A DNA stretch of 64,000 bases from an uncultured Alphaproteobacteria bacterium. GTDB taxonomy: Bacteria; Pseudomonadota; Alphaproteobacteria; RF32; CAG-239. Within the stretch, counting starts at the first letter, position 1, and every line of letters begins with the position of its first letter. The notes below the pieces were generated by a model. The model ran no database searches. It saw only the letters and a list, made by a program, of their open reading frames with translations, and was not told the DNA's origin. The position numbers and the translations under genes were made by a program. This document shows, piece after piece, positions 1 through 64,000 of the stretch. The DNA is taken from positions 2,764 to 66,763 of the forward strand of contig CALXLC010000033.1 of the NCBI GenBank assembly GCA_944389095.1. Reading direction: 5' to 3'.

Positions 1-95
1 CTTGACCTGCGGACTTGTTTTGGATTGATTTGTTCTTGACTTTTCTGAAAATTTTTATATTTTGAAAGGGTTGAACTTATAAATTATAACTTATT

Positions 96-506
96 ATGAA
101 ACCAAAAGATTTAAAAGTGCCAGATGTAAGAACGGCATTGAATTTGATGAAGGCTTTTTTGTCAGCGAATATGCTGGATAATGAACTGATTGTGAAAGAA
201 GATAATCTTCCGGCGTATGTCAGATTAGCGCGTTTTACCCGTAATGTTGCGGAAGATGATGTTGTCGGGTGTCCTTGTTTTTTGTGTGATTATGAGGGCT
301 ATATTCCCGGGTTTAACAAGGTTAAGAAAGCGATTGTTTATGTTAAGGCTTTCGGAACCAAAACTCTCTGGATGACAAAAATGTTTTTTGTTGAGGAAAA
401 TCAACCGTCTTTTTATATTGATGAGATTAAAGACGGTGACAGTTTTACGATGGATGACGGGCGCCGATATGTTTATCGTGACGGCGTAATCAGTCTTTTG
501 TCATAA
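96..506 (+). CDS. hypothetical protein, 136 aa, no family recognised
   Basis: ATG ORF from the track. It is a stand-alone unit with a GC hairpin plus T-run shortly after the stop (approx 521-556). I can name no motif. Confidence 0.45.
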   Translation: MKPKDLKVPDVRTALNLMKAFLSANMLDNELIVKEDNLPAYVRLARFTRNVAEDDVVGCPCFLCDYEGYIPGFNKVKKAIVYVKAFGTKTLWMTKMFFVEENQPSFYIDEIKDGDSFTMDDGRRYVYRDGVISLLS

Positions 507-633
507 GGAAATTATTAAAATGTCCCGCTATGCTTTTGGTATGGCGGGATTTTTTTATTGTTTTGCATGTCTAAAAATAGCTCTTGACTATGCGGCGGTT
601 TTAGCTTATTTTCTCTGTCTGTAAGAATAAGAT

Positions 634-710
634 GGGCCCATAGCTCAGTTGGTTAGAGCAGGCCGCTCATAACGGTCTGGTCGTTGGTTCGAGTCCATCT
701 GGGCCCACCA
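634..710 (+). tRNA. tRNA with anticodon CAU (elongator Met or lysidine-type Ile2)
   Basis: 77-nt cloverleaf read by hand: acceptor GGGCCCA/TGGGCCC, anticodon loop CTCATAA, T-loop TTCGAGT, encoded CCA. G1-C72 is paired, so it is not an initiator. Met versus Ile2 cannot be decided by eye. Confidence 0.9.
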
Positions 711-715
711 TAATA

Positions 716-748
716 AAAGCCTCTCCGCAAGGGAGAGGTTTTTATTTT
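716..748. terminator. intrinsic terminator hairpin after the tRNA
   Basis: CCTCTCC-GCAA-GGAGAGG stem-loop followed by TTTTTATTTT. Confidence 0.7.
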
Positions 749-757
749 GGTAAGAAT

Positions 758-994
758 TTGCCCGTTAGACAGAACGGAGTTATTTCCAAACAACTCCGTT
801 CCATCATCAATCTGTCCGTTTCCGTTAAGGTCTTTGGCAAGCAGTCCATCATCTTTGCCAACCCAACCGGTTTTTTCCGCAAATCCGTTATTATCATGAT
901 CAAAATATGCTCCGTTTTCAACTGTTGTTGTTTCCACACCATCTCCGTCTAAGTCCACAATCAGCGGAGAGCAGGTATCGGCAGCTGTGGACAT
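758..994 (-). pseudogene. remnant of an RTX/haemolysin-type Ca-binding repeat protein (~79 meaningful codons)
   Basis: The translation is MSTAADTCSPLIVDLDGDGVETT..DHDNNGFAEKTGWVGKDDGLLAKDLNGNGQIDDGTELFGNNS. It carries DxDGDG / NGNGxIDD-type motifs that normally sit inside very large secreted proteins. Here there is no convincing RBS, and the frame then reads through the terminator hairpin into the tRNA (track ORF 653..994). Confidence 0.55.
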
Positions 995-1400
995 ATTACT
1001 TTGTACACCTCTAAGAGTAAACCTTTTTTTGTTATCAAAATCTGACGAACGTTAGATTTCTTTATAAACTAGTTATAAAAAATCGCAAGTTTTTTATCTA
1101 TTTTTATACAAATAATTTTATTTTTTCAATTTTGTAAACATATTTCTTTGCAAATGATCCGCCATAGTAGCCTAAGGGTGTGGAACTGCTCGATGGAACA
1201 AAGGATATTTTGAAGTGACCAAAATGAACCTCCACCGGCTAATGCCTGTGGAGGTTCATTTTACAACAGTGTTGTTTTTTTATTTTGTGTCTCAGATAAA
1301 TGGTCGCGAGGTATGTTTGTCTAATTTGTCCTTGACAGGGCGGCGGATGTGATTTAGCTTGTTGTCTAGAAAGCAAATTATTAACTTAAACTTTATAATT

Positions 1401-2087
1401 ATGGAGAAAAATGAAAAATTAAAAGCGTTAGCAGCCGTTGCAGAAGGTTTTGGGTTGACGGCAGAAGAGGCAGCAGCGTATTTTGGCAAAATTTCTGTTT
1501 GCTCTGACAAAACAGAAGAAGTTTCCGTTCAATCTGAAGAAGCTGTATTACCTGATGTTGTTTGTCCGGGAATGTATTATTATTCGGACAGGACGATTTC
1601 GGCAGAGGTTATTCCGGAGAAACAGATTTCCGGGGTTGTTGGCTGGGTTGATGAAAGCAGCAAGCACGGTTTGATTCTCGGGTTGCGGGAAACAGAGTTG
1701 CCGTGGTCCAGTGTGTATTTGAAGCCCGGTACTTTCAAAAAAAGCGGCAAGGAAAATACTCGTTTGATTTTGGAAGCGGCACGTAGGCAAAACAAGAAGG
1801 CGGCGGCGGCCGAATGGTGTGCTGCGTATGCCTTTGACGGCGTCAGGGTCGGTGAGGCGTTTTTGCCCAGTAAAGATGAATTGGTCAAGATATTTAGAAA
1901 TTTTGGTGCTATTCAAAAAGCACTGGAGGAGATAAAACAGCCTCAGCTTGAGGAGTATGATTGGTACAGGTCTTCGTCCGAGGACTATAACTACTACAAC
2001 GCGTGGGTTGTGCGACCGTCCGACGGCGATATGTACTACACCAATAAGGACTACGATTACCGCGTTCGTTGTGTCTTTGCTTTTTAA
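1401..2087 (+). CDS. DUF1566 (Lcl C-terminal)-like domain protein
   Basis: The C-terminal half (..AFLPSKDELVKIF.., ..YRSSSEDYNYYNAWVV.., ..YRVRCVFAF) matches the pattern I know for DUF1566. The track start, TTG 1359, lies on the -10 of a TTGACA-16-TTAGCT promoter (1332-1359), so I prefer ATG 1401. A hairpin plus T-run follows at ~2101-2140. Confidence 0.6.
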   Translation: MEKNEKLKALAAVAEGFGLTAEEAAAYFGKISVCSDKTEEVSVQSEEAVLPDVVCPGMYYYSDRTISAEVIPEKQISGVVGWVDESSKHGLILGLRETELPWSSVYLKPGTFKKSGKENTRLILEAARRQNKKAAAAEWCAAYAFDGVRVGEAFLPSKDELVKIFRNFGAIQKALEEIKQPQLEEYDWYRSSSEDYNYYNAWVVRPSDGDMYYTNKDYDYRVRCVFAF

Positions 2088-2343
2088 CGGCTTTTAATTT
2101 TATCCCGGAGTGTCGTTTGTCGGCTGCCGGGATTTTTTTTGCCGGGACTTAAAAAGCAGTGTTGAGAGGAGAAAGAATCCATTCTGAGTTATCCCAAGTT
2201 TTGAATAAGGCGGTTCCGGCGTTTTCGGAGAATGCGGCAGCTTTGATTTTGGGTGTGCTTTTGCAGAAAAACAAACTTGACTTAATCCCTTTCGGGGCTG
2301 TACCATTAGAAGAATTTTTTTAGGATTATAATGGGTGATATGA

Positions 2344-5300
2344 ATGACTATTCGGACTGAAAAACTTTTGTATCTTGGCATAGATGTCGGTTCCACGACC
2401 GTTAAAGCAGTGGTTCTTGATGATAAGGAAAATGTTTTATTTTCTACTTATCAGCGACATATGTCGGAAGTCCGAAAAAAGATTATTTCCATTATCGGCG
2501 AGGTTATCCGGCAGTTTCCGGAAAGCAAGTTTCGGCTGAGCATGACAGGCTCCGGCGCCTTGTCTTTGTGTACCAGGCTTAATGTGCCGTTTGTGCAGGA
2601 AGTGATTGCCTCCAGCCTGAGTATTAAAAAGCTGATACCCGATGCGGATGTGATTATCGAACTCGGCGGCGAAGACGCCAAGCTGACTTTTTTGACCAGC
2701 GGGACGGATTTGCGCATGAATGAAACCTGTGCCGGCGGGACGGGTGCTTTTATCGATCAAATGGCGTCTTTTTTGAATATGAGTGTCAATGAGCTGGATG
2801 AACTGGCGCTGCAATACAAGAATATCTACCCGATTGCTTCGCGCTGCGGCGTTTTTGCCAAAACGGATATTGTGCCGCTGATTAACGAAGGTTGTGCCAA
2901 AAGCGATATTGCCATGTCCATTATGCAGGCGGTGGTCAATCAGTTTATCGGCGGTTTGGCGCGCGGACGGGAAATTTCGGGAAAAGTCGTTCTTTTGGGC
3001 GGACCGTTGGCGTTTTTGAAATCGCTGCGCAAATGTTTTCGCGATACCTTGAAGCTTGATGAAACGACTGCCGTTTTGCCGGAAAATGCCGAGTTGTTTG
3101 TGGCCGTCGGCGCGGCGCTGCATGCGCTGAGTTGTTCGGAGCAGGAAATTGATTTGAAGGAAACTGCAGCTGCTTTGGAACAACTGGGGGAAGAAAACGA
3201 TATTCAGAAGCTGCCGCCGCTTTTTAAAAACAAGCAGGAAAAAGAGGCTTTCGATAAACGCCACAGTCAGAATGACGTGGTTCGTTTTTCGCTGGAGGCA
3301 TACGAGGGAGATGCCTGGCTCGGCATTGACAGCGGTTCGACGACGATTAAAGCGGTTTTGATTGATGACCAGAATCGCCTGTTGTATTCTTATTACGGTT
3401 CCAATAACGGCGATCCGTTTCATCAGGCATTGAAGATTTTGAAAGAAATTTACGGCCGCGCCAAACCGGGGTTGAAAATTAAGGCCGCGGCGGCGACCGG
3501 CTACGGCAGCGCACTGCTGAAAGCCGGCCTGCGTCTTGATATTGATGAAGTGGAGACGGTGGCGCATTGTCAGGCATCGACTTTTTTTGCGCCGAACGCC
3601 AGTTTTGTTTTGGATATCGGCGGGCAGGATATTAAATGCATGACGCTGAAAAACGGCGTTATTGAAAAAATCGGGCTTAATGAGGCATGTTCTTCCGGCT
3701 GCGGTTCTTTTATCGAGAATTTTGCAAAGTCGTTGAATATGGATATGCCGACTTTTGTCGAGGCGGCTCTTAAGGCCAAAAATCCGGTTGATTTGGGAAC
3801 GCGCTGCACGGTGTTTATGAACTCGAAGGTCAAACAGGCGCAAAAGGAGGGCGTTTCCGTCGGAGATATTGCGGCGGGACTGTCTTATTCGGTTATTAAA
3901 AATGCCTGTTATAAAGTGATTAAAATTAATGACGTTTCCGAACTCGGCGACTGTATCGTGGCACAGGGCGGTTCGTTTTTGAATGACGCGCTGCTCAGGG
4001 CGTTGGAAATTCAGGTGGGAAAACCGGTTGTGCGTCCCGGGCTGTCCGGGCTGATGGGCGCTTTCGGTGTAGCGCTTCTGGCTAAAAAACGCGGTCCGGA
4101 AAACGGCGTTAAGACTAAGCTGCTGGCTCCGGAAGAAATTGATACGCTGCAAATAAAAACCACCAATGCCAGATGTCAGGGATGTGCCAATCACTGTATG
4201 CTGACAATTACAAATTTTGGCGGGCAAAAGAAATTTATTTCCGGCAACAAGTGCGAAAAAGGTGCCGGTCTGGCCAAAAACAACAAAATAAATCTTTGCG
4301 CTTACAAATATAAACGGTTGTTTGAGCATTATCAGCCGCTGCCCAAAGAAAAAGCAACCCACGGGACGGTCGGCATTCCGCGCGCGTTGAACATGTATGA
4401 GGATTATCCGCTGTGGTTTACTCTGCTGACGCATTTGGGGTTCCGGGTTGAGCTTTCGGCGCCTTCTTCCCGAAAAATGTTTTTCAGCGGCTATGATTCC
4501 ATTCCGTCTCAAACGGTTTGTTATCCGGCTAAAATGGCGCACGGACATATTATGGATTTAATCGAGAAGAACGTTGATTGCATTTTCTTTCCGTGTATTC
4601 CGAGAGAGCAAAAGGAATTTGCTTCTCAGGCGGATTGTTATAATTGTCCGGTGGTGACCGGTTATCCGGAACTGTTGGCCAAAAATATTTCAGAGCTGAC
4701 GGAAAAGGGCATTCCCTGTTTTACGCCGTTTTTGCCGCTGGATGAGAAAATTTTGGCGCGGCGGCTGAAATCTGTGCCGCTGTTTGAAGGATTTTCTTCT
4801 TTGCAGCTGCGGATGGCCGTCAAACGCGCTTTTGTGGAATTGCGGCGGTTTAAGAAAGATATTCGCGAGGCCGGCGTCAGAGCCGTGGAGCAGCTGAAAC
4901 AAAACGGCGAGTATGCCATTGTGCTGGCCGGGCATCCGTATCATATTGATCCGGCCATCAACCATGGTATTCCGGAGCTTATCAATTCTTGCGGATTGTC
5001 CGTGCTGACGGAAGATTCCGTTGCTCATCTGCGGCCGAATCCGGAGGCTCTGCGCGTACGAGATCAATGGACGTATCATTCCCGTTTGTACCGGGCCGGA
5101 ACCTTTACGGCCGACAGTCAGAATCTGGCTATTTTGCAGCTGGTGTCTTTCGGTTGCGGGGTTGATGCCATTACATCTGATCAGTTGGAAGAGATTGTCA
5201 CCTCCAAAGACCGGCTGTACGCGCAAATCAAAATAGACGAGGGGGATAACCTCGGGCCGGCTAAGATTAGAATCCGCTCGCTGTTGGCCGCGTTGAAAGA

Positions 5301-6582
5301 TATGCAGCAGCGTCAAAAGGATGTCTTGAAACAAAATATAGCCAAGCCGGCAGTCTTTACGGAAGAAATGAAAAAAACGCATACGATTTTGATTCCGCAG
5401 CTGTCGCCGATGCATTTTCAGTTTTTGGAGACGGTTTTTGCCAGCGAAGGATACAAGGTTGCCCAGCTTCCGCGGGTAAGCAAGAGCGCGGTTGAGCTTG
5501 GGCTGAAACATGTTAACAATGACGCCTGTTTCCCGGCTATCGTCGTTATCGGCCAGTTGTTGCAGGCTATTCGCGACGGTAATTACGATACAGATAAAAT
5601 TGCGCTTTTGATTTCGCAAACCAGCGGCGGCTGCCGGGCTTCGAACTATGCCGGGCTTTTGCGCCGGGCGCTGATTCAGTGCAATATGGCGCATATTCCG
5701 GTGATTACCATGAATGTCAGCGGCAATGTGGACAGTCCCGGTTTTATTCCCGGCCGCAAGATTTTGCTGCGCTCTATTATGGCGGGGTGTTACGGTGACG
5801 CGCTGATGCGGATGTTTAATCGTGTCCATCCGTATGAAAAAGTGCCGGGAAGCACGCAGAAGCTGCTTAACCGCTGGGTTAAAATCATAAAAAAGAACTT
5901 AAAAAGCGGCAATATTTTGACGTTTAACCTTAACATGTTCCGGATGATCCGGGAGTTTGACAAGCTGCCGCTGCAGGATGTCAAACGCAAGCCGCGCGTC
6001 GGACTGGTCGGTGAGATTTTGCTGAAATATCATCCCGATGCGAATAATCAGGCCGCCCGGGTTATTGAAAGAGAGGGCGGCGAGGCAGTTGTTCCCGATT
6101 TGATGGATTTTATGCTGTACGGGTTTTATGATCATATCTTTAACTACAAATATTTGCAGGGATCCTGGAAGGCTTATGCCGTCAGTATTTCCAGCATTGC
6201 CCTTTTGGAATTGTGCCGGGGCTCCATGCGTCTGGGCTTTGCCTGCTCCAAACGGTTTGAACCGCCGGTTTTTTTCAAAAATCTGCGCAAAAAAATCCGC
6301 GGGCTGCTGTCTTTGGGGCACCAAACCGGGGAAGGGTGGCTTTTGACGGCCGAAATCGTCGAACTGTTGGAGGCCGGCGTCGATAACGTTTTGTGCATGC
6401 AGCCTTTTGGTTGTTTGCCGAATCATATTACCGGAAAAGGTTTTATCAAAGAAATCAAAAAGCGTTTTCCGAAAGCCAATATTATAGCGGTTGATTATGA
6501 TCCCGGCGCCAGCGAGACCAATCAGATTAACCGCATTAAGCTGATGATGTCTATTTCAAAGCAAGAAGAAAACTTGTCTTAA
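2344..6582 (+). CDS. fused acyl-CoA dehydratase activase-related protein (two BcrAD/BadFG ATPase modules + dehydratase-like/DUF2229-type C-terminal region)
   Basis: 1412-aa ORF. It has two copies of the ASKHA-type phosphate-1 motif (GIDVGSTTVKAVV near the N-terminus and GIDSGSTTIKAVL about 320 residues later) and Cys clusters (e.g. CQGCANHC). Its size is typical of the fused CoA-substrate-specific enzyme activase family. Confidence 0.8.
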   Translation: MTIRTEKLLYLGIDVGSTTVKAVVLDDKENVLFSTYQRHMSEVRKKIISIIGEVIRQFPESKFRLSMTGSGALSLCTRLNVPFVQEVIASSLSIKKLIPDADVIIELGGEDAKLTFLTSGTDLRMNETCAGGTGAFIDQMASFLNMSVNELDELALQYKNIYPIASRCGVFAKTDIVPLINEGCAKSDIAMSIMQAVVNQFIGGLARGREISGKVVLLGGPLAFLKSLRKCFRDTLKLDETTAVLPENAELFVAVGAALHALSCSEQEIDLKETAAALEQLGEENDIQKLPPLFKNKQEKEAFDKRHSQNDVVRFSLEAYEGDAWLGIDSGSTTIKAVLIDDQNRLLYSYYGSNNGDPFHQALKILKEIYGRAKPGLKIKAAAATGYGSALLKAGLRLDIDEVETVAHCQASTFFAPNASFVLDIGGQDIKCMTLKNGVIEKIGLNEACSSGCGSFIENFAKSLNMDMPTFVEAALKAKNPVDLGTRCTVFMNSKVKQAQKEGVSVGDIAAGLSYSVIKNACYKVIKINDVSELGDCIVAQGGSFLNDALLRALEIQVGKPVVRPGLSGLMGAFGVALLAKKRGPENGVKTKLLAPEEIDTLQIKTTNARCQGCANHCMLTITNFGGQKKFISGNKCEKGAGLAKNNKINLCAYKYKRLFEHYQPLPKEKATHGTVGIPRALNMYEDYPLWFTLLTHLGFRVELSAPSSRKMFFSGYDSIPSQTVCYPAKMAHGHIMDLIEKNVDCIFFPCIPREQKEFASQADCYNCPVVTGYPELLAKNISELTEKGIPCFTPFLPLDEKILARRLKSVPLFEGFSSLQLRMAVKRAFVELRRFKKDIREAGVRAVEQLKQNGEYAIVLAGHPYHIDPAINHGIPELINSCGLSVLTEDSVAHLRPNPEALRVRDQWTYHSRLYRAGTFTADSQNLAILQLVSFGCGVDAITSDQLEEIVTSKDRLYAQIKIDEGDNLGPAKIRIRSLLAALKDMQQRQKDVLKQNIAKPAVFTEEMKKTHTILIPQLSPMHFQFLETVFASEGYKVAQLPRVSKSAVELGLKHVNNDACFPAIVVIGQLLQAIRDGNYDTDKIALLISQTSGGCRASNYAGLLRRALIQCNMAHIPVITMNVSGNVDSPGFIPGRKILLRSIMAGCYGDALMRMFNRVHPYEKVPGSTQKLLNRWVKIIKKNLKSGNILTFNLNMFRMIREFDKLPLQDVKRKPRVGLVGEILLKYHPDANNQAARVIEREGGEAVVPDLMDFMLYGFYDHIFNYKYLQGSWKAYAVSISSIALLELCRGSMRLGFACSKRFEPPVFFKNLRKKIRGLLSLGHQTGEGWLLTAEIVELLEAGVDNVLCMQPFGCLPNHITGKGFIKEIKKRFPKANIIAVDYDPGASETNQINRIKLMMSISKQEENLS

Positions 6583-6599
6583 CAGTGAAAAAACATGGA

Positions 6600-6628
6600 A
6601 AAGGGAGCCTTCGGAAAGGCTCCCTTTA
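6600..6628. terminator. bidirectional intrinsic terminator
   Basis: AGGGAGCCTT-CGGA-AAGGCTCCCT hairpin flanked by A-run and T-run, between the activase stop and the MATE stub. Confidence 0.7.
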
Positions 6629-6638
6629 AGCGTGTCCC

Positions 6639-6887
6639 TTATACACGGCCGGCAGAAAGTTTCAGGTTTCCGGTCTTTTTTCTGCGTTTGAAAATATAAC
6701 AGCAGATAATGACAAAGGTTGTCATGGTTTCGGAAACCGGCATTGCCAGCCAAATTCCCGGTGTTCCCAAAGCGCGGGGCATTATTATAAATGCCGCAAT
6801 CAGAAAAACGAAACCGCGCAGCAGGGCGAAAATTGTTGCCGGTGTGTTTTGTTTTTTTTTGAAGACAAATTTGACAAAATGTTTCAA
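6639..6887 (-). pseudogene. C-terminal stub of a MATE-family efflux transporter
   Basis: 82-aa ORF. Its ..ALGTPGIWLAMPVSETMTTFVIICCYIFKRRK.. resembles the last two TM helices of MATE proteins (normally ~450 aa). No upstream continuation exists in any frame. Confidence 0.5.
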
Positions 6888-6899
6888 ATGCAGTATAAT
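6871..6899 (+). promoter_or_regulatory. consensus sigma70-type promoter (TTGACA-17 nt-TATAAT)
   Basis: Exact TTGACA at 6871-6876, a 17-nt spacer and exact TATAAT at 6894-6899, facing ORF 7162. Confidence 0.6.
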
Positions 6900-7161
6900 T
6901 CAAAATTGTTATTAATTATTTTATTTGTATTATGTCATTTTCCGCGTCAGTTGATGTGAAGTGACAGAAACTATCCACTCACTGGCAAGCAGGGAGCACA
7001 TAATTTTGAAAAGTGAACGGTTAATGCCCTTTACGTTGAGGCAGTCAGAGCGAAGCACAGTACCTCTTATGAAAAACCAGACAGCTTTTTGAATTATGCC
7101 CGAGAGGCTTTTGAGCGCTTTAAATCACATGTCTGTGAAGTGCGAAAGCAAATAAGCAGGC

Positions 7162-7893
7162 ATGAAATTTATGGAAAAATTTTGGATTAATTTCAACGCA
7201 GAAATCCAAAATCTTGTTATTTATAGCTCCCGTTACTATTGGGGAACCAATCCCTGGAACAGACGTTGTGAAATGCTTTTCCAAATCGGGGAGGCGTACT
7301 TTATGTATACCTCTTGGGGGAATTATACGGGATGCGGCAACAGCTTGAAGGAGATTACTTCCGAAGAGTACAAGCAGGAAGTCTCCCGTTTGCGGCAGGA
7401 ACTTCCGGACGGCCATGCCAATGACGGCAAGACGGTCTATAGCCTGAAAGAAAAGGTTTCGGGCAGGTTTGAAAATGGTCTTTGCAACAGCGATTGCCGG
7501 CTGATTTCAGAATCGCCTTTGAAGGCGGCGTATGATGCGGCCAGAGAAGAAGCATCTCGTAAACAGCGCGCGGAAGAAAGAAAAAAGGCACTTGAACGCA
7601 AGGCGTTTGCGCGCAAGTGCGGAAAAATCGCCCGTAAGCTGGGTGTCGGTTTTGAGAATGCCCTGGCTTTCGGCGGCGATGAAACCGAACTCAAAAACTT
7701 TATTCTTTCTTTGGCTGATGCCAGGGAACAGATACGGGAAATGAGTTCGAGAGAAAAAAAGGTTCTGTATCATGAGCTGTTTGAATGCGGTCGAGCCCGT
7801 AAGCGGACAGCCATGGAAGAGTTGGGAATTTATATCGGTTCTGCCGATCCCAACCGTATCCGGCTCAATGAGTTGGAAGAGCTTTTTGACTAA
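7162..7893 (+). CDS. hypothetical protein, 243 aa
   Basis: Long ORF with a charged, coiled-coil-like middle (..REEASRKQRAEERKKALERKAFARK..). No family recognised. A perfect hairpin terminator follows. Confidence 0.5.
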   Translation: MKFMEKFWINFNAEIQNLVIYSSRYYWGTNPWNRRCEMLFQIGEAYFMYTSWGNYTGCGNSLKEITSEEYKQEVSRLRQELPDGHANDGKTVYSLKEKVSGRFENGLCNSDCRLISESPLKAAYDAAREEASRKQRAEERKKALERKAFARKCGKIARKLGVGFENALAFGGDETELKNFILSLADAREQIREMSSREKKVLYHELFECGRARKRTAMEELGIYIGSADPNRIRLNELEELFD

Positions 7894-7897
7894 ATTT

Positions 7898-7930
7898 AAA
7901 GGTCCCGGACAAATTGTCCGGGACCTTTTT
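7898..7930. terminator. bidirectional intrinsic terminator
   Basis: GGTCCCGGAC-AAATT-GTCCGGGACC flanked by AAA and TTTTT, between convergent genes. Confidence 0.8.
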
Positions 7931-7940
7931 GCGCTATTTT

Positions 7941-8372
7941 TTATTTTTCCGGAAAAATTTTTTGCCGTTCTTTGATAATTTCGGCATCAGTCTGAGCTTT
8001 TTCAAGACTTCCGGTTTCGACGGCTTTTTCATATAATTTGATTTTGTAAGATATCCGAGCCATATGCTTTTTTAATTTTTGCATTTCCGTTTCGAGATTT
8101 TTTTGGTGCTGTTTAAACATTTCCAGACGTTTCTCCAGCGTGGAATCTCCCTCCAAAAACCAGTCAATGTATTGTTTGATACCTTTTAAGGGCATACCTG
8201 TTTCTTTGAGGCACTCAATCATTGACAGCCAGTCTAAGTCAACATCCGTAAAAACACGCAAGCCGGATCCGCTTTTTTTGACAAAAGGCAGAAGGCCCTC
8301 TTTTTCATAATATCTCAGTGTGTGTGCCGTCAAACCGGTTTTTTTTGCAACTTGTCCGATTGAATATCCCAT
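7941..8372 (-). CDS. MerR-family transcriptional regulator
   Basis: MGYSIGQVAKKTGLTAHTLRYYEKEGLL.. is a classic MerR HTH N-terminus followed by a coiled-coil. I moved the start to ATG 8372, directly behind GGAGG. The track ORF extends to 8459. Confidence 0.85.
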   Translation of the reverse strand: MGYSIGQVAKKTGLTAHTLRYYEKEGLLPFVKKSGSGLRVFTDVDLDWLSMIECLKETGMPLKGIKQYIDWFLEGDSTLEKRLEMFKQHQKNLETEMQKLKKHMARISYKIKLYEKAVETGSLEKAQTDAEIIKERQKIFPEK

Positions 8373-8779
8373 GATTTTTCCTCCGTTTTGCCTTACCATA
8401 GGTCCGGGAAAATTTTTTGTCAAGGAATTATTTGACTTAGAGTTACCTCTAGACTGCAAAAAATCATCACATCATCAAAGGTTCAAAAACCGGTGGCGGA
8501 TGTGTGTGTCCGTTCTGTCTCCTGAAGAGAAGAAAAGTTTTTGAACCTTGTCGATTTTATATAAAATTTTTTGCAATAATTCAATGAATAATTAAGAGTG
8601 GTGGACAAGGAGGGCTGTTTTTGCAAAAACAGAAGCTTTAACTTTTGGCAAAAAGTTTTATTCGAAGATTTTGAAAGGTTTGTTATCAGGCTGTTTTTGC
8701 TTATTTATTGTCTTGACAAAAAAATGCGGCGGGGGTAAAAAATCTATATGATATTTATTTTTATTAAATTATATGGCTT

Positions 8780-9703
8780 ATGAAAACAATCAGATTGAAT
8801 CTCCACAATTCTTTAGTGAAGAATGGTGTGAGCATTGTCAAAAGAAATCCGCGGCCGGGCAACTATCTGTTGAAAGACGGGCGGGTTTCTGAGGAAACTG
8901 TTTTTGCTCAGGAAAAAGGTGTTTTTCTGGAGGAAAGTGTTTGGGTTCCGGTGGCATCATTGGTGCCGGGAGAAAAGAAATTCAGTGCGGTGCAGGCGGT
9001 TGCGTTTTGTCTTGAACAAGGTTTGCGTCTGCCGATGCTGGGCGAGCTTTTCCCGTTGTTAGAGTATTCAAAACGCAATGTTTTTAACAATGCATTGAGT
9101 GCTATCGGCAAGTATTCCTGCAGTGTGACGAGCGATCCGTTGTCTTCCTGCTGGTATCAGGAAGTGTTGTTTGATAAGGCAGCCGGGGAACGCAGTCTGT
9201 TAGCTGTTCCGGCTTCTTTGTCAGTCAAAGAGTCTTCCGAGGCCATGGTTATCGGTAGCGGTGTCTGCGTGGTATCCGGCAGCGGGAAGGGACTGATACG
9301 CGGCTGTGACGGCAATTATTACGAGGGAAGCTGGAGCGCTTGGCCTCTTGAAAAAGGCGAGGAGGTTTTGCTGTCTCCCGGATTACGCTTTTTGTTGCTG
9401 GAGGGGCGGTATCTCTTTGCCGTTTACGGCGGGTGTCTTTCCTATATGGATGAGCATCCCCGTTATAACAAAGAGTTGGGAATTATTTTCGGTGAACATG
9501 AGATGTATCAGGTTCTCGGCAATAATCTTTGCTGGATGCAACCTTCTCGCCATTCCAGCGTTTGTGAGTTTGAACAGTGTGACGGCAAGCTGGTTATCCA
9601 TTGCAGCGATGAGTCTTATTTTGGCGGCGGCCGTAATTTCGGCGGAGAATTTACCGACGTTTATACGCGTGATGCCGACGGTTTCTATCATCGCGAGGAA
9701 TGA
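8780..9703 (+). CDS. hypothetical protein, 307 aa (N-terminal part faintly DUF1566-like)
   Basis: Long ORF. ..AFCLEQGLRLPMLGELFPLL.. resembles the RLPT-x-x-EL motif of DUF1566. The rest is unrecognised. Confidence 0.45.
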   Translation: MKTIRLNLHNSLVKNGVSIVKRNPRPGNYLLKDGRVSEETVFAQEKGVFLEESVWVPVASLVPGEKKFSAVQAVAFCLEQGLRLPMLGELFPLLEYSKRNVFNNALSAIGKYSCSVTSDPLSSCWYQEVLFDKAAGERSLLAVPASLSVKESSEAMVIGSGVCVVSGSGKGLIRGCDGNYYEGSWSAWPLEKGEEVLLSPGLRFLLLEGRYLFAVYGGCLSYMDEHPRYNKELGIIFGEHEMYQVLGNNLCWMQPSRHSSVCEFEQCDGKLVIHCSDESYFGGGRNFGGEFTDVYTRDADGFYHREE

Positions 9704-9716
9704 TTTTTATGTTTAA

Positions 9717-9749
9717 GAAAAGCCTTCGGATATATCCGAAGGCTTTTTT
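9717..9749. terminator. bidirectional intrinsic terminator
   Basis: AGCCTTCGGA-TATA-TCCGAAGGCT flanked by AAAA and TTTTT, between convergent 8780 ORF and recA. Confidence 0.8.
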
Positions 9750-9768
9750 GCAATTATGACGGTGCGGT

Positions 9769-10800
9769 TTACTCGTCGTTCGCGGCCAGATTGTCATCCC
9801 CGATGAGTTCGGTGCTGAGATGTCCTGCATCGGCTTTGATTTTATTTTCGATTTCCTGGGCGATATCGGGATGCTCTTTGAGGAAAATTTTGGCGTTTTC
9901 ACGTCCCTGGCCGAGTTTTTCTCCGTTATAGGCAAACCAGGCGCCCGATTTTTCTACAACATTGGCTTTTATGCCCAAATCCAGCAGCTCGCCGGTTTTG
10001 GAAATGCCTTCGCCGTACATAATATCAAAATCAATAACCTTGAAAGGAGGCGCAACCTTATTTTTGACGATTTTAACGCGGGTCTGGCTGCCGATGATGT
10101 CTTCTTTGTCTTTGATTTTTCCGACGCTGCGGATGTCAATGCGGACGGAAGCATAGAATTTCAGGGCATTACCACCGGTAGTGGTTTCGGGATTGCCAAA
10201 CATGACGCCGATTTTCATACGGATCTGGTTGATGAAAATAATCAGCGTGTTGGAGCGGGCAACCGTCGAGGTAAGTTTGCGGAGGGCCTGGCTCATTAAG
10301 CGCGCCTGCAATCCCATATGGGAATCGCCCATTTCGCCTTCCAGTTCAGCTTTGGGAACCAGCGCGGCAACCGAATCGACGACCAAAACATCAATGGCTC
10401 CGGAACGAACCAGGGTATCAGTGATTTCCAATGCCTGTTCGCCGGCATCCGGCTGAGATATCAGCAGGTTTTCAATATCAACGCCAATCTTTTTGGCATA
10501 AGAGGGATCCAAGGCATGTTCGGCATCGATGAAAGCGCAGGTTCCGCCTTTTTTCTGAGCCTGAGCAATGACGCTCAGCGCCAGAGTGGTTTTACCGGAA
10601 CTTTCCGGGCCGTAAATTTCGACAATGCGGCCGCGGGGCATGCCGCCGATACCGAGCGCCAAATCCAAGCCGAGAGAACCGGTAGAAATGGCTTCGATGT
10701 CAACATGGGCGTTATCTTGTCCGAGCCTCATGATGGAGCCTTTGCCAAAAGCTTTTTCTATTTGGCTGAGGGCGGCGTCTAATGCTTTATCCTTATCCAT
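9769..10800 (-). CDS. recA: recombinase RecA
   Basis: Full-length match by eye to RecA (..[19 protein letters not shown].., ..[33 protein letters not shown]..). Confidence 0.98.
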
Positions 10801-10850
10801 AATTTTGCTTCCTAATTTTGGTTAATCCGAATCGTTGTTTATAATATGTT

Positions 10851-11807
10851 CTATTTTTGTTCTTTTGGCAAGAACTTTTTGCCGTGAAATCTGTTTTTGT
10901 TTTTCCGACGGCGATAATCATTTGAATTTTCAAAATTTTCTGGAATACCGTGATGTTCGCGGAATTCTCCGACGGCCGCAGTGACGACGGCGCCGAAGAT
11001 GACCGTTACCCAGCAGCAGTATATCCATATCAGCAGGACGGGCAGGGTGGCCATGGCGCCGTAAAGGGTTTTATAGGTGGTACCGGCGGAGATGACCAGA
11101 CCGAAAAATTTGCGCAAAATCAGAAAAATTCCCATAGCGATGACGGCTCCGACAAGAGCGTCGGCAAAGCGTACTTTTTTGTTGGGCACCAGCACATACA
11201 GAAGCATTAACGCCAAAACCGTGAACAGGGTCGGAATTAAGAAGCTGAGATAAAACTGGGAGCTGATGATGGCTTCCGGCATAAATTTCTGGAGCGTGTA
11301 AACATAGCCGCGGAGAGACAGGCCGCTTCCCAAGAGCAGCGGTCCAAGGGTGATGACCGTCCAGTACAGCGTGATTTTGGTTTTGATGTTGCGGGGTTTG
11401 TATACTTTAAAGATAAAGTTGAGGCTGTTTTCGATGGTTGACAGCATTAAGATAGCGGTTACGGCAATGCCGATGACGCCCATAGCCGTCAGTTTGGCGG
11501 TTGCATTGATGAAATCGGCAAAATATTGGCGGACTTCCTGTTCGGTATTGGGGACGAAGTTTTGCAGGATAATTTCCTGAAACTGTTCTTTGACGTTTTC
11601 GAAAACGGGAAAGGCCGAAAAAATGGCCAGACTGATGGCAATCAGCGGGACAATCGCAATCAGGGAGGTGTAGCTTAACGAGGCAGCTACCCGAAAAATC
11701 GTGTCATTTTGAACGCGGCGAAACAAAAATACGGAAAAAAGCCTCAGACTTGCCCCGAAGGAACGAGCCTTCTCTCCGATGTCGGAAGATAACTTATGCA
11801 GATACAT
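10851..11807 (-). CDS. YihY/BrkB family membrane protein
   Basis: ..RVAASLSYTSLIAIVPLIAISLAIFSAFP.. plus multiple TM helices, typical of the YihY/virulence factor BrkB family. Confidence 0.8.
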   Translation of the reverse strand: MYLHKLSSDIGEKARSFGASLRLFSVFLFRRVQNDTIFRVAASLSYTSLIAIVPLIAISLAIFSAFPVFENVKEQFQEIILQNFVPNTEQEVRQYFADFINATAKLTAMGVIGIAVTAILMLSTIENSLNFIFKVYKPRNIKTKITLYWTVITLGPLLLGSGLSLRGYVYTLQKFMPEAIISSQFYLSFLIPTLFTVLALMLLYVLVPNKKVRFADALVGAVIAMGIFLILRKFFGLVISAGTTYKTLYGAMATLPVLLIWIYCCWVTVIFGAVVTAAVGEFREHHGIPENFENSNDYRRRKNKNRFHGKKFLPKEQK

Positions 11808-11914
11808 ACCAGACCCTTAAAAAAAATATTTACAAATTACGTTAAATTTTATAGAAGTCTAGCATAGAATTCAAGTTCTATTCATTTTATAAACAATGTA
11901 TGAGGAAACGAACG

Positions 11915-12742
11915 ATGACTGAAACAACGGCTTTGATGGCTGGAAAAAAAGGTTTGATTATGGGCCTGGCCAATGACAAATCCATTGCCTGGGGAATTGC
12001 GCAGGCATTGAATGCGCAAGGTGCGCAACTGGCAATTTCTTATCAGAACGAGGCTTTGGAAAAGCGTGTTCAGCCGCTGGCGGCCCAGCTTGACAAAGAA
12101 CCCCTGCTGATTAAATGCGATGTTTCGGACTCGGCCAGCGTTGAGGCCTGTTTTAAAGAATTGGGCGACAAGTGGGGCAAAATTGACTTTTTGGTTCATG
12201 CCATTGCTTTTTCTGACAAAAATCAGCTGAAAGGCCGCACCATCGACACAACCCGCGATAATTTCAGAATGACGATGGATATTTCCTGCTTTTCTTTTCT
12301 TGAAGCCTGCAAATATGCTTCTCCGATTATGAACGAGGGCGGCGCGATTGTAACCCTGACTTATATGGGCAGTGAGCGCGTTTTGCCGAATTATAACATT
12401 ATGGGCGTGGCCAAAGCGGCTTTGGAGGCTTCGGTTCGGTATGCCGCCAATGATATGGGCGCTCAGGGTGTCCGCGTCAATGCCGTTTCCGCCGGTCCGA
12501 TTAAGACGCTGGCTGCTTCCGGAATCGGTGATTTTCGTAAAATTCTGCACTGGAATGAATTGAACGCGCCGTTGCGCCGAAATGTGACTCAGGAAGAAGT
12601 CGGCATGGCCGTCATGGCGTTGCTGTCTCCTTGCGGCAGCGGAATTTCCGGCGAAGTTATCCATGTTGACTGCGGTTATCATACCGTCGGTATGCTGGCT
12701 TTGGATAATGCCAAAGAAACGGCTGCTTTGCTGATGGAATAA
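11915..12742 (+). CDS. fabI: enoyl-[acyl-carrier-protein] reductase (NADH) FabI
   Basis: ..GKKGLIMGLANDKSIAWGIAQAL.. and the SDR-type Y/K region (..YMGSERVLPNYNIMGVAKAALE..). I prefer ATG 11915, behind GAGGA, over ATG 11900. Confidence 0.93.
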   Translation: MTETTALMAGKKGLIMGLANDKSIAWGIAQALNAQGAQLAISYQNEALEKRVQPLAAQLDKEPLLIKCDVSDSASVEACFKELGDKWGKIDFLVHAIAFSDKNQLKGRTIDTTRDNFRMTMDISCFSFLEACKYASPIMNEGGAIVTLTYMGSERVLPNYNIMGVAKAALEASVRYAANDMGAQGVRVNAVSAGPIKTLAASGIGDFRKILHWNELNAPLRRNVTQEEVGMAVMALLSPCGSGISGEVIHVDCGYHTVGMLALDNAKETAALLME

Positions 12743-12796
12743 TTTAGCATTGTAAAAAGATGATTTAGCTGTTGAGTAAAAGCTCAAAAGGGTTAG

Positions 12797-12832
12797 AATG
12801 AGGGGCATTGTTGAAAGCCCCTCATTTTTTTT
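12797..12832 (+). terminator. intrinsic terminator after fabI
   Basis: AATGAGGGGC-(10 nt)-GCCCCTCATT followed by TTTTTT. Confidence 0.75.
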
Positions 12833-12843
12833 GGATATATGAG

Positions 12844-14646
12844 ATGTCAGAAAATGTTTCCGCTCTGGATCAAAAAAGCAAGTATTTTTTCGGCAAGATT
12901 TTAGTCCGCTCTCTGATTTATGCTTTTGCGCTTTTCGGTGTGTTGTTGATTTTGCTGCTTCTGGCGCTTATCGGCTTAATCGGACAAGATACTTCGGTTG
13001 TCGCCGATGTGCCGTCAAAAGCCGTGTTGACGGTTAATTTCGACGATGTTTATGACGAAAGCAGCCGGAGTGATTTATTCAGCGAATTCAGCGGCGGTGC
13101 CGGCATGTCTTTTCATGATTTGGTGACGGTTTTGGAAACGGCGGCCGTCGATCCCAGAGTTCAGGCACTGGCCGGCAGGGTGCATATCAGCGGTCTGGGA
13201 ATGGCGCAGCTGGAAGAGTTGCGGACCGCCGTTGCCGCTTTTCGTTCCAGAGGAAAACCGGCATATATTTTTGCACCGGGGTTCGGCAGTTTCGGCGGCG
13301 GCACGGGAGAGTATTATCTGGCAACCGCTTTTGACGAGATTACCATGCTGCCGAACAGCGATTTGGGTGCCACCGGTGTTTATGCCGAAATTCCGTTTTT
13401 TAAAAACATTTTGGACAAGGTCGGCGCCAAGGCGGAGTTCTTTACGCGCTATGAGTATAAAAATGCCATGGTTTCTCTGACGGACGGTACGGCTCCGGCG
13501 CCCTTAACGCGTTCTGTCCGCGGTTTGACGGAAAATTTGAATCAGGTGTTCGGTGACAGCATGGTTGCGGCGAGGTATCCGGACGGCGACGGGCTCAGTG
13601 CCGCGGAAATCAGAAGGCTGTCGCCGATGTCTGCCAAAACGGCCAAAGACAAGGGGCTGATTGACAATATCGGTTTTGAAGGTGACTGGCTGGCGGCAAT
13701 CAAAGAACGCCACAATGCCGAAACGGCCGATGCCGGAACTTATCTGCGAAACATTCGTTTTTATCAAAAAGCACCGTATGTCGCTTTGGTGGTTGTAGAC
13801 GGTTTAATTTCCGACGGGTATAGTTTTACCAGTCCGACAGGAGAGGCTGTCGTCGGTGTGCAGAGCGTGCTGGCGCAGATTGACGAGCTGCGGGAAAATA
13901 ATGATTTGAAAGCGGTGGTGCTGCGGTTGAACTCTCCGGGAGGAAGTTATGCAGCTTCCAGCGAGATTCTGCATGCTCTGAACCGTCTGAAGGCGGACAA
14001 AAAAATCCCGCTGATTGTTTCCATGGGCAATTATGCGGCGTCCGGCGGTTATTTTATTGCTTTGGCCGGAGATAAGATTTTTGCGGATGCCGCGACGCTT
14101 ACCGGTTCTATCGGTGTGTTGGGCGGAAAGGTTTCCATTGCCGGACTGTGGCAAAAGCTGGGGGTCAACTGGCTGGTTGCCGGTGCGGCGGAAAATGCCG
14201 GCGTCAATAGTGTCAATCGCCCGTTCACAAAAGAACAAAAAGAACTCATAAACAAATCATTAGATGCTATCTATGAAGATTTTACTTTAAAAGTTTCGCA
14301 AGCCCGGAACATTGATTTGAAAAAGCTTGATAAGCTGGCGCGGGGCAGGGTGATGACCGGCAAAACGGCCGTTGAAACCGGTCTCGCCGATGAAATCGGC
14401 GGCGTTTCTGCCGCTTTGACCTATGCTTTGCAGGCTGCCGGGATTAATCCGGGCGACAAATACGGTCTTCTGGTTTATCCGCGTCCCAAGACGCTGCAGG
14501 AGAAACTCAGCGAGATGCTCTCCGGCGTGCCGGTTGTTCGTTCTCAGCAGATAAAAGCTCAATTAGGGCTTGATATTAGTGCGCTTAATATGCTAAAAAG
14601 GCTGCAATATGACGCGGTTATGCTGCCGCTGGCGTTCAAATATTAA
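12844..14646 (+). CDS. sppA: signal peptide peptidase SppA (67K type, two S49 domains)
   Basis: N-terminal TM helix and two S49 repeats (..NSPGGSYAASSEI.., ..GNYAASGGYFIAL..). The track start 12808 lies inside the fabI terminator hairpin, so I prefer ATG 12844. Confidence 0.88.
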   Translation: MSENVSALDQKSKYFFGKILVRSLIYAFALFGVLLILLLLALIGLIGQDTSVVADVPSKAVLTVNFDDVYDESSRSDLFSEFSGGAGMSFHDLVTVLETAAVDPRVQALAGRVHISGLGMAQLEELRTAVAAFRSRGKPAYIFAPGFGSFGGGTGEYYLATAFDEITMLPNSDLGATGVYAEIPFFKNILDKVGAKAEFFTRYEYKNAMVSLTDGTAPAPLTRSVRGLTENLNQVFGDSMVAARYPDGDGLSAAEIRRLSPMSAKTAKDKGLIDNIGFEGDWLAAIKERHNAETADAGTYLRNIRFYQKAPYVALVVVDGLISDGYSFTSPTGEAVVGVQSVLAQIDELRENNDLKAVVLRLNSPGGSYAASSEILHALNRLKADKKIPLIVSMGNYAASGGYFIALAGDKIFADAATLTGSIGVLGGKVSIAGLWQKLGVNWLVAGAAENAGVNSVNRPFTKEQKELINKSLDAIYEDFTLKVSQARNIDLKKLDKLARGRVMTGKTAVETGLADEIGGVSAALTYALQAAGINPGDKYGLLVYPRPKTLQEKLSEMLSGVPVVRSQQIKAQLGLDISALNMLKRLQYDAVMLPLAFKY

Positions 14647-14658
14647 AAGGAAAAAGAA

Positions 14659-14946
14659 ATGGCTATAGATAAAGAAACCGTCAGAAGAATTGCCTTTTTG
14701 TCACGACTTCGGGTGGAAGACGATAAGATAGAGGCTGTCGAAAATGAATTTAACAAAATCCTTAACTGGGTCGAGCAGTTGAAAGAGGTTGACACCGAAA
14801 GTGTCGAACCGCTGATTTCGGTGAACGAAAATCATCTTATCCTGCGAAAAGACGAGGTGACCGAAGGCAATCAGGCAGAGGCGGTTTTGGCTAATGCGCC
14901 GATGAAAGAATACGGTTATTTTGCCGTGCCGAAGGTTGTGGAATAG
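14659..14946 (+). CDS. gatC: Asp/Glu-tRNA(Asn/Gln) amidotransferase subunit C
   Basis: 95-aa GatC-like sequence, first gene of a gatC-gatA-gatB run. Confidence 0.93.
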   Translation: MAIDKETVRRIAFLSRLRVEDDKIEAVENEFNKILNWVEQLKEVDTESVEPLISVNENHLILRKDEVTEGNQAEAVLANAPMKEYGYFAVPKVVE

Positions 14947-15005
14947 ACGGCGGAATATTTTCCGGTGATGAGTGAAATAATTTGAATTGATAAGAAGAAA
15001 GAAAA

Positions 15006-16463
15006 ATGGCTGATTTAACAAAACTGACAATCTCTGAAGCCCGAAACGGCTTAAAAAATAAGGAGTTTACCACCGTCGAACTGACGGAGGCTTATTTGAA
15101 AAAGATGGACGAGTGCCGCAAGCTCAACGCTTTTGTCTGTGAGGCGCCGGAAAAAGCCCTGGAGCAGGCCAGAGCCAGTCAGGAAAAATATAATCATAAT
15201 TCTGCCGGCGACTTGGAAGGGATTCCTCTTGGCATTAAAGATTTGTTCTGTACCAAGGGAATGGCCACCACCGCGTGTTCCAACATTTTAAAAGGTTTTG
15301 TGCCGCCTTATGAATCGACGGTTACTTCAAAGCTGCTTGAGGCCGGGGCTGTCTTTTTGGGCAAGTTGAATTTGGACGAGTTTGCCATGGGCGGCAGTAA
15401 CGAGACTTCCGCTTTCGGCCCCGTGGTTAATCCGTGGAGCAAAGATGTTCCTCTGGTTGCCGGCGGCTCGTCCGGCGGGTCTGCCGCTGCCGTGGCTGCT
15501 GATATGTGCGCGGCGGCTACCGGAACGGATACCGGCGGGTCAATTCGCCAGCCGTCGGCTTATTGCGGTGTTACCGGCATGAAACCGACTTACGGACGCT
15601 GCTCTCGTTACGGAATTATCGCCTTTGCGTCTTCGCTGGATCAGGCCGGGCCGATTGCCAAAGATGTTCGTGACTGTGCGATTATGCTTAAAACCATGGC
15701 CGGTTATGATGCCAAAGATTCAACTTCCGCCAGAGAAAATGTTCCTGATTTCGAGAGTTTTTTGGGACAGGATATTAAAGGGATGAAAGTCGGTATTCCG
15801 GCCGAATATCGTGTCGATGCGCTGGACGAAGAGGTTGCGGCTTATTGGCGTAAGGCTTCGGAAATGCTTAAATCACGCGGTGCAGAGATTGTTGATATTT
15901 CTTTGCCGCATACCAAATATGCCCTGGCGACCTATTATATTGTCGCTCCGGCGGAAGCGTCTTCAAATCTGGCGCGCTATGACGGTCTGCGTTACGGCAA
16001 CCGGGTTGACGGTGCTCATCTTGACGATATGTATATCAATTCGCGGACGGCCGGTTTCGGCCGGGAAGTCAAACGACGGATTATGATGGGGACGTATGTC
16101 TTGTCTGCCGGCTATTACGACGCTTATTACCTTAAAGCGCAGAAGGTTCGCCGTCTGATTCGCGATGATTTTGTCAAGGCTTTTGAAAAATGTGATTTGA
16201 TTTTGACGCCGACGGCGCCGACGGCCGCTTTCCCGATAGGCGACAAATCCATGCAGGATAATCCGATTTTAATGTGGCTGAACGACATCTTTACCGTGGC
16301 GGTTTCTTTGGCCGGACTGCCGGCAATGAGTCTGCCGGTCGGACTGTCTTCTCAAGGACTGCCGCTCGGCATGCAGCTCATCGGCCGGGCGTTTGACGAG
16401 GCCAGCATTTTCAAAGCGGCCGCCGGATTGGAACAAGATATTGCTTTTAGAGGGATAAAATAA
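15006..16463 (+). CDS. gatA: Asp/Glu-tRNA(Asn/Gln) amidotransferase subunit A
   Basis: Amidase signature (..[13 protein letters not shown].., ..[12 protein letters not shown]..). 485 aa. Confidence 0.97.
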
Positions 16464-16464
16464 G

Positions 16465-17922
16465 ATGACAGGGATGATTATTGAAGGTAAAACCGCAAAG
16501 TGGGAAATTGTCTGCGGGCTGGAGATCCATTGTCAGATTATTTCCAAATCAAAGATGTTTTCCGGTGCGTCGACGCATTACGGTTCGGATGCCAACGAAA
16601 ATGTCTCGTTTATTGACGCCGGAATGCCCGGTATGCTGCCGACTCTTAATGAGCAATGCGTGCGCCAGGCGATTAAGACCGGTTTGGGGCTGAATGCCAA
16701 AATCAACAAATATTCGGAGTTCGCCCGCAAAAACTATTTTTATGCCGATTTGCCGCAGGGATACCAGATTTCGCAATTTAAGTATCCGATTGTCGGCGAG
16801 GGTTTTGTTAAAATTGATTTGGAGGACGGAAGCAGCAAAAATATCGGAATTGAACGCCTTCATATTGAGCAGGATGCGGGCAAGTCCATTCATGATATTT
16901 CGCCGACCAAGAGCTTTATTGATTTAAACCGGGCCGGGGTCGGACTGATGGAAATTGTTACCAAGCCCGATTTCCGCTCGCCCGAAGAGGCCGGTGCCTT
17001 TCTGCGCGAACTGCGTTCAATTGTCCGTTATCTGGGAACCTGCGACGGTAATATGGATGAGGGGTCCATGCGCTGTGATGTCAATGTGTCCGTCCGCAAA
17101 GTGGGCGAAGAGGGTTTTCGGACCCGCAACGAGATGAAAAACGTCAACTCGGTCAAATTTGTGATGCAGGCTATTGAATCCGAAGCCCGCCGTCATGTCG
17201 AAACTTATGAAAACGGCGGTACGATTGAGCAGGAAACCCGTCAGTTTGATCCGGCAACCGGCAAGACCAAAGTCATGCGCAAAAAAGAATTTGCCCATGA
17301 TTATCGCTATTTTCCGGAGCCCGATTTGCTGCCTCTGGTGCTTGATGACGCGATGATAGAGGAAATCAAAGCCGAAATGGTGGAACTTCCCGATGCCAAA
17401 AAAGCCCGCTTTGTTCATGATTTGGGGTTGACTCCCTATGATGCCTCTGTTCTTTGCGAATCCAGAGAAACCGCCGAGTGGTTTGAAAAAGCCGCGTATG
17501 GTCATGATGCCAAAAAAGTGGCCAATTGGATGATGGGTGATTTTTTTGCCATGCTTAACGAAAAGAAAATTACGCTGGAGGAAAGTCCGATTTCTCCCGA
17601 AAATCTCGGAAAGCTGGTTGATTTGATTACCTCAAACGTCATTAACGGCAAAACCGCCAAAGATGTTTTTGAAATTATGGCGGAGACAGGAGACTCTCCC
17701 GATAAAATCGTGGAAGAACGCGGTTTGAAACAGGTGACCGATACCGCTGCCATTGAAGCGGTTATTGATGAGGTTATTGCCGCTAATCCTGATAATGTGG
17801 CCGCTTACAGAGGCGGAAAAGTCGCTTTGATGGGGTGGTTTGTCGGACAGGTGATGAAGGCTTCTAAAGGAAAAGCTAATCCGGGAATGGTGAATGAACT
17901 TCTGAAAAAGAAGCTTTCCTAA
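16465..17922 (+). CDS. gatB: Asp/Glu-tRNA(Asn/Gln) amidotransferase subunit B
   Basis: GatB-like over its full length (..[12 protein letters not shown].., ..RCDVNVSVR.., C-terminal GatB/YqeY domain). The start is 1 nt after the gatA stop. Confidence 0.97.
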
Positions 17923-17930
17923 CCGCACGC

Positions 17931-18160
17931 GCGGCGTGGGCGAAGACTGGCTGCCTAAATAATCTTTAAGTAGGCGCGCGGTGGCAGCGCCACTGGCACG
18001 CACGGCGTGAGCGAAGACTGGCTGCCTAAATAATCTTTAGGTGGGCGCGCGGTGGCAGCGCCACTGGCAATATCTAAGCGGCTGTGGAGAGGCTTCCACT
18101 TTTCTGGTGGCAGCGCCACTGGCATAACTTAAGCGGAGGTGGAAAATATTCCACTTTTCT
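17931..18160. repeat. intergenic structured repeat array (two ~71-bp tandem units, a 19-mer present three times, two hairpin+TTTTCT units)
   Basis: Unit A is at 17931-17998 and 18002-18069 with few mismatches. GGTGGCAGCGCCACTGGCA occurs at 17980, 18051 and 18106 and contains the GTGGC-AGC-GCCAC hairpin. TAAGCGG..GTGGA..TTCCACTTTTCT units lie at 18074-18105 and 18128-18160. Confidence 0.85.
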
Positions 18161-18265
18161 ACGGCTATAGTATAGGTTGAGGGTTAAATAAAGGTTCAAA
18201 TTGTTTTGGGTTTGGGCCTTTTATTTTTTTGTTGCAAAATCGCCTTGATTTATTATCATAATTTC

Positions 18266-18433
18266 GTCGTCCGGTGAGCGGACGGCGGAGTGTAGCAGCT
18301 CCTTACAGTAAAATAACAACTCCTCTTTCGGGGAGCTGCCGATATAAGCGTATTCATATGTCGAATAAGGCAGACTGTCACTGTAACAGTTGCTAACTCC
18401 CCGCCTTGACGTTGCTTAAGGCGGTTTTGTTTT
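18266..18433 (+). ncRNA. candidate structured small RNA or 5' leader with intrinsic terminator (unclassified)
   Basis: TTGCAA (18232)-16 nt-TATCAT promoter. Hairpins at 18266-18286 and GCAGCTCC(18295)/GGAGCTGC(18332), with a competing CTCC/GGAG pairing. Terminator CCGCCTT-(10 nt)-AAGGCGG + TTTTGTTTT at 18401-18433. No class recognised. Confidence 0.3.
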
Positions 18434-18459
18434 AATCAAAACAAATATGGAGTTACCAA

Positions 18460-18816
18460 ATGTCAAATAAAGACGAAATCAAAGACAAAATATATCTCAA
18501 TCTCGGCCGGCAGCTGCAAACGGCGCGGATATCGCGGGGCGTAACCCTGCAGGAAGGCGCGGCACTAATCAAAGTCTTGCCCTCAAAATTGCCGCTTTTG
18601 GAAGCCGGAGACAGACCCCGGCTCAGCAGGCTTCACATGGGTGAGTGGATAGTCATGATGTTGCGGTACGGCAAAATACCGACTTTTGGCTGGGAGGAGC
18701 CGATGCCGTGGGAGGTTGACGCTCATGTGAACAAATACTCTACGGAAACGTTGCGTCGTATTTGCGATTATCGTGAAACTCATCAGCAAAATATTATCCC
18801 GGGCAAACAGGGATAA
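18460..18816 (+). CDS. hypothetical protein, 118 aa, possible degenerate XRE-like HTH at the N-terminus
   Basis: ATG behind GGAG. ..LGRQLQTARISRGVTLQEGAALIKV.. loosely resembles an HTH_XRE helix-turn-helix. Confidence 0.4.
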   Translation: MSNKDEIKDKIYLNLGRQLQTARISRGVTLQEGAALIKVLPSKLPLLEAGDRPRLSRLHMGEWIVMMLRYGKIPTFGWEEPMPWEVDAHVNKYSTETLRRICDYRETHQQNIIPGKQG

Positions 18817-18825
18817 TTAAAAACA

Positions 18826-18853
18826 AAGGCCGGGAAAACTCCCGGCCTTATGT
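18826..18853. terminator. bidirectional terminator hairpin
   Basis: AAGGCCGGG-AAAACT-CCCGGCCTT between convergent genes. Confidence 0.7.
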
Positions 18854-19699
18854 TTAGAGTGAAGGGGCAGGTACCGGAAGCTTCGGCGCCGGTGCATTGG
18901 CGGCGTTTTCCGGCAGAGGGCCCTTCATCGGGGCATCAGCCGTGGGCAGAGGGCCTTTCATCGGGGCGTCAGCCGTGGGCAGAGGTCCTTTCATCGGAGC
19001 GTCAGCCGTGGGCAGAGGGCCCTTCATCGGGGCATCAGCCGTGGGCAGAGGGCCTTTCATCGGGGCATTAGCCGTGGGCAGAGGACCTTTCATCGGGGCA
19101 TTAGCCGTGGGCAGAGGACCTTTCATCGGAGCGTTAGCCGTAGGCAAGGGGCCTTTCATTGGGGCATTAGCCGTAGGCAGAGGACCTTTCATCGGAGCGT
19201 TCGGGCCGACTTGGAGATTGGGAAGGCCCTGAGCGGCCGGATTGTCCAGCAGGTTGTTGAACATGGCATGGTTGATTTTGTCGCCGACTTTTATCTGGTG
19301 GCGTTTGACTTGTCCGGCATTGAGTTCAATGACGGCGCGTACAGGCGTGTCGCAGATGATTTGCGCTTCGGACATCGGGGTTGCGTTTTCTTTAATCATG
19401 ATGATGCTGCTGTCTGCATCAATAAACAACATGTCCAGAGGAATTTTGGTGTTTTTCATCCACATGGCCGTCGGGCGTACCGGATAAATGTTGAAAATCA
19501 TACCGCTGTTCATTCCGAGCTCTTTGCGGTGCATTAAACCGGTGGCCAGTTCCTGCGGCGTATTGGCAACCTCGACCGCAAAGCGGATATCGCCGTTGAC
19601 CGTTTTGATAATCAGCGGGGTTGTCGGTTTGGTTTCCGGTTCCTGCGAACAGGCGGCCGCCAGTGCGACAAGCATAAAAATTTTGAGGAATTTAGACAT
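18854..19699 (-). CDS. DUF192-domain lipoprotein with C-terminal 11-residue tandem repeats
   Basis: Start ATG 19699 behind AGGAGA. Lipobox ..LVALAAAC.. DUF192-like core (..GLMHRKELGMNSGMIFNIYP..MWMKNTKIPLDMLFID..). The C-terminus holds nine copies of APMKGPLP-containing 11-mers. Confidence 0.8.
   Translation of the reverse strand: MSKFLKIFMLVALAAACSQEPETKPTTPLIIKTVNGDIRFAVEVANTPQELATGLMHRKELGMNSGMIFNIYPVRPTAMWMKNTKIPLDMLFIDADSSIIMIKENATPMSEAQIICDTPVRAVIELNAGQVKRHQIKVGDKINHAMFNNLLDNPAAQGLPNLQVGPNAPMKGPLPTANAPMKGPLPTANAPMKGPLPTANAPMKGPLPTANAPMKGPLPTADAPMKGPLPTADAPMKGPLPTADAPMKGPLPTADAPMKGPLPENAANAPAPKLPVPAPSL
18911..19198. repeat. in-frame 33-bp tandem repeat, 9 copies, inside the DUF192 gene
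   Basis: Counted by hand: four ..TCAGCC.. units (PTAD) and four ..TTAGCC.. units (PTAN) plus a terminal partial variant. Copies differ at scattered synonymous positions. Confidence 0.9.
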
Positions 19700-20258
19700 A
19701 CTTGCTCTCCTTGTGTTTATCGGCATTTAATTTGCGCGGCTGCCATTGCGAGACGACAACCGGGCCGTTTTGCGAAATCATGATTTTTTTTGGCATGACC
19801 TTCCGGGCCTGGCGAAAATTTTCCGGTGTCAGGCTGTTTTTGAATTTGGAGGCCATTTCGTAAAGGGAAACGACGTTTTTGCGCCCGGGCTGGTAGTTGT
19901 CGGCATAGCTTTGCGAATTTTTGATGAATTCGCCGAGGTCGCGGATGCTCAGCGAGGCGTATTTTTTCCAAATCAGGGATAAAAAGGCGTCGGCTTCCGG
20001 AGACAGACGCGGCAGCGGCATCAACGGCCGGCCGAAAGACAGTGCGTGGCTCAGCGTCGGATCCGAAAAGCCGTTTTCGTCGCAGACAAAAAGGCTGGGC
20101 ATCAGGTAATCAAAATTATGCGTCAGGGCAAAGTGAATCTGCGCCAGAGACAGCAGATGATGCAGCTTTTCGTTTTCCAGAAGCAGGCCTTCTTTTTCGG
20201 CTTGTCTGAAAAACCAGTTGGCGGCTTCCAAGGACGAATTTACAGCAGGCGCCGGCAT
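19692..20258 (-). CDS. possible Panacea/DUF4065 (SocA/GepA-like) domain protein
   Basis: Start ATG 20258 behind GGGAGG. ..NEKLHHLLSLAQIHFALTHNFDYLMPSLFVCDENGFSDPTL.. resembles the KLQKLLY-x-AQ..W..GPV core of DUF4065. The 3' end overlaps the DUF192 start by 8 nt. Confidence 0.45.
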   Translation of the reverse strand: MPAPAVNSSLEAANWFFRQAEKEGLLLENEKLHHLLSLAQIHFALTHNFDYLMPSLFVCDENGFSDPTLSHALSFGRPLMPLPRLSPEADAFLSLIWKKYASLSIRDLGEFIKNSQSYADNYQPGRKNVVSLYEMASKFKNSLTPENFRQARKVMPKKIMISQNGPVVVSQWQPRKLNADKHKESKYV

Positions 20259-20448
20259 GTTTTTACCTCCCGGGTGATTAAATTTGAATTTCATTATAAT
20301 ATAACCGGCGGGAAATACAAATGAATATTGAAAGATAAACAATGTTAATTATCTGCTAAAAAAAATGTTTTTGCTCTTGTGTTATGCAACATATTCGGTT
20401 ATCTTTTGCCTAAAAGGTTTTTTGTGATTTTTTTGACAGGAATTATCT

Positions 20449-21234
20449 ATGTTAGCGCTAAAAAAATTAAGTTTGTTTTGCGGGGCGGCCTTTCTGGTTT
20501 TGCAGCTTGGCGGCTGCGCCTCGGCAATTTTTCCCGATATTGACGAAGAGGAAGACGATGTTGTCGTCGGCGAAGGCGGACGTCTTGTTCGTGAAAGCAA
20601 CAGTCTGAAAGCCGATGAAGAAAATGCCTCTTATGAGGGCGAAGACGACGGAGAAAACGATGCCGACGAAGCTCAATCCGAGGAGGAGGCTCAGCCTGCC
20701 GGGGATGAAGAATCGGATAAGGACGTCAGTGACCTGCTGTCTGAATCTGATGAAGCCGAAAAAGCGGCCGCGGCGGAAACCATTCCGGTTATGAGCGAGG
20801 ATTTAAAGTCGGACAAACCGGCGCAGCCGGCGGTTCAGACCATTGAGAATCTGACGGAGGCTTCTGCCGGTCCGAGTATCAGCTATCGTCTGGATACAAT
20901 TTTGTTTGCCAACGGAAGCGCGGCGGTTGATTCGTCTTACAACGAGACAATCAAACGGGCGGTAAAGGCGGCCAAGGCCAATGATGCCAAAATAATCGTT
21001 TATGGTTACGCCTCCAGCCGCACCCGCAATACCGATCCTGTATCGCATAAGATGGCTAACTTTAAAGTTTCTTTGGAGCGGGCTCAGAATGTGGCCGCGG
21101 CTTTGCGTCGTGCCGGTATGCCTGCCGACCGGATAAGCATTGAGGCTTTGTCGGACAGCGCACCTTTGTATCAGGAAGTGATGCCGGAAGGTGAACGCTT
21201 GAATCGACGGGCGGAAATTTATATTTCTTATTAG
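20449..21234 (+). CDS. OmpA-family lipoprotein with acidic linker
   Basis: Lipobox ..LQLGGC.., a D/E-rich low-complexity linker, and a C-terminal OmpA_C-like domain (..NRRAEIYISY). Confidence 0.8.
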   Translation: MLALKKLSLFCGAAFLVLQLGGCASAIFPDIDEEEDDVVVGEGGRLVRESNSLKADEENASYEGEDDGENDADEAQSEEEAQPAGDEESDKDVSDLLSESDEAEKAAAAETIPVMSEDLKSDKPAQPAVQTIENLTEASAGPSISYRLDTILFANGSAAVDSSYNETIKRAVKAAKANDAKIIVYGYASSRTRNTDPVSHKMANFKVSLERAQNVAAALRRAGMPADRISIEALSDSAPLYQEVMPEGERLNRRAEIYISY

Positions 21235-21292
21235 CTTTGCGGGAGATTTGTTTTGACGTCCAGAGGCGCGGTTTTTTCCCGCCTCTGGATGT

Positions 21293-23095
21293 TTGTTAAA
21301 GTCAATTCGGAATAAAGGTGCCAGAGTGGATAGCGGTGATAAGGATATAAAGTCATTGGGCGGAAATCTGTGGAAAGTTTCCGAAGCAGACGAGCGCGCG
21401 GCCGAACAGATGGTGCAACGTTACAATATTCCCTATATTACGGCGCGAATTATGGTGTTGCGCGGTGTCGGTGTTGATGACGTACCGCTTTATCTGGAGC
21501 CGAAAATCAATGCTCTGATGCCGAATCCGTTTGTGCTGAAGGATATGCAAAAAGCAGCGGAGCGGATTGCTCTTGCCGTTCGCGAAAAGCAGAAAATTGC
21601 GATTATCGGAGATTATGACGTGGACGGAGCCACGTCGTCGTCCGTGTTGCGGCTGTTTTTGGAGGCTGTCGGCAATCCGCCGGTTATTCATATTCCCGAG
21701 CGTGACGAGGGGTATGGTCCGAGTCGGCAGGCTGTCGATGATTTTCATGCCCAGGGTGCCGATTTGCTGATAACTTCCGATTGCGGCACAACGGCGTTTG
21801 AGGTTTTGGAATATGCCGTTTCGCTGGGGATGGATGTTATCGTGCTGGACCATCATGAGGCCGAAAGCCGGCTTCCTCAGGTTTATGCCGTGGTGAATCC
21901 CAAACGGCTTGATGAAGACAACGATTATCCTTATTTGCGCTATATGGCGGCAGTCGGCGTGGTGTTTATGACCGTGGTGGCCGTTAACCGCGAGCTGCGG
22001 GAATCCGGTTTCTATCAGGGAGACATTAAAGAACCGGATTTGATGAAATGGCTTGATCTGGTGGCGTTGGGAACCGTTTGCGATGTCGTTCCCCTGAAAG
22101 GGCTTAACCGCGCCTATGTCAGTCAGGGACTTAAGATTATGAGCGCCAGGCGAAATATCGGTCTGACGGCATTGATGGACAAGGCCGGTATTTCCGGGGC
22201 GCCGACGGCTTTTCATATGGGGTTCGTTTTGGGGCCGCGAATCAATGCCTGCGGCAGAGTCGGGGAGGCATCAATGGGCAACCGTCTGCTTTGCGCGCAG
22301 GATACTTATCAGGCGGATTTGCTGGCCGAAAAGCTTAATGAATTCAATTTGCAGCGAAAAGACATCGAAAATTATGTTATGCTGAAAGCAATTGAAATTT
22401 TGGAAGGAACGCCGCAGACTTATCCGATTGCGTTTGTGTATGGCCGTGACTGGCATCAGGGGGTTATCGGAATTGTGGCCGGAAAGTTGAAAGAACGGTA
22501 TAATCTGCCTTCTTTTGTGATGTCGGTTGAAGATGATGAGGTTAAGGGGTCGGCGCGCTCCGTTCCGCAGGTTGATTTGGGCGCTTTGATTATTGCCGCC
22601 AAAGAAAAGGGGCTTTTGACCAAGGGCGGCGGGCATACCATGGCGGCCGGGTTTTCGCTTAATGAGGATAAACTTGAAGAGTTTCGGGAGTTTGCCGGAA
22701 AATATGTGATTGATAAAATCGGCGGGGAAGCGATTACGCCGGTGATTGAAATTGATGCTGTGCTGGATGCTGCCGGTGCGACTTTGGAATTGGCGGAAAG
22801 TTTGGAAAAACTGGAGCCGTTCGGCGCCGGAAACAGCGAGCCCAAACTTTTGCTGAAAAACGTGCGGATTGTTCGGCCGTCTCTGGTCGGTGTCGGGCAT
22901 GTGCGCTGTGTGCTGGTGTCTTCAAACGGCGGAAGTCTTAAGGCGATGGCTTTTCGATCGGCTGACAACGAAATCGGCAAGACGCTGTTGAATTCCAAAG
23001 GCGACGTTTATGATGTGGTCGGCGTGCTGCGCAAGGATACCTGGGGCGGAAGAGTTTCCGTTCAATTTTTAATCGATGATGTGAGAAAGAGTTGA
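21293..23095 (+). CDS. recJ: single-stranded-DNA-specific exonuclease RecJ
   Basis: DHH-family motifs (..IIGDYDVDGATSS.., ..TSDCGT.., ..VLDHHE..) and a DHHA1 region (..GGGHTMAAGF..). The track start is TTG, and the exact start is uncertain (GTG 21326 is possible). Confidence 0.92.
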   Translation: MLKSIRNKGARVDSGDKDIKSLGGNLWKVSEADERAAEQMVQRYNIPYITARIMVLRGVGVDDVPLYLEPKINALMPNPFVLKDMQKAAERIALAVREKQKIAIIGDYDVDGATSSSVLRLFLEAVGNPPVIHIPERDEGYGPSRQAVDDFHAQGADLLITSDCGTTAFEVLEYAVSLGMDVIVLDHHEAESRLPQVYAVVNPKRLDEDNDYPYLRYMAAVGVVFMTVVAVNRELRESGFYQGDIKEPDLMKWLDLVALGTVCDVVPLKGLNRAYVSQGLKIMSARRNIGLTALMDKAGISGAPTAFHMGFVLGPRINACGRVGEASMGNRLLCAQDTYQADLLAEKLNEFNLQRKDIENYVMLKAIEILEGTPQTYPIAFVYGRDWHQGVIGIVAGKLKERYNLPSFVMSVEDDEVKGSARSVPQVDLGALIIAAKEKGLLTKGGGHTMAAGFSLNEDKLEEFREFAGKYVIDKIGGEAITPVIEIDAVLDAAGATLELAESLEKLEPFGAGNSEPKLLLKNVRIVRPSLVGVGHVRCVLVSSNGGSLKAMAFRSADNEIGKTLLNSKGDVYDVVGVLRKDTWGGRVSVQFLIDDVRKS

Positions 23096-23097
23096 AA

Positions 23098-23781
23098 ATG
23101 CCTGATAAAAATGTCAAAAAAAGAGCCCAAAACATTAAGAGAATTCGGTTGGAACGCGAAAAGGCCGTGTTTATGAAAGTCGGCGCCAAACTGAGGGCAT
23201 ATTTGTTTACCGGTATTTTGGTGACGGCTCCGGTGGCGATTACTTTTTATATGGCTTATAAATTTATTTTATGGGTGGATAAATTTGTCGGGCAATTGAT
23301 TCCGCAACAGTATCTGCCCTCAAATTATCTGCCGTTTACCATTCCCGGGTTGGGGTTGGTGGTGCTGATTGTGGCGCTGATTTTGGTGGGAATGTTTGCG
23401 GCCGGATTTATGGGGCGTTTCTTTTTGCGGCTGGGGGAGTGGATTGTTTATAAGGTTCCTCTCGTTTCAAGTGTTTATTCTGTCTTAAAACAAATATTTG
23501 AAACGTTTTTTTCAAGTAAAACTCAAGCTTTTAGCAAGGTTGTAATGCTGGAGTATCCGCGCAAGGGGATTTGGATTTTGGGGTTTGTCAGTGCCGATTT
23601 GGGCGGAGAGGCCAAAGAAAAATTTGACGAGGAAATGCTGGCCGTTTTTATTCCGACGACGCCGAACCCGACATCCGGTTTTTTGATTTTTGTTCCCAAA
23701 AAGGATACGATTGAAATGAATATGACCGTGGAAGAAGGTTTAAAATATGTTATTTCCGGCGGTTTGGTCGAGCCGAAGTAA
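23098..23781 (+). CDS. DUF502-domain membrane protein
   Basis: Two TM helices and ..VMLEYPRKGIWILGFV..VFIPTTPNPTSGFLIFVP.., as in DUF502. ATG 23098 lies 2 nt after the recJ stop. The track ORF starts at TTG 23092. Confidence 0.8.
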   Translation: MPDKNVKKRAQNIKRIRLEREKAVFMKVGAKLRAYLFTGILVTAPVAITFYMAYKFILWVDKFVGQLIPQQYLPSNYLPFTIPGLGLVVLIVALILVGMFAAGFMGRFFLRLGEWIVYKVPLVSSVYSVLKQIFETFFSSKTQAFSKVVMLEYPRKGIWILGFVSADLGGEAKEKFDEEMLAVFIPTTPNPTSGFLIFVPKKDTIEMNMTVEEGLKYVISGGLVEPK

Positions 23782-23899
23782 AAATTTTCTGAAAATATGG
23801 CGAAGATTGCGGCTTAAAGGCCGCTTTTGCTAAAAATATTTGACAAATTCCGGGGTTTGGGGTAATCTCGCCGCCGAAAAAAAATTAGTATAAAATATT

Positions 23900-24544
23900 A
23901 TGATGGAAAAAAAGCCGGAAACAGGGAATGGAACAGTCAAATTTGATTGTACCCTGCAGGAATTGTTTGAAAGTGAAAAACGTTTTAAGGTATTGTCCGT
24001 CTCGGATTTTCAGAGGACCTCAAAAACTCGTCGGGAAGTAGCCATAATTCAGGTGAATGAAGAAGGCGGACGTTATGATGTCGAGTATTTGTGCTTTCGT
24101 TTTTTTGAAAAAGATGACAGGCGCATGCTCAGGCGCTGCAGAAAACGCAACGGTGAAAAAGACGAATGTTTTTGCGAACACAGGCTGACTTTTTCTGAGC
24201 TTGACGACAAAAATTTTTTTACGGGAAAAAGCATGGTTTTTGTTTTGCAATGGGGAACGAGCTGCGTTGCGGATCAATATTACTATGAAGCAGTGTTGGC
24301 TTTGCGGCTGGACGGCAAGCTTGTTGACAAGCAGAAATTGCGAATCCGTTATCATCACGGCGAGCTTGATTTGGCGCTCAAGTCTTTCGGCGGTCTTTAT
24401 AAGGTGTTGCCGCCGGGCATGCTCAGGGAAGCGTTGGTACATTACGTCCCTTGCGTTTATGACAACAATGTCGAGGATTTTGATGCGACTTACCGCAGAC
24501 TGTACTGGCGGGAGTTTTGGAAAAAGCTGTTTTTCAAAAAATAA
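23900..24544 (+). CDS. hypothetical protein, 214 aa
   Basis: Stand-alone unit with a TTGACA-17-TAATCT promoter at ~23841 and a strong terminator at 24563-24610. No family recognised. Confidence 0.5.
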   Translation: MMEKKPETGNGTVKFDCTLQELFESEKRFKVLSVSDFQRTSKTRREVAIIQVNEEGGRYDVEYLCFRFFEKDDRRMLRRCRKRNGEKDECFCEHRLTFSELDDKNFFTGKSMVFVLQWGTSCVADQYYYEAVLALRLDGKLVDKQKLRIRYHHGELDLALKSFGGLYKVLPPGMLREALVHYVPCVYDNNVEDFDATYRRLYWREFWKKLFFKK

Positions 24545-24685
24545 TTTTGCCGGGAAAACAATTTGAGAGGGAAAGAGCGGAACAGGCGCTTCCCTCTCAA
24601 TTTTTTTTTAACAATTGTGCAGAAAATGCTTGATTATTTTTTGAATGTGCTATAAATCTACACCTGCTTTAATGCTTAAGCATGT

Positions 24686-24772
24686 GCGGCCATGGCGAAA
24701 TTGGTAGACGCGCAACCTTGAGGTGGTTGTGGGAGTTCTCCCGTGAAGGTTCAAGTCCTTTTGGCCGCACCA
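24686..24772 (+). tRNA. tRNA-Leu (anticodon GAG)
   Basis: Class II cloverleaf read by hand: acceptor GCGGCCA/TGGCCGC, anticodon stem CAACC/GGTTG with loop TTGAGGT, a long variable arm, T-loop TTCAAGT and encoded CCA. Confidence 0.92.
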
Positions 24773-24832
24773 TTTGTGTCTGCCGCTTCTTTGGAAACAG
24801 CAATTCTTGAATTCTTTGAGACGGGGAGGGTA

Positions 24833-26263
24833 ATGATGAGCAAACGTTTCAAGCGCGACCTGCTTCCAAAATCAAAGATACTCAAAAAAAAGAAAAAATC
24901 TCAAGAAAATCAGGGGTATAAATTCGGCATTGGTCCGAAAATCATTAATTCTGTCAACATTGCCCTGCGCGAAGATGACAAACTGCACCTGTGCAAGATT
25001 GTCGAAGGGTTGTCGGAATATGATTTGGCCGATTTGATTGAAGCGCTGGATTTGGCTTCTCGCAAAAAATTAATCGAAATTCTGGGCGATAAAATTAATC
25101 CGGAGGTTTTTCCGGAATTAAACGACGTGGTTCAGGAGCAGGTTATCGAGACCTTAGATGAACCGCAGATTGTTAAAATCGCCAATGAATTGGACTCGGA
25201 TGAAGTTGTTGAAATTCTGGAGCATATGGATGAAAGCGAACAGAAGAACATTATTCAGCAGCTGGATCCGGAACTGCAGTATCAGGTTCAATCGTCTCTG
25301 GGGTATCCCGAAGACTCGGCCGGCAGAATTATGTCCCGCGAATTCGTCAGCATTCCCGACTGGTGGACGGTTAAGGAAGCAAAGGCTTATTTGCTTAAGA
25401 GTGAGGAGCTGCCCGAGAATTTTTATGAAATCTTTTTGACGGATGATAAATTCCGTCCGACCGGGCAAATTGCGCTGGACAAGCTTTTGCGCGCCAAACC
25501 GTCGCAGAAGCTGTTTGATGTTATGGACGGTGAGATTGTTCCGATTGACGTGATGACGGATCAGGAAGAAGTGGCCCACATGTTTCGGGAATACGGCTGG
25601 ATGTCGGCCATGGTGGTGGACAATCGCGGGCATTTGGTCGGCGTTATTCTGATTGATGACGTGGTGGACGTTATTCATGAAGAGGCTTCGGAAGATATTA
25701 TGCATTTGTCCGGCGCCGAAGAAGGCGATGTGTACAAGCCGGTTTTTTCAATCTTTAAATCCCGGGTTTTGTGGCTGATTACCAATCTGGCGGCAACAAT
25801 CGTTGCGGCATCGGTGGTTAAGGAGTTTCAGGACGTTATTGCCCAGATTTCGATTTTGGCGGTGCTGATGCCGATTGTGGCGTCAATGGGCGGAACGACG
25901 GGAAATCAGACGCTGGCAGTCGTCGTGCGGGCGCTGGCGACAAAAGAACTGACTTCCCGAAATACGCTGCGGATGATTGCCAAGGAATTTGCCGTGGGGT
26001 TGTGCAACGGGGTGTTGTTTGCGGGACTGATTTGGCTGATTACGCATTTTTGGTTTCCGGAGCATGCGGTAATCAGCGTCATTATCGCCATTGCCATGTT
26101 GCTGAACTTGACAATTGCCAGTTTGGCCGGAATTTTGGTGCCGTTGGCTCTGAATCGGCTGAAAGTCGATCCGGCGATATCTTCCGGCGTCTTTTTGATT
26201 GCCATTACGGATTCCGGCGGGTTTTTCGTCTTTTTGGGGTTGGCCAAGCTGATGTTGTTTTAA
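24833..26263 (+). CDS. mgtE: magnesium transporter MgtE
   Basis: MgtE N-domain, CBS pair and a C-terminal 5-TM domain (..MPIVASMGGTTGNQT..). The track ORF begins inside tRNA-Leu, so I moved the start to ATG 24833 behind GGGAGGG. Confidence 0.92.
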   Translation: MMSKRFKRDLLPKSKILKKKKKSQENQGYKFGIGPKIINSVNIALREDDKLHLCKIVEGLSEYDLADLIEALDLASRKKLIEILGDKINPEVFPELNDVVQEQVIETLDEPQIVKIANELDSDEVVEILEHMDESEQKNIIQQLDPELQYQVQSSLGYPEDSAGRIMSREFVSIPDWWTVKEAKAYLLKSEELPENFYEIFLTDDKFRPTGQIALDKLLRAKPSQKLFDVMDGEIVPIDVMTDQEEVAHMFREYGWMSAMVVDNRGHLVGVILIDDVVDVIHEEASEDIMHLSGAEEGDVYKPVFSIFKSRVLWLITNLAATIVAASVVKEFQDVIAQISILAVLMPIVASMGGTTGNQTLAVVVRALATKELTSRNTLRMIAKEFAVGLCNGVLFAGLIWLITHFWFPEHAVISVIIAIAMLLNLTIASLAGILVPLALNRLKVDPAISSGVFLIAITDSGGFFVFLGLAKLMLF

Positions 26264-26361
26264 AATCTGTCGAAAACTCTGCATATCTCCCACATAATCC
26301 TTTTTATTTGTGAAAGAATCCTTATAATATGCTTAAATGGGTTTAACAGGGAGTTTAATCG

Positions 26362-26838
26362 TTGTTATTGGGTTTATCTGTGGCGCTGGTTGTGCTGGCT
26401 GCCGACCAAATCAGCAAATTCTGGGTTTTGCATGAATTGCTGGGCGAACAGTCTGTCATTGTCTATGCTTCGTTTTTTAATGTGGTCAGGGCATGGAATA
26501 CCGGCGTGAGTTTTTCCATGTTTAACAATTACGGCAATCTCGGGGCCATTTTGTTGTCTGTCGTTGCCTTGGTCATCGTGGCTTTTCTGCTGTATTGGCT
26601 GAAAGGAGAAAAAGACCGTCTGGCGCAGGCGGCGCTGGGGTTTATTATCGGCGGCGCAATCGGAAATGTTTTTGACAGGGTGAGACTCGGGGCGGTTTTT
26701 GATTTTCTGGATTTTCATATAGGCGAATCGCATTGGCCGGCTTTTAACCTGGCAGACAGTTTTATTTGTATCGGTGCGGCGATTTTGATGCTGCAAAGTG
26801 TGATAAACGTCATAAAAAATAACGAGGTGAAAAAATGA
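26362..26838 (+). CDS. lspA: lipoprotein signal peptidase (signal peptidase II)
   Basis: ..FNVVRAWNTGVSFSMF.., ..GGAIGNVFDR.., ..FNLADSFI.. are LspA hallmarks. TTG start behind CAGGGAG. Confidence 0.93.
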   Translation: MLLGLSVALVVLAADQISKFWVLHELLGEQSVIVYASFFNVVRAWNTGVSFSMFNNYGNLGAILLSVVALVIVAFLLYWLKGEKDRLAQAALGFIIGGAIGNVFDRVRLGAVFDFLDFHIGESHWPAFNLADSFICIGAAILMLQSVINVIKNNEVKK

Positions 26839-27095
26839 GAAAGATTGCGGCTGCAGTTTTTATGCTGCTGGTTTTGGCCGGATGCGGCAATATTAATCGC
26901 GAAACGCTGGGGATGAACAAGAAGGCGCCCAATGAATTTATGGTGACTACCCGGCCGCCGTTGTCGCTGCCGCCCGAATATGATTTGCGGCCGGTCGTCG
27001 AACCTCAGCAGCAGGCCTCGGACGACAAGGATTTAAGCGAAGGCGAAGAAGGTCTGCTGGAGCGTTTGAGCAATAGTGGTAAGGAAGCGGATTGA
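26835..27095 (+). CDS. DUF3035-type small lipoprotein
   Basis: Lipobox ..LVLAGC.. and ..APNEFMVTTRPPLSLPPEYDLRP.. The start overlaps the lspA stop (ATGA). Confidence 0.7.
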   Translation: MRKIAAAVFMLLVLAGCGNINRETLGMNKKAPNEFMVTTRPPLSLPPEYDLRPVVEPQQQASDDKDLSEGEEGLLERLSNSGKEAD

Positions 27096-28423
27096 TAAGG
27101 TTATTTTACATTCTTCTGGGAGCGGTTATGCTTGCGTCTGTTTCTCCGGCGCAAGCAAAGCTGTTTAATGGCGAAACGTTTTATCTTGACAACGGTTTGC
27201 AGGTGATTGTTATTCCCAATCACAAGGCCCCGATTGTTAAGCATATGCTGTGGTATAAATCGGGCAGCGTCGACGAGAGGCCCGGACGGGGCGGTTCGGC
27301 TCATTTGCTGGAACACCTGATGTTTCGGGGAACCCGGAAAATTCCGGGAACCCGTTTTAATGATTTAATGGAAGAAAACGGCGCGGAAAGCAATGCTTTT
27401 ACCGGGCAGGACATGACGGCTTATCATCAGCTGCTGGATATCAGCCGGCTGGAACTTGCCATGTTTCTGGAAGCGGACAGAATGCGCGGGCTTGAGGTAT
27501 CCGACAAAGATTTCGGATTGGAAAGAAAGATTGTATTTGAAGAGCGGCTGCAGCGGATTGACAATAATCCGGCGGCTTATTTCGGCGAAGCGCTGCGGCG
27601 CAGTTTGTGGCAGGAACATCCTTATGCGCGGCCGGTCAGCGGAACAGCAGAGGAAATTTTGCAGCTGACGCGCCAAGATATTGAGGATTTTTACAAAACT
27701 TATTATGCGCCGAATAATGCGGTTTTGGTGTTGGCCGGAGATATTGACGTGCCGACGGCCAGAAGGCTGGCTGAGAAGTATTACGGCGGTCTGAAAAAAC
27801 AAAAACTTCCCGCGCCGAAAGAATTTCCGAAGCTTGAGAACAGTTTTAATGCCAAACTTCGGATGTCCCGGCCAAATATTAAATCGGTGCGGGCGGGCAA
27901 AAATTTTGCCGCGCCGTCTTATAATGTCAGGCCGGAGGAAGTTTATGCTCTGAGTGTGCTGTCGGCTTATATGGGGGAGGGTGAAACCTCCAAACTGCAT
28001 AAAAAGCTGGTTCTGCGCGACAAAAAAGCTTTAACGGCGGAAACTGCGTATGATCCGGCAGCGCGGAGTTACGGCAATTTTTCAATCGGGGCGGTCCCCG
28101 CGCCGGGTGTTTCTCCCGAGGATTTGCTGGACAGCCTTGATAAGGCCTGGGCGGAGGCATTGGCAGAATTGAGTGTCGACGAAGTTGAAAAGACCAAACA
28201 GCGGATGCTGGCAGGGCTTGTTTATTTGCGCGATAATCCGGAAGATGCCGCTTATATTGCCGGCGCCATGACCGTTGCCGGCGTTTCGTGGGAGGAAATC
28301 GAAAATCAGGAAAATGCGATTAAACAGGTTACTTATAAAGATGTTTTGAAGGCGGCGCGGGTTTTGCAGAATTCGCCGCAAGTTACCGGTATTCTGGAAC
28401 CTGAGAAAGGAGAGAACAGATGA
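27092..28423 (+). CDS. M16-family zinc peptidase (active subunit, HxxEH)
   Basis: Signal peptide plus ..SAHLLEHLMFRGT.. (inverted zincin HxxEH). TTG start overlapping the upstream stop. Confidence 0.88.
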   Translation: MIRLFYILLGAVMLASVSPAQAKLFNGETFYLDNGLQVIVIPNHKAPIVKHMLWYKSGSVDERPGRGGSAHLLEHLMFRGTRKIPGTRFNDLMEENGAESNAFTGQDMTAYHQLLDISRLELAMFLEADRMRGLEVSDKDFGLERKIVFEERLQRIDNNPAAYFGEALRRSLWQEHPYARPVSGTAEEILQLTRQDIEDFYKTYYAPNNAVLVLAGDIDVPTARRLAEKYYGGLKKQKLPAPKEFPKLENSFNAKLRMSRPNIKSVRAGKNFAAPSYNVRPEEVYALSVLSAYMGEGETSKLHKKLVLRDKKALTAETAYDPAARSYGNFSIGAVPAPGVSPEDLLDSLDKAWAEALAELSVDEVEKTKQRMLAGLVYLRDNPEDAAYIAGAMTVAGVSWEEIENQENAIKQVTYKDVLKAARVLQNSPQVTGILEPEKGENR

Positions 28424-29829
28424 CGCATCCTCCGTTGTATCGCAAATCTCCTTATCGGGGATTAAAAATTGTTTTGCTGGCGGTCATTTTGATTTACGGC
28501 GTCGCGGCAGGCTATCGAAAGTATTTCCGTTTTAATCCGGAGACGTTGGTGACGGAATCTGTCTTGAAAAATAAAAATTTTGAGGTTCCGGTTGAAGAAA
28601 TCGTGTCTCCCAAATATAAAATCAAGGCTTATTGGTTTTATGACAATACAACTCCGATTGTCAGCATGAGCTTTTTGTTTAAGAATGCCGGGTATGCCAC
28701 GGACGGCGCCGAAGAACAGGGAATTGCCCAGTTGGCGGCGGCATTGTTAACCGAGGGAGCCGGCGGGCTGGACGGACAGGCTTTTAAAGAAGCTCTGGCC
28801 GAGCGGGCCATCGGCATTGCATTCAGCGCAGGCAAAGATGATTTTCAAGGAAGTCTGCTGACGACGCGGGATAATTTGTCCCGGGCGGCGGAGTTGCTGG
28901 CGTTGGCTTTGGGGCAGCCGCGTTTCGACACCGGTGACGTTAGTCGTCTTAAACAGCATTTTTATGAGGCTCTGAAACGCCAGAAAGAACAGCCGGCCAG
29001 TGTTTTGGCTTTGGAGTTGAATCAGAAACTTTACGGAGCGCATCCCTATGCCCGTAATCCGCTTGGCAAAGCGGAAACGATTGCCGCAATCAGCCGGGCG
29101 GATCTCAGACGCTTTGTCAGGGATAACCTCAGCCGCCAGAACCTTATTGCGGGAATTGCCGGGGACATCAGCCGGGAAGAGGCGGAGAGCCTTTTGGATG
29201 AAGTGTTCGGGGTGTTGAATGACAACGGACGGATTAATTTTGTCCGTGATGCCGAGGTCGATTTTTCGGCCCGCCGGTTTGAAATAAAATATCCGTCCGG
29301 ACAAATTATGTCAGTCAAGGCGGCCAGAGGCGTCAGGCGCGATGATGCGGATTTTTATCCGCTGTTTGTTGCCAACCAGATTTTGGGCGGTTCCGGCCTG
29401 ACTTCGCGATTGTCCAAGGAAATCAGGGAAGAAAAAGGTTTGACGTACGGTGTTTATTCTTATTTGGGGCTTGATGACAAGTCGCCGTTGCTGATGGCCG
29501 GTTTTGCATCTTCTCCGGATAAGTATCGTGAGGCGGAGCGCCTGTTTGAAGAACAGTGGCAAAAAATGGGGACCGCCGGGGTGAGTGCGGCGGAGCTCGA
29601 ACAGGCGAAAAAGTATCTGACTGCCTCGTATAATCTGCGTTTTGCTTCCATTATGACGATTGCCGATATTTTGACGGCAATGCAGAAATATAATCTGGGA
29701 TTGGATTTTTTGCAGAAACGGAACGCATATGTGCAAAATGTGACGCTGGAAGAAGTCAACCGCGCCGCAAAGAAATATTTTGACCGCAGCCGTCTGGTCA
29801 GCGCGGCTATCGGCGGTTTTGAGAACTAG
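28420..29829 (+). CDS. M16-family peptidase, non-catalytic-type subunit
   Basis: M16 fold pattern but no HxxEH (..GIAQLAAALLTEGAG..). ATGA overlap with the upstream M16 gene. Confidence 0.85.
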   Translation: MTHPPLYRKSPYRGLKIVLLAVILIYGVAAGYRKYFRFNPETLVTESVLKNKNFEVPVEEIVSPKYKIKAYWFYDNTTPIVSMSFLFKNAGYATDGAEEQGIAQLAAALLTEGAGGLDGQAFKEALAERAIGIAFSAGKDDFQGSLLTTRDNLSRAAELLALALGQPRFDTGDVSRLKQHFYEALKRQKEQPASVLALELNQKLYGAHPYARNPLGKAETIAAISRADLRRFVRDNLSRQNLIAGIAGDISREEAESLLDEVFGVLNDNGRINFVRDAEVDFSARRFEIKYPSGQIMSVKAARGVRRDDADFYPLFVANQILGGSGLTSRLSKEIREEKGLTYGVYSYLGLDDKSPLLMAGFASSPDKYREAERLFEEQWQKMGTAGVSAAELEQAKKYLTASYNLRFASIMTIADILTAMQKYNLGLDFLQKRNAYVQNVTLEEVNRAAKKYFDRSRLVSAAIGGFEN

Positions 29830-29844
29830 AAAAGGAGAACCGAA

Positions 29845-31497
29845 ATGTTTGGGAAAAAGAAAGAAACGGATAAGACCAGAGCATGGAAAAAGCTGGCGCA
29901 TCATTATAAGGCTTTTCGCAAAACCGAAATGCGCGATTTGTTTAAAAAAGATCCGCAACGCGCCGAAAAATACAATATTGTGCTGGACGGTCTGATGCTG
30001 GATTATTCCAAAAACCGCATTTCCGACCGGACGATGCGTTATTTGCTGGCACTTGCTCAGGAGCGTAAGCTTAAAGAAAAAATCGACGCCATGTTTTCGG
30101 GAGAAAAAATTAATATTACCGAACATCGGTCCGTGCTTCATGTGGCGTTGCGCAATCGCGACAATACGCCGATTTATGTGGACGGGGAAAACGTTATGCC
30201 CAAAATTAACGAGGTTTTGGGAAAAATGCGCGATTTTTCGGAAGCTGTGCGGCTGGGCAAATTTAAAGGACAAACCGGCAAAAAACTGACCAATATCGTT
30301 AATATCGGCATCGGCGGCTCGGATTTGGGACCGAAAATGGCGGTTGAGGCGTTGCGTAAATATTGGGGAAAAGGGCTGAATTGTTATTTTATTTCCAATA
30401 TTGACGGAACAGCCTGCTGCGAAGTGCTGAATAAAATTGATCCGGAAACGACGTTGTTTATCGTTTCATCCAAGACCTTTACAACCATTGAAACGCTGAC
30501 CAATGCCAAAACCTGCCGCAAGTGGCTGACGGACGCTTTGGGCGAACATGCGGTTGCCAAGCATTTTGTTGCGGTTTCAACCAACGAGAAGGAAGTTGAA
30601 AAGTTTGGCATTAATCCCGAAAATATGTTTGAGTTTTGGGATTTTGTCGGCGGACGCTATTCCATGTGGTCGGCTATCGGTTTGTCGATTGCGATTATGG
30701 TCGGCATGGATAACTTTGATAAGCTGCTTGACGGTGCGCATGCCATGGACGAGCATTTTAAAACGGCGTCGTTTGATAAAAATATTCCGGTTGTTTTGGC
30801 GTTGCTCGGTATCTGGTATAATGACTTTTTCGGTTGGAAAAGCCACGCCGTTATTCCGTATGACCAGTATCTGCAATATGTTCCGGCGTATTTGCAACAG
30901 TTGTCGATGGAAAGTAACGGCAAGTTTGTTTCTAATGACAACAAGTATGTCAAATATAATACGGCGCAGGTTTTGTTCGGCGGGGCGGGAACCGACGTTC
31001 AGCATTCGTTTTTCCAGATGATTCATCAGGGAACGACGCCGGTGCCGTGCGATTTTATTATTCCGGCGATTTCTCATAATGAAGTCGGCGACCACCATGA
31101 AATTTTGATTGCCAACGTTTTGGCTCAGGGTGAAGCGCTGATGCGCGGGAAGACCGTTGCTGAAGCGGCCGAAGAACTTAAAAAGGCCGGTAAAAGCAAA
31201 GAAGAAATCAGTTTCTTGAAGAAATTTAAAAGTTTTCCGGGAAATCGTCCTTCCAATACGCTGATTTTTAAGAAAATAGATCCATATTCTTTGGGGATGC
31301 TGATTGCCATGTACGAACACAAGGTTTTTGTTGAAGGCGTTATCTGGAATATTGATTCTTTTGATCAGATGGGGGTTGAGCTCGGCAAGCAGATGGCTCT
31401 GAGCATTTTGCCGGAATTGCAGGGGAATGCCCTTGGCATAAGACATGACAGTTCAACGAATAATTTGATTAAAACAATTAAAAAGCTGAGAAAGTAA
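29845..31497 (+). CDS. pgi: glucose-6-phosphate isomerase
   Basis: Full-length PGI-like sequence (..NIGIGGSDLGP.., ..QQLSMESNGK.., ..GVIWNIDSFDQMGVELGK..). Confidence 0.96.
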   Translation: MFGKKKETDKTRAWKKLAHHYKAFRKTEMRDLFKKDPQRAEKYNIVLDGLMLDYSKNRISDRTMRYLLALAQERKLKEKIDAMFSGEKINITEHRSVLHVALRNRDNTPIYVDGENVMPKINEVLGKMRDFSEAVRLGKFKGQTGKKLTNIVNIGIGGSDLGPKMAVEALRKYWGKGLNCYFISNIDGTACCEVLNKIDPETTLFIVSSKTFTTIETLTNAKTCRKWLTDALGEHAVAKHFVAVSTNEKEVEKFGINPENMFEFWDFVGGRYSMWSAIGLSIAIMVGMDNFDKLLDGAHAMDEHFKTASFDKNIPVVLALLGIWYNDFFGWKSHAVIPYDQYLQYVPAYLQQLSMESNGKFVSNDNKYVKYNTAQVLFGGAGTDVQHSFFQMIHQGTTPVPCDFIIPAISHNEVGDHHEILIANVLAQGEALMRGKTVAEAAEELKKAGKSKEEISFLKKFKSFPGNRPSNTLIFKKIDPYSLGMLIAMYEHKVFVEGVIWNIDSFDQMGVELGKQMALSILPELQGNALGIRHDSSTNNLIKTIKKLRK

Positions 31498-31500
31498 ACA

Positions 31501-33321
31501 ATGCCCATTCGGATTCTGCCGTCAAATCTGGTAAACCAAATTGCCGCCGGCGAGGTGGTAGAGCGGCCAGCCTCCGTTGTTAAAGAACTGGTCGAGAATG
31601 CCATTGACGCCGGAGCAACTTCAATAGAGGTTCGTTTGGCCGACGGCGGGAAAAGTTTGGTGACAATTACGGACAACGGGAAGGGGATGTCTCCTGAGGA
31701 ACTGGAATTGGCCGTGGAACGGCACGCGACATCCAAGCTTCCTGACGACAATTTGTTTAATATTAATTTTCTTGGATTTCGTGGTGAGGCGCTGCCTTCA
31801 ATCGCTTCTGTGGCAAGACTGTCGATTATCAGTCGTCCGAAAGATGCCGACAGCGCCTGGAAGATAGAGGTTAACGGCGGTGAAAAATCAAAACCGGTAC
31901 CGGCTTCTCATCCCTTCGGAACCCGGATTGAGGTCAGAGATCTGTTTTATGCCACGCCGGCGCGGCTCAAGTTTTTGAAAACAGGTTCGGCAGAGACAAC
32001 GCAATGTGTCGATATACTGAACAGGATTGCTTTGGCCAATCCTCACATTGCCTTCTATTTGTATGACGGCGAAAAGAAAAAAATTGCTTATCCGGCCTGC
32101 AACGGTGATTTGTTTGATGCCAGGCTGGAACGTTTGAGCGCGGTAATGGGACGTGAATTCGGCGATAATTCAATTTTGATTGATGCCCGGCGGGAGACCC
32201 TGCATATCAGCGGGTATGTTTCTTTGCCGACGCTGAATAAGGCGAACAGTCTGTCGCAGTTTTTGTTTGTCAATAACCGTCCGGTGCGGGACAAGCTTCT
32301 TTTGGGGGCAATCCGCGGCGCTTATCAGGATGTGCTGGCGTCGGGACGCTATCCGATGTGTGCGTTATTTTTTGATATTGATCCTAAATATGTCGATGTC
32401 AATGTTCATCCGGCCAAAGCGGAGGTGCGCTTTTATGATAATGCTCTGGTGCGCGGTTTGCTGGTGAGCGCTATTCGTAACGCGTTGAATCAGCATGCCA
32501 ACCGAACCAGCAATACAATCAGTCTGGAGGAATTGGTTAAGGATAATATTCCGGATTTCGGTCGTGATATTCCCGATACGCTGACAGCTGAAGAACATTT
32601 GATGCCGCAAAGTCCGCTTCGTAATTACGGTTATCAGTCCGTTTTTTCGCAATCATCCCGGCGACAGGCCGATTTGCCCGAGTTAGAACGCAAATTTTCC
32701 GTAAAGGTAGAACCGGAACCGGTTCTGTCTTCGGGAGGCGATATCGGACCGCTCGGTTTGGCAAAAGCACAGTTTCATGATACCTATATTATTTCTCAAA
32801 CCGAGGACAGTATTATTATTGTCGATCAGCATGCCGCCCATGAGCGTATTGTTATGGAAAAGCTGAAAGAGGGCTTGCGTTCGGGAAAAACGGCGGCGCA
32901 AATGCTGTTGATTCCGGAAGTTGTCGATTTGGAGCCGTCGGCCAAGGTCAGAATTCTTGAAGCGGCTCCGGAACTTGCCAAAATGGGACTGGTTTTGGAG
33001 GAATTCGGAACGACGGCGGTGATTGTCAGGGAAATTCCGGCTCTGTTACGGGATACGGACGTCAAAAAACTAGTGGAGGATGTTGCCGAGCAAATGGCCG
33101 AATGGGGCAGCGGTTTTGAACTGACGGAGAAACTTCATCTGGTATGCGCGACGATTGCCTGCCATGGTTCCGTGCGTGCCGGAAGACGATTAAACTCCGA
33201 GGAAATGAACCGACTATTGCGCGATATGGAAAAAACGCCGCACTCCGGTCAATGCAATCACGGCCGTCCGACTTATGTCGAACTTAAAATTGCAGATATT
33301 GCCAAGCTTTTTGACCGTTAA
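31501..33321 (+). CDS. mutL: DNA mismatch repair protein MutL
   Basis: GHKL N-terminus (..NQIAAGEVVERPASVVKELVENAIDAG..) and a MutL C-terminal dimerisation domain. Confidence 0.96.
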   Translation: MPIRILPSNLVNQIAAGEVVERPASVVKELVENAIDAGATSIEVRLADGGKSLVTITDNGKGMSPEELELAVERHATSKLPDDNLFNINFLGFRGEALPSIASVARLSIISRPKDADSAWKIEVNGGEKSKPVPASHPFGTRIEVRDLFYATPARLKFLKTGSAETTQCVDILNRIALANPHIAFYLYDGEKKKIAYPACNGDLFDARLERLSAVMGREFGDNSILIDARRETLHISGYVSLPTLNKANSLSQFLFVNNRPVRDKLLLGAIRGAYQDVLASGRYPMCALFFDIDPKYVDVNVHPAKAEVRFYDNALVRGLLVSAIRNALNQHANRTSNTISLEELVKDNIPDFGRDIPDTLTAEEHLMPQSPLRNYGYQSVFSQSSRRQADLPELERKFSVKVEPEPVLSSGGDIGPLGLAKAQFHDTYIISQTEDSIIIVDQHAAHERIVMEKLKEGLRSGKTAAQMLLIPEVVDLEPSAKVRILEAAPELAKMGLVLEEFGTTAVIVREIPALLRDTDVKKLVEDVAEQMAEWGSGFELTEKLHLVCATIACHGSVRAGRRLNSEEMNRLLRDMEKTPHSGQCNHGRPTYVELKIADIAKLFDR

Positions 33322-33406
33322 GATATTTTCTGCCGTAAAAGAAGCGCTTGACTTCGGACGGGAAGGGGCGTATTCAGAAAAAAATATTTTTTATGGATGA
33401 TTTGGT

Positions 33407-34186
33407 ATGATTAACAGCGTTTTTATGCAAGGGTTGGGTGCTGCCGTTGTGGCGGGGTTGATTACCGGCGTCGGCGGTTTTATGATTTTTTTAAAAAGAA
33501 AATATTCTCAGGAAGATATTAATTTTATGCTGAATCTGGCGGCGGGGGTTATGCTGGCGGCTTCGTTCTTTTCTCTGCTGTGTCCGGCAATGGACAGAAT
33601 CAGAATGTTTGATCCTGATGTGCATGTGGCAGGATTTTGGTATGCCGGCGCCGTATTTGCCGGAGTGGCGCTCATCTGGCTGCTCAACGAGGTTTTGCCT
33701 CACGAGCATAATACCATGGGACATCACGGCTTGCGGTCCTTCAGTCTGCGGACGGCCTGGCTGTTTATTATCGCCATTATGCTGCACAAACTGCCCGAAG
33801 GACTGGCCGTCGGCGTGGCGTACAGTGCCGAGGATTTTATTAATCCGCACAGTCTGGTTATCGGTATTGCTCTGCATAATATTCCCGAAGGTTTGACGAT
33901 TGCGATTTCTTTGGTGGCGGCAAAAGTTTCCAAACTGCGGGCGGCATTTACCGCTTTGCTGGTGGGGATGGTTCAGCCTGTTGGGGCGCTTGTCGGTTTG
34001 CTGACGATGGATTTCAGTGATAAAATCGTTCCTCTGGGAATGGCCTTGGCCGGCGGCACGCTGTTGTTTGTCGTTATTAACGAGATACTTCCGGAAACTT
34101 ACGGAACAAAGAAAACCGAAAAGTCGGCTTTTGCCGTATTTGCCGGCTTTATCTTTATGGCTTATCTGAATATGGTGCTGGATTAA
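33407..34186 (+). CDS. ZIP-family divalent metal transporter
   Basis: Eight predicted TM helices with ..HKLPEGLAVG.. and ..HNIPEGL.. motifs typical of ZupT/ZIP. Confidence 0.85.
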   Translation: MINSVFMQGLGAAVVAGLITGVGGFMIFLKRKYSQEDINFMLNLAAGVMLAASFFSLLCPAMDRIRMFDPDVHVAGFWYAGAVFAGVALIWLLNEVLPHEHNTMGHHGLRSFSLRTAWLFIIAIMLHKLPEGLAVGVAYSAEDFINPHSLVIGIALHNIPEGLTIAISLVAAKVSKLRAAFTALLVGMVQPVGALVGLLTMDFSDKIVPLGMALAGGTLLFVVINEILPETYGTKKTEKSAFAVFAGFIFMAYLNMVLD

Positions 34187-34188
34187 AA

Positions 34189-34548
34189 ATGAAAGAAGAC
34201 TGGTCTCCGACGGAAATTTTTTCGCCGATTTTGATTGAAAATTATATCAGGTTTGAAACGGCTGCCCAATATATTAAAGCTTTGGAAGAGGGTGCTTCCG
34301 GAGATGTTGTCGTTTCGGCAAAATTTAAAATTTCCAAAGCTTATTTTGAGCAGTTGAAAAATTCTGATAATCAGGCGCCGCTGCTGGGGTTGACGCTTGA
34401 TTATGATGAAAATACGGAAATTCTGACCGTTACCGTCGACGCTTATTTTAAAGAGTTGTATGAAAACAAGATTATGCGTGACGTGGCCTTGAAACAATGC
34501 GAAGACTGTAAAGAGAGATATTCTAAATTTATTTCTCTTGCCGTATAA
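34189..34548 (+). CDS. hypothetical protein, 119 aa
   Basis: ATG ORF 2 nt after the ZIP stop. No family recognised. Confidence 0.45.
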   Translation: MKEDWSPTEIFSPILIENYIRFETAAQYIKALEEGASGDVVVSAKFKISKAYFEQLKNSDNQAPLLGLTLDYDENTEILTVTVDAYFKELYENKIMRDVALKQCEDCKERYSKFISLAV

Positions 34549-34630
34549 GCTGCGGTAAATTTCTTTCATATAAAGTGGAAAAAAATATTGACGTCGCCCA
34601 AAACATAATATACATATACTCTGGTACCAC

Positions 34631-34718
34631 GGAGAGTTGGCAGAGTGGTAATGCAGCGGATTGCTAATCCGTCATCGTGAATAACGATGCACAGGTTCGA
34701 GTCCTGTACTCTCCGCCA
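34631..34718 (+). tRNA. tRNA-Ser (anticodon GCU)
   Basis: Class II cloverleaf by hand: acceptor GGAGAGT/ACTCTCC, anticodon loop TTGCTAA, variable-arm hairpin CATCGT-GAATA-ACGATG, T-loop TTCGAGT and encoded CCA. A TTGACG-17-TACATA promoter lies at ~34588. Confidence 0.92.
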
Positions 34719-34739
34719 CTTCAAGCCGCCTTTAAAGAA
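34704..34739 (+). repeat. att-like direct repeat, copy 1 (last 15 nt of tRNA-Ser + 21 nt downstream)
   Basis: CTGTACTCTCCGCCACTTCAAGCCGCCTTTAAAGAA, identical to 34880-34915. The flanking bases differ on both sides. Confidence 0.9.
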
Positions 34740-34879
34740 GGCGGCTTTTGTATTGGAGACAGGACTACGCTCAGGAATGCAGGTTCGCCGTGGTCGCTGT
34801 CGCTTCCCTTGCTCACCAGCATTTTCTGAGATGTTGCAGATAAAAAACTGACGAGGGGTCAGTTTTTTACTTAGCCATT

Positions 34880-34915
34880 CTGTACTCTCCGCCACTTCAA
34901 GCCGCCTTTAAAGAA
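34880..34915 (+). repeat. att-like direct repeat, copy 2
   Basis: Exact 36-nt copy 140 bp downstream of copy 1. Similarity to the tRNA stops abruptly 5' of it. Confidence 0.9.
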
Positions 34916-34960
34916 ATGATATTTTCTTTATTTGAATTTTTAGTAACTTCTTCGGAATTG

Positions 34961-35009
34961 TTGACCTAACTATTGGTTTTTTCTAATATAAGAATAGAAC
35001 CAATAGCTA
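34961..35009 (+). promoter_or_regulatory. promoter TTGACC-17-TAATAT bracketed by a 12-bp inverted repeat
   Basis: -35 at 34961-34966 and -10 at 34984-34989. TAACTATTGGTT (34967-34978) pairs with AACCAATAGCTA (34998-35009) at 11 of 12 positions. Confidence 0.45.
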
Positions 35010-35074
35010 ATAAACAATTTGAGCCGGTATAATTATATTGTCAGGTGTGTGTTTACAGATGAAAAGGATTCAGA

Positions 35075-36328
35075 ATGAATACACGAACAATTTATCCCAA
35101 AATAAACAAACAGTTTTCCTCCCTGAACGCCGGAGCTTTGTTTATGAAAAGAGGCGTTAAAAGGTTGCAGGTTGTCTTCTATCTGGCAAAGGCTCATAAG
35201 AAAAATTTTGATAATATCGCCTGGATTGCTCCGACAAATTATCTGGCAACCGAAGATTATGTTAATGATATTCGCGAGGCCGCGGGGAGCTTGTTTAAAA
35301 AAATCTGTTTTTTTTCTATAGAACATATTTCCCTGGATGATAAAAAATATCTGCAGCTGTATGAACTGGCGGATGCAAAACGCGTCTTTTGCGTGGTTGA
35401 CGAGAGTATTACTATTAAAAATGCCGCTGCCGGACGGACAAAACGTCTGTTGTCCATGAAAAATAAATTTAAATATCGTCTGATTTTATCGGGAACGCCG
35501 CTGACTCAGGGATTGATTGATTTGTATTCACAGACGCAATTTATGGATTCATCCATTTTGAATATGACGGAAACTCAGTTTATGCATAAATTTCTGCCGC
35601 TGTATGTTGATGATTTCGAGGTTTGGAAAAGATGGTCAAATCCAAAGGATGAGGCCAGGCTGGTGCAGATAATCAATCCGTATGTTTTGGTGTGCGAACT
35701 GGAAGATAATATCAAGATAACTTATCATAATCAGGATTTTGATTTGACGCCGGAAGAGGCTGCCGTTTATCAGTTTGAAAAAGAAGCTTTTTTGAAAGAT
35801 CGGGAGCAGGTGGCTTTTTTGCAGGTCGTGCAGCGTTTTCAATACCTCTATACCATTTGCAAGCATAAGGTTGACGCATTGTTTAAATTGGTGAATCAAA
35901 TTCTTGAGCGCAAAGAAAAAGTGATTATTTATACCAAATTTTTGAGTGAAGTTAAGTTTTTTAAGGAAGCAGGCGGGTTTGGCGAGCACAAATTTGTGGT
36001 GATGTCCGGAAATTCTAACAAAGACAAGGCGTTAACCGGGTTTGAACAAAATATTGATATCATGATATGCACATATAAAGTTGAAAGTCCTCGACTTAAT
36101 CTGAAAGGATGTAATAATATAATATATTTCAGTCAGACTTTTGATTATAAAGATAAGCTTCATACACTGACAAGTTTTTATAATAAAGATGTCCTGAATG
36201 TGAATGTTTATGATTTTTGGGTGGGGACAAGGCTGGAAAATTTGATAAAAGATAATTTACATCGCAAGAAAAATGTACTAAGTAATGTATGTAGGATGAT
36301 GTCGAAAGACGAGGCTTTGAAACTATGA
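35075..36328 (+). CDS. minimal SNF2-family-like ATPase/helicase-fold protein with degenerate Walker A
   Basis: SNF2-type motif II (..VVDESITIKN..) and motif III (..RLILSGTPLTQGLIDLYSQTQFM..), and a helicase-C-like half (..KVIIYTKFLSEV..). The motif I position reads ..FMKRGVKRLQ.. instead of ..DEMGLGKT.. RBS AAGGA lies 6 nt before the ATG. Confidence 0.65.
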   Translation: MNTRTIYPKINKQFSSLNAGALFMKRGVKRLQVVFYLAKAHKKNFDNIAWIAPTNYLATEDYVNDIREAAGSLFKKICFFSIEHISLDDKKYLQLYELADAKRVFCVVDESITIKNAAAGRTKRLLSMKNKFKYRLILSGTPLTQGLIDLYSQTQFMDSSILNMTETQFMHKFLPLYVDDFEVWKRWSNPKDEARLVQIINPYVLVCELEDNIKITYHNQDFDLTPEEAAVYQFEKEAFLKDREQVAFLQVVQRFQYLYTICKHKVDALFKLVNQILERKEKVIIYTKFLSEVKFFKEAGGFGEHKFVVMSGNSNKDKALTGFEQNIDIMICTYKVESPRLNLKGCNNIIYFSQTFDYKDKLHTLTSFYNKDVLNVNVYDFWVGTRLENLIKDNLHRKKNVLSNVCRMMSKDEALKL

Positions 36329-37626
36329 AGATTTATACTGACAAAAATGTTTATGAGGCGACTCAGGAACGTATAAAGTTTGCTTTTGATAATTTTGAGA
36401 ATGTTTACGTTTCTTTTTCCGGCGGAAAAGACAGCGGTCTGCTGTTGAGTATGGTTTTGGACTACAAGCGTAAACATAACATTACAAAAAAAATCGGCGT
36501 ATTTCATCAGGATTTTGAAGCGCAATATCAGTTGACGACGGAATATGTCGAGAGAATGTTTGATCAGAATATTGATGATATTGAACCCTATTGGGTCTGT
36601 CTGCCGATGGGATCCCGCTGCGCGGTGAGCAATTATCAGATGTACTGGTATCCCTGGGATGATGAAAAAGAGGATTTGTGGGTTCGGAAAATGCCGGACA
36701 AGCCCTATATTATTAATTTGAAGAACAATCCTTTTGAGTTTTATAAGTATAAAATGGCTCAAGAAGATTTGTATGCCGAATTCGGCAAGTGGTATGCAAA
36801 GCACCATGAAGGGCGGACAATTTGCCTTCTGGGTATTCGCGCCGATGAATCCATTAACCGGTATCGGGCTTATGCAAACACGCGCAAAACATTGATGAAA
36901 AATTCCCAGTGGACAACCAAGATGGATAAGAATTTTTATAATGCGTATCCGATATATGATTGGTCGACCAAGGATGTCTGGATTGCTTACGGCAAAGAAG
37001 GGTATGATTATAACAAAATTTATGATTTGTATTACCGGGCCGGGTTGTCCATCAGTCAGATGCGGGTTTCAAGTCCGTATCATGAAAATGCCAAAGAAAG
37101 CCTGAATTTATACCGCGTGTTGGAGCCGGCTACCTGGGCTAAAGTCGTGTCGAGGGTAAACGGCGCAAATTTTGCCGCCATGTATGGAACGACAAAGCTG
37201 ATGGGCGTGGGCAGAATTACTTTGCCCAAAGGGCATACCTGGCGTTCTTATGTTAAGTTTTTATTGGCAACTTTGCCGGACTCGGTTCGGGAAAATTATA
37301 TTGCCAAATTTAAAACTTCCATCCGTTTTTGGTGGAAGAAAGGTGGTGTTGTGTGTGACGAAGCTCTCAAAGAGCTTGAGGCCTGTAATTATAAAATCCG
37401 GCACAACGGTCGGAGCGGGTATAATAAAAACAAAGACCGCATTTTGTTTTTGGGGACGCCCGACGATACGGATGATATCAAATCGACGATTGATATTCCC
37501 TCATGGAAAAGAATGGCGGTTTGTATTCTGAAAAATGACCATTTGTGCAAGCACATGGGTTTTGCCCAGACTAAAAAGCAAACGATGAGAGAGAAAGAGT
37601 TAATTCAGAAATATAAAAGTCTGTAA
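36325..37626 (+). CDS. PAPS reductase-family PP-loop protein with DUF3440-like C-terminal domain (IbrA-like)
   Basis: PP-loop ..YVSFSGGKDSG.. near the N-terminus and a ~430-aa architecture. The C-terminal ..IPSWKRMAVCILKNDHLCKHMGF.. is as I recall for DUF3440/IbrA. ATGA overlap with the upstream gene. Confidence 0.7.
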   Translation: MKIYTDKNVYEATQERIKFAFDNFENVYVSFSGGKDSGLLLSMVLDYKRKHNITKKIGVFHQDFEAQYQLTTEYVERMFDQNIDDIEPYWVCLPMGSRCAVSNYQMYWYPWDDEKEDLWVRKMPDKPYIINLKNNPFEFYKYKMAQEDLYAEFGKWYAKHHEGRTICLLGIRADESINRYRAYANTRKTLMKNSQWTTKMDKNFYNAYPIYDWSTKDVWIAYGKEGYDYNKIYDLYYRAGLSISQMRVSSPYHENAKESLNLYRVLEPATWAKVVSRVNGANFAAMYGTTKLMGVGRITLPKGHTWRSYVKFLLATLPDSVRENYIAKFKTSIRFWWKKGGVVCDEALKELEACNYKIRHNGRSGYNKNKDRILFLGTPDDTDDIKSTIDIPSWKRMAVCILKNDHLCKHMGFAQTKKQTMREKELIQKYKSL

Positions 37627-37639
37627 ATAAGGATTGAGC

Positions 37640-38155
37640 ATGAAAGATTTTGTAAGTCCCGTATATAATGTTCAGGCTGTGCCGGTGGAGATGGTACAGG
37701 CGAACGATTATAACCCCAACCGGGTGGCTCCTCCGGAAATGAAACTGCTTGAACTGTCAATTTGGGAGGATGGTTTTACCCAGCCGGTTGTTTGTTATCA
37801 TGACAAAGAGGCCAACAAATATATTGTGGTTGACGGTTTTCACCGCTATACGGTTATGAAAACAAGCGAGCGCATTTATGCCCGCGAGCACGGCAAGCTC
37901 CCTATAGTGGTTATTGATAAAGATTTGGGTGAACGCATGGCTTCCACCATTCGTCATAATCGTGCCCGCGGCAGTCACAATGTCGATTTGATGAGCAATA
38001 TTGTGTCCGAATTGCTTGAAATGGGCAAAAGCGACAGTTGGATTTGTAAAAATATCGGCATGTCGGCGGACGAGCTTTTGCGTCTGAAGCAGGTTACCGG
38101 TTTGGCCGCGCTGTTTAAGGACGAAGAATTTTCCCGCAGTTGGGAAGTTAAGTAA
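37640..38155 (+). CDS. ParB/Srx N-terminal-domain protein (IbrB-like)
   Basis: ..ANDYNPNRV.., ..IVVDGFHRY.., ..IRHNRARGSH.. ParB-like nuclease-domain motifs. I prefer ATG 37640, behind AAGGA, over TTG 37634. Confidence 0.7.
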   Translation: MKDFVSPVYNVQAVPVEMVQANDYNPNRVAPPEMKLLELSIWEDGFTQPVVCYHDKEANKYIVVDGFHRYTVMKTSERIYAREHGKLPIVVIDKDLGERMASTIRHNRARGSHNVDLMSNIVSELLEMGKSDSWICKNIGMSADELLRLKQVTGLAALFKDEEFSRSWEVK

Positions 38156-38236
38156 TTTTTAGCGGAACTCTTTAAGCTGTCGGGAGAGTTATTATATTAG
38201 TCTTGATTTTGGTTGATGCAATTAAAGGAGAGGCTA

Positions 38237-39169
38237 ATGGAAAATATCAGGCTTAACAATGACAGCGAGATGCCGGTTATCGGGCTTGGAACATGGCAGT
38301 CCGGGCCGGGAGAGGCGTATCAGGCGGTCCGCTGGGCTATTAAGTTGGGGTACAAGATGATTGATTGTGCCCCGATTTACGGTAATGAAGCCGAAATCGG
38401 TCAGGCCATTGCCGATGCCATCAATGAAGGTGATATTAAGCGTAAAGATTTGTTTGTGATTTCCAAGTTGTGGAACGACTCTCATGCTCCGGAGGATGTT
38501 GAGCCGGCGCTTAATAAAACCCTGAAGGATTTGCAGCTTGAATATCTGGATTTGTATCTGATGCACTGGCCGGTTGCCCAAAAAAAAGGAACCGCGCTGC
38601 CCCAAACTTCCGCAGATTTGATTCCTCCGAGCGATCTGCCGCCGGAATTAACTTGGGCGGCCATGGAAAAATTGGCGCAAAGCGGAAAAGTGGAATCTAT
38701 CGGCGTTTCTAATTTCAGCCCGGTGAAACTCGGTAATCTGCTTGAAAAAGCGGAAATTGTTCCGGCGGTGAATCAAGTGGAGTGTCATCCGCTGTTGCCG
38801 CAGAATGATTTGTTGGATTTTTGTCGTAAAAACAATGTAGCCATGATGGCTTATTCTCCGCTTGGTTCTCGTCAGAAGGGGCCTCAGAACGTGCTTGAAA
38901 ATCCGGCAGTTATGAAAATTTCCGAAAAACTTCAGGCATCTCCGGCGCAAGTTGTTTTGGCCTGGCAGCTTCAACGAGGTGTCAGTGTTATTCCAAAGTC
39001 TGTGCATGAGGCGCGTCTGAGAGAAAATTTTGCGGCGCAGGTTCTGAAACTTGACGATGAGGATATGGCGGAATTGTCAGGTTTGCAGCCGATGAGGCGT
39101 TTTATCAGCGGGGCAGGGTTCATGCTTCCGGAAACCGGTTATGACAATCTCTGGGATGAGAAGGGTTAA
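38237..39169 (+). CDS. aldo/keto reductase family oxidoreductase
   Basis: ..MPVIGLGTWQ.., ..IDCAPIYGNE.., ..LDLYLMHWP.., ..IPKSVHEARLRENF.. AKR signatures. ATG 38237 behind AGGAGAGG. Confidence 0.9.
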   Translation: MENIRLNNDSEMPVIGLGTWQSGPGEAYQAVRWAIKLGYKMIDCAPIYGNEAEIGQAIADAINEGDIKRKDLFVISKLWNDSHAPEDVEPALNKTLKDLQLEYLDLYLMHWPVAQKKGTALPQTSADLIPPSDLPPELTWAAMEKLAQSGKVESIGVSNFSPVKLGNLLEKAEIVPAVNQVECHPLLPQNDLLDFCRKNNVAMMAYSPLGSRQKGPQNVLENPAVMKISEKLQASPAQVVLAWQLQRGVSVIPKSVHEARLRENFAAQVLKLDDEDMAELSGLQPMRRFISGAGFMLPETGYDNLWDEKG

Positions 39170-39181
39170 ACAGTTGTTTGT

Positions 39182-40132
39182 TTAATTGTTGATGAGAAAA
39201 TCGGCCAGTTTTTCCGGCTCGCTCCAAACAATTTTGATTTCAAGGACTTTGAAATTTTTTTGGAGTGCGGCCGGAATTTTTACAAAGTCTTTGGCGGTGG
39301 TGTAAAGCTCGGCATTCAGGCTTTGGGCCGTCGTTATCAATTGTTGCAGCTCTTTTTCTTCGTAAAAGTGGTGATCCGGGAAATCATAGGTCAGCAACAG
39401 ATTGAAGCCGAGTTTTTTTAGCGATTGATAGAATTTTTCCGGGCGGCCGATGCCGGCGAAGGCAACAACATTTTTGCGGCTGTCCGGCGGGGAAACGGGC
39501 TCCATTCTGCCGTAGAAAACCGGTTTGCGGGGGTAGCGTCGAGCCAAATTGAATCGGTCGTCGCCGATAATTGCCAGCGCGGATGCCCGGGCCAGTCCCT
39601 GGGGCAAAAATTCCCGCAGCGGTCCGGCCGGAATACAGAATCCGTTGCCGAAGCCGAAACCGCCGTCAATGACAATCAAAGACAAATCTTTATAAAGAGA
39701 GGGATTTTGAAAGCCGTCATCCATGATAATAAAGTCGGCACCGTTTTTTTCGGCCTTTAACGCGGCCAGATAGCGGTTTTTATTAACGACAACAGGGGCC
39801 TGACGCGCCAGCAAAAGCGGTTCGTCGCCGACTTCATGGGCCGAGTGTTTGTCTGTATCAACAATTATGTTTTGCAGTTTTCCTCCGTAGCCGCGAGTGA
39901 TGAAGTAAGGTTTGTGTCCGCGCTGCTGCAGAAGTTCCGCTACGGCAACCGCCGTCGGGGTTTTTCCGGTGCCACCGGCCGTCAGATTGCCGATGCAGAT
40001 TACTTTCGGGGTGACTTTTTCAGGGGTGTGTAATTTTAGGCGCAGGGCTGTCGCCAAGCCGTAAAGACATCCCAGAGGATAAAGAGCGCATGATATTAAA
40101 TTTTTGTTTTTCCAATGCGTTGGCGTTTTCAT
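39182..40132 (-). CDS. lpxK: tetraacyldisaccharide 4'-kinase
   Basis: P-loop ..GNLTAGGTGKTP.. and overall LpxK-like sequence. Abuts the waaA stop. Confidence 0.92.
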   Translation of the reverse strand: MKTPTHWKNKNLISCALYPLGCLYGLATALRLKLHTPEKVTPKVICIGNLTAGGTGKTPTAVAVAELLQQRGHKPYFITRGYGGKLQNIIVDTDKHSAHEVGDEPLLLARQAPVVVNKNRYLAALKAEKNGADFIIMDDGFQNPSLYKDLSLIVIDGGFGFGNGFCIPAGPLREFLPQGLARASALAIIGDDRFNLARRYPRKPVFYGRMEPVSPPDSRKNVVAFAGIGRPEKFYQSLKKLGFNLLLTYDFPDHHFYEEKELQQLITTAQSLNAELYTTAKDFVKIPAALQKNFKVLEIKIVWSEPEKLADFLINN

Positions 40133-41398
40133 TTAAAGAAATCCTTTAACTTTATCCATGATGCCGTCCAGAACTTTTGCCTCTCCGGCAGCCCAGTTAT
40201 AAGCCAGACTGCGTCTGGTTTTGAGAAATTCGGGATCTTTTAAAAGCCGCAATACGGTTTTTTCCAGTTCTTCGGGGGTTTGTATGCTGATAACAGCGTC
40301 GGCCCGCCGGGCCCGGTTCATGGCATCGGTAAAGTTGTGCATATACGGACCGACAATCACGGCATCGCGCATGCGGGCGGGTTCCATAAAGTTTTGTCCG
40401 CCATGCGGAATCAGCGAGCCGCCGATGAAAACAATATCGGCGATATCATACCAAAGCCCCATTTCACCAATGGTGTCGGCGATGTAAATGTCCGTTTCGG
40501 GTGCCGGTTTCTGCTTTTGGGAACGGAGAGCCGTTTTCAGTCCGGATTTTTCAATATCGCGGCGGATTTCTTCTCCGCGCTGCGGATGCCGCGGGGCTAT
40601 AATTGTCAGAAGTCCGGGAATCTCTTGTTTCAGGCGACGGTGTACTTCCGCAATTTTCAGTTCTTCGTCATTATGAGTGGAACTGGCCAGCCAAAGCGGA
40701 CGTCCTTGTACAAGACTTTGAAAGTCTTGTTTGACTTTTTCATCTATGGGAAGCGGCAATCCGGCATATTTGAGGTTGCCAAGGCAAAGAGCTTCGGGGG
40801 CGCCGAGCAGCTTTAAGCGCCGGGCATCTTCATCCGACTGTCCGAGGCACAGCGTAAAACAAGACAGCAACTCTTTACAAACAAAACTGAAAATTTTCCA
40901 GCGTCTGAAAGTTCGGTCTGAAATTCTGCCGTTAATAAGAATAAGAGGAATGTTGTGTGCTTTGAGACCGGACAGTATGGACGGCCAGAATTCCGACTCG
41001 AACCACAGAGCAACGTCCGGGTGCCAGTATTTGAGAAAACGTGAGGTGAATTCCGGTTTGTCAATCGGTATAAACTGATGAAAAGCGCGAGACGGCAGAC
41101 GTTTTTTCATGACTTCGGCAGAGGTTACCGTACCGGTTGTCACCATGACGTGCGCTTCGGGACAGGTGTCCAGAATTTTTTGAATCAGAGGCAACATGGA
41201 TACAGACTCTCCGACCGAAGCCCCGTGCAGCCAGACCAGCTTTCCTTCCGGACGCGGCAGCCGAGGGTTGCCGATGCGTTCATTGAAACGGCTGACATCT
41301 TCTTTTCCGTTTTTTTTGCGTTTTTCTATATAAGGGCGGATAATCAGAGGATAAAATGCAGAAATCAGAGTATTATATGCTTTAATGAACATTGCCAT
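40133..41398 (-). CDS. waaA: 3-deoxy-D-manno-octulosonic acid (Kdo) transferase
   Basis: ..VWLHGASVGESVSMLPLI.. and a GT30-like C-terminal half. Confidence 0.92.
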   Translation of the reverse strand: MAMFIKAYNTLISAFYPLIIRPYIEKRKKNGKEDVSRFNERIGNPRLPRPEGKLVWLHGASVGESVSMLPLIQKILDTCPEAHVMVTTGTVTSAEVMKKRLPSRAFHQFIPIDKPEFTSRFLKYWHPDVALWFESEFWPSILSGLKAHNIPLILINGRISDRTFRRWKIFSFVCKELLSCFTLCLGQSDEDARRLKLLGAPEALCLGNLKYAGLPLPIDEKVKQDFQSLVQGRPLWLASSTHNDEELKIAEVHRRLKQEIPGLLTIIAPRHPQRGEEIRRDIEKSGLKTALRSQKQKPAPETDIYIADTIGEMGLWYDIADIVFIGGSLIPHGGQNFMEPARMRDAVIVGPYMHNFTDAMNRARRADAVISIQTPEELEKTVLRLLKDPEFLKTRRSLAYNWAAGEAKVLDGIMDKVKGFL

Positions 41399-42149
41399 TC
41401 CTTTCGTCTCGTTTGATTTTGCGGCTGTTTATATCCGGGCGGACAGGTTCCAGACCAAGTTTCTTGTCGCATTCAATGCTGATGTCCACCAGTTGTTTTT
41501 CAAAACGGCGGCGGTAGTCCTCCAGTTGCTCCGGCGAGGCATCCGCCGGGATAAACATAGGCTCGGAAACTTTGACAATGCCGCGGCCGAAGGGCAGGGG
41601 AATCATCATTTTATCCCAGGCTTTGTTCATCAATTTTGCGGGGGCAACGCTGTAAGAAATGCCAATAAGGGGTTTTCCGGTTTTTTGAGCATAAAAAAAC
41701 GGAGATTTGTTCATCTGCATGCGCGGGCCGCGCGGGCCGTCGGGAATAATGCAGATTGAAGTGTCATGTTTGAGCGAACGCATTAATTCCAAGGCCGCGC
41801 CGCTGGCGTTTTCGTTGCTCGAACCGCCGATGGTGCCGAGACCGAATCTTTGCAGAAGTCCGGCAATCATCCGGCCGTCCCGATGCAGCGATACCAGGGC
41901 GTTAAGCTCTTTTTCCTTGTTCCAGAAATACGGCAGCATCAGAGCCCGGCCGTGCCAGGCAACCAAAATAAGTCCCTGATTGTCGTTCCACAGCTTGTAG
42001 AAATTATCCAGACCGCAACGTTGCCACCGGGTTGTTTTTCCGACCAGACGGGCATAAAGGTATATGGCTGACGATATTACCTCGACTGCCGCGGAAGATT
42101 TGGTAATTTTTTGAAAAATTTTTTTAAAGAAATGTTTGACAGAGTTCAT
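41382..42149 (-). CDS. DUF374-domain lysophospholipid acyltransferase-family protein
   Basis: ..LVAWHGRALMLPYFW..SLHRDGRMIAGLLQRFGLGTIGGSS..IIPDGPRGPR.. as in DUF374 proteins, which commonly precede waaA. Confidence 0.8.
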   Translation of the reverse strand: MNSVKHFFKKIFQKITKSSAAVEVISSAIYLYARLVGKTTRWQRCGLDNFYKLWNDNQGLILVAWHGRALMLPYFWNKEKELNALVSLHRDGRMIAGLLQRFGLGTIGGSSNENASGAALELMRSLKHDTSICIIPDGPRGPRMQMNKSPFFYAQKTGKPLIGISYSVAPAKLMNKAWDKMMIPLPFGRGIVKVSEPMFIPADASPEQLEDYRRRFEKQLVDISIECDKKLGLEPVRPDINSRKIKRDERNGNVH

Positions 42150-42154
42150 GTTTT

Positions 42155-42418
42155 TTAAGCTTGAGAGCCGCTTACGGTGTCAGTAACGCTGATGCCGATG
42201 GTTTCCCGGTCGGTGACGACGACTTCTCCGTGACCAATCAGAACATCATTGGCATAAATATCCACATAATCGTTGATATCACGATCCAGTTCCACCACGG
42301 CGCCGCGGCCGAGTTTGAGCAGCTGGTGGACGCGCAGGGTGGCGGTGCCCAGCGTTACATGTATGTCGACCGTAATGTCATCATTGGATAAGGCGCGTTT
42401 TCTTTCGGCAGCCATCAT
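42155..42418 (-). CDS. small FliN/SpoA (surface presentation of antigens) domain protein
   Basis: 87 aa. ..VTLGTATLRVHQLLKLGRGAVVELDRDINDYVDIYANDVLIGHGEVVV.. is a FliN C-terminal-domain pattern. It lies 5 nt upstream of the DUF374 gene. Confidence 0.7.
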   Translation of the reverse strand: MMAAERKRALSNDDITVDIHVTLGTATLRVHQLLKLGRGAVVELDRDINDYVDIYANDVLIGHGEVVVTDRETIGISVTDTVSGSQA

Positions 42419-42648
42419 ATCTCTCCATTGTTAATTTGCAGCTCATTATATAAGTTATTTTTTTATTCTGCAAATTTTTATTGCCATTTATCAGATAATT
42501 TTCCCCCTGAAAGATAAAGCTGTGGATTAGTGAGATTGCAATTGCCCTTGCGTTTTAACTGTGTCAAAAAAGTTATGTTTGTGCGTTGCAGAAGAGAGAA
42601 TCTTTTCTTATATATTATGCATGATATTTTGTTTTTAAGGTGATTGAA

Positions 42649-45027
42649 ATGGCTGTGAAGAAAGAAAAATATCCGGTTTTGCCGCTGCGAGACATTGTTG
42701 TGTATCCGAAGATGATTGTTCCTCTGTTTGTGGGGCGGGAAAAATCAATTAACGCTCTGCAGGAGGTGGTGGATACCGACCAAAACATTATTCTGGCGAC
42801 TCAGAAAGACGCGGCCGTCGAAGAACCCGGCAGCGACGATATTTTTCATGTCGGAACCATCGGGTCGGTTTTGCAGTTGCTGCGTCTGCCCGACGGAACC
42901 GTCAAGGTGTTGATTGAAGGACTGGAGAGAGTCCGGCTGGATAAAATTTACAGCACCGATGCTTTTATGGAAGCCAATGTAACGGTTTTGCCGGAGAAGA
43001 CCGAAAAGGCCGATGCCGAATTGGAAGGATTGGTGCGGGCGGTTTTGTCGCAGTTTGAAGAATATGTCAAGTTGTCCCGCAAGACTCCGCCGGAGGTTTT
43101 GGCTGCCGTCAATAATATTACCGATTACAGTAAGCTGGCTGACACCATTGCTTCGCATCTGGCCTTGAAAATCGAAGACAAACAGGCGTTGCTTGAGGGG
43201 CAGACCCTGAGCGAAAGGTTTGAAAAAATCCTCGGCTTTATGGACGCAGAAATTACCATGCTTGAAGTTGAAAACCGGATTAAAAACCGTGTGAAAAAGC
43301 AGATGGAAAAAAGCCAGAAGGAATATTACCTGAATGAGCAGATGAAGGCTATTCAGAAAGAACTCGGGGATGATGACGAGGACAGCGAAATTGCCGACTA
43401 TATGAAAAAAATCGAAAAAACGAAGTTATCCAAGGAAGCCAGAGAAAAGGCACTGGCCGAAGTCAAAAAGCTCAAAACCATGAGCGGCATGTCGGCCGAG
43501 GCAACGGTTGTCCGCAATTATCTGGACTGGCTTCTGGATATTCCGTGGAAAAAACGTTCAAAGGTCAATCGCGACCTGAAAAAGGCCATGGCGATTTTGG
43601 AAGTAGATCATTACGGGCTGGAGGAAGTCAAAGAAAGAATTATCGAATATTTGGCCGTGCAGTCGCGTGCTGATAAAATCAAAGGTCCGATTTTGTGTTT
43701 GGTCGGTCCTCCGGGAGTCGGTAAAACATCGTTGGGCAAGTCTATCGCCAAGGCAACCGGACGCAGTTTTGTCCGCGGATCGCTGGGCGGTATGCGCGAC
43801 GAGGCGGAAATCCGCGGTCATCGCCGGACTTATATCGGTTCCATGCCGGGTAAAATTATTAAAGGCATGAAAAAAGCCGGAACCTCAAATCCGTTGTTTT
43901 TGCTTGATGAAATAGACAAACTCGGCAACGATTACCGTGGTGATCCGAGTTCGGCGCTGCTGGAAGTGCTGGATCCGGAGCAAAATGCGGCTTTTAACGA
44001 TCATTATTTGGAAGTTGATTATGATTTGTCTGACGTGATGTTTGTGACGACGGCCAATTCTCTGGATATGCCGCGGCCGTTGCTGGACCGTATGGAAGTT
44101 ATCCGGTTGTCCGGTTATACGGAGGACGAAAAGCTGCAAATTGCCAAACGGCACCTGATTCCCAAGATTTTTAAGGAAATGGAAATCAAAGACAAAGAAT
44201 TGGAAATTTCCGATGAAGCGATTTACAACATTATCCGCTATTATACCAGAGAGGCCGGCGTGCGCAATCTGGAGCGCGAAATTTCCAAAATTGCCCGCAA
44301 GGCAGTTAAAGAAATTGTGCTCTCCAAAGAAAAGAAGCTGAAGGTGACGGCCAAAAATCTAGATAAATATCTCGGCGTTATCAAATATCGTTTCGGTGAG
44401 GCCGAAGAAAAGGATCATGTCGGTGTGACAACCGGTTTGGCCTGGACGGAAGTCGGCGGCGATATCTTGTTTATCGAGGCGGTTGACATGCCCGGAAAAG
44501 GCATTATCAAGCAAACTGGAAAACTTGGCGACGTCATGAAGGAATCGATTGAAACGGCTTATTCCGTCGTGCGGTCTCATTCTATGGATTTGGGAATTAA
44601 TCCCGAAATTTTTGAAAAAACGGATATTCATGTTCACGTGCCGGAAGGGGCGACGCCCAAAGACGGGCCTTCCGCCGGTATCGCCATGTATACGACCCTG
44701 GTGTCCGTATTGACGAAGATTCCGGTTCGTAAGGATGTGGCAATGACCGGAGAAATTACGCTGCAGGGCAGGGTGCTGCCTATCGGCGGGTTGAAAGAAA
44801 AACTTTTGTCGGCTTTGCGCGGCGGAATCAAGACGGTTATCATCCCTAAGGATAATGAAAAAGATTTGGCCGAAATTCCTCAGAATGTCAAAGAGGGGTT
44901 AAAGATTATTCCGGTTTCGGAAGTGTCGGAAGTTTTGAAAATTGCCCTCAACGGCAAAATCAAACCTTTAAAGCAGTTGTGCAGTTGTAAGCCGCTGCCC
45001 CGGCAGGAAAATGCTCCGGCAAATTAA
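42649..45027 (+). CDS. lon: ATP-dependent protease Lon
   Basis: LON N-domain, AAA+ Walker A ..GPPGVGKTS.., and protease Ser motif ..PKDGPSAG.. The start is either ATG 42649 or GTG 42640. Confidence 0.97.
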   Translation: MAVKKEKYPVLPLRDIVVYPKMIVPLFVGREKSINALQEVVDTDQNIILATQKDAAVEEPGSDDIFHVGTIGSVLQLLRLPDGTVKVLIEGLERVRLDKIYSTDAFMEANVTVLPEKTEKADAELEGLVRAVLSQFEEYVKLSRKTPPEVLAAVNNITDYSKLADTIASHLALKIEDKQALLEGQTLSERFEKILGFMDAEITMLEVENRIKNRVKKQMEKSQKEYYLNEQMKAIQKELGDDDEDSEIADYMKKIEKTKLSKEAREKALAEVKKLKTMSGMSAEATVVRNYLDWLLDIPWKKRSKVNRDLKKAMAILEVDHYGLEEVKERIIEYLAVQSRADKIKGPILCLVGPPGVGKTSLGKSIAKATGRSFVRGSLGGMRDEAEIRGHRRTYIGSMPGKIIKGMKKAGTSNPLFLLDEIDKLGNDYRGDPSSALLEVLDPEQNAAFNDHYLEVDYDLSDVMFVTTANSLDMPRPLLDRMEVIRLSGYTEDEKLQIAKRHLIPKIFKEMEIKDKELEISDEAIYNIIRYYTREAGVRNLEREISKIARKAVKEIVLSKEKKLKVTAKNLDKYLGVIKYRFGEAEEKDHVGVTTGLAWTEVGGDILFIEAVDMPGKGIIKQTGKLGDVMKESIETAYSVVRSHSMDLGINPEIFEKTDIHVHVPEGATPKDGPSAGIAMYTTLVSVLTKIPVRKDVAMTGEITLQGRVLPIGGLKEKLLSALRGGIKTVIIPKDNEKDLAEIPQNVKEGLKIIPVSEVSEVLKIALNGKIKPLKQLCSCKPLPRQENAPAN

Positions 45028-45358
45028 GTTAAAAGGAAAGCCCGTTTTAAGACGGGTTTTCTTTTGTCCGGATTTTAAGAGGCGAATCATCTTGCTAAGA
45101 CTCTGTAAGAATCGCGCGGGAATTCGGCTCTTTGGGCAGAGAGAAAAGTCCGGTTACGCTTTGTTTGAGCGAAAAAATTGTTTTCTTGCGGGATAAAAAT
45201 CGGCAATTTATGTGCATAACTTCCAAAAAATAAGGATTTCCGCGGGGAAAAACGTTGATTTCGTTTGACTCATATAAAAATAGATGTTCAAATTTTGATG
45301 TGGTCAGAGATTTATCTCCACATTTGGTTTTTAACTTATATTAGAGGGAGTCCTCACC

Positions 45359-45631
45359 GTGAATAAAAATGAATTGATTGCTAGCATTGCTAATGAAACC
45401 GGCCTTACCAAAACTGATTCTGCTAAGGCTTTGGATGCTTTTGTTTCTTCTATCTCCAAGGCTCTGAAGTCTGGCGATGAAGTTCGTCTGGTTGGTTTCG
45501 GTACTTTTGCAGTATCCAAACGCGCCGCTACCACCGGCCGCAATCCGCGCACCGGTGCCACCATTAAAATTCCGGCCCGCAAGCAGGCAAAATTCAAAGC
45601 TGGTAAAGCTTTGCAAGACTCTGTAAACTAA
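45359..45631 (+). CDS. hup: DNA-binding protein HU
   Basis: 90 aa. ..LVGFGTFAVSKRAATTGRNPRTGATIKIPARK.. GTG start behind AGAGGGAG. Confidence 0.95.
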   Translation: MNKNELIASIANETGLTKTDSAKALDAFVSSISKALKSGDEVRLVGFGTFAVSKRAATTGRNPRTGATIKIPARKQAKFKAGKALQDSVN

Positions 45632-45679
45632 TATAAAAAGGGGTCGGATTTGTCCGGCCCTTTGGTTTAAGGGATTTTA

Positions 45680-45711
45680 ACGGGATTCATAATTTGAGTC
45701 CCGTTTTTTTT
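45680..45711 (+). terminator. intrinsic terminator after hup
   Basis: CGGGATTC-(7 nt)-GAGTCCCG followed by T8. A weaker hairpin lies at ~45640-45663. Confidence 0.65.
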
Positions 45712-45777
45712 GTTGACCGGAGGGAGGTAAAGAGGGTTTATCCTGTTATGAAAAAACCGCCGTAAAGGCGGTTTTTA

Positions 45778-45853
45778 TGGTGGGCGCTGAGAGGTTCGAA
45801 CTCCCGACCCTCTCGGTGTAAACGAGATGCTCTTCCAGCTGAGCTAAGCGCCC
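45778..45853 (-). tRNA. tRNA-Val (anticodon UAC)
   Basis: The reverse complement folds by hand: acceptor GGGCGCT/AGCGCCC, anticodon stem TCTCG/CGAGA with loop TTTACAC, T-loop TTCGAAC and CCA. A terminator hairpin lies at 45751-45776. Confidence 0.92.
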
Positions 45854-46135
45854 ATCTTGTTTACGAAGGACTTTATACACTTATAAAAATAATTAATCAA
45901 GCAAAAAATTAAAAAAAGTGTATTTGAGGATTTTTTTATTTTTTTAATTATTTATGAGATTGTTTTTATGAATTAAAATTCTGTTTATATACATAATATG
46001 AAATGTATTTCATAAAATATGCCGGGCAGAAAGCATGACTTTTTCTTAAAAGTTTGCTTTGTTGTTGCCAATTTGATAAAGAGTAATTATATTTTTATTG
46101 ATTGGAGCCTTTTTGTTTAATTAAGGAGATTAGGT

Positions 46136-46507
46136 ATGAAAAAAATTAATTTGGGAATTTTGACTGCTGCGTCTGTTTTGGTGCTGAGTGCTTCGGCAAT
46201 GGCTGATAATCATTTGGGCGGCGGTTTTCAGGGGCCGAGCGCCGTTGATGTTGTTACTGTCGAACAGGCCAGCAAAATGAAAGACGAGTCTCAGGTTATT
46301 TTGAGGGGTAATATTGAATCTTCTTTGGGTGACGAGAAATATTTGTTTAAGGATAAAACCGGTTCCATCAGAGTTGAAATTGATGACGATGACTGGAAGG
46401 GACTGGTTGTGAAACCGACGGATACGGTTGAAATCAAAGGTGAAGTTGATTCTCATTTGATGAAACCGAACGATATTGACGTCGAGAGCATTTCTCTGGT
46501 TAAATAA
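46136..46507 (+). CDS. YgiW/YdeI-family periplasmic OB-fold (BOF) stress protein
   Basis: Signal peptide, then ..VTVEQASKMKDESQVILRGNIESSLGDEKYLFKDKTGSIRVEIDDDDW.. typical of YgiW. Confidence 0.8.
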   Translation: MKKINLGILTAASVLVLSASAMADNHLGGGFQGPSAVDVVTVEQASKMKDESQVILRGNIESSLGDEKYLFKDKTGSIRVEIDDDDWKGLVVKPTDTVEIKGEVDSHLMKPNDIDVESISLVK

Positions 46508-46522
46508 GCCAGTGTTTTGATG

Positions 46523-46554
46523 AAAACGCCCTGCCGAAATGCAGGGCGTTTTTG
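46523..46554 (+). terminator. intrinsic terminator
   Basis: AACGCCCTGC-(6 nt)-GCAGGGCGTT followed by TTT. Confidence 0.75.
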
Positions 46555-46650
46555 TATACGCGGGCGGAGGGGGCTTGTCAAAAGAGGAATTGCAAAATAT
46601 TTTATGATGATATATTTTAAATTGAAAACGACGAATAAAAGGACTTTTTC

Positions 46651-48915
46651 ATGAAACAAGAGCTTTTGGCGCCGGCCGGAGATATTGAAGCGGGGTATGC
46701 CGCTTTTTATTACGGTGCAGACGCTGTCTATTTGGGATTGCAGCAGTTTTCGGCCCGTGCGACGGCAACAAATTTTGACGAGCCGTCTCTTAACGAATTG
46801 ACCGGTTATGCTCATTCTCTCGGCCGGAAGGTATATGTGGCCATTAATACGCTGGTGCAGGAAGCTGAACTCGGCGATTTAATGAAAAGTCTGGATATTT
46901 GCGTCCGCTGCCATGTCGATGCGTTAATCATTCAGGATTTGGGCGTGGCCGGAATTGTTCGCAAAGTCTATCCGGAACTGGAGTTGCATGCCAGTACGCA
47001 AATGGCCGTACATAATAAAGAGGGGGCTCTGGCTTTGCAAAAGGCGGGCTTTTCGCGGGTTGTTCTGGCACGAGAACTCAGTCTTTCCGAAATTAAAGAA
47101 ATTGCGGCAATTCCCGGTCTGGAGACCGAGGCTTTTATCCACGGCGCATTATGCTATTCTTACAGCGGTTTGTGTTTGTTTTCTTCCATGGAAAACGGAC
47201 GCAGTGCCAATCGCGGCAAGTGTTTGTATCCCTGCCGCAGCCTTTTTAGGGGGGAGGCCGGCGAAAAGCATTATTTTTCCATGAAGGATATGGCCTTGGG
47301 AGAAGATGTCATTCGGATGCCGGTTACGTCTTTGAAAGTTGAAGGACGAAAAAAGACGGCTTTGTATGTGGCTGCGGTTACCGATTATTATCGTAAAATT
47401 CTTGACGGAAAGGGCGCCGATAAAACTTCCGAGGATAATATCAGGCAGATTTTTTCCCGGCCATGGTGCAAGTTTCATTTTCGCGGGCGAGACAAAGATA
47501 TTATTGACAGGGATTTTGTCGGCCACCGCGGGCTGGTTATCGGAAAAGTCGAGAACGTCGACAAAGGCTGGTTGCGTTTTAGGACCGGACATGCTGTTTC
47601 TCGTTATGACGGTATACAGCTGGATGTTGCCGGGCAGGAAAAGCCGTTTGGTTTTTCGGTACAGGTCCTGAGGGTTAACGGGCGGAATGTTTTTGAGGTT
47701 CATGCGGGCGAAACGGCGGAAATCAAACTTCCTCCGCAAACACCGGCTTTACAGAGGGGGCAGACAGTCTATCTGGCTTCTTCCGGCGCGGTTAAGGGAG
47801 AATATCGTTATGAGCGTCCGAAGCCGGGAGCCTTTAAACAACGTCGGGAGATTGATATCAGGGTCGATATCGGTGCCAATGCCGTCACGGCGCGGGGAGA
47901 CGGTGTCGAAGTGTCTGTTCAGGGCAGTTTTGCCGCGGCGGAAAATCCTCAAAAAGTTGAAACGGCTGTGCGGACGGCTTTTGAAAAATGCGGTAATGCG
48001 GATAAAAAACCGGGGCGGATTGAGGTCTCTAATCCGGACGGCCTTTTTGTGCCGGTTTCGGTTCTTAATCATTTGCGGCGGGAGTTATATGAGGCATCCG
48101 GTGACGGTAATGTTTCGCGCTGTCTGCCGGAAACTGAGCACAGAATGCACGGCGGCGGAAAAATGCTGTTAAAAACCGATCGTCCGGAAAGTTTGACTCT
48201 GATAAATTTTGATGACTGCGAGGAAATTATTGTCCTTTTAGATGAGAATTTTGACGAGAAGCGTTTAAAGGGACTGCCGCATCACAAACTTCGGCTGGCT
48301 TTGCCGGCGGTCAGCCGTAAAGCGGAAGTTTGGGCAAAGCTCATCAATCGTCTGCTGGCTCAGGGGTATCGCAAATGGGAAATAGCCAATTATTGGGGAT
48401 TGTCCGTTTTGCCGGAAAAGGGAATCGACTTGAGTTTTGATTATCCCCTGTATGTGTTTAACACTCAGGCGGCACAAACGGCGGCCGAACTCGGGGCCTC
48501 CCGGGTGACGTTGTCCGTGGAAGACAGTTTGTCCAACTGGCAGAAGTTGGCGCAGAAATCTCCGCTGCCCGTGGTTTTGCCGATTTATGAAGACGTGCCG
48601 TTGTTTCGCAGCGCGGTTTGTATTCGCTCCAATGCCTGTAAAGATTGTCCGCACGGCGAAAAATGGCTGGAATTGAAGCAGGGAAGCAGAGTCTATGATG
48701 TTTTGTCCAGGAATTGCTTTACGATGCTGTTTGACAGGGAACCCTTTTGTGCGGCGGCGGAAGCGGCGGAGGTTCCGGCAGATTTTTACCGGGTGGATAT
48801 TCTTTATAAAAAATATACGCCGGAGCAGGCGGCGCATATTTGGCAAAAAGCTTGCCTCAGGCAGGATGTCTGTCCCTGCCGCAAAGGAAATTTGTACAGG
48901 AACGGCGGATTTTAA
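46651..48915 (+). CDS. U32-family peptidase-like protein (long form with C-terminal extension)
   Basis: ..ELLAPAGDIEAGYAAFYYGADAVYLG.. and the U32 signature region ..EAFIHGALCYSYSGLCLFSS.. 754 aa. Confidence 0.88.
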   Translation: MKQELLAPAGDIEAGYAAFYYGADAVYLGLQQFSARATATNFDEPSLNELTGYAHSLGRKVYVAINTLVQEAELGDLMKSLDICVRCHVDALIIQDLGVAGIVRKVYPELELHASTQMAVHNKEGALALQKAGFSRVVLARELSLSEIKEIAAIPGLETEAFIHGALCYSYSGLCLFSSMENGRSANRGKCLYPCRSLFRGEAGEKHYFSMKDMALGEDVIRMPVTSLKVEGRKKTALYVAAVTDYYRKILDGKGADKTSEDNIRQIFSRPWCKFHFRGRDKDIIDRDFVGHRGLVIGKVENVDKGWLRFRTGHAVSRYDGIQLDVAGQEKPFGFSVQVLRVNGRNVFEVHAGETAEIKLPPQTPALQRGQTVYLASSGAVKGEYRYERPKPGAFKQRREIDIRVDIGANAVTARGDGVEVSVQGSFAAAENPQKVETAVRTAFEKCGNADKKPGRIEVSNPDGLFVPVSVLNHLRRELYEASGDGNVSRCLPETEHRMHGGGKMLLKTDRPESLTLINFDDCEEIIVLLDENFDEKRLKGLPHHKLRLALPAVSRKAEVWAKLINRLLAQGYRKWEIANYWGLSVLPEKGIDLSFDYPLYVFNTQAAQTAAELGASRVTLSVEDSLSNWQKLAQKSPLPVVLPIYEDVPLFRSAVCIRSNACKDCPHGEKWLELKQGSRVYDVLSRNCFTMLFDREPFCAAAEAAEVPADFYRVDILYKKYTPEQAAHIWQKACLRQDVCPCRKGNLYRNGGF

Positions 48916-48985
48916 TTTTTTTCTGAAAAAAATTGAACTTTCGGCAGAGCGTTTTCGTTTTACTGATTGTAAGGAGTGAAAAATA

Positions 48986-49252
48986 ATGAGGGACGATATT
49001 TCAGAACTGTTAAAAGAGGCCAAACCTCTGTACTTTGCCCGCAAAACCCGCCGCCGGAGAATTAAAGCAGCTCTGGCCATGCTGGTCTGCGTGGTGATGC
49101 TGCAGTCTTTTTATCCGAGGAGCGAACCGTTGCCTGCCTATAATTGGTATGATGCCTTTGCTTTGACGGATTCAACAGTTGCCGACAATACCTCGGTGAT
49201 TGAACAGATGGGATTGCCGACAGATGATATGGGCTTTTTAATGGTTGTGTAA
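48986..49252 (+). CDS. small single-pass membrane protein (possible sigma-factor partner)
   Basis: 88 aa behind AAGGAG with one TM helix (..IKAALAMLVCVVML..). Its stop abuts the ECF sigma start. Confidence 0.5.
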   Translation: MRDDISELLKEAKPLYFARKTRRRRIKAALAMLVCVVMLQSFYPRSEPLPAYNWYDAFALTDSTVADNTSVIEQMGLPTDDMGFLMVV

Positions 49253-49747
49253 ATGAAACAGATAATTTTGGAAAACAGGCAGCGTATCAGGGCTATTATC
49301 CGCAAGCTGACCGGAAGCGATAATGAAGATATTGAGCAGGAAGTGTATATTAAAACCTGGCGTAATCTTGAAAATTATCACGAAGAAGGTAAATTTAAGC
49401 AGTGGATAAGCGCGTTGACGGCCAATGTCTGCAGGGATTATTTCCGGTCCAGACAATTTAAGACCGAAACGCTGCAGCTGAATGATGAAGAAGTGTTGGA
49501 TAATCTGCCCTGTGAAAGCGAACAGGAACAAATTGTGGACAGCAAGCTGCGGCAAAAGATGATTTTGAAGGCCGTAGACGAACTGCCCAGAAAACTGAGG
49601 CAAGTTATTGAACTTTATGAGTTTGAGGACATGTCTTATGAGCAGATTTCCCGCAAGATTGGGGTGCCGGAAGGAACCATTAAGTCCCGTTTGTTTAACG
49701 CTCGTAAAATTTTGAGTGAAAAACTGCAAAATCTAAAAGGAGAATAA
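49253..49747 (+). CDS. ECF-type RNA polymerase sigma-70 factor
   Basis: Region 2 (..EDIEQEVYIKTWRNLENY..) and region 4 HTH (..MSYEQISRKIGVPEGTIKSRLFNARKIL..). Confidence 0.9.
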   Translation: MKQIILENRQRIRAIIRKLTGSDNEDIEQEVYIKTWRNLENYHEEGKFKQWISALTANVCRDYFRSRQFKTETLQLNDEEVLDNLPCESEQEQIVDSKLRQKMILKAVDELPRKLRQVIELYEFEDMSYEQISRKIGVPEGTIKSRLFNARKILSEKLQNLKGE

Positions 49748-49748
49748 A

Positions 49749-50198
49749 ATGAAGAAAACATTGATTTTATTATGTGCATCGGTGTTTATGCTGACGGCCT
49801 GGACGGTTCAGGCCGCGGAAAAGCCTGAAGATATGCCGCCGCCGCAAAAAGAAAGAATTGCACCGCCGGAGCAGCGTCTGGCCGATGATTTGGGGTTGAG
49901 CGACGAACAAAAAGCTCAGGCCGAGAAACTGAGAACGGACAGCCGGGAGAAAATGAAGCCTTTGTTTGAACAGATGAAGGAACTGCGGGCCAAAATGGAT
50001 GAATTGCGCAAAGAGAATATGGCTGCTTTTGAAAAGCTTTTGACGCCCGAGCAGAAAAATAGGTTTGACCAGATGAAGAAAGATCATCCGCGTCCGCCTC
50101 ATCGCCGCAAGGGGCCGCACTGGGATCGGAGAGGCGGTCCCGACGATATGCCTCCTCCGCCGCCGCATCATGAAGACCGGCACAGATTTGACGATTAA
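49749..50198 (+). CDS. periplasmic Spy/CpxP-family (LTXXQ motif) protein
   Basis: Signal peptide, two LxxEQ motifs (LSDEQKAQ, LTPEQKNR) and a Pro/His-rich tail. Confidence 0.7.
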   Translation: MKKTLILLCASVFMLTAWTVQAAEKPEDMPPPQKERIAPPEQRLADDLGLSDEQKAQAEKLRTDSREKMKPLFEQMKELRAKMDELRKENMAAFEKLLTPEQKNRFDQMKKDHPRPPHRRKGPHWDRRGGPDDMPPPPPHHEDRHRFDD

Positions 50199-50291
50199 TT
50201 TTATTAAAAGGGCTGCTTTGCGCAGTCCTTTTATTTTTGCTTGCGTCATTTGTCAGCGGGGTGTAAATTGCCAAAAAAAGAAAGGATGAAT

Positions 50292-51095
50292 ATGCGTAAA
50301 CTCGGCGTTAAGTTGTGGACAAGAGATGTTTTGAAGAATAAGGCTTTTTTTGATGATGTGGCCGAAGCCGTCAGAAGAAAAGAGTTTGAGTATGTCGAGT
50401 TGTTTGTTTTCCCAAATACATATGAGGATACGTTTGAGGCCGTCAGGGAAGGATTGCGCGGCTGTCCTGTTATTATCCATAATTCACACAGCGCTTATGG
50501 GTTTGATTGCGGAGACAGCGACGCATTGAAGAATAATTTAAAGGATATCGGAGATTCTCAACGTTTTGCCGATGCATTGCATGCGGATATTATTATTGTT
50601 CATGCCGGTTGCGGGACGCTGCCTCAGAATATTGACGAGACCATAAGGCAATTTCGGCTTTTTAACGATATGAGAATCGCCGTGGAAAATATGGCGGCTT
50701 TTTGTATGGTTTCAAAAAAATTTCAGCATGGTGTTTTTCCCGAACAGATTGAGCGGATAAAAGCGGAAACGGGCTGTAAGTTTTGTATGGATTTTTCTCA
50801 TGCCGTGTGCGCGGCTAATTATTACAAAAGAAAACCTGTCGATATTTTAGATGATTTCAGACTTTTGGAGCCGGATATGTATCACCTGTGCGACGGAAGG
50901 CTGCAGGGCATTGATGATGTGCATCTTCATTTCGGCGAAGGCGACTTTGATTTGGAAACCATAATTAATCGTTTTATTGACGAGGAAGCCAGGGTGACGA
51001 TGGAAACCGGTTATAAACCGCCGTTAAATGCCGATCCGTGGCGAAAAGACAGGGATTATTTCCGCAGGCTCGAAATCAACTCATCGACAAACTGA
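50292..51095 (+). CDS. xylose isomerase-like TIM-barrel (sugar phosphate isomerase/epimerase family) protein
   Basis: ..YVELFVF.., ..IIIVHAG.., ..IAVENM.., ..CMDFSHA.. beta-strand/metal-ligand pattern. ATG 50292 behind AAAGGA. The track ORF starts at 50241. Confidence 0.65.
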   Translation: MRKLGVKLWTRDVLKNKAFFDDVAEAVRRKEFEYVELFVFPNTYEDTFEAVREGLRGCPVIIHNSHSAYGFDCGDSDALKNNLKDIGDSQRFADALHADIIIVHAGCGTLPQNIDETIRQFRLFNDMRIAVENMAAFCMVSKKFQHGVFPEQIERIKAETGCKFCMDFSHAVCAANYYKRKPVDILDDFRLLEPDMYHLCDGRLQGIDDVHLHFGEGDFDLETIINRFIDEEARVTMETGYKPPLNADPWRKDRDYFRRLEINSSTN

Positions 51096-51778
51096 GGCAA
51101 TGTTTTACCGGCCGGGCCGTAAATGTGACGGTCAAATAAATAATTGTTGGCGGTTGGTTCAAGCGTAAATTCAACGGCGTCAGCGCCATAGTATTTGACG
51201 GTTTGTACAAAGCCGGCTGCCGGATAGACAACGCCGGAGGTGCCGACGGATAAAAATAAATCGCAGCAACGCAAGAGTTGTTCTACTTTGTCCATATAAA
51301 GCAGATTTTCTCCGAAAAAAACAATGTTTGGTTTCATCATGCCGGCAATTCCGCAGGAGGGGCAGACCGTTTCCGTCGTTACATCGTTCCAGCTTTCCAG
51401 AATGTGTCCGCAATTGAGGCAGACGGCCTGGTTGATTTGCCCGTGGATGTGGTAAACATTTTGCGAACCGGCCTTTTCGTGCAGCGTATCGACGTTTTGG
51501 GTTATGACGGAAACTTCTGCCGGATATTCTTTTTGCAGTCGGGTCAGCGCAAAATGCGCCGGATTGGGATGAGCCTTGAGGATTTCCGGTTTGAGGGTAT
51601 TGTAAAAATCATGGACAAATTCGGGGTTGCGTTCAAAGGCTTCTACCGTTGCGACATCTTCCACCCGACGATTGTTCCACAGACCATTGGCACCGCGGAA
51701 AGTCGATAATCCCGATTCAGCCGAAATTCCGGCGCCGGTCAGAATGACGATATTTTTGTAGAGACGCGTGTTATCCAT
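51056..51778 (-). CDS. cobB: NAD-dependent protein deacylase (Sir2 family, CobB type)
   Basis: ..LTGAGISAESG.., ..ITQNVDTLHEKAG.., a zinc ribbon CLNC..CPSC, and ..GTSGVVYPAA.. Confidence 0.92.
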   Translation of the reverse strand: MDNTRLYKNIVILTGAGISAESGLSTFRGANGLWNNRRVEDVATVEAFERNPEFVHDFYNTLKPEILKAHPNPAHFALTRLQKEYPAEVSVITQNVDTLHEKAGSQNVYHIHGQINQAVCLNCGHILESWNDVTTETVCPSCGIAGMMKPNIVFFGENLLYMDKVEQLLRCCDLFLSVGTSGVVYPAAGFVQTVKYYGADAVEFTLEPTANNYLFDRHIYGPAGKTLPQFVDELISSLRK

Positions 51779-51823
51779 TTTTATTTTCCAATAAATTTTA
51801 AAGCCATTATAAGACTTAAATAT

Positions 51824-52936
51824 TTATTTGGAATAATGTTCTTTGTGGCGGTTGATAATAATTGCCCGGGTATTGCGTGTTTGTTCCGGTTCTTTGGGCA
51901 GCAGCCATTCCCCTTCCGCCGCAATGAGGATATCCGGGTGCGACTTGATGCTGACGCGGTTATGAGGGGATAAATTCAGACTGAAGGGGAAGCCAATTCT
52001 GTTGTCGCAGGTAAGCGGTTGAGCCAAAGATAACGGGTGTAATTCTTCAGGCATTCGCATTTGTGACGAATAGGCCAGTGTGTGCCGGTATCCTTTGGCC
52101 GACAGAAATTCCTCCGCATAGGCATAAAGGGCCGCTGCCGCCGGCTCGACCGGTTGTCCGGCGGCGGCACAAAAGTTTTCCAGTTTGGCAAAGTCCCGGA
52201 AGTATCGTATGCGGAGCGAAGCCGCGATTTCGTTTCGGCGCGAGCAAACAAGATGCGTTGCCGTCAGATTGTTTCCGTCTTGCAACAGTTTCGGGTTGTG
52301 TTTTTGTTGAAATTCGAGCAGATTTTCCATTTCAGTCAGTGTCCTGACTATGGAAACCTCATATCCTGGTTGTTTTGCAGGCGTGACGGCCGGCAGAAAT
52401 TGTCCTTCCGCAAAAAGTTCACCGATGTGGTTTCGTCCCTCAGGAGCGGCAATGATTTCTGCTGCTGACGATAGTTTGACAGGGTTTTCCGCCGGAGGAA
52501 TCCGCAAAGAGACAGGATACAGTTTGATGCCTCCCAAGTCTAAAAGAGCCGCGTCGGGCAGGGGATCATGACCTTTGTCCAGCCAATGACGGTAAAGTCC
52601 CTCCTTGCAAAAGCAGTGGGTTTGGGCATATCCTTTGTGTGAGATGAAATCTCTGGTGTATTCCAAAACATTGTCTATCAATCCGGGAATCCGCAGTTCC
52701 GGATTTTTGCAGAATCGTTCCAGCCGGACAAAGTCGCTAAAATAACGTAATCGCATTACCGCGGCAATCTGATTGTCTTTTTTGGCGATAATATGGGTGC
52801 CGCTAAAATCGTTTCCGTCAAATTCAAGATTTTCTTTTACGCTTTGTTTTTCAACAAATTCCTGACGCCTCAGGGCAAAAGATGCCCGGAGATCTTCTAA
52901 GTTGCGTATGATGTCTATTTCAATTTTTTGTTCCAT
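51824..52936 (-). CDS. tandem double GNAT-like (ElaA/YjcF-like) domain protein with degenerate CoA-binding motifs
   Basis: There are two ~170-aa internal repeats. One reads ..FDGNDFSGTHIIAKKDNQIAAVMRLRYFSDFVRLERFC.. and the other ..LQDGNNLTATHLVCSRRNEIAASLRIRYFRDFAKLENFC.. I moved the start to ATG 52936 because the track ORF runs on to 53200, across the divergent LysR-like gene. Confidence 0.55.
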   Translation of the reverse strand: MEQKIEIDIIRNLEDLRASFALRRQEFVEKQSVKENLEFDGNDFSGTHIIAKKDNQIAAVMRLRYFSDFVRLERFCKNPELRIPGLIDNVLEYTRDFISHKGYAQTHCFCKEGLYRHWLDKGHDPLPDAALLDLGGIKLYPVSLRIPPAENPVKLSSAAEIIAAPEGRNHIGELFAEGQFLPAVTPAKQPGYEVSIVRTLTEMENLLEFQQKHNPKLLQDGNNLTATHLVCSRRNEIAASLRIRYFRDFAKLENFCAAAGQPVEPAAAALYAYAEEFLSAKGYRHTLAYSSQMRMPEELHPLSLAQPLTCDNRIGFPFSLNLSPHNRVSIKSHPDILIAAEGEWLLPKEPEQTRNTRAIIINRHKEHYSK

Positions 52937-53032
52937 AAGAAAATAATAATATTGACCTTTAATAGTTTTGAAGGTACTACTTTGATAATACAGACTTATA
53001 ATATTAGACACTTTTGATAGTGAATCGTTGAA

Positions 53033-53593
53033 ATGAGTGTGAAAAAGAAAGTTTTGTTGATGAGAAGTCTCCTGTATTTTCAGGAAACCATCCGTAATGG
53101 CAAGATTACGCTTACTGCCCAAAAGAACGGTATCAAGATTTCGAATCTGAGCAAAATGCTCAAAGATTTGGAGGAAGAGTTGCATGTGCAACTGTTGCAT
53201 CGTTCAAGGGACGGCGTGCGTCCGACGACGGCCGGCAAGCAGATTTATAATATGACGCTGAGGGTAGAGGAAAAATTGCGCTTGTTTGAAAGTATTTTAT
53301 CCCGGCGGGAGGATGAGATTAAGGTTATCAGAGTCTATATAGACGGGGAGTTTGAAGTCGATCGTCTGGATGATTTTTTGAGAGAAAACGAGTTATGTCT
53401 GGTGGAGGCCGCCGACAGTCTTGAAACAGCCGATTTGGCTGTTGTCCGGGATAAACCCGCAGATACCGGTAACAAAGCCGTTGTCAAACATACCATCGGT
53501 TCAACAATTAAACAAGATGTCTATTTTATATATGACGGTACTAATGAGGAGGCCGTCAAACTTTATAAATTTTTGGAAGCCTCAATCATGTAG
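53033..53593 (+). CDS. short LysR-like HTH protein (186 aa, atypical/truncated effector domain)
   Basis: ..FQETIRNGKITLTAQKNGIKISNLSKMLKDLEEELHVQLLHRS..RPTTAGK.. is a LysR HTH. The C-terminal part is too short for a full LysR substrate domain. Confidence 0.6.
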   Translation: MSVKKKVLLMRSLLYFQETIRNGKITLTAQKNGIKISNLSKMLKDLEEELHVQLLHRSRDGVRPTTAGKQIYNMTLRVEEKLRLFESILSRREDEIKVIRVYIDGEFEVDRLDDFLRENELCLVEAADSLETADLAVVRDKPADTGNKAVVKHTIGSTIKQDVYFIYDGTNEEAVKLYKFLEASIM

Positions 53594-54447
53594 TTAATCA
53601 GACATCTGACTTTGGGAATATCTTTGGAATCCTTGTGGCTGATTATCCATAACGGGTGGCGGACGGTGAGGTTTAATTTCGGCAAAGGGATTAAATCGTT
53701 GTCTTTGGCGGCAATAAACGTTGGCAGCAGCGATATTCCGATACCTTGTTTGACCATGCACAAAAGCATGGATGACGAATTTGTGGTGGCTTTCAGATTG
53801 GCCGCGTTTGAAATGATGTTGTTCCATTCGGGCCAGAGGCGGAAATTGTCACGGGTGCAGATGCTGTGATTGTGAATCAGGTCATCCAGATTTTCCGGCG
53901 CGCCGTATTTTTTGACATAATCGGCAGAAGCATAGGGTTTAAAAACGATGTTGCCGTGCGAAATAACGGCGGCATCGCTAAACACCGGTTTTTGATAAAC
54001 TATTCCCAGGTCAATGTCGTTAATGTGGTTTGGACTTTCCAATGAGCAATGGATGTTTAGATGAACCTTCGGATATTCTTTGTAAAAATCTTCCAGATAG
54101 ATGGAAAAGAAGTCGGTACCGACACCTTCGCTGCTCCAGACGTTGATGTCTCCGGAAATATCGCAGATGTTGTTGGCAAAAGTTTTTATCTGGTGCAGAG
54201 AGTCTTCCAAGGCACAGGCTATATTGTAAAAGGCGCGTCCTTTTTCCGTCAGCTGCACGCCGCCGTGCGTCCGGTTGAACAGCTTGCAGTGGAAATGTTC
54301 TTCGGTTTCTTTCAGGGAGCGGGACAGATTTGATTCTTTGATGCCGTTTCTCTGGGCTGCCGATTTTATTTTGCCGCATTTGGCTATTTCCGTAAAAATA
54401 AATATTTTTTCAGCCAGTTCGGTGTCTTTTTTGATCGTCATAACCAT
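53563..54447 (-). CDS. LysR-family transcriptional regulator
   Basis: ..FTEIAKCGKIKSAAQRNGIKESNLSRSLKETEEHFHCKLFNRT..QLTEKGR.. plus a full-length effector domain. 294 aa. Confidence 0.85.
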   Translation of the reverse strand: MVMTIKKDTELAEKIFIFTEIAKCGKIKSAAQRNGIKESNLSRSLKETEEHFHCKLFNRTHGGVQLTEKGRAFYNIACALEDSLHQIKTFANNICDISGDINVWSSEGVGTDFFSIYLEDFYKEYPKVHLNIHCSLESPNHINDIDLGIVYQKPVFSDAAVISHGNIVFKPYASADYVKKYGAPENLDDLIHNHSICTRDNFRLWPEWNNIISNAANLKATTNSSSMLLCMVKQGIGISLLPTFIAAKDNDLIPLPKLNLTVRHPLWIISHKDSKDIPKVRCLINYMIEASKNL

Positions 54448-54560
54448 CCCTGTTTTATATGTCTTATTTATGAAATAAGGTGTGTTATTTTTGCTTAAAC
54501 ATGAAATATATTACATCCGTAAAATTTATTTGTACATATAAAAGTTGAGGGAGAACGTAA

Positions 54561-54737
54561 ATGTTTAAAGAAACCGCGGGGATAAAGGAAAAAGAGGACC
54601 TTTCTTTCGTTCAGGTGCGTGACGATTTTGAGCGGCTGATTGAAAAACTGCAAAAATTAAAAATGCGCGATACCTATTTTTTTGCCGATGTCGCGTTTGA
54701 ACAGTTCAAAAGTGAAACTGATAATTTAATTCATTGA
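54561..54737 (+). CDS. small hypothetical protein, 58 aa (below the track cutoff)
   Basis: Hand-translated as MFKETAGIKEKEDLSFVQVRDDFERLIEKLQKLKMRDTYFFADVAFEQFKSETDNLIH. ATG lies 7 nt after GAGGGAG. Confidence 0.4.
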   Translation: MFKETAGIKEKEDLSFVQVRDDFERLIEKLQKLKMRDTYFFADVAFEQFKSETDNLIH

Positions 54738-55075
54738 AAATGCTTGAGAATTAGGTCAATTTGTTCTGAAATGTAATTGAGCGTGGAATCGTTAACCGAT
54801 TTGATTTTTTCGATGACGATAAGTTCTTTTTCTATTCTGAACAAGCTTTTGTGTTCGGCAATGTTAACATTCAGCAAATCTTCCAGAGGAATTTTGAAAT
54901 AGGCTGAAATTTTAAGGATTAACGCAAGTTCGGGCATGACCCGGCCGCGTTCCAGATTGGAAATTGTCCGCCAGCTGACGTCACATGCGACGGAGAGTTC
55001 TTCCTGCGTCAGATGCGCTTTTTCACGCAGGGTTTTAACTCTCAATCCCAAATATTTCTGCATGTTTTTGTTCAT
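54731..55075 (-). CDS. XRE-family HTH transcriptional regulator
   Basis: ..LRVKTLREKAHLTQEELSVACDVSWRTISNLERGRVMPELALILKISAYFKIPLEDLL.. is a canonical HTH_XRE. Confidence 0.85.
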   Translation of the reverse strand: MNKNMQKYLGLRVKTLREKAHLTQEELSVACDVSWRTISNLERGRVMPELALILKISAYFKIPLEDLLNVNIAEHKSLFRIEKELIVIEKIKSVNDSTLNYISEQIDLILKHFQ

Positions 55076-55367
55076 GTTTTTTTTATAATCCTTTATATCG
55101 TTTTTTTCCAGTAACCGGATTTCATAAAATATGCTTCGGCTGATAATCTGTTTCTATAAAAATTTAGGGGATGCCGTTGTTCGTAGTGATTGAATTTTTT
55201 TGTTTTTTTATTTTAATTTTCAGCTCGTTATAATATTTTATGTAAAAAAACTGTGTCAGCTTTTGTTTTTTATATGAAAAAATTTTCAAGATTAATCATA
55301 GTTCAAAAAATATCTGGATTTTAGCCGGATTTTAGTTATAATTGCGTTCCAGAACGGGGGATATTGT

Positions 55368-55901
55368 ATGAAATTGCTTTTATTGTCTTGCTGCGCGCCG
55401 TGTTCTGTTGCGGTCATTGAAAAGCTTGCCCGGGAGAAGGCGGATTTTACGGTTTTGTTTTATAATCCGAATATTCGTCCGGAAGCGGAGTATGAAAAGC
55501 GGCGGGACGAGAATTTGAAGGTTTGCCGCTTATATAACGTTCCTTTTATTGAGTTGGAATATGACAATAATCGTTGGCAAAATCTGACAAAAGGATTGGA
55601 AAACGAACCGGAGCGCGGAAAGCGCTGTTCGGTTTGCTTTTATATGCGCCTCAAAAGGGCCATGGAATATGCCAGAGAGCAGGGGTTTGATGCCGTGGCT
55701 TCGGTTTTAGGCGTTTCCCGTTATAAAAATTTGGCGCAGGTTAATGCTGCTGCCGAGCAGGCATCTTTGGAAACAGGGGTTCCTTATGAGCTTGTTGAGG
55801 GGCGTAAAGGCGGAATGCAGGAACGGCGGCAGGCTTTAATTAAAGATTTGCATCTCTATGCTCAGGATTATTGCGGCTGTCGTCCGCGTGCGGTTAAATA
55901 A
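55368..55901 (+). CDS. queH: epoxyqueuosine reductase QueH (DUF208)
   Basis: ..LLLSCCAPCS.., ..FYNPNIRPEAEY.., ..RCSVCFYMRL.., ..QDYCGC.. conserved Cys pattern of QueH. Confidence 0.85.
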   Translation: MKLLLLSCCAPCSVAVIEKLAREKADFTVLFYNPNIRPEAEYEKRRDENLKVCRLYNVPFIELEYDNNRWQNLTKGLENEPERGKRCSVCFYMRLKRAMEYAREQGFDAVASVLGVSRYKNLAQVNAAAEQASLETGVPYELVEGRKGGMQERRQALIKDLHLYAQDYCGCRPRAVK

Positions 55902-55988
55902 AAATCTTGGTATAGATTGTTGATAGCGGTTGTCATTTTTGAGGTCTGCGTTATGCTTTAGGCATATTTTTTTAGGAGAAACCGCAAA

Positions 55989-56894
55989 ATGATATATGAT
56001 TGTTTTCCTTTTTTTAATGAACTGGATTTGCTTGAAATCAGGTTGAATATCTTAAATCCGGTTGTTGACAAATTTGTGCTGGTTGAAGCGACTTCTACTT
56101 TTACAGGGAAAGCCAAACCTTTGTATTTTGAGGAAAACAAGGAACGTTTTGCTCCGTTTGCCGATAAAATCATTCATGTGGTCTGTGATGAGGATTTTTC
56201 AGCCATTGATAATCCGTGGATTATTGAGTTTATTCAAAAAAACTATATTTCCAAAGGATTGTCCGCCGCCCGGCCGGATGATGTAATTATGATTTCGGAT
56301 TTGGACGAGATTCCCCGGCCGGAAAAAATTTTGGAATACAAGGACAAGCCGGGAATTAAGTGTTTTCAAAACAACTTTTATTATTATTACCTTAACTATC
56401 TGTGTGTTGAGGAACCAGTTTGGTTTAAGGGGACCAGAATGTTGAAATTTAAAGATTTTGCACATGGTCTTGACGGGGTTAAGGTTAAAATGAACAGCAA
56501 GCTTCCGGCAGAATATTGCGCGGCGACGACCCCGAGCAAAATCCGTTATTACAAAAAAGGGCCGTGGGTGCATAACGGCGGCTGGCATTTCAGTTATTTG
56601 GGCGGAGCCAAGGCAATTCAGCAGAAAATCCTGTCTATTTCGCATTCCGAATTTCATAAAGAAGAATTTACGGATTTGGCCAAAATAGAGGCCAGAGTTA
56701 AAAACGGTGACGATCTTTTCGGGCGCGGAAAGCATTTCAGGGCGGTTGCCATCGGTGCTGATTTTCCTAAATACATCATAGAAAACAAAGATAAATATCA
56801 AAACCTTATCATGGAATCCGAAAGATTAAGATTAACTTTTTTTGATAAGGCTAAGATATTTATGGGAAAATTTAAGGCTTTTTTGAAGCGCTAA
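55989..56894 (+). CDS. glycosyltransferase family 17-like protein
   Basis: N-terminal ..IYDCFPFFNELDLLEIRLNILNPVVDKFVLVEA.. is the GT17 hallmark as I know it. Confidence 0.75.
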   Translation: MIYDCFPFFNELDLLEIRLNILNPVVDKFVLVEATSTFTGKAKPLYFEENKERFAPFADKIIHVVCDEDFSAIDNPWIIEFIQKNYISKGLSAARPDDVIMISDLDEIPRPEKILEYKDKPGIKCFQNNFYYYYLNYLCVEEPVWFKGTRMLKFKDFAHGLDGVKVKMNSKLPAEYCAATTPSKIRYYKKGPWVHNGGWHFSYLGGAKAIQQKILSISHSEFHKEEFTDLAKIEARVKNGDDLFGRGKHFRAVAIGADFPKYIIENKDKYQNLIMESERLRLTFFDKAKIFMGKFKAFLKR

Positions 56895-57859
56895 GCCTTT
56901 TCGGGATTCATCGGTTCCGGCAGTGTTATCATTTTGCCGAAGATATAATCATATTCCCGCGGTGTGAAAGATTCCATGCCGTTTCCGGGGTAAAAGGTCA
57001 TTTCTCCGAAATAGATTTGTTTTCCGATATTATAAAAATCAACCCGGACAAAAGGAAAATCCTGCGCCAGCGTTTCCGCCAGTTCAATCATCTTATCATA
57101 TTCGTCCGGTTTGGATAACGGCGTTTTGCTCTGCGGGTATTTACGGGTGACCGGAAGCTTTTGGAAATCCCGGTCGTAAAAAGTGACGTTGAGGCCGGTT
57201 TTGCGGTTGCTGGTTATAAACATATTTTCAACCCGTCCGCTGTAGCAGAGGAATTTGTAGTCAAATAAGTCGCCGCTTAAGGAATCTATGTATTTTTCAC
57301 AGATGATTTTGGGCTTGATATTTGCATAGGCCCATTCGTAGGAATAGCAATAATGATTTGCGGCTTTGAGCCAATTGTTCAATTTTTCTTTGGTTGCGGA
57401 GATATTCAAACTGTTTTTGTCGGTGCAGATGATGTTTTTGCCGCAGCCGCTGTTTAATTTCAGAACAAACTGTTGAGGGAGTTTGTCAAAATCAATGTCG
57501 TCAACCCTGTCCCAGGCAAATAATGTCGGAATAATGTATTCTTTACCGATTTTTTGGGCAACATAATCTTTTGCCAGGTATTTATCGGCAGCTATGGTCA
57601 TGAGCGGGTTATGGTAATACAGTTTGAGCCACTGAATTTTCTCGTTGAATGATTGAGGATTTTCCAAATTCAGGCGATAACCGACTTTTTTCTTAAATTG
57701 GGCGGAAATTTTTTTGATTTTTTCTTCTAACGGTTGGTTTTTATAATATTCCAGCGGCTTGCGTTTTTGATATTTATCGGTTTTATATTTGAATTTGAAG
57801 CCCAGAACAGTTATTTCCCGTTCATCATCGTTTTTCTTTTTGGCATAAAGAGTAATCAT
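56891..57859 (-). CDS. TupA-like ATP-grasp family protein
   Basis: ..NPQSFNEKIQWLKLYY..DKYLAKDYV..FVLKLNSGCG..VDFYNIGKQIYFGEMTFYPGNG.. matches the ATPgrasp_TupA pattern. Confidence 0.75.
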   Translation of the reverse strand: MITLYAKKKNDDEREITVLGFKFKYKTDKYQKRKPLEYYKNQPLEEKIKKISAQFKKKVGYRLNLENPQSFNEKIQWLKLYYHNPLMTIAADKYLAKDYVAQKIGKEYIIPTLFAWDRVDDIDFDKLPQQFVLKLNSGCGKNIICTDKNSLNISATKEKLNNWLKAANHYCYSYEWAYANIKPKIICEKYIDSLSGDLFDYKFLCYSGRVENMFITSNRKTGLNVTFYDRDFQKLPVTRKYPQSKTPLSKPDEYDKMIELAETLAQDFPFVRVDFYNIGKQIYFGEMTFYPGNGMESFTPREYDYIFGKMITLPEPMNPEKA

Positions 57860-57868
57860 TTTTTTCTT

Positions 57869-58888
57869 CTAAACGCTTTCGTAACGTCCCAAAGAGAAGT
57901 TAATCATAAATTTGTCGGCGATGTTTAGGTTGATTTTGAAAATCATCGGCAGAAACTGCAGCAGAAAGCAGTTGAAGACGTTACGCCGCATGCCAAGACG
58001 GATAATGTAATGCGTCCAGTTTTTTATCGGCAGTTTAATCCGTTTCTTTTCAGAAAAGGCGGAACCGCTGAATTCCAACGGATGATGTTTGAAAAGGCCA
58101 GTTCCGGCAGCAACGCGGAAATTTCCCCGGTCCCACAACTCGCTAATGTTGTTTTCAATAACATCATGACGGCAGAATTTGACCGGCAGGATAAGTTTTG
58201 AGATGAATTCTCTTTTGTACATGCAGGGATTGTTTGTGTAATGTCCGTATTGAGAGGTGGTGATAAACACATCTTGTCCGGGGAGTTCTTGTTTTTGGAT
58301 AACGTCCGTTAAAAGCGACGGATCCTCGTAGAGGGAAATCCATTCCAGAGTAGGGATGGTTTTATCCAGTTTGCCGCTCCAGACATTGCGAAGATAATTG
58401 CTGGGATCACCGTAATGATACCGATGGCGGAAACGGACGGCATCCACGCCGTTTTCCAGAAGGTCAACCGCCTGCTGCAGGCGTTGAGCCGTTGTTTGAG
58501 CTTCTTCAATCAGCATAAAGTCGTTTTCCAGAAACATGAAATATTTTGATGTCGCCCGTTGAAGAAGTTGCTGGTAGGGCAGGCCGATGCCGATGTTGTT
58601 TTTGTCGGCAATAACCTCAAAACCGTATTCTTCCGCGATTTTCAAATCTTCAGAGGTGACCTGATTAAAGAAAATCAGCTTTTGTTTTACCATGTCAAGC
58701 AGCCCATTGCGACGATAACTTTCCAGTGTGTTGCGCAAGGTTTTGGGCTGACGCCAGGAAAGGACGGCTATGGTCAGGTCAAATTTTGGAAGGGAGCCGG
58801 CGGCTATGTTCTTTTTGTCGGTTGCCGGTTGTTTTTTGGTGGAACGCACGGCGGTTTTGCTGTGTCTTTTAAGTTGCATTTTTCTCAT
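57869..58888 (-). CDS. putative glycosyltransferase (GT-A-like)
   Basis: ..LTIAVLSWRQPKTLRNTLESY.. and ..YFMFLENDFML.. resemble the GT2-type N-terminal beta-strand and an acidic motif. Weak call. Confidence 0.5.
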   Translation of the reverse strand: MRKMQLKRHSKTAVRSTKKQPATDKKNIAAGSLPKFDLTIAVLSWRQPKTLRNTLESYRRNGLLDMVKQKLIFFNQVTSEDLKIAEEYGFEVIADKNNIGIGLPYQQLLQRATSKYFMFLENDFMLIEEAQTTAQRLQQAVDLLENGVDAVRFRHRYHYGDPSNYLRNVWSGKLDKTIPTLEWISLYEDPSLLTDVIQKQELPGQDVFITTSQYGHYTNNPCMYKREFISKLILPVKFCRHDVIENNISELWDRGNFRVAAGTGLFKHHPLEFSGSAFSEKKRIKLPIKNWTHYIIRLGMRRNVFNCFLLQFLPMIFKINLNIADKFMINFSLGRYESV

Positions 58889-58974
58889 TTGTCACTCTTA
58901 TAGCTTGTGATTGTTGAAATCAGTTTAGCACAGATTGACAAAAAGTAAAATGCTAATAACGGGGCGGTTAAAAA

Positions 58975-59844
58975 CTATCCGGCAGGCCGGGAAACAACAT
59001 TGAGATAGTAGTAAGCACAGGCATCCGTAATCTGAATAATCCGGCGGATTTCGGTGTTTTTGGGTTTGAGGACGGAAAAGAATTTTTTGACCGGTTCCGA
59101 ATAACGGATTTGATAATACTTGTTGATTTCCTTGACGCAGTCAATGCGGCTGAGGTTGTGATTGCTTTGCAAGGACGGAAACCAGCAGGGAAAGTCAACA
59201 ATTTTGTCTTTGGTCGTCATTGTTTCGAAGGGTGTTGATGAATACAGGCTGATGTGCAGACCGTGAATGGGGCGGAACGCGGCTTCCGGGCCGGGCATTT
59301 TCAACCCCTTGCGCTGAATAATCCGGTAAAGCAGATTTTCGTCGTTACATTTACCGAGATTGATTCCCCGCAAAGACGGAAGCGGATACATTTTGTCATA
59401 AGCAATAAAATGCAGGCCGGTCAAACGGTTTTTGTTCGGGCGCACGACATTGCTGAAATCAAGATGATGTTTTTCGATGTTGGCCAGGTGCTGTGAGGCA
59501 ACCTCTTCCGTAATTAAAATATCCGCATCGCCGATGTAGACGTAATCCGCTTTCAGTTTCGGCTGAGTAACAAACCGCACGCTGTTGGGAACGATTTTCC
59601 GGCTGCCGAACAATCTTTTTTGAGTAAACGAGACCGCGGAAAAGCGGACGCGGCCGGGATATTCTTTTTCATAAAACGAAATGATATGTTTGAATTTATG
59701 TGTGAAACGCAGGTGATTTTCCACGCCTACCTCTACTTTGGCGCCGGGATTGCTGTTTAATACAAAAATCGGGTACAGCAGTCCGAAGGCCCAAAATTTT
59801 TCGTTGACGCAAGTATAAAAAAGAATTGAGGGTGATGCTGTCAT
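58975..59844 (-). CDS. putative DxD-type glycosyltransferase, paralogue A
   Basis: 289 aa. ..YVYIGDADILI.. is a DxD-like motif. Full-length paralogue of 62479..63354. No named family recognised. Confidence 0.5.
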   Translation of the reverse strand: MTASPSILFYTCVNEKFWAFGLLYPIFVLNSNPGAKVEVGVENHLRFTHKFKHIISFYEKEYPGRVRFSAVSFTQKRLFGSRKIVPNSVRFVTQPKLKADYVYIGDADILITEEVASQHLANIEKHHLDFSNVVRPNKNRLTGLHFIAYDKMYPLPSLRGINLGKCNDENLLYRIIQRKGLKMPGPEAAFRPIHGLHISLYSSTPFETMTTKDKIVDFPCWFPSLQSNHNLSRIDCVKEINKYYQIRYSEPVKKFFSVLKPKNTEIRRIIQITDACAYYYLNVVSRPAG

Positions 59845-59845
59845 T

Positions 59846-60766
59846 TTAGCAAGCCTTTACACGTTTTTGGAAATGTTTGCGAACCAGAGTATCTCCGAGA
59901 AGATTGCGGTAACTGTGTTCGTTCATGGGCAGCGGTTTGGGTGTTTGGGTTTTCCAGACGGCGTACATCAGACTCAACTGGTCGCGGCGGGAGAAACGAT
60001 TGAGCATTTCCCACCAGGTTTGCGAGACTTTGCGATTGTCCGGCGTATCTTTGCGATAGATAACGTTGTTTTCAAAAAGTCCGAAATGTTCGGGATAGCC
60101 TTCTTCTTTCAAAAAACGGCACTGTTTCCGGATGATTTCAGGGTTGTCTTTCTGCATTTTGATACAAATTTCGGCCTCTTCATAAATGCAATCGCGGTGA
60201 GGATGTCGTGAGATTGCAAATTCCGCGCCGGATTTGCGCAGCTTGTTGACATCTTCATATAACAGATTGCTGAGCAGGTCGATGTTGCTGTCAATCCACA
60301 AATATTCCTTATAGCCCGGAAGGACGTCGTAATACATGATTTTGGGATAGCGGGCGTTGCGGATGTTGTCCGAGGCGGTGAAAGGAAGCTTTCGAAATTC
60401 CCAAGGATATTCTTCCTGATTAAAAGCCTCCGGGTTTTCAACAAACATGACATAGTCAAATTCGGGATTCAGGTATTTTAGCTTAATCGGCAAATCATAA
60501 CCGCCCGTAATGCAGGAATAAACAACCAGTGAGGCTTGCCGTCCGGTTTTTTGGGCGCGGTAGTCTTTGATTATTTTTTTGTAATTGCGGCGGATTGAGA
60601 GGTTGTGGGCCAGTTTGGCAAAAGAGCCGAGATGCGACAGATAGTGGAGCTCTTTGCGCCAATATCTGGAAGGGGTTATCCGGCTTAGTCCTTGCATAAA
60701 CCAATAGTAAATACTGCGGTGAGACTGCATTGTTGAAAACTCCGTATGTGATGACGTTTTGAGCAT
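59846..60766 (-). CDS. DUF616 (TOD1/MUCI70-like glycosyltransferase domain) protein
   Basis: ..VVYSCITGGYD.., ..ARYPKI.., ..YLWIDSNI.., ..RDQLSL.. pattern of DUF616. Confidence 0.7.
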   Translation of the reverse strand: MLKTSSHTEFSTMQSHRSIYYWFMQGLSRITPSRYWRKELHYLSHLGSFAKLAHNLSIRRNYKKIIKDYRAQKTGRQASLVVYSCITGGYDLPIKLKYLNPEFDYVMFVENPEAFNQEEYPWEFRKLPFTASDNIRNARYPKIMYYDVLPGYKEYLWIDSNIDLLSNLLYEDVNKLRKSGAEFAISRHPHRDCIYEEAEICIKMQKDNPEIIRKQCRFLKEEGYPEHFGLFENNVIYRKDTPDNRKVSQTWWEMLNRFSRRDQLSLMYAVWKTQTPKPLPMNEHSYRNLLGDTLVRKHFQKRVKAC

Positions 60767-60895
60767 AGCCGAGACCTACATCCTTATCAATGTTTAATTG
60801 TAATTATTAACCGCTTTGTCGATTATTCGTAAAATCTAATTGTTTCCTCTCTTTTTTTCTTATAAAATTGTTATGCGCAAAGAGGAGGAAATTTA

Positions 60896-61573
60896 ATGTT
60901 TTTCGGCTGGTTGAACAGGTTGTTCTTTATTTCGTCCAAAGGACGCAACAATCAGATTTTGCTGCCCGGACGTATCGGTTTCGGCAAAGTCAGGATTAAA
61001 ATTCGCGGCAGCAATAATCAAGTTGTGCTCGGCAAGGGTGTCAAAATCGGTAAAAAGTTTGTGGTGAAAATGCACGGAGAAGGCTGCAAAGTGGAAATCG
61101 GTGCCGGTTCATCTCTGACGGACGTTAATTTGAGAATCGGTGTTTTGAAACACCCGGAACCGGCTGTTGACAGCGCTTTTGTCTGCGGTTCGGGGTGCGG
61201 GCTGCGTAACCTGAAGGCCAGCGTTTTAAATTCGCATACGTCCATAGAAATCGGTGACAAGTGTCTGTTTTCCGAGGATGTGGAAATCCATAATTCCGAC
61301 GGGCATCCGATTTTTGACCTCGAAAGCGGAAAAATCACCAATTTTCCGAAAAATATTAAAATCGGCAATCATTGCTGGCTGGGGCAGGGGGTGAGCATTT
61401 TGAAAAGTGTCCGGCTGGCCGATGAAACCATTGTCGGAAAAAAAGCGGTCGTAACCAAAGCTTTTGATGAAAAATTTACGGCAATCGGGGGAAATCCGGC
61501 AAAGGTCCTGAAAAAAGGCATTCGCTGGGAAGATGATGACGGTATTGCTTATTTCAGAAATCAATCTATCTAA
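60896..61573 (+). CDS. hexapeptide-repeat (left-handed beta-helix) acyl/acetyltransferase
   Basis: ..IEIGDKCLFSEDVEIHNSDGHPI..IKIGNHCWLGQGVSILKSVRLADETIVGKKAVV..GGNPAKV.. RBS AGAGGAGGA. Confidence 0.8.
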   Translation: MFFGWLNRLFFISSKGRNNQILLPGRIGFGKVRIKIRGSNNQVVLGKGVKIGKKFVVKMHGEGCKVEIGAGSSLTDVNLRIGVLKHPEPAVDSAFVCGSGCGLRNLKASVLNSHTSIEIGDKCLFSEDVEIHNSDGHPIFDLESGKITNFPKNIKIGNHCWLGQGVSILKSVRLADETIVGKKAVVTKAFDEKFTAIGGNPAKVLKKGIRWEDDDGIAYFRNQSI

Positions 61574-61682
61574 AAATTAAATTACGTTACGCTTTGTCCA
61601 CAAGGGCCAAAAACTTGTTGTCAAATTTCACATCTTAAGGTAGTATCTCATCGAAAGCTAAATCTTATTTTTAGAGGAATAA

Positions 61683-62486
61683 ATGAGGTATTTGCTGACA
61701 TTCGGGAACCATGGGTACGAAGGCTCCATGAATATTTTGGCAACATCGGCCTTGGCGACCGGGAGTGTTGATAAAGTTATTTTCTGGAATGATGACAAAC
61801 TCCAAAAGACTCCGTTTTTTAAAGCGAATCGGAAAATACTGACACAACAGCGCGGCGCCGGTTATTGGCTGTGGAAACCTTATATTATTTTGGAAGAACT
61901 TAAAAAGCTTAAAAAGGACGATTTTCTGATTTACAGCGATGCCAAGATGCTGGCGCGGCAGAATTTTGACGTTTTGTATAATCTTTGTGCCAAAGAAAAA
62001 GGAATTTTGCTGTTTCGGAATTTGCCGCAGCTCATTGAATGCTGGTGCAAAAGAGACGCGTTGGTTTTGATGGATGCTGATAAGCCGGAAGTATACAAAT
62101 CTTTTGATTTTGCGGCAATGATGTCGGTGTGGCAAAATACGCCGGAGGCTGTCGGTTTTCTTGAAGAATGGCTGAAATTTTGCCGGGATGAGCGAATCCT
62201 GACCGATGCGGCCAATACTCAGGGAAAGCCTAATTATCCTTATTTTGTGGATCATCGCCACGATCAGGCCGTTTTTTCCGTTCTTGCGGTTCAAAAGGGT
62301 ATCAGAGGGCACCGGCCGCCGAATCAGTACGGGAAACGGTATCGGAAATGCGAGGCGTTTAAGGATGATACGTATGGCGAATTGTTTCAGGCGCATTTTT
62401 CGCTGAGGGCCATTGCCCGCAATTTTAAGCTGTTTCCGTTGGTCATAAAATTTTATTTGCAAAGATGGCTGGATAGAAATGTCTGA
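61683..62486 (+). CDS. hypothetical protein, glycan-locus associated (possible nucleotide-sugar transferase fold)
   Basis: ..RGAGYWLWKPYIILEEL..DFLIYSDA.. I have seen this motif in uncharacterised polysaccharide-locus proteins. The antisense 272-aa ORF looks compositionally spurious. Confidence 0.5.
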   Translation: MRYLLTFGNHGYEGSMNILATSALATGSVDKVIFWNDDKLQKTPFFKANRKILTQQRGAGYWLWKPYIILEELKKLKKDDFLIYSDAKMLARQNFDVLYNLCAKEKGILLFRNLPQLIECWCKRDALVLMDADKPEVYKSFDFAAMMSVWQNTPEAVGFLEEWLKFCRDERILTDAANTQGKPNYPYFVDHRHDQAVFSVLAVQKGIRGHRPPNQYGKRYRKCEAFKDDTYGELFQAHFSLRAIARNFKLFPLVIKFYLQRWLDRNV

Positions 62487-63354
62487 CAAGCAAGAAAGCG
62501 TTTTGTTTTATACCTGTGTCAATACCAAGTTCTGGGGTTTTGGCATGATTTACCCGTTGTTTGTGCTGATGACGAATCCCGGTGCCAAAGTAGAAATAGG
62601 TGTGGAAAATTATCGCCGCTTTCATCGTAAATACCGGCATATTTCTGATTTTTATGATAAATATTTTCCGGGGAAGGTGCTCTTCAGTCCGGTGGCTTTT
62701 GACCGCTGGACGTGGCACGGTAGGCAAAAAATCGTACCCAACAGCGTGCGGTTTGTTACTCAGCCGAAGCTGAAGGCGGATTATGTCTATATCGGCGATG
62801 CGGATATTTTAATTACGGAGGAGGTTGCCTCGCAACACCTGGCCAACATCGAAAAACATCATCTTGATTTTAGTAACGTGGTCAGAAAAGGACGCAAGCG
62901 GCTGACCGGTCTGCATTTTATTGCTTATGACAAAATGTATCCGCTTCCGTCTTTGCGGGGAATCAATCTCGGCAAATGTAACGACGAAGATCTGCTTTAC
63001 CGGATTATTCAGCGCAAGGGGTTGAAAATGCCCGGGCCGGAAGTCACGTTCCGACCGGCTCACGGGTTGCATATCAGTCTGTACTCTTCCTCGCCGTTTG
63101 AGTATCTGGTCGGTCCGAATCATCTGCTTGATTTTCCGGCATGGTTCATGGCGGTTGACAGCAAACATAATATCGGCAATCAGGATATGGGTGTGGATGT
63201 CGACAAGTATTTTGACCTGCGCAAACGTCCCGAATTTATTGCTTTTTATGAAATTTTGAAACCCAAAGATACGGAAGTGCGGCGGATTATCCAGATTACG
63301 GATGCCTGCGCTTATTATTACAAGCATGTTATTCTGCAGCAGAAAAATACATAA
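62479..63354 (+). CDS. putative DxD-type glycosyltransferase, paralogue B
   Basis: 291 aa, inverted paralogue of 58975..59844. 8-nt overlap with the upstream gene. Confidence 0.5.
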   Translation: MSDKQESVLFYTCVNTKFWGFGMIYPLFVLMTNPGAKVEIGVENYRRFHRKYRHISDFYDKYFPGKVLFSPVAFDRWTWHGRQKIVPNSVRFVTQPKLKADYVYIGDADILITEEVASQHLANIEKHHLDFSNVVRKGRKRLTGLHFIAYDKMYPLPSLRGINLGKCNDEDLLYRIIQRKGLKMPGPEVTFRPAHGLHISLYSSSPFEYLVGPNHLLDFPAWFMAVDSKHNIGNQDMGVDVDKYFDLRKRPEFIAFYEILKPKDTEVRRIIQITDACAYYYKHVILQQKNT

Positions 63355-63446
63355 CAAGTTGTGAACCGCCGGCGTGTTCCTGATTTACATTTCTTCCAAA
63401 AATGTTAAACTTGTTTCTATCTTTGTATAGTACAGGTTGACAAATA

Positions 63447-64000
63447 ATGGAAAAACAAATCGAAAATTGCTGCGGAAAATTATGGATGCTGCACCGGGTG
63501 GCGCCCAATCGTCCGGAAATTGAGTTTCATCGTTTTGACAAATCGACGCGGATTACTCCCGAATATCTGGAGCGGTGTATTCTGGAGGCCAAAGCTGCCG
63601 GATTTCGCTTTGTTTCCATTGATGAGTTTCTGGCCAACAAACAGGCCGGAAAAGCTTTTGCCAAAGACATTGTGATTACGATTGACGACGGTTACCGGGA
63701 TATTTATCAATATGCCTGGCCGGTTTTTGAAAAACATAAGGTTCCGTTTGTCTTTTATGTTGCCTCTGATTTTATTTTGTACGGTTTTGACCGTTGCCGC
63801 CGTCCGGAAATCGACGGAGGCCAGTTGGCGATGGATTATATTTATCATCATCAGAATCTGGCTTTCGGCGGCAAGAAGTATCCCGCGCGGGATGAAGCGG
63901 AAAAATCTCTTTGTTTTAACGATTTGTGGAAAAGGTACAAAAGGACTAAACTCTTTTTGCCCTGGGTGTCCGGCAGACGTTTGCTGTCAAAGTACCTGCG
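63447..64000 (+). CDS. polysaccharide deacetylase (NodB-homology) family protein, 3'-truncated by the window edge
   Basis: Hand-translated open frame from ATG 63447 to the window end with no stop. ..IVITIDDGYRDIYQYAWPVFEKHKVPFVFYV.. is the NodB motif 1 region. It is absent from the track because it has no stop. Confidence 0.7.
   Translation, partial: MEKQIENCCGKLWMLHRVAPNRPEIEFHRFDKSTRITPEYLERCILEAKAAGFRFVSIDEFLANKQAGKAFAKDIVITIDDGYRDIYQYAWPVFEKHKVPFVFYVASDFILYGFDRCRRPEIDGGQLAMDYIYHHQNLAFGGKKYPARDEAEKSLCFNDLWKRYKRTKLFLPWVSGRRLLSKYL

Follow-up and report, generated by a model that had tools for sequence, protein, structure and literature searches.

In the DNA stretch analysed (64,000 nucleotides, hereafter the window), we identified three closely spaced genes on the forward strand, an IbrA/IbrB (YbdN/YbdM) family pair joined to a minimal SNF2-fold protein. 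The genes, their motifs and the features upstream of them were as follows:

34631-34718, forward strand: tRNA-Ser(GCT), detected with ARAGORN; conserved genomic context, outside the module
34740-34898, forward strand: conserved structured element, apart from the trio; its 3' strand corresponds to the 'duplicated tRNA-Ser 3' end' of the earlier note
34961-34989, forward strand: promoter-like TTGACC-17-TAATAT, 5' of gene 1, with a 9/12 consensus match
34970-34978 (CTATTGGTT) and 34998-35006 (AACCAATAG): 9-bp inverted repeat around the -10 hexamer
35075-36328, forward strand: gene 1, SNF2-fold, 417 aa ORF
35153-35167, forward strand: degenerate motif I of gene 1, residues 27-31, GVKRL (G[TS]GKT in phage and Listeria homologues)
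35399-35422, forward strand: retained SNF2-type 'KN' motif II of gene 1, residues 109-116, DESITIKN (alignments A1 and A4)
36164-36190, forward strand: degenerate motif VI of gene 1, residues 364-372, TLTSFYNKD (R(R)xxRxGQ in homologues)
36325-37626, forward strand: gene 2, IbrA/YbdN-type, 433 aa ORF
36418-36435, forward strand: PP-loop of gene 2, residues 32-37, SGGKDS, invariant in alphaproteobacterial, phage and E. coli YbdN sequences
37640-38155, forward strand: gene 3, IbrB/YbdM-type, 171 aa counted from the ATG
37832-37846, forward strand: DGFHR of gene 3, residues 65-69, equivalent of ParB/Srx box II (D65, G66, H68 and R69 invariant, alignment A5)
37952-37972, forward strand: RHNRARG of gene 3, residues 105-111, invariant in 9/9 aligned IbrB/YbdM sequences

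The ORF coordinates bore out the three-gene operon that had been proposed in the earlier note, with an ATGA overlap of genes 1 and 2 (36325-36328) and a 13-nt gap between genes 2 and 3. A promoter of its own had also been assigned to the trio; the site exists, but it is just a 9/12 match, of which the region had 15 and shuffled sequences 9.7 ± 3.1. This site and the 9-bp inverted repeat were kept only in L004, the closest relative. Upstream regions of species other than L004 could not be aligned, and a conserved operator or target site was not found there. Further upstream, an exact 36-nt repeat (34704-34739 and 34880-34915; none expected by chance) confirmed the duplicated tRNA-Ser 3' end, the second copy ending 159 nt before the ATG of gene 1. 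No third copy was found, and both copies were 5' of the trio. The second one forms the closing strand of a conserved structured element of ~160 nt that is distinct from the trio and was present behind tRNA-Ser in at least 7 species. Whole-gene GC was 0.370 for SNF2, 0.417 for IbrA and 0.467 for IbrB, as compared with 0.49-0.50 for the flanks; the trio is AT-rich, as claimed, but less so than the earlier figures of 25-37% versus 55% implied. The same gradient (SNF2 < IbrA < IbrB ≈ genome) was seen again in species of 36-50% GC and followed host GC, which argues against reading AT-richness as a mark of foreign origin.

Profile searches supported the SNF2-type assignment of gene 1 (Pfam SNF2-rel_dom, 37.8 bits, cutoff 24.9, 1.5e-9), which also matched phrog_62 (3.8e-40). 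The helicase-C-like half was below the profile cutoff (Helicase_C, 19.9 bits versus 23.5), but the AF2 model (pLDDT 80) contained the full two-lobe SNF2 core, with Foldseek TM scores of 0.64-0.68 against the motor cores of ISW1, CSB and INO80. In motif II, D109, K115 and N116 were invariant (A1 and A4). Motif I, assessed by alignment A1 and by pairwise alignment to the Listeria protein, was degenerate: motif I GxGK[ST] (Walker A) and motif VI were absent in 76/76 alphaproteobacterial genomic copies and in the window copy, and GxGK[ST] was absent in 112/120 best homologues of gene 1. Both motifs were kept in phage, Listeria, Opitutales and Holosporaceae copies. The absence of motif I and the missing motif VI arginines had been overlooked in the earlier note, and an active SNF2 ATPase is not supported for the window clade as a whole. 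Because of this uniform loss, gene 1 is predicted to be a minimal SNF2-fold protein that is ATPase-dead, a pseudo-ATPase under selection; its dN/dS against the L004 orthologue was 0.029.

Gene 2 consists of an N-terminal PP-loop ATP-pyrophosphatase domain of PAPS-reductase fold and a C-terminal DUF3440, both Pfam profiles matching as predicted (PAPS_reduct, 46.2 bits, 6.8e-12; DUF3440, 255.7 bits, 3e-76). In the AF2 model (pLDDT 81), the N-terminal half resembled CysH, CysD, the PAPS domain of FAD synthase and TtuA by Foldseek, which returned no structural relative of DUF3440 in the PDB. The PAPS-reductase-family Arg, Glu and Asp residues were invariant along with the PP-loop. No cysteine was invariant in the aligned IbrA sequences, and Dnd-like sulfur chemistry is therefore unlikely.

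Gene 3 is a minimal ParB/Srx protein, in which a tail resembling a helix-turn-helix follows the N-terminal ParB domain. The ParB_N profile scored above cutoff (27.8 bits versus 26.3, 2.7e-6), in agreement with the ParB-fold call, and phrog_2159 was matched at 2.3e-78. The tail, judged from its sequence SDSWICKNIGMSADELLRLKQ, probably forms a helix-turn-helix. Window IbrB was 49% identical to E. coli YbdM (A5) and 51-66% identical to phage IbrBs, which, together with the DUF3440 of IbrA, substantiates the likeness to IbrA/IbrB.

Linkage of the three genes was found in 80/80 genome loci, mostly of gut Alphaproteobacteria. The SNF2-IbrA-IbrB trio was also present in Lactobacillus, Streptococcus and Flavobacterium phages and on the Listeria monocytogenes chromosome; among IMG/VR loci anchored on IbrA, 26/80 had the SNF2 partner and 77/80 had IbrB. 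The order was changed to SNF2-ParB-PAPS in phage FCV-1, with linkage kept. Co-conservation thus extends well beyond this genome. The neighbours of the trio were housekeeping genes: the synteny mutL–ZIP–tRNA-Ser–trio–(AKR)–lpxK–waaA was common to ~25 species, and a tRNA scan of 14 syntenic species placed tRNA-Ser directly 5' of the trio in every one. In a second group of syntenic loci, the trio adjoined flgI. Identities across syntenic loci were 82-91% for IbrA, 85-92% for IbrB and 74-83% for MutL, and dN/dS was 0.014 for IbrA, 0.011 for IbrB and 0.032 for mutL. Conservation of IbrA and IbrB above MutL, dN/dS of 0.01–0.03 for the trio and a GC that tracks the host together identify an old, vertically inherited resident under strong selection, not a tRNA-targeting islet. 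IbrA relatives were found on plasmids (726 records), and trios in lytic phages lay between terminase and portal genes. P0113, a homologue with 48% identity and intact motifs, was located in a prophage beside DNA methyltransferases, GapR and a Tad2-like gene, and for this reason we assign the trio a phage origin. The three-gene form circulates in phages and was, in our reading, fixed as a chromosomal operon in the ancestor of a lineage of gut Alphaproteobacteria, with vertical inheritance thereafter.

The closest known systems are E. coli IbrA/IbrB and chromosomal YbdN/YbdM, which have the same core, a PAPS-reductase PP-loop protein with DUF3440 followed by a ParB-N protein of ~170-210 aa. YbdM shares every invariant motif with window IbrB, YbdN has SGGKDS and the remaining family invariants in common with window IbrA, and both loci are chromosomal copies of an otherwise mobile-element-borne module. 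However, an SNF2 gene is missing from the K-12 ybdNM locus, which has a dedicated LysR repressor, CitR (PMC9068703), and E. coli IbrAB is known only via eib activation, whereas no eib-like target could be identified in the window. The trios of phages (Lactobacillus phage phiAQ113, Streptococcus phages Pika and CHPC, Flavobacterium phages FCV-1 and FCL-2) and of L. monocytogenes (lmo1310/lmo1309 plus the SNF2-related gene upstream) consist of three proteins that match those of the window in kind and size, usually encoded in the same order by overlapping genes. Their SNF2 partners align end to end with window SNF2 but keep GxGKT and RxxRxGQ, both lost in the window clade. Many viral, Opitutales and Holosporaceae trios have an additional small ORF upstream, which the window lacks.

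Both DndB/DndC and DpdB/DpdA couple a ParB-like protein to an enzyme that modifies DNA (PMC10853773, PMC12839542). DndB/DndC resembles the trio in combining a ParB-superfamily protein with a PAPS-reductase-family PP-loop ATP pyrophosphatase acting on DNA; yet the DndC model gave window IbrA 24.7 bits (cutoff 290), a cysteine dyad is characteristic of DndC (PMC10853773) whereas IbrA has no invariant cysteines, DUF3440 is not part of DndC, and DndA, DndD and DndE are missing here. The Dpd system includes both an enzyme that modifies DNA bases, helped by the ParB-like NTPase DpdB, and the SNF2-type helicase DpdE (PMC12839542). DpdE models matched gene 1 weakly and only in generic helicase motifs, gene 1 is one third the size of DpdE and predicted to be inactive in the window, and TGT/DpdA, DpdC and QueC are missing. 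A precedent for such inactivity is DndH, in which an SNF2-derived domain without ATP-binding residues and arginine fingers is retained and proposed as a DNA-binding module (PMC10853773), although DndH has only the second SNF2 lobe, within a giant multidomain restriction protein, whereas gene 1 is a stand-alone two-lobe core.

We tentatively regard the trio as an adenylation-based complex acting on DNA, with a probability of roughly 0.4. IbrB, through its ParB/Srx N-domain and helix-turn-helix, would bind DNA and nucleotide and position IbrA; IbrA, as a PP-loop ATP pyrophosphatase, would adenylate a target oxygen, most likely on a DNA base or the backbone. The adenylated oxygen could then be replaced by a nucleophile, presumably other than sulfur since IbrA has no conserved cysteine for carrying it. 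The SNF2-fold subunit would grip duplex DNA, acting in phages, Listeria and Opitutales as an active translocase that may spread or expose target sites and surviving in the window lineage, where ATP binding and arginine fingers were lost, as a probable DNA-binding scaffold. DNA modification, one of the options of the earlier note, remains the best reading once Dnd-like sulfur chemistry is set aside. Fusions of ParB N-domains with phage DNA methyltransferases offer a supporting analogy through the phrog_498 match of IbrB (4.9e-11), and anti-defence hot spots hold phage PAPS-reductase genes (PMC13551039).

Several points count against action on DNA. We know of no substrate, product or modified base for any IbrA/IbrB protein, and housekeeping-like conservation is unusual among DNA modification systems. 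Small-molecule and protein kinases are also found among IbrB-type DGxHR ParB/Srx proteins, and IbrB had weak SbnI and SerK matches. With regard to target recognition, DUF3440 is without a PDB relative. In addition, E. coli ybdNM shares its regulation with citrate-lyase genes (PMC9068703).

A possible, though unlikely, alternative is a module for remodelling transcription or the nucleoid, which would relieve silencing of particular genes with no covalent DNA modification. IbrB may bind and perhaps spread on DNA, the SNF2 protein may contact DNA or RNA polymerase in a RapA-like manner, and IbrA may be a nucleotide-dependent switch. In favour of this, Sandt et al. are said to have found in 2002 that IbrA/IbrB activate prophage eib genes, to our knowledge the sole genetic phenotype of the family, which also carries the annotation 'co-activator of prophage gene expression'. 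A regulatory role fits the strong vertical conservation at housekeeping loci, an ATPase-dead SNF2 protein could still bind DNA, and ybdNM is controlled by CitR and H-NS (PMC9068703). However, the catalytic ATP-pyrophosphatase residues of IbrA are all kept in phages, plasmids and bacteria, which is not readily accounted for if IbrA were purely a switch; the location between phage terminase and portal genes and the lack of a conserved upstream operator are also unfavourable.

Less probable is an enzyme pathway on a non-DNA target (tRNA or other RNA, protein or a small molecule), in which IbrB would be a phosphotransferase of Srx/SerK type and IbrA an adenylyltransferase. Besides the SbnI/SerK matches, tRNA is the substrate of the PP-loop relatives TilS, TtuA and TtcA, and in one clade the trio is immediately preceded by a tRNA and a tRNA-like element; this tRNA neighbourhood is, however, missing in the flgI group, Opitutales, phages and Listeria. 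An EctC-like cupin was encoded between IbrA and IbrB in ~10 viral loci, and the Listeria trio differed from the window in being followed by a SAM methyltransferase and a DUF2785 gene, with which a small-molecule pathway would also fit. Against it, the folds of the SNF2 protein (a motor for duplex DNA) and of IbrB (ParB with helix-turn-helix) are those of proteins that handle DNA, and phage ParB N-domains are typically joined to DNA enzymes.

An anti-phage defence or toxin-antitoxin-like system sensing or marking invading DNA is improbable. Gene 1 weakly and partly resembled ZorD and DpdE, as did gene 2 DndC and BrxP, IbrA relatives are common on plasmids and in phages, and a Listeria survey placed lmo1309/lmo1310 among candidate core-genome TA loci by guilt by association (PMC7020466). 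On the other hand, the trio has no effector such as a nuclease, and the reported absence of DndA/D/E, methyltransferase and nuclease partners was confirmed; PADLOC-DB models gave no match to gene 3 and no system-level match, in line with the placement of the trio outside named systems. The defence module of the earlier note is further contradicted by housekeeping neighbours in place of defence islands, by a conservation beyond MutL and a dN/dS opposite to arms-race behaviour, and by a motor inactivated in the window clade. Phages, lytic ones included, carry the module, and it can therefore be argued that its function serves the element and not host defence. A recently acquired islet, integrated at tRNA-Ser and bounded by the duplicated tRNA 3' end as formerly suggested, is very improbable and already contradicted: the exact repeat before gene 1 and the low GC of this gene speak for it, but there is neither a downstream repeat copy nor an integrase, the repeat belongs to the separate element, the tRNA-then-trio order and flanking synteny recur in many species, and the GC offset is family-wide.

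If the trio is an adenylation-based complex on DNA, its likely outcome would be a heritable DNA mark or a change of DNA state that affects gene expression or the treatment of foreign DNA, which would fit the genetic finding that IbrAB turns on silent prophage genes in E. coli.

The three genes of the cassette were found on the + strand where the earlier note had placed them, with an ATGA stop/start overlap joining genes 1 and 2 and 13 nt separating genes 2 and 3. The flanking genes code for MutL, a ZIP transporter, an aldo-keto reductase (AKR), LpxK and WaaA. The features of this region are:

34631-34718, tRNA-Ser(GCT)
34704-34739 and 34880-34915, exact 36-nt repeat, comprising the tRNA 3' end plus 21 downstream bases
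34740-34898, + strand, structured element of ~160 nt, directly after tRNA-Ser(GCT)
34961-34989, promoter-like TTGACC-17-TAATAT upstream of gene 1, 9/12 consensus match
35075-36328, + strand, gene 1, SNF2-like, 417 aa
36325-37626, + strand, gene 2, IbrA, 433 aa
37640-38155, + strand, gene 3, IbrB, 171 aa

The domain assignments made in that note were upheld by Pfam profile search, each above its gathering score. Gene 1 matched SNF2-rel_dom at 37.8 bits (gathering score 24.9), with a Helicase_C match (19.9 bits) below the cutoff of 23.5; gene 2 matched DUF3440 at 255.7 bits (cutoff 25), covering 180 of 182 profile positions, and PAPS_reduct at 46.2 bits (22.5); and gene 3 matched ParB_N at 27.8 bits (26.3). 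In PHROGs, the three proteins were assigned to phrog_62 (DNA helicase, 3.8e-40), phrog_2302 (PAPS reductase, 5.5e-115) and phrog_2159 (ParB-like, 2.3e-78), respectively. The module belongs to the kind represented by the E. coli pair IbrA/IbrB and its K-12 chromosomal paralogues YbdN/YbdM.

This trio recurs as a phage-type module, and its co-conservation elsewhere, which the earlier note had left to be checked, was evident in several phages, the Listeria chromosome and 80 genome loci, in all of which the genes are adjacent. In tblastn searches, gene 2 matched 223 phage records and gene 1 matched 582. Lactobacillus phage phiAQ113 and Streptococcus phage Pika carry all three genes side by side in the same orientation, homologues of genes 2 and 3 are annotated IbrA/IbrB in S. 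thermophilus CHPC phages, and Flavobacterium phage FCV-1 has the order SNF2-ParB-PAPS between the large terminase and portal genes. The protein database contained ~7,500 IbrA/IbrB-type relatives, and IbrA relatives were present in 726 plasmid records, such as pLVPK, which carries the pair without SNF2. The pair also stands alone in E. coli K-12 (ybdN-ybdM), where it is repressed by CitR (PMC9068703). On the L. monocytogenes chromosome, genes for a hypothetical protein, SNF2, DUF3440, ParB, a SAM methyltransferase and DUF2785 follow one another between pyrH/frr and tkt, and a published list of core-gene loci of this species includes lmo1309 and lmo1310 (PMC7020466). A 407-kb L. monocytogenes NCTC7974 'plasmid 6' record (locus L170) contains the core genes dxr, cdsA, uppS, frr, pyrH and tkt, and is clearly a piece of the chromosome that was entered in PLSDB as a plasmid.

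An IMG/VR scan anchored on IbrA yielded 80 viral loci, in 77 of which IbrA and IbrB were adjacent, as they also were in every genome locus where the contig allowed. A SNF2-like gene was directly upstream in 26 of these loci (13 of them also with a small upstream ORF), and 51 loci had only the pair, with other accessories. A family of 120-166-aa proteins, for which no Pfam or PHROG match was found, accompanied IbrA/IbrB in 37 of the 51 SNF2-less viral loci, never occurred together with SNF2, and appears to be an alternative third component. Its members, found in loci L095-L168 (for example, L095 5396-5809), share the motif W..WE..KNG...NR[KV]AW[IL]G[HQ]AA. In ~10 viral loci, an EctC-like cupin (Pfam Ectoine_synth, 2e-40; for example, L100 7299-7682), an unexpected enzyme for this module, was located between IbrA and IbrB. 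A small ORF of ~86-107 aa that overlaps the start of the SNF2-like gene (L003 3837-4160; L086 9751-10017; L073, L074 and L078-L081) is common to FCV-1, a prophage of an alphaproteobacterium, and the chromosomal copies of Holosporaceae and Opitutales, all with active SNF2 versions. This ORF did not clearly resemble the one upstream in Listeria; it was rejected as a fourth gene of the trio because it has no counterpart in the gut alphaproteobacterial clade of the window.

The SNF2 fold of gene 1 is intact in an AF2 model (pLDDT 80), with TM values of 0.64-0.68 to the motor cores of ISW1, CSB and INO80. Two ATPase motifs have nevertheless been lost: the Walker A segment (motif I) reads GVKRL where phage homologues have G[TS]GKT and is variable across the clade, and, in an alignment with phage and Listeria homologues, the arginine-finger segment (motif VI) has TSFYNKD in place of RxxRxGQ. 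Motif II (DESITIKN) is kept, and D109, K115 and N116 are invariant in the family, along with motif III and several C-lobe residues. Both motifs I and VI were missing in all 76 other alphaproteobacterial copies as well as that of the window. They were intact in 27 of 31 phage, prophage and IMG/VR copies (in each of the other four, one motif was missed by the pattern test, and one of the four ends at a contig edge), in 6 of 6 Opitutales and Holosporaceae chromosomal copies, and in the Listeria copy. Among the 120 best database homologues of gene 1, 112 lacked both motifs and seven had both; 279 homologues had a length of ~410-420 aa. One motif-intact homologue, 48% identical to gene 1 (P0113), lies in a prophage with holin, amidase, integrase, two DNA methyltransferase genes, GapR, DUF4942 and a Tad2-like gene. 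Gene 1 is a predicted pseudo-ATPase under selection, and DndH offers a precedent for an inactive SNF2 domain that is kept, as proposed, to bind DNA (PMC10853773).

The PP-loop enzyme and its ParB/Srx partner are intact. Alphaproteobacterial, Firmicutes-phage, Flavobacterium-phage and E. coli YbdN sequences share the IbrA residues SGGKDS, D63/E65, R172/E175/S176/R179 and Y208/D212/W213, and no invariant cysteine was found across this set. Enzymes of the PP-loop superfamily cleave ATP between the α and β phosphates, so that the intact loop of IbrA implies adenylyl transfer or substrate adenylation. In an AF2 model (pLDDT 81), the N-terminal ~240 residues matched CysH, CysD, the FAD-synthase PAPS domain and TtuA by Foldseek, and neither sequence profiles nor Foldseek found a PDB relative for the DUF3440 half. 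The last ~60 residues of DUF3440 (...PS[YW]K/RxxCxxILKND...) occur as a separate 85-91-aa gene (Pfam DUF3440, 3e-8) upstream of a shorter IbrA gene in IMG/VR loci L111, L116 and L158, which suggests that DUF3440 is built of at least two modules. IbrB is remarkably conserved, with 49% identity to YbdM and 51-66% to proteins of phages from three phyla, and the motifs NxYNPNxVA, VDG[FY]HR and RHNRARGxH are invariant in an alignment of nine IbrB/YbdM sequences (A5), YbdM included. Judged by sequence, these motifs resemble an active site and not just a surface that binds DNA, and the tail of the protein is probably a helix-turn-helix. IbrB also matched phrog_498 (4.9e-11), in which ParB-N domains are joined to phage DNA methyltransferases.

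A ParB-like protein paired with a DNA-modifying enzyme is likewise found in DndB/DndC and in DpdB/DpdA(+DpdE) (PMC10853773, PMC12839542). However, membership tests placed the trio in neither the Dnd nor the Dpd system. IbrA scored 24.7 bits with the DndC model TIGR03183 (cutoff 290.4), and DndC is characterized by a cysteine dyad (PMC10853773), whereas IbrA has no invariant cysteine; the missing cysteines also set it apart from Fe-S-dependent thiolases. No dndA/iscS, dndD or dndE was found in the flanks of the trio. Dnd-like sulfur chemistry was therefore rejected, on account of both the cysteines and the partner genes. Since no Vibrio phages were found among the listed hosts of IbrA phage matches, the phage PAPS reductase that, according to Piel et al. 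in 2022, reportedly evades Dnd may represent a different subfamily.

The reading we favor, with a probability of roughly 0.4, is that the three proteins would form a DNA-associated complex. IbrA would adenylate a DNA base or backbone oxygen, which could then undergo substitution by a non-sulfur nucleophile; IbrB would bind nucleotide and target DNA; and the SNF2-fold protein would hold the duplex, translocating in phages and serving only as a scaffold in the window lineage. A non-covalent role in transcription or anti-silencing is rather doubtful; it fits the only known phenotype of the family, the co-activation of prophage-borne eib genes by IbrAB that Sandt et al. are said to have described in 2002. 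The full-text literature search found no mechanism for IbrA/IbrB, which are called prophage regulators with no mechanism given (PMC4490671, PMC8813620), and no paper that describes the trio with SNF2 as a system or its chromosomal form with the dead ATPase. One paper places phage PAPS reductases in anti-defense hot spots (PMC13551039). Action on a target other than DNA, to which the Srx/SerK-like side of the ParB fold and the cupin and methyltransferase accessories of viral and Listeria loci could point, seems unlikely.

That the trio would be a defense or toxin-antitoxin pair is more improbable still. The earlier note had offered a defense module on an islet as one of its options, a framing that the comparison did not support. 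PADLOC-DB models gave only partial motor-domain and PP-loop matches, and none for gene 3. The trio could not be assigned to any of the catalogued SNF2 defense systems (Zorya ZorD, Dpd DpdE, DISARM DrmD); the matches of gene 1 to ZorD (43.5 bits, 263 of 908 positions) and to DpdE (24.6 bits) were partial and confined to the generic motor region. No defense island was found among the trio neighborhoods of the mutL/waaA, flgI and Opitutales groups.

These neighborhoods come from a scan in which each GTDB species was represented by one genome, and which identified 80 trio loci from 80 species, nearly all of them uncultured gut Alphaproteobacteria (CAG:495-like, Ca. Scatocola and MAGs labelled 'Azospirillum sp.'), the remainder being a few Opitutales and one Holosporaceae. 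The linkage is obligatory: the order SNF2, IbrA, IbrB was found in every genome locus wherever the contig allowed. Approximately 25 species share the arrangement mutL–ZIP–[tRNA-Ser]–trio–(AKR)–lpxK–waaA; in at least 17 other species, the trio adjoins flgI, a Mur ligase, an OmpA-like gene or an ABC-F gene, and Opitutales copies adjoin a P-type ATPase and an aminotransferase. In syntenic species, identity to the window proteins was 82-91% for IbrA, 85-92% for IbrB and 42-76% for the SNF2-like protein, compared to 74-83% for MutL and ~70% for WaaA. Purifying selection is strong, with dN/dS values against the nearest relative (L004) of 0.029 (SNF2-like), 0.014 (IbrA) and 0.011 (IbrB), compared to 0.032 for mutL and 0.068 for waaA. 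The AT-richness noticed earlier is real but had been overstated, as whole-gene GC is 0.370, 0.417 and 0.467 for genes 1 to 3 versus 0.49-0.50 for mutL, lpxK and waaA. The same gradient (SNF2 < IbrA < IbrB ≈ genome) recurs across species with loci at 36% to 50% GC and follows host GC; it therefore reflects protein composition and long residence and not recent transfer, and horizontal transfer inferred from AT-richness was rejected. The trio is of phage origin and, in the window genome, an old, vertically inherited resident.

The duplicated tRNA-Ser 3' end was confirmed as an exact 36-nt repeat. A recent tRNA islet, akin to the tRNA-targeting islet suggested in the earlier note, is hardly credible: both copies lie upstream of the trio and no third copy was found, so that the repeat was rejected as an island boundary, ORF calls gave no integrase, and the trio occupies the same site in ~25 species. 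The second copy instead belongs to the structured element. The junction at which TTAGCCATT meets CTGTACT was found ~130-180 nt past the tRNA-Ser 3' end in the window and six other species (~177 nt in five of the six), and one locus (L048) has two tandem units. Alignment and RNAalifold predicted a three-way junction, in which the 5' segment UGGAGACAGGA pairs with the second tRNA-end copy to form a tRNA-acceptor-like stem ending in GCCA, with compensatory double changes in 12 of 49 predicted pairs across six species. A covariance model found full-length copies (168-183 bits) only directly after tRNA-Ser and weaker copies elsewhere, one abutting a tRNA-Val; no Rfam family was found for this tRNA-downstream element. 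It may be a tRNA-linked small RNA that has so far escaped description, or else a miniature att-flanked (CIME-like) element, and in other clades it has no tie to the trio. In L004, an insert of ~850 bp (5627-6475, - strand, equivalent to ~34850 of the window) replaces the second tRNA-end copy between the element and the trio promoter and codes for a 282-aa reverse-strand ORF, which shows strain-level turnover at this site.

As to the putative promoter itself, the TTGACC-17-TAATAT string is present, in a region where 9/12 matches barely exceed the shuffled expectation. A perfect 9-bp inverted repeat, CTATTGGTT...AACCAATAG (34970-34978 / 34998-35006), flanks its -10 hexamer and could be a candidate operator. 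A conserved operator was rejected because the repeat is kept only in L004 and is unrecognizable in other species, whose upstream regions are unalignable. A 119-aa ORF (orf119; 34189-34548, + strand) with a low GC of 0.383 lies between the ZIP-transporter gene and tRNA-Ser; it was set aside as a module member, being kept only in the closest relatives (L004-L006) and giving no family match by profile search.

IbrA/IbrB-type pairs are very common, E. coli K-12 carrying one. The pair has interchangeable third partners (a SNF2 motor or the ~140-aa protein, with an EctC-like cupin in some loci), its SNF2 form has been retained over long evolutionary time in a gut lineage despite the lost ATPase motifs, and IbrA is without the cysteines that a Dnd-like transfer of sulfur requires; taken together, the observations narrow the hypotheses for a widespread enzyme system. 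It is possible, and we suggest it only tentatively, that IbrA-IbrB with a SNF2-fold, small-protein or cupin accessory is an undescribed ATP-dependent, sulfur-independent, adenylation-based machine for nucleic-acid modification. In phages and plasmids, it would serve to alter their DNA for counter-defense or control of gene expression, and bacteria would have domesticated it repeatedly, as E. coli ybdNM, as Listeria lmo1309-1310 and in the gut alphaproteobacterial lineage, where the SNF2 motor may have been turned into a catalytically dead but still strongly selected DNA-binding subunit. The chemistry could be found in tractable organisms, namely Listeria, E. coli, and phages of Flavobacterium and S. 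thermophilus. If it proves to be a new DNA modification, it would matter for phage-host conflict, for epigenetic marking in gut bacteria and for the reading of modification calls made from sequencing data.
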